From Pseudomonadota bacterium (GTDB lineage: Bacteria > Bdellovibrionota > FAC87 > UBA2466), in the NCBI GenBank assembly GCA_043718025.1, contig JAYSWN010000079.1:1-12012 (forward strand): a stretch of 12,012 nucleotides of DNA, read 5' to 3'. Under the pieces are notes generated by a model, which saw nothing but the letters and a program-made list of their open reading frames with translations, was not told where the DNA came from and made no database searches. Positions within the stretch are counted from its first letter, which is position 1, and each line of letters starts with the position of its first letter. Below are positions 1-12,012 of this stretch, in pieces. The translations under genes and the position numbers were made by a program.

Positions 1-394
1 TTTGTTGCCGTTGAGAACAAAAAGGCGGCGCCTTTGAAAAAGACGGTTTTAAACGATTTTTTAACGACCTTCTCACGAGTCTGGGATTTTCCGGAAAAAG
101 GGCAAAACAGAATGGTTAGCGCCAAGCTTGCTTTTTTGCTGGGGGACCAACAATCAAAGGATGCGGTTTCGTTAATTTTTTCGAAAGACTTAAAGCAGTG
201 GCCGCGCGAGGTGGATGCCAATCCGACCTGTCGGGGGGTTCAAACCGATGAACTTCAATTTCTTTAAAACGTAGCAATTAGAACCAGAGTTAAGATTGGG
301 TTAGAAAACGGCTCTGGCCTTTTATTTTCATTTCGCCTATTCCTAAAGCTTCGGTCGGGGGACCAATCACACCAGGCAAAGGGTAGGTAACAGG

Positions 395-1801
395 ATGAGC
401 GAATTAACCATGAGTTCCGCTAGTTTGGCTGAAAAAGCCGATTCAAAGTATCCACCGCAGATCAAGTACATTGTAGGCAACGAGGCGGCCGAGCGTTTTA
501 GTTATTACGGCATGAGGGCCATTTTGGTGGTCTTTATGGTGCAGTACTTGGGCATCGTTCAGCATGAAGCCAAAGGAATTTACCATCTCTTCATCAGTGC
601 CAATTACTTTCTGCCGTTGGTCGGCGGCTACCTTTCTGACCGGTTCTTAGGAAAGTACCGAACGATTATCTATCTTTCGGTGGTTTACTGTATGGGCCAT
701 CTGGTTCTCGCTCTGTTCGAAAGTAAGACCGGGATGTACTGCGGCCTCGGCCTTGTCGCGCTGGGCGCCGGCGGCATCAAGCCGTGCGTTTCGGCGCACG
801 TGGGTGATCAGTTTACGAAAAAGAATAGTCACCTGCTTAAGAGTATTTACGAAATTTTCTACTTCTCGATCAATTTCGGATCGTTCTTCTCTACCCTACT
901 TATCCCTTGGCTACTGCCCCGTTACGGATCAGGCGTGGCCTTTGGCATCCCCGGAATTTTGATGGCGGTGGCCACCCTGGTGTTTTGGATGGGGCGGCAT
1001 CAGTACGTGCACATTCCACCCGCGGGAAAAGCGAAGAGCAGTCAATTCTTCAATATCTTTTTTTACGGGCTATTTAATCTCGGCAAAAAAAATAAGGGTG
1101 AGTCGTTTCTTGAGGTCGCCAAAGCCAAATACCCAGTCGAAAAAGTTGAGGGGGCCAAGGCCGCGGTAGACGTGTTTAAGGTTTTGATCTCGGTATCCGC
1201 CTTTTGGGCGCTGTTTGAGCAGCATGGATCAAGTTGGGTGCTGCAGGCCAAGGCGATGGATTTAACTTTCTTGGGTACGAAGTGGGAGGCTTCGCAGATT
1301 CCGGCGTTGAATCCAATCATGGTCATGATCCTCATCCCCACGTTTAGTTATGGCATCTATCCGCTGATGGAACGACTTGGCGTAAAAATGACCCCGCTGC
1401 GCCGAATTGGCGGCGGCATGTTGTTGACCGGTTTGTCCTTTGTTTTTGCCGGCGCGGTGCAAGCGGCTTTAGAAGGTGGCGCGACGGTAAGCGTGGGTTG
1501 GCAGTTTCCCCAGTACATCATTTTAACGATGGCAGAAGTGATGGTGTCGATTACCGGACTAGAATTCGCCTACACGCAAGGCCCTCGCGCGATGAAAAGC
1601 ACGATTATGAGCTTGTGGCTACTCACGGTGACGGCGGGCAACTTGTTTACCGCGGCAATCGAGTTTCTGAACAAGTTCAGCGGATCGGCCCAGTTCTACT
1701 TTTTTGCGGTCGTGATGTTCGTGATTTCTCTAATTTTCGTGGTGATGGCGAGTCGCTATCAGTACCGAAATTACGTTGAAGACGACGCAGCCACGGCCTA
1801 A
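395..1801 (+). CDS. POT/PTR2-family proton-dependent oligopeptide transporter (MFS)
   Basis: 468 aa with many hydrophobic segments. Contains the POT ExxERFxYYG motif (EAAERFSYYG), GGYLSDRFLG in the TM2-3 loop, the PTR2 signature GAGGIKPCVSAHVGDQF, FYFSINFGS, and a C-terminal AEVMVSITGLEFAYTQGP. A start at 410 is also possible. Confidence 0.95.
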   Translation: MSELTMSSASLAEKADSKYPPQIKYIVGNEAAERFSYYGMRAILVVFMVQYLGIVQHEAKGIYHLFISANYFLPLVGGYLSDRFLGKYRTIIYLSVVYCMGHLVLALFESKTGMYCGLGLVALGAGGIKPCVSAHVGDQFTKKNSHLLKSIYEIFYFSINFGSFFSTLLIPWLLPRYGSGVAFGIPGILMAVATLVFWMGRHQYVHIPPAGKAKSSQFFNIFFYGLFNLGKKNKGESFLEVAKAKYPVEKVEGAKAAVDVFKVLISVSAFWALFEQHGSSWVLQAKAMDLTFLGTKWEASQIPALNPIMVMILIPTFSYGIYPLMERLGVKMTPLRRIGGGMLLTGLSFVFAGAVQAALEGGATVSVGWQFPQYIILTMAEVMVSITGLEFAYTQGPRAMKSTIMSLWLLTVTAGNLFTAAIEFLNKFSGSAQFYFFAVVMFVISLIFVVMASRYQYRNYVEDDAATA

Positions 1802-1817
1802 TTGACGATTAAAATTT

Positions 1818-1851
1818 AAGGGCGATCCTCCTTGAGGATCGCCCTTTTTTT
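1818..1851 (+). terminator. Rho-independent terminator, possibly bidirectional
   Basis: Perfect 13-bp inverted repeat AAGGGCGATCCTC-ctt-GAGGATCGCCCTT running into T7 (1845-1851), 16 nt after the transporter stop. The A-rich tract on the left (AAAATTTAA) could serve the convergent minus-strand gene that ends at 1866. Confidence 0.9.
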
Positions 1852-1865
1852 ATGGGTGGTGTGGT

Positions 1866-2387
1866 TTATTGTGGTTTCAAAATGCTGGGCAGGCGTGCGG
1901 CAATTCTATTAAGCTCGTAAGTGTTGCCTGCGATCACGACATCATTTCCCTTTAAATCCCATAGATGGCGCAAACAGACCGCGCGTACAGCGGTAACGGT
2001 AGTGTTGGACTCGGCGCACTGTTTAAAAAAACTGGCGGCAACTTCTGTGTTTTCCCCGCCTGCGCGGGCGAGATCCACCATTTTAGAAAAACTGTCTAGG
2101 CCGTCCATGAGGGCTGGCGGCGCATAGTGTCCGTTTCCTTGAACAGCAGCGCGGACCACCTCAGTGGAAGGCACTTCGGACATCGCGGCCTGCTTTAATA
2201 GCTGCGGCGTAGCGTGTTGAGCCATGGGATAAGTTTTGCGGCGAAGAGCGGGACGGCCCGGACGGCGAACGAGGCCGGGTGCCTTAACGTCGGGCCCGGC
2301 GGCGGGATTAATTTGTTCCCAAACGCACGAGTGTAGCGAGACGGCGATGAGGGTAAAACCAGCAAACACAAAAAAGGTAGATTTCAT
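1866..2387 (-). CDS. Hypothetical exported or membrane-anchored protein (173 aa), possible lipoprotein
   Basis: Start re-called at ATG 2387, which overlaps the upstream stop as ATGA (2387-2384). MKSTFFVFAGFTLIAVSLHSC is a signal/anchor with a weak lipobox. A Pro/Arg-rich linker follows, then a helical C-terminal part with two Cys (KQC...AVC). Confidence 0.75.
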   Translation of the reverse strand: MKSTFFVFAGFTLIAVSLHSCVWEQINPAAGPDVKAPGLVRRPGRPALRRKTYPMAQHATPQLLKQAAMSEVPSTEVVRAAVQGNGHYAPPALMDGLDSFSKMVDLARAGGENTEVAASFFKQCAESNTTVTAVRAVCLRHLWDLKGNDVVIAGNTYELNRIAARLPSILKPQ

Positions 2388-3313
2388 CGGGTAAATCCTT
2401 CTGGGCGGTCGTCTTGGGATTCGGCATTGGGCAGTACTCGCGACTCGTAGTCCGCTTGTAGGCGCATCATGCCGTCGATATCTTTCGTGCTGCAGCTGGT
2501 ACAAGCCTCGATAAATTTTTTGGTGATGGTGGCCTGAACTGAATAAGGCCCGTTTGAGTATATCTCGCAGGCCGCATGGTCTTTATAGGTGCCGCTGGTG
2601 CAAACTTCGTGGGGGAATGCCGCGTGCTTGCCGTGTCCATCGGAGTGTCGGGCTTCGTGCATCATTACGGCGAGTCGCAAAAGGGAATTGACCATCGAGC
2701 CGGTTTCAGAGCCGGGAATCTTATTGGCGGTGAAAAGACCTTCGCCGACCTGAATGATACCGTCGCGCGGGGAGTTGATCGAAAGATCACTGCCGAAAAC
2801 GTTGATCGTGATCAATTCCGAATCGGGGCGAGAAATTAAATAGAGGTAGGCACCTACATTGGTCATGACGGTGACCACTTCAGAGAGCTGTTGAGGTTTA
2901 ACCGGATAGGTATGTCCGACGCCGCGGTTGCCTAAGGAAGCATAAACCGTGGTTTTTTTGCTGTCGCGTTTGGAGACGGTTGGGTTTTTGTAGTCGTATT
3001 TTTCGCCGACCAAATACCTGACCCTGGTCTTCATGTACTGCACGAGGCTGGTTCCGGAAAATTCTTTAATACCAACGGTGCAACTGTCTTCAGTATTTTC
3101 GGAGAGGTTCACTCTGCCGAGAAGGGCGAGATCTTTTTTCAGTTGACTCTGTTGTTCTGGTGGGACCGTCGAGTCCATATAAATGTCGGAGGCATCGGCA
3201 TTTGAGCCGAAGCTCTGGAGGGCCGCGGGCTCATAGCAGTTTTTTTTTCCGCAGCCGGTCAACGCCAATACGGCGAGAGATAATAAAATTAACGAGCGCA
3301 ACATTTTCCACAT
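2384..3313 (-). CDS. Lipoprotein with a HExxH zinc-metallopeptidase (zincin)-like motif
   Basis: Signal peptide with a clear lipobox (MWKMLRSLILLSLAVLALTG-C). LAVMMHEARHSDGHGKHAAFPH gives HExxH after a hydrophobic helix plus further His. Six additional Cys. Start is either ATG 3313 or ATG 3304 rather than the TTG at 3328. Confidence 0.8.
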   Translation of the reverse strand: MWKMLRSLILLSLAVLALTGCGKKNCYEPAALQSFGSNADASDIYMDSTVPPEQQSQLKKDLALLGRVNLSENTEDSCTVGIKEFSGTSLVQYMKTRVRYLVGEKYDYKNPTVSKRDSKKTTVYASLGNRGVGHTYPVKPQQLSEVVTVMTNVGAYLYLISRPDSELITINVFGSDLSINSPRDGIIQVGEGLFTANKIPGSETGSMVNSLLRLAVMMHEARHSDGHGKHAAFPHEVCTSGTYKDHAACEIYSNGPYSVQATITKKFIEACTSCSTKDIDGMMRLQADYESRVLPNAESQDDRPEGFTR

Positions 3314-3373
3314 CCCCACTGGCCTCAATCAAGGCTTGCTGCCGATTCCCCAACCGGCAGGCGAATCCGTACT

Positions 3374-3391
3374 GTGCAAGCAAAAGACCAA
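3374..3391 (-). promoter_or_regulatory. Putative sigma-54 (-24/-12) promoter of the peptidase pair
   Basis: The minus strand reads TTGGTCTTTTGCTTGCAC, giving GG-N10-GC with TTGCA at -12, about 60 nt upstream of ATG 3313. Confidence 0.45.
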
Positions 3392-3412
3392 TGTCGCTGA
3401 ACTGGACAGTGG
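3392..3412. promoter_or_regulatory. Candidate operator/UAS, copy 1 (TGTC-N7-TGGACAGTGG)
   Basis: TGTCgctgaacTGGACAGTGG contains the palindromic core TGTC-N9-GACA. A second copy lies at 3934-3954. Confidence 0.4.
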
Positions 3413-3574
3413 TCAAAGGAAGAGGCGGAGTGCCCTTTTTGGGCGCTTTTCGGGCGCAAATGGGAAATTTATTTCAATGAAGGGGATTCTTTGTGATGTT
3501 TAGTGGAAAGGGGGACTTCGGGGCTGGTGCTATCTAATCGGCGGTGGCGCTGATTTTTAAAAAGTGACCGCAGG

Positions 3575-3865
3575 CTAGCGGCCGATGCGAATAATCGGAG
3601 TGTCGCCGGCGCTACGGCGATCGTAGAGTTTTGGGCGGGTAGGGGTGGTGGGGCCGAGTTGCCCTGGGTTTTTCTTTTCCTTAGCGAGCTTGGTCTGGGT
3701 TGCGGCTGAGGACTCCGCATTTTTCTGATTGCGCTCATCGACCCACTTTAGCCACGCTTCGTGGGTCATTCCGGGAGGGTCGAACTGGCAGGCTAGCAAA
3801 GGCCCGGCGGCGCCAATCGCCGCCACGGCTAGCAGGCTAAGGCCTAATTGACTTAAGCGTTTCAT
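3575..3865 (-). CDS. Small hypothetical exported protein (96 aa), possible lipoprotein
   Basis: Start re-called at ATG 3865. MKRLSQLGLSLLAVAAIGAAGPLLA-C is a signal peptide with an LLAC lipobox, followed by a short helix and a low-complexity basic tail. Confidence 0.7.
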   Translation of the reverse strand: MKRLSQLGLSLLAVAAIGAAGPLLACQFDPPGMTHEAWLKWVDERNQKNAESSAATQTKLAKEKKNPGQLGPTTPTRPKLYDRRSAGDTPIIRIGR

Positions 3866-3876
3866 ACCGAGATTAA

Positions 3877-3894
3877 GTGCAATCGAGCCGCCAA
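3877..3894 (-). promoter_or_regulatory. Putative sigma-54 (-24/-12) promoter, near-leaderless
   Basis: The minus strand reads TTGGCGGCTCGATTGCAC (TGGC...TTGCA, GG-N10-GC). The predicted +1 near 3867 is about 2 nt before ATG 3865, and there is no Shine-Dalgarno sequence. Confidence 0.55.
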
Positions 3895-3933
3895 AAAAGG
3901 GCACCGTTTTGATAGAAAAATTAAAAGCCGGGG

Positions 3934-3954
3934 TGTCTAACTTATGGACAGTGG
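3934..3954. promoter_or_regulatory. Candidate operator/UAS, copy 2 (TGTC-N7-TGGACAGTGG)
   Basis: TGTCtaacttaTGGACAGTGG has the same fixed positions and spacing as 3392-3412, with an imperfect palindrome TGTCTA-N5-TGGACA. Confidence 0.4.
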
Positions 3955-4188
3955 CGACCACGCGCGACAACGCTATAGAAAAAGCTATCTCTTTATAAGG
4001 TGGAAATTAACAGCGGACTCACCGAGTGTCGCCTAATGCTTCGAACAATATTTGTTCCGTTTTTCTCATCGAGAAAAAAAGGCGTGGTGACAAACTTTGC
4101 ATCTATTCACTGAGTTTTTGATTTGGTACAGTGCGTCGTGCCCATTATTTCTTGGGCCGTCTCAATGAAAAAATTTAGGGTGTAGCGA

Positions 4189-4824
4189 ATGCGGGCTAAT
4201 CAGTTTAAAGCGAAAAAAATCAGATTGCGAATCCTTGGCGCCATCTCCAGTTTGGTGATCGGTCTGTTTTACGTCACCGGTTGCGGCCGCGAGGCCAAGA
4301 TAAACCTCATCGATAACTACAAACCCACGCCGGTAGTGCTGGCCGCTCCTGAAAATTCAATTCGCCAATCTAATAATGGTGGTTTTTCAACCGACCTCAA
4401 TAAGGCCGAGGCTTCGCTTCAAGTGAGCCCGATCGACGACCCTAGCACCTTCGCCGAAGTGGCTTTTGTTACCGCTGACGTTTTGGAATGCAGCGCCAAA
4501 CACAAATCAGAACATTTAATTGAAGTAAGCTTGCGCTTTTCGAGCGTCGGTAAAGGATCAGTTGGCGTGGTCTACACTTCAGAAGTCGATCGCGGCAACT
4601 CAGCGATTCAGTACTTTGCCTCGAAGGAAATAAAACGCGTCGCCTACCAAGATTCAGGACGCCGAAACTTTACGGCTACTACCGATGCAACCGTTTGCAG
4701 TTTTAAAACCGCCCTGGTCCAGGGAAAAGAAGTGAGGGCGTTCATGAACTGCTCTCTACGGGGCGTTACCGAAAACATTCACCTTAACGGATACTTTTCT
4801 TGCCAAGTTTTAGGAGCCATCTAA
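4189..4824 (+). CDS. Hypothetical lipoprotein (211 aa), beta-rich with four extra Cys
   Basis: Basic N-terminus, hydrophobic core and lipobox VTG-C. The mature part has alternating beta-strand patterns and four Cys. Its TAA overlaps the next ATG (TAATG, 4822-4826). Confidence 0.8.
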   Translation: MRANQFKAKKIRLRILGAISSLVIGLFYVTGCGREAKINLIDNYKPTPVVLAAPENSIRQSNNGGFSTDLNKAEASLQVSPIDDPSTFAEVAFVTADVLECSAKHKSEHLIEVSLRFSSVGKGSVGVVYTSEVDRGNSAIQYFASKEIKRVAYQDSGRRNFTATTDATVCSFKTALVQGKEVRAFMNCSLRGVTENIHLNGYFSCQVLGAI

Positions 4825-6338
4825 TGAAAAAACTACTCGCCGGCGTTGGTGTACTCACCCTTATTCTCGTAATCAGCTGCGGAAAGGAAAAGGAAGTACG
4901 TCCTTACAATGGTCACTTCGTCACCGCCGTTAGCCTTCATCCGGAGCTCGTGAAGAGCTTGGTAGCGGAGAAGCAGTTTGACCCCTCTCAAAACTGCGTG
5001 CAATTGGTCGAGTACTCGCGCACTCCGAACAAATCAAGCCGCTCTGACTTCTACTTGCTCTTTAGCCCCAATGCCTGCCCGGCGAATAACGAAACTGTCG
5101 AACAGTTTGCCTTCGCCTCGGAAGTTCAGGGTCTTGAGCAAAAGGCTAACTCGATGCGCCTGTTCAACCGTTTGAATGAGCTGGTGGCCTTCAATGCCGT
5201 TCGTCCTGAGGTGTTGTCGGGTTGGTTAGAACGTAAAGTGGAAAACGATAAAGTTTCTGGTTATTTCGTTTCTGAAATCTGCAATTTTTCTATCATTCCT
5301 AAAACGACGAGCATCTCGGGCTGTGAACTACGAATTGAAAATGGCCGTTTCGCCATCCCGCGCGACACCTCGTTGACCGCTAAGCACGATCAAGATGAGC
5401 GAACTGCCCTTGATCAGCAGCGCACTTCGAAGGCCGCCGCCGATGAGAGCCGCGAAGACGTGATTGCGCACTCCAACGCGCTCCATGACGTGCAGGTAAA
5501 TCTTATTAATCAACGTTTCACCGAATTGAGCAATTACTTGGTGAAGTCGTTCGGCGATGTAAACCAAAACATCGATACCACTCGTACTGAAATTCAAAAA
5601 CAGATTAAACGTTTGGATAAAAAGATTGCTAAACAGTTTTGGGCTCAACTCAAACGCTTGAACGAGGTTGAAAAGAAAGTGCTCACTGACCTCTCGAAAA
5701 AGATTGAAGATGAGGCTAAGGCCACCAACACCTTGGTGTTGGCGCTCAAAGATGATGTGAAAGCGCTGGACGACAAAGTGGATAAGAACAACAAAGAGCA
5801 AGTGGCAACTCTCGATAAGTTGAAAACTGCGCTCGATGGCCTGTCGACGGCGGTGGGCGACGTGCGAAATGACATCGCCAAGGCGGTGGGTGACGTGCGA
5901 AATGACATCAACGCTTCAACTTTGGTCATTACCAAGTTGATGACCTTGGAAATGTGGATGACCAACCTAAATATCAATTTGGTCCGCCTTGGCCAGAAAG
6001 ACATGGCTAAAAAAGTGGACGCCCGCATTAAAGAACTACAAGCCTCTTCTGCCGAAGAGACTAAACGCGCCTTGGCACGGACTAGCGCCCATTTTGACCT
6101 TTTTAAGATGATTGAAACCGAGTTGGAAAAGCTCGGGGATAGCCGCGTTAAGAATGCGCTGAGCGAGCTAAAGAGGTCGAATTCGACTTACCAAAAACAG
6201 ATTGCCGATCTGACGAAGGCGGTTGAGGCATTGGATAAGAAAGAGGTAGCGCCTCTTCCTCGTGAAGTGCCGCAAGAATTGCCGCCCGCAATTCCGCCCG
6301 CAATTCCGAAGGATGAAGAGATTCCGCAAACCAAATAA
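4824..6338 (+). CDS. Hypothetical lipoprotein (504 aa): N-terminal globular domain, long coiled-coil/amphipathic helical region, Pro-rich tail
   Basis: Start re-called at ATG 4824 (RBS AGGAG at 4812-4816). MKKLLAGVGVLTLILVIS-C lipobox, four Cys in the N-domain, roughly 300 aa of K/E/L/A-rich helix, and the tail PLPREVPQELPPAIPPAIP. Confidence 0.85.
   Translation: MKKLLAGVGVLTLILVISCGKEKEVRPYNGHFVTAVSLHPELVKSLVAEKQFDPSQNCVQLVEYSRTPNKSSRSDFYLLFSPNACPANNETVEQFAFASEVQGLEQKANSMRLFNRLNELVAFNAVRPEVLSGWLERKVENDKVSGYFVSEICNFSIIPKTTSISGCELRIENGRFAIPRDTSLTAKHDQDERTALDQQRTSKAAADESREDVIAHSNALHDVQVNLINQRFTELSNYLVKSFGDVNQNIDTTRTEIQKQIKRLDKKIAKQFWAQLKRLNEVEKKVLTDLSKKIEDEAKATNTLVLALKDDVKALDDKVDKNNKEQVATLDKLKTALDGLSTAVGDVRNDIAKAVGDVRNDINASTLVITKLMTLEMWMTNLNINLVRLGQKDMAKKVDARIKELQASSAEETKRALARTSAHFDLFKMIETELEKLGDSRVKNALSELKRSNSTYQKQIADLTKAVEALDKKEVAPLPREVPQELPPAIPPAIPKDEEIPQTK
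5849..5909 (+). repeat. 33-bp-period intragenic tandem duplication (AVGDVRNDI x2)
   Basis: GGCGGTGGGCGACGTGCGAAATGACATC (5849-5876) and GGCGGTGGGTGACGTGCGAAATGACATC (5882-5909) are 27/28 identical, with a period of 33 nt (11 codons). Confidence 0.95.
6282..6308 (+). repeat. 12-bp intragenic tandem repeat (PPAI x2)
   Basis: CCGCCCGCAATT x2 plus CCG, in frame in the Pro-rich tail. Confidence 0.9.
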
Positions 6339-6358
6339 AGCAATCATCAACAACTTGA

Positions 6359-6383
6359 TGTGGGTACCGTAAAGGTGCCCACA
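6359..6383 (+). other. Intercistronic RNA stem-loop without a U-tract
   Basis: TGTGGGTACC-gtaaa-GGTGCCCACA forms a 10-bp stem with one U-G wobble in the 67-nt gap between the lipoprotein genes and the barrel gene. Confidence 0.6.
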
Positions 6384-6405
6384 CCGTATAAAGGGGCCTT
6401 AGGCC

Positions 6406-7017
6406 ATGAAGTTTTCGTTCTTTCTCATTTCACTGATTACGCTTGGGCTGCAGACGGTAGCCTTTGCGGATCCCACTTCCGAGCAGCTTTACTACGAGTT
6501 GGATCGTACGTTTCCCAAGAAGCCATGGCAGGCAGATCTTGCTTTTGCTTATGATTTTAATAATCCGTTTATCAGCGTGCTAGGCATCCAGGCTGGGCTA
6601 TCTCGGTCGGTAAGCCCTTTCTTGAATGTCGGCGTAACCGGCGACTTCTTTTCCACCACTCCAAAGCAGATTGCCAGTGTGATAGACGCGCAGCTGACTC
6701 GTCATAATGAAACGCTAACCGTTGAAAAACCTGAGTTCGTGGTGGCCGCGCAGGCAAAGCTCATTCCGTTAATGGGTTACATCAATCTGTTTTCAAAAGA
6801 CGTTTTAAATACTGAAATCGGTCCGGTGCTGCGCGCCGGGGTGTCGAAATACCAGGGGCGCGACTTGGGGCCGTTGTTTGGCATCGGCATGGACGTGAAC
6901 ATGGAATCACGCTCGGGTTTTGGGATGCACTTTTCGGTGATTGCCGACTGGGAAAAAGTGAATGGCGAGTTTATGTCGCGCATCGGCATTCGCGTGGGCC
7001 CCTCACTTAGGTTTTAA
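6406..7017 (+). CDS. Small outer-membrane beta-barrel protein, GltA/GltB-like (myxobacterial/Bdellovibrio OMP family)
   Basis: Sec signal ending AFA-D, alternating amphipathic strands, and a terminal Phe (RIGIRVGPSLRF). NNPF..LG and KLIPLMGYINLFSKDVLNTE resemble the N-D-P-F and W-x-P-x-Y-G-K-x-x-x-F blocks I recall for GltA/B-type barrels. Confidence 0.75.
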   Translation: MKFSFFLISLITLGLQTVAFADPTSEQLYYELDRTFPKKPWQADLAFAYDFNNPFISVLGIQAGLSRSVSPFLNVGVTGDFFSTTPKQIASVIDAQLTRHNETLTVEKPEFVVAAQAKLIPLMGYINLFSKDVLNTEIGPVLRAGVSKYQGRDLGPLFGIGMDVNMESRSGFGMHFSVIADWEKVNGEFMSRIGIRVGPSLRF

Positions 7018-7515
7018 ATGAAATACTTCATCTTTACATTCATCTTGCTCGCAACTTTGGCCCAGGGCGAAGACTCGACTCCGGCGGCAAAGTTGTTACC
7101 TGAATTGACCCAGCGCTACTCGCAAAAACGTTGGTCTGAGTTTTTCGGCTTGGCCTGGTACTTGCGCAAGACCTCAACCGATGCCGAACTGGTGAAGAAG
7201 ATCGCAACTTTGGAGTCGATTGCGTTGGTACGCCACTGCCAAACCGATCTCGCCAAGACCATGTTACCCAATTTGAAGAATCAGAAGAGCGAAGTCTTTC
7301 AACGAACGGGCCGTTTCGTTGAAAAATGGGTGGAATTAACCATCGACACGACGCTTAAGAAAAACACCGACGACAGCAATTCTTTTAAGGGTGGCGTTTT
7401 CAAACCGACCGAGCTTCTTCCCTTTGCGCCGAACCCAAATGACCTCTCAAATTTAGAGCCGTTGCGGATTCGACGACCGCTGAAAGACCTGTGCGACGAG
7501 GAGATTGCGCCATGA
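7018..7515 (+). CDS. Hypothetical secreted protein (165 aa), helical and weakly TPR-like
   Basis: Signal peptide MKYFIFTFILLATLAQG, a helical N-half and two Cys. It abuts the upstream stop (TAAATG) and overlaps the downstream start (ATGA). Confidence 0.75.
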   Translation: MKYFIFTFILLATLAQGEDSTPAAKLLPELTQRYSQKRWSEFFGLAWYLRKTSTDAELVKKIATLESIALVRHCQTDLAKTMLPNLKNQKSEVFQRTGRFVEKWVELTIDTTLKKNTDDSNSFKGGVFKPTELLPFAPNPNDLSNLEPLRIRRPLKDLCDEEIAP

Positions 7516-9785
7516 GTAAACTAAGCTTTCTCCTGCTAGCCGTTGTCTTCATCGCCTCGACGCTCAACGCCAATCCCTACGAATCCACTCTCACCGAGGC
7601 CTCACGGGTGATGAAAAAAACTAAAGGGGTTTCGGCTCCGATGATCTCTTCACTTCGCGCCATTATTGTGGCCAAAGACGCTACTCAGTTTCAAAAGTAT
7701 TTCGCCGCACACCTTATTTCATCGAGCGATACCTGCACTTCAAAACAGGTACAATTTTTGTGTCCTGAGGTCGAAACGCTTTTTCAAAACCGTATCGAAG
7801 TTGGAAAACTGCTTGGCAAAAAAGCCGCGTTCGGAGCGGCTCGGGTTCGCGGTGATTTCTATTTCGACAAAGGCAAGTTTGATCCAGCGGTGGAAGCCTA
7901 CGAATTTCTAACTTGGGCACCCGGTGGACAGCACGAGTACGCCATTTTGAAATTGGGCTGGTCGTACCTCAATAAAAAAGAGGCCAAGAAAGCTTTTGTG
8001 CTGTGGACGCTAGATTTAGGCAACACCCTTAAGGGCAGTCAGCCGCCGTCGCGAAATTTGGTGCACGGCTTAGGGCAAAGCTTCTCCGAGAATTTGGAAC
8101 GCTCGAATGATGATGTAAAAGCCATGAACGGCTTAAGTTTTAGCGCCGAAGATCGCGAGGCGCTTGCCGAAGGGCTTCTGGACGGCCTCTACTTCTTGAC
8201 CACCGCTGACATGAAGGCCAAATGGACCGATTCAATCCGCCAGCTTAAGATCTATCCGGTTCTGGTTCGCCACATGTTGGTTGATCGGGTGAACACCTTG
8301 CTCCCTAACTGTGATTACCTAGCTCTCGTAAATGATAAAAATGTGTTTTCGCAGCTGCCTCCTAGTAAAGATCTGCGGCCGGTGCTGAACCAGTGTGTGA
8401 CCCAGGTCAAGAAGACCGGCGACAAAGCCCTGATGGAAACCTTGGTCTCGATCTACGAAAACTCTGACTTGAGTAAAGTTGACCCGTACGTTGCCTTCGT
8501 CTTTTTCGCTGGCGTGGCCAACGACCCCGCCAAAGCTTGTCAGGTTGGCGTCTCGTGGGCTTTCCGCGAATCCGATCGCAAGCAGGTGGCATTGAAGGAG
8601 ACCTCCTCGGTTTGCAAAGCGGCGATCCGAAATGAAAATACGTTGACCAAGATCGTTGCTAAGACTGAGTCGTTGGTTAAGTCAGCCGATAGGGAGATGT
8701 TGGAGAATTCTGAAACTTCAGCCGTCGTTTTACTGGCTTTGATGATGGACGAACCGTTGTTTCATGCGGCCATGATGACTTCAGTGGCCAAGTTGCCCAA
8801 CGATTTTAAGCCCACCTTAGTGCCGACCCTTCTCGCTGAGCAGCTCGCGCGCTTAAAGCAATGGAACGCGGTCACCCAATTGAAGCAGACGTTAAAATTG
8901 GCCCACGAGCCTACTAAAAAAGGCACGATTTGGAGTTCGAGCACCCGTGCTTTGCTAATCGAGAAGATTCAGAAAAGTGAATTTTCGCAGACTCAGGATC
9001 TGATTTCCGAGCTTAATCTTTATGGCGATTTGAGTCAGGAAAATCTTGCCGTTCTATTGGAGTGGTCGCGTGTGTTCTACAACGATCACCAGGCAGAAGT
9101 GAGCGCAATGGTGACGCGGGTATCGCGTGCTTTAACTCTAGTGCCCAGCACCGAGCAATATCAGGTTTTGGTTGAGTTGATGCTGAATCTAAGACACGAC
9201 AAAGAGGTTTCGCGGCTGATTGAGAAGTTTGGCCTCGGTGCAAATTTTCATATGCACCCTGCCTTTGATGCGCAGCTTTTTGACCGGGTCCTTGAGAAAA
9301 GCATCGAAGTGAATCTGATAAAGGTGAAAAGTCCGCAGTACAAGAAATTGATCTTCTTGGCGCAGGCGTTGGCCAAAAGGTCAAAACTTTCGCCCGCCGA
9401 CTTCGACGTTAAAGGAAATTCTCCACTTCATGAAGAATTCGCTCTGGTAAAAAAAGTTTACGCAAAGAGTGACTTGGCCCACCAGGCAAAATTACTCTCT
9501 TTGGATAAGATCAGCCGCTGGGTAGATTTTTTACAAACCGTGAGCGTGGTTTCCAAACGTAAATGGGTCTCCTATCACCTGCTGCAGCAGAGCCTTTCGC
9601 AGTCAAAAGTGACTCTCGAGTTCATCGACGCCAATTTGGCTAAATTGCCGGCCGATAAAGACATTGCGCCGGAAGAGTGGGACAAGATTCTGGCCACCCT
9701 GCATCAGAAGGTTTCGGACGCTAAGGATCTGCTGAACGATCTTTCTGCGAAGGCCAAACAGACGGCCGAGAGGCAAGCACCATGA
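7512..9785 (+). CDS. Large periplasmic TPR/alpha-solenoid protein (757 aa), GltD/AgmU-like position
   Basis: Start re-called at ATG 7512 (RBS GAGGAG at 7498-7503, ATGA overlap). Signal MSKLSFLLLAVVFIASTLNA. TPR pair GDFYFDKGKFDPAVEAYE...EYAILKLGWSYLNKKEAKKAF. The rest appears all-helical. Confidence 0.8.
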   Translation: MSKLSFLLLAVVFIASTLNANPYESTLTEASRVMKKTKGVSAPMISSLRAIIVAKDATQFQKYFAAHLISSSDTCTSKQVQFLCPEVETLFQNRIEVGKLLGKKAAFGAARVRGDFYFDKGKFDPAVEAYEFLTWAPGGQHEYAILKLGWSYLNKKEAKKAFVLWTLDLGNTLKGSQPPSRNLVHGLGQSFSENLERSNDDVKAMNGLSFSAEDREALAEGLLDGLYFLTTADMKAKWTDSIRQLKIYPVLVRHMLVDRVNTLLPNCDYLALVNDKNVFSQLPPSKDLRPVLNQCVTQVKKTGDKALMETLVSIYENSDLSKVDPYVAFVFFAGVANDPAKACQVGVSWAFRESDRKQVALKETSSVCKAAIRNENTLTKIVAKTESLVKSADREMLENSETSAVVLLALMMDEPLFHAAMMTSVAKLPNDFKPTLVPTLLAEQLARLKQWNAVTQLKQTLKLAHEPTKKGTIWSSSTRALLIEKIQKSEFSQTQDLISELNLYGDLSQENLAVLLEWSRVFYNDHQAEVSAMVTRVSRALTLVPSTEQYQVLVELMLNLRHDKEVSRLIEKFGLGANFHMHPAFDAQLFDRVLEKSIEVNLIKVKSPQYKKLIFLAQALAKRSKLSPADFDVKGNSPLHEEFALVKKVYAKSDLAHQAKLLSLDKISRWVDFLQTVSVVSKRKWVSYHLLQQSLSQSKVTLEFIDANLAKLPADKDIAPEEWDKILATLHQKVSDAKDLLNDLSAKAKQTAERQAP

Positions 9786-10033
9786 GAATAGCAATCGCTC
9801 TTTTTCTTCTGTTTCAACTGGCATCGCACGCTGCCGAAGTGATTGACCTGGGTAAGGTCAACGTCGACGGCGCCGCGCGGGGCCCCGAGATTCAGATCAT
9901 CGGTGACGATCCCATCGCCAAAAAAGCATTGCGCAAAGCCATTGTGGATGAAGTTTCCAAGTCAGAAGCCGCGCTGCTCAAAGAGTTGAATGCGTACGGC
10001 AAGGTTACGAGCCGGGGAGTGATAGCGAAATGA
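9782..10033 (+). CDS. Small secreted protein, GltF/CglF-like (83 aa)
   Basis: Signal ending ASHA. VIDLGKVNVDGAARGPEIQII matches the I-D-hydrophobic-x-x-x-x-I/V-E/D-G-x4-P pattern I recall for GltF/CglF. It lies between the TPR gene and the TonB-like gene, as gltF does, with ATGA overlaps on both sides. Confidence 0.65.
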   Translation: MRIAIALFLLFQLASHAAEVIDLGKVNVDGAARGPEIQIIGDDPIAKKALRKAIVDEVSKSEAALLKELNAYGKVTSRGVIAK

Positions 10034-10851
10034 TAGCCTCTCGACTAAATAGCCCGTCGTTCGTCAAAGACGCAAAGTGGTTCGGAGTCTCTTTTGCGAT
10101 TCATCTTTCGCTGTTTGTTTTTCTGATGGTAATCAGCGGCACGCTCACCAAAAATGGTGGGTTCTTTTCGAACGCAAATTCAAAAAAGGTAGATCAGAAG
10201 AAATTAGAAGGGGGCGAGGTCATGGACTTTAGCCCTTACCTCGAAGAGGTACATCTGTTCGACGGCCTTTCCTACACCGACTACCGCAATAATAAACTTC
10301 GCAAAGCCCAAGCTCAGTCGCAGGCTAACTCGGTGTTGAACAAGCTGCGCGGCCTAAAAATCCCTTCGGGCACGTCAGGCGGCGCGGTCGGTGGCCTTGC
10401 GGCGGGAAAAGCGCAAGTGGGCGGTGGTTCACTGTTGGGCACGGGCGAACAGGCGGGCTCCGATTCGGCCCTTTTGGATAACTTGAGAAAACAACCATTC
10501 ACCTTTAAAGCGTCTTTACCGGGCGCCACCTCGGCAGGGGCGGGACGATCCATTTCGGACAAAGAGCGGGCCGAGATACGTAAAAAGTTTAATGAGCTGC
10601 AACAGTCCTTTAGAAAAGTGTACGCCAAAGGGTTGATGATCGATCCGCACCTTGAGGCCACGGTTGGTTTTGAAGCCCAGGTTAAGAATGACGGCTTCTT
10701 ACAAGTGATTCGTTTTCGTACTCGGGGGAAATTTAAGGAAGATTCCATCGAGCTGATGAAACGGGAGATGGAAAAATTGATTGCTCAACTATCAATTTCT
10801 CCCGATCTCGCCGGTACCGTAATTAGGGGCGAGAGCGTTTTCGCGCGTTGA
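10030..10851 (+). CDS. TonB/TolA-like energy transducer with AgmX/PglI-like (GltG/GltJ-type) C-terminal domain
   Basis: Single N-terminal TM with S21-H25-L32-S36, the same +4/+7/+4 spacing as the TonB/TolA SHLS motif. Gly-rich linker. The C-terminal IRKKFNELQQSFRKVYAKGLMIDPHLEATVGFEAQVKNDG resembles the TonB_C-fold AgmX/PglI domain. Directly upstream of ExbB/ExbD homologues. Confidence 0.8.
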   Translation: MIASRLNSPSFVKDAKWFGVSFAIHLSLFVFLMVISGTLTKNGGFFSNANSKKVDQKKLEGGEVMDFSPYLEEVHLFDGLSYTDYRNNKLRKAQAQSQANSVLNKLRGLKIPSGTSGGAVGGLAAGKAQVGGGSLLGTGEQAGSDSALLDNLRKQPFTFKASLPGATSAGAGRSISDKERAEIRKKFNELQQSFRKVYAKGLMIDPHLEATVGFEAQVKNDGFLQVIRFRTRGKFKEDSIELMKREMEKLIAQLSISPDLAGTVIRGESVFAR

Positions 10852-10876
10852 TATTTCTAACTTTTAGGAGATCCAC

Positions 10877-11509
10877 ATGATTCACAAAATGTTTCAAATC
10901 TTTAACTGGGCCGGCGCCGAATGGGTGATGTACTCACTCGTCGTTTTAAGCATCGTGGTGATGTCCATCGTGCTGAAACGATATATGGAACTGGCCCGCA
11001 TCAAGTCGCAGAGCGACCAATTCTGGTTGGCCATGGGCGACAAGTGGTTACAGGGCAAAGAGCTGTCAAAATGGAGTACGCAAGTCTCCGTGGCCACCGC
11101 GAAGTACCCCTCGCTAGAAGCGGAAACTTTAGTGGCCTTGCAGCACGCGGCGAATGAAAAGGCAGACTTAAATTCATTCGCCGAAGCCTACATCGAAAAT
11201 CGACGTATTGGGTTAGAGCGCTCGATTGGCGTATTGGGAACGATTGGGGCTAACGCCGCATTCATCGGTTTATTGGGAACGGTGCTGGGAATCATTCGTG
11301 CCTTCAATGACATTTCGACCAAAGGCTTGAGTGCCGGTGCCGAAACCGTAACTGGCGGTATTGCGGAAGCTCTCGTGGCTACCGCAGTGGGCCTGCTTGT
11401 AGCGATTCCGGCGGTAATATTTTTTAACCTGCTCAACCGTAAGATTCAGGTCGTGGTCCGCAAGGCCTACAACTTGAGCGCGTTGATCCAGTCGGTTGAA
11501 AAGAAGTAA
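10877..11509 (+). CDS. exbB: MotA/TolQ/ExbB proton-channel family protein
   Basis: Three TM segments, with LGTIGANAAFIGLLGTVLGIIRAF (TM2) and GIAEALVATAVGLLVAIPA (TM3) signatures. RBS AGGAG at 10866-10870. The symbol is family-level; tolQ/aglR cannot be excluded. Confidence 0.95.
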   Translation: MIHKMFQIFNWAGAEWVMYSLVVLSIVVMSIVLKRYMELARIKSQSDQFWLAMGDKWLQGKELSKWSTQVSVATAKYPSLEAETLVALQHAANEKADLNSFAEAYIENRRIGLERSIGVLGTIGANAAFIGLLGTVLGIIRAFNDISTKGLSAGAETVTGGIAEALVATAVGLLVAIPAVIFFNLLNRKIQVVVRKAYNLSALIQSVEKK

Positions 11510-11522
11510 GGGGAACCAACTT

Positions 11523-11945
11523 ATGGCAGGCAGTAATAAAAACGAAAGTTCAAACAGTGGATTTGCCGAGATCAACATTACCCCTTTTGTGGACGTGATG
11601 TTGGTGCTGCTAATCACCGTGATGATTTCGACCCCGGCCTTGGTCTACAAGGGGATGAGAATCTCTCTTCCCAAGGTAAAGCAGGCCGAGGACGTCACCC
11701 ACATTACGTTGAGTTTCAATCTCGATAAAACGGGTAAGCTCACTCTTGACGACAAAACGGTTACGATTGACGAAGTCACCAAAATCTACGAAGAGCTTGG
11801 CGAAAATAAATCGGCCAGCGACGCTATTTTGCTTGCTGATCGTGACGTGCCGCACGGCATGGTGATTGAGCTGGCGGATCGTTTACGCACGCTTGGTATT
11901 CAACAAATTGGGTTTGGCGTGCATAAGGTTGGCGTGTCTAAGTAA
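11523..11945 (+). CDS. exbD: ExbD/TolR biopolymer transport protein
   Basis: Start re-called at ATG 11523. EINITPFVDVMLVLL contains the essential TM Asp (D24), followed by SLPK and LLADRDVPHGMV...LG in the periplasmic domain. The symbol is family-level. Confidence 0.95.
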   Translation: MAGSNKNESSNSGFAEINITPFVDVMLVLLITVMISTPALVYKGMRISLPKVKQAEDVTHITLSFNLDKTGKLTLDDKTVTIDEVTKIYEELGENKSASDAILLADRDVPHGMVIELADRLRTLGIQQIGFGVHKVGVSK

Positions 11946-12012
11946 GTGGCTTCGGAGCGAGGTCACGATGCCGGTGGCTCTTCACCTTGGTAACGCCGGC
12001 CTCGCTTGCGAT

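Follow-up and report, generated by a model that had tools for sequence, protein, structure and literature searches.

A compact, putative Glt-type envelope chain joined to a Ton-type motor and encoded beside variable exported proteins

Seven consecutive genes (C to I) in a stretch of 12,012 nucleotides, hereafter the window, encode, by profile comparison and motor phylogeny, a stripped-down Glt chain coupled to a proton motor of ordinary Ton type rather than an Agl-Glt system proper. They follow two lipoprotein genes, A and B (Table 1). With about even confidence, we propose that the products of C to I form a minimal Glt-type chain with a Ton-type motor, which would be an energised platform for docking and displaying interchangeable exported proteins encoded by neighbouring genes and not for cell movement; display is preferred to movement because the exported proteins encoded beside the core change from genome to genome.

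Table 1. Features of the gene cluster, with positions in the window
Feature	Position	Strand	Evidence
A, 211-aa lipoprotein, no known family	4189..4824	+	lipobox; no Pfam/NCBIfam match
B, 504-aa lipoprotein	4824..6338	+	lipobox; 63% to G002
Stem-loop, 9-bp, no U-tail	6360..6382	+	intergenic, at boundary of variable genes and core; z -3.39
C, 8-stranded outer-membrane barrel, OMP_myx_plus-like	6406..7017	+	TIGR04565 in relatives; hhalign 99.3%; fold
D, 165-aa exported helical protein	7018..7515	+	hhalign 57%, E 1e-4 to GltC
E, 757-aa exported helical scaffold, GltD-like	7512..9785	+	hhalign 95.5%
F, 83-aa GltF/CglF-like miniprotein	9782..10033	+	hhalign 65%, E 6e-5
G, transducer: SHLS helix, Gly-rich linker, GltG-type C-terminal domain	10030..10851	+	hhalign 96.9%
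H, ExbB/TolQ-family motor subunit	10877..11509	+	MotA_ExbB 4.9e-29; S25, T135, T169 conserved
I, single ExbD/TolR-family subunit, proton-binding Asp D24	11523..11945	+	ExbD 6.6e-22

The window is an entire contig (C211), which ends 67 bases past I. Its ORF map bears out the nine co-oriented genes (4189-11945) and five tight junctions of an earlier sequence-only reading: all nine lie on the forward strand, gaps between consecutive genes from A to I are -1, 67, 0, -4, -4, -4, 25 and 13, and the A/B, C/D, D/E, E/F and F/G junctions overlap or abut. A genome of the same genus (G002) carries intact orthologues of 9/9 genes in the same order at 49-89% identity, and in each gene the mismatches are far more frequent at codon position 3 (0.43-0.63) than at position 2 (0.06-0.28), showing that all nine genes are under purifying selection. 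The hairpin between B and C, which has a counterpart of different sequence at the matching place in G002 (z -3.41), may act as an mRNA stabiliser or attenuator; the promoter and terminator scan gave a signal no better than chance. As that reading had also stated, no TonB-dependent receptor, tolB or pal lies within the window; the host genome's Ton locus (contig C27) and complete Tol-Pal locus (contig C64) are both outside it, and fuller canonical Glt clusters occur in the same genome, separate from the cassette. The list of parts in the same reading stood for the lipoboxes of A and B, the barrel C, the SHLS motif of G and the MotA_ExbB and ExbD domains of H and I, and was weaker for D and E, which match no TPR model directly and whose TPR/Glt nature is visible solely through profile comparison.

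Direct Pfam and NCBIfam scans of A to G gave no match above cut-off. In an all-by-all profile test against canonical clusters, a reference set that has the M. xanthus proteins themselves outside it, the top match of each gene was the Glt gene of the same position, and off-diagonal probabilities were at most 13%, bar E with GltE (36%). By these hhalign comparisons, genes C to G keep the Agl-Glt order and are divergent homologues of GltA/B, GltC (probably), GltD, GltF and the tail of GltG; the Glt similarity earlier suspected for C, F and G was confirmed and extended to D and E. The window has one copy of a GltA/GltB-type barrel, C, which is a divergent homologue of these proteins: 55 of 71 members of its family match TIGR04565 (best 3.7e-9), with the window's C below that model's cut-off, and the probability in Table 1 is against the canonical barrels. 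Its model is OmpA-like (pLDDT 91; Z 16.5-17 to NspA/OmpA), and the family found no match by sequence among solved structures. D, with invariant FF, E-x2-AL and two Cys in its alignment, is probably a mini-GltC; its match to GltC is modest and the best of six canonical families, the position is right, the length is one third, and none of 15 family members matched NF033756. E aligns with GltD at E 1.4e-8 over 239 columns of a reference built from 11 GltD-position proteins that were picked by gene order and size, and a family-model scan of 15 E relatives gave no match. The match of F to GltF is likewise modest; F carries an IDLG-x4-G-x2-R-x-P strand followed by a C-terminal helix, and 5/18 of its family match NF033764, all weakly and below cut-off. 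There is no gene for GltE between E and F, which share an ATGA overlap, in the window or in the other mapped loci.

G combines its GltG-type tail (NF033768 at E 0.006, matched by 12/17 relatives; NF033760 matched by 8/17) with an exact TonB/TolA-type SHLS motif, S21-x3-H25-x6-L32-x3-S36. The SxxxH element occurs in 21 of 22 cassette G helices versus 0/15 canonical GltG helices; in a more divergent set of G proteins it is found in 1/12, most keeping the His alone. G has no cytoplasmic FHA domain, with 17 residues before the helix, and the N-terminal regions of about 100-170 aa in 14 longer relatives do not match that of GltG (0.2%). Neither PF03544 nor TIGR01352 detected a TonB_C domain in G.

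An Agl-type motor, as first suggested, was not borne out, since H and I group with single-ExbD motors, including those of receptor-linked Ton systems. This clustering, which the earlier reading had itself named as grounds for refutation, refutes the Agl part of the description and not the Glt part, so the machine is a Glt-chain/Ton-motor chimera. In the ExbB tree (a quick tree; FastTree was used for ExbD), the two-ExbD motors, 27 in all, group together as a clade (99), while 13 of the 14 cassette ExbBs (98) and the TolQs each make up a clade of their own. An AU test rejects joining the cassette ExbBs to the two-ExbD clade (p=0.0008), which together with the tree clades rules out an AglR identity for the motor; H and I are not an AglR-clade motor with an AglQ and AglS pair. 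Each of the 14 cassette motors placed in the tree has a single ExbD, and all 14 ExbBs lack the TM1 Trp and carry the TM1 Ser, the latter versus 1/27 among two-ExbD motors. The Ton-type channel and coupling residues are all present: T135, T169 and D24 of the channel, together with S25 and the SHLS residues S21-H25-L32-S36 of G, the TM1 serine of H being the counterpart of the G helix. A second ExbD hidden past the contig end is ruled out by the one ExbD in G002, where the following gene is unrelated, and in 13 other loci. Adjacent motor genes are absent from 7/23 first-found loci and from 18/20 freshly fetched loci, which weighs against the display platform, as does the rarity of SxxxH in the more divergent G set.

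Among 401 genomes of the host's phylum (probably Bdellovibrionota), the D gene was found in 41, with 6/34 in the host's own family (host genome G000 included), 12/14 in family f11 and 0/53 in f8, the carrier of Bdellovibrio-type clusters. That the cassette is a gliding-motility machine is most improbable: five Glt genes are homologous with order kept, and GltA/B/F, whose homologues it has, were proposed as markers of potential gliders (PMC3169522, section 12), but it is without GltE, a second barrel, an FHA domain and the AglQ/AglS pair, its motor is not AglR, D is missing from all f8 genomes, and the host has fuller Glt clusters. The seven-gene core stays while the upstream genes differ between genomes, a point that the earlier reading had proposed to check, with other lipoproteins or a five-gene operon elsewhere; the two front lipoproteins of the window are present in 2/401. 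Read by eye, about 18/23 first-found loci have a lipoprotein gene no more than two genes away from the cassette or from its barrel (lipoprotein genes are 5.8% of the genome background). Against display, in a fresh set of 20 loci a lipoprotein gene occurs within about three genes in 8, and 10/12 f11 loci, some on contigs that stop early, show none near the core and have housekeeping neighbours. Many cassette copies are without a lipoprotein neighbour.

These f11 loci also bear on a Tol-like machine for envelope maintenance or tethering, with A and B as passengers or periplasmic anchors, which we regard as quite unlikely. The core is near-universal in f11, where its neighbours are def, fmt, rpe and dxs-like genes and lipoprotein genes are absent, SHLS coupling is common to TolA, and long coiled-coil lipoproteins, among which B would count, are able to span the periplasm. 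Against this, the spread across the phylum and the host's own family is patchy, the host already has a complete Tol-Pal locus, no part carries a peptidoglycan-binding domain, and the co-occurrence with lipoprotein P1 described below would go unexplained.

Several arrangements place a lipoprotein with the barrel. Locus L026 (genome G017) has lipoprotein and barrel genes twice in tandem, a single ORF at L041 fuses a lipoprotein to the barrel (its N-terminal part gave no credible match to P1, 0.5%), and in the split clusters L043, L037, L166 and L168 the barrel gene remains beside the P1 operon. Fusions of D with E and of E with F (L038, L162, L164) fit one complex. A canonical cluster (L058-L060) likewise has a lipoprotein gene beside its barrel, so the pairing is not special to this variant. 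A strict N-terminal beta-strand pattern, found in 13/24 discovery lipoproteins versus 16/200 background ones, failed the fresh test (1/9) and was rejected; a relaxed, post-hoc pattern matched 5/9 of the fresh set versus 51/200. A metagenome scan with a narrow barrel alignment found nothing, no viral contigs had the cassette, and plasmids gave generic ExbB matches only.

Of the two front genes, A evolves fastest (49% identity to its G002 orthologue), and its mature N-terminus, C-GREAKINL, forms a short predicted beta-strand. Its Atlas neighbours are without names, and A is putatively a variable front gene, either a client or a barrel-docking partner. B has an N-terminal domain of about 180 aa with four conserved Cys, a coiled coil of about 280 aa with a hydrophobic period of 3.6, and a Pro-rich tail; its single-sequence model has long helices at low confidence (pLDDT 47), its best Atlas match (0.79) gave no lead, and it is a putative fibre-like client. 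Profile comparison detected no kinship of A or B with the products of the P1-P5 operon, a further point against display, and A, B and P1 matched neither lipoproteins from canonical clusters nor the CglB and GltK family models.

This five-gene operon adjoins the cassette at L011 (the host genome's second copy), L032/48, L039/45, L040/46, L043/47 and L166, and partly at L144, L151, L160, L161, L163 and L168. Lipoprotein P1 occurs in 22/401 genomes, 21 of which have the cassette, a count in which 8 of the 22 seeded the profile and related genomes are not independent. D is found at E<=1e-5 in 20 of them (base rate 41/401), an association that speaks for the display platform; G170 has a divergent cassette beside P1, and G391 is 86% complete. 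P5, which ends the operon, resembles a polymorphic toxin: its middle is conserved and its tail varies, the tail matches being to Ntox10 (4e-6), ADP-ribosyl cyclase-like (5e-4) and RES (0.044) domains, and a small unrelated ORF follows each matched tail; tails without a family match were 2/5 in one scan and 4/4 in another. P2 has a Gly-rich stretch and P3 a hydrophobic hairpin, and Pfam gave no match for P1-P4 or the P5 carrier.

The operon is what recommends a rival that we judge unlikely, in which the core is a contact-dependent attack or toxin-delivery apparatus assembling a surface structure and firing it at neighbours, with A and B as another kind of payload and B as its coiled-coil stalk or translocator. 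The adjacency at many loci, the near-confinement of P1 to cassette genomes and the features of P2, P3 and P5 fit it, but about half of the cassette genomes are without P1, the P5 tails without a family weigh against it, and the window contains no toxic tail or immunity gene, which are present in sister loci including L011. Nor does B resemble P3 (1.8%, no match), its hydrophobic hairpin being weak (0.88 vs 1.75-2.76). More doubtfully than the display platform alone, we entertain a surface-display and contact-dependent toxin-delivery engine, in which a Ton motor and SHLS helix are grafted on a miniaturised gliding chain, the barrel reads the strand behind the lipid anchor, and clients range from coiled-coil fibres to a five-protein polymorphic-toxin injector. 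It may be undescribed; our literature search found no paper describing this cassette.

OmpA-type 8-stranded barrels are too narrow for export of folded lipoproteins, so export through C is unlikely and docking or display is the better reading; a role for the barrel as an export pore was rejected. Of the earlier proposal of a minimal system for export, display or movement of A and B rather than for gliding, the doubt about gliding thus survives and display is favoured, while export through the barrel is not. Energised uptake, with lipoproteins as substrate-capturing lids and F as a detachable TonB box by which G pulls on the complex of the barrel, is very unlikely: the motor clade includes TonB/receptor-linked systems, the SHLS helix and TonB-box-like strand of F would suit it, and at one locus, L036, a further protein of 396 aa may be a barrel, but C is 8-stranded with no plug, no metabolic genes lie near the cassette, and the neighbours are adhesin- or toxin-like.

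For the display platform, by analogy with Ton/Tol structures (PMC12905483) and the AlphaFold model of Agl-Glt (PMC11761067), an H5-I2 motor would harvest protons and engage G through SHLS. On the same basis, the G tail would bind the F beta-strand, and the F helix and E would link to D, which would clamp the periplasmic tail of C. C would act as a dock, not a pore. Gene context suggests that it is bound by a cognate lipoprotein, A in the window and P1 at the loci with the toxin operon, through the short strand after the lipidated Cys, a contact like that modelled for CglB with GltA/B. Motor strokes may then, again judging from gene context, expose, hold, reposition or release the lipoprotein and its partners, which would be coiled-coil B here and Gly-rich, hydrophobic-hairpin and polymorphic-toxin-like proteins in sister loci.

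What Agl-Glt-like cores do outside gliding and sporulation has been a standing question since 2011 (PMC3169522). The cassette is the smallest version among the loci examined, with seven genes and about 5.5 kb for barrel-GltC-GltD-GltF-GltG plus motor, and shows that a Ton-type motor can be connected to a Glt chain, the two partners of the coupling having changed to match; its size and rewired coupling would make it a compact kit for reconstituting motor-to-outer-membrane force transfer heterologously. The tight link to a toxin-like operon hints that this phylum of predatory bacteria may have a new secretion or display route.

Compared with known systems, the cassette shares with Agl-Glt (M. 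xanthus; Bdellovibrio Bd0828-0838 type; PMC3169522, PMC2797640) the order of barrel, GltC-, D-, F- and G-like genes and then an ExbB/ExbD motor, but has one barrel instead of two, no GltE, one ExbD and variable client genes; GltC shrinks from about 520 to 165 aa and GltD from about 1070 to 757 aa, and G has SHLS in place of FHA, with a motor outside the AglR clade. The reference cluster L051 encodes AglR/Q/S-like proteins of 221/158/196 aa, in agreement with the listed sizes of Bd0836-0838 (PMC3169522 supplement). In the GltABCHK-CglB platform, small barrels dock, retain and expose a lipoprotein (PMC9946355; model PMC11761067), with the first strand of CglB (residues 4-9) modelled to bind the barrels (PMC11761067). 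Many cassette-linked lipoproteins have a strand where CglB has one, whereas A, B and P1 match neither the CglB nor the GltK models, the strand motif replicated weakly, and docking here is putative. Polymorphic toxin systems have the carrier, variable tail and immunity arrangement that P5 and its small ORF resemble in sister loci, and which is absent from the window. Ton and Tol-Pal share the single ExbD, channel Asp/Thr, TM1 Ser and SHLS helix (PMC12905483), whereas the tail of G is GltG-type and not TonB_C or TolA, receptor, TolB and Pal are missing, and the TM1 Trp is absent. The Agl-Nfs spore-coat machine, for which protein transport was predicted as possible, is a precedent for Glt paralogues re-specialised to other surface cargo (PMC3858216); Nfs borrows the Agl motor, whereas the cassette recruits a different motor, of Ton type and often co-encoded.

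The nine open reading frames and five tight junctions noted in the sequence-only reading were borne out by ORF calls and intergenic distances. The nine genes encode lipoproteins A and B and a real, conserved, chimeric Glt/Ton machine made up of barrel C, proteins D, E and F, transducer G, and motor proteins H (ExbB) and I (ExbD), the last two giving the only above-cut-off family matches. The window corresponds to contig C211 of the source genome, which is 4.14 Mb and 92% complete, and in a second genome of the genus (G002) all nine genes are intact and in the same order, with divergence concentrated at third codon positions in each; both genomes carry a hairpin without a tail between B and C. 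One relative of G shares 77% identity with it. Gene B contains a 33-nt tandem duplication (window 5836-5901, 11 residues) absent from its G002 counterpart, and coiled-coil length varies.

Features of the window and of sister loci (L numbers)
Feature	Coordinates	Strand	Remarks
306-aa predicted lipoprotein, HEARH (HExxH) motif	2384-3304	-	Divergent from operon; no family match; not found at this position in G002; by sequence, possibly a zinc protease
Two short exported-looking ORFs	3575-3865; 1866-2387	-	No family match; no paralogue within genome
POT/PTR2 peptide transporter, ordinary	395-1801	+	Family match 1.5e-84
Terminator-like hairpin and T-run after POT/PTR2 gene	1820-1850
P1-P5 operon of exported proteins and small downstream ORF	L011:4658-14248		Source genome, contig C33 (beside its second cassette copy)
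P1-P5 operon, further loci	L048, L045/L039, L046/L040, L047/L043, L166, L170, L167, L168, L171, L172

For the cassette (genes C to I and homologues), we compared C-G alignments from about 20 loci, all against all, with six family alignments (10-29 proteins each) from canonical Agl-Glt clusters, anchored by NCBIfam matches to GltC, GltE, CglF, GltG and TIGR04565, with GltD placed via position and size only. Best profile matches fell on the diagonal (C-GltA/B 99.3%, D-GltC 57%, E-GltD 95.5%, F-GltF 65%, G-GltG 96.9%), a likeness to canonical clusters other than that of M. xanthus; off-diagonal pairs reached at most 13%, the sole exception being E-GltE (36%). The Glt-likeness proposed for C (6406-7017), F (9782-10033) and G (10030-10851) is thus upheld. 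Barrel C had 74 matches among 1.84 billion representatives, TIGR04565 (a GltA/B-type barrel model) matched 55 of 71 aligned family members, and the structure model confidently predicts an 8-stranded OmpA-like barrel. Canonical Glt, Ton and Tol loci lie elsewhere in the source genome, apart from its cassette copies, and gliding by the cassette itself, for all its Glt homology, seems highly improbable.

The motor told a different story from the Glt part, so that "Agl-Glt-like" holds only in its second half. In a quick IQ-TREE analysis of 79 ExbB/TolQ proteins (from the source genome, ten searched genomes, fetched clusters and E. coli), all 27 motors with two downstream ExbDs formed one clade (support 99) and 13 of 14 cassette ExbBs another (98). 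Grouping the cassette with AglR was rejected by an AU test (p 0.0008; 70 rows after removal of five long-branch and four near-duplicate rows, simpler model), and together these results rule out an Agl motor. Clustering with receptor-linked Ton systems, named as a refuting sign in the sequence-only reading, was seen, and it tells against Agl, not against Glt: cassette ExbBs form their own clade, nested in a larger group (98) holding stand-alone exbBD pairs and TonB/receptor-linked systems. Uptake is a very unlikely role. The coupling interface, as far as sequence can tell, agrees with a non-Agl motor: S-x3-H in the transducer helix occurs in 21 of 22 G proteins versus 0 of 15 canonical GltG (complete in 1 of 12 more divergent G proteins), and the TM1 serine, which contacts the transducer SHLS helix in ExbB according to the available part of PMC12905483, in 14 of 14 cassette ExbBs versus 1 of 27 AglR-type; TM1 Trp was absent from both sets (14 and 27 compared). 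G is followed by motor genes at 16 of the 23 loci found first and at 2 of the 20 found later; across these loci, several contigs end early. A stand-alone exbBD belonging to the larger (98) group is present in all five tree genomes whose cassette lacks motor genes, but also in G149, which has no cassette. Stand-alone pairs lacking a nearby TonB or receptor (L127, L128, L129, L130, L131, L134, L135, L137) are common in the phylum, and three adjoin a sulfatase-family gene and FHA-like genes.

Of 401 genomes sampled from the phylum, 41 have D (two of them by weak matches); they span about ten families, with 12 of 14 genomes in f11 and none of 53 in f8. A is limited to 2 of the 401. A second cassette copy lies on C33 of the source genome. 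The majority of f11 copies are surrounded by housekeeping genes, a setting in which envelope upkeep comes to mind, although we consider it distinctly unlikely. In L145-L158 and L162 (f11) the core is inserted after def-fmt-rpe of a housekeeping operon, with no adjacent motor genes seen. One copy (L035:15680-17941) is immediately followed by genes resembling those for phage-tail sheath and tube (PF04984), and fusions join D-E (L038:9200-11785 and, by length, L162:9387-11372) or E-F (L164:7466-9937).

Upstream genes do vary, as the earlier reading suggested checking: cassette neighbours belong to several unrelated families, namely A+B, a repeat lipoprotein (L009, L026, L141), the L027/L028/L030 lipoproteins and the P1 operon. 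G017 has a [lipoprotein, barrel] unit twice in tandem. At L041:11213-12592 (-) a lipoprotein domain is fused to the barrel in a single ORF, and the same locus holds a 403-aa D/E hybrid; the fusion may be an artefact of assembly or of a deletion. A short strand follows the lipid Cys in 13 of 24 cassette-linked lipoproteins versus 16 of 200 background ones and is conserved in P1s, but its strict pattern appeared in only 1 of 9 fresh lipoproteins. A universal client rule is doubtful because only 8 of 20 fresh loci have a lipoprotein nearby, most f11 copies keep housekeeping company, and a 392-aa exported non-lipoprotein without a Pfam match precedes the barrel in L010:7311-8489 and L143:7782-8960, though G011 has P1 at another place. 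The GTHSKG motif of this 392-aa protein is presumably catalase-like.

The P1-P5 operon encodes P1 (~780-aa lipoprotein), P2 (Gly-rich), P3 (hydrophobic hairpin), P4, P5 (variable tail) and a small ORF. P1-P4 have no Pfam match, and three of five scanned P5 tails matched families (Ntox10, ADP-ribosyl cyclase-like and, weakly, RES); the operon is a candidate toxin-delivery system. Among the 401 genomes, 22 carry P1 (8 of them profile seeds), and the cassette is present in 21 of those 22. Toxin delivery as the cassette's role is nonetheless unlikely. An orphan ORF after the small ORF (L048:15302-15919) carries a further copy of the P5 tail, ADP-ribosyl cyclase-like at E 0.0066, in the manner of orphan toxin modules.

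In the Agl-Glt model, GltF connects the tail of GltG with GltC, which clamps the barrel tails, with GltD as scaffold and CglB docking through residues 4-9 (available part of PMC11761067); experimentally, barrels retain and expose CglB and do not export it (available part of PMC9946355). By analogy, the cassette would keep exactly this force path, GltG tail to GltF to GltC to barrel with the GltD scaffold; it lacks the FHA part that connects to the cytoplasmic platform, as well as the AglQ/S pair. On that basis it may be, with about even chances, a proton-powered dock that acts locally and serves the exported proteins encoded with it; each step past homology, motor identity and gene context is our inference.

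Such a kind of machine is already known, because the available part of PMC3858216 predicted re-specialised Agl-Glt-like machines, protein cargo included. As far as we found, what is new is the swapped motor, the reduced gene set and the client operons: the full-text literature searched, with most subscription papers outside its coverage, describes neither a single-barrel, single-ExbD cassette (Fig. S9 of PMC3858216, on Glt-like layouts, may bear on this) nor the P1-P5 operon, and a term search of PMC11656739 gave no match. Many complete 3-4 Mb genomes of the phylum, which is probably Bdellovibrionota, carry a glt-aglRQS cluster with two barrels, in which the motor proteins match the published lengths of Bd0836-0838 (PMC3169522). 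The cassette follows the canonical order of barrel, barrel, GltC, GltD, GltE, GltF, GltG, AglR, AglQ and AglS, with one of the barrels, GltE and one ExbD left out.
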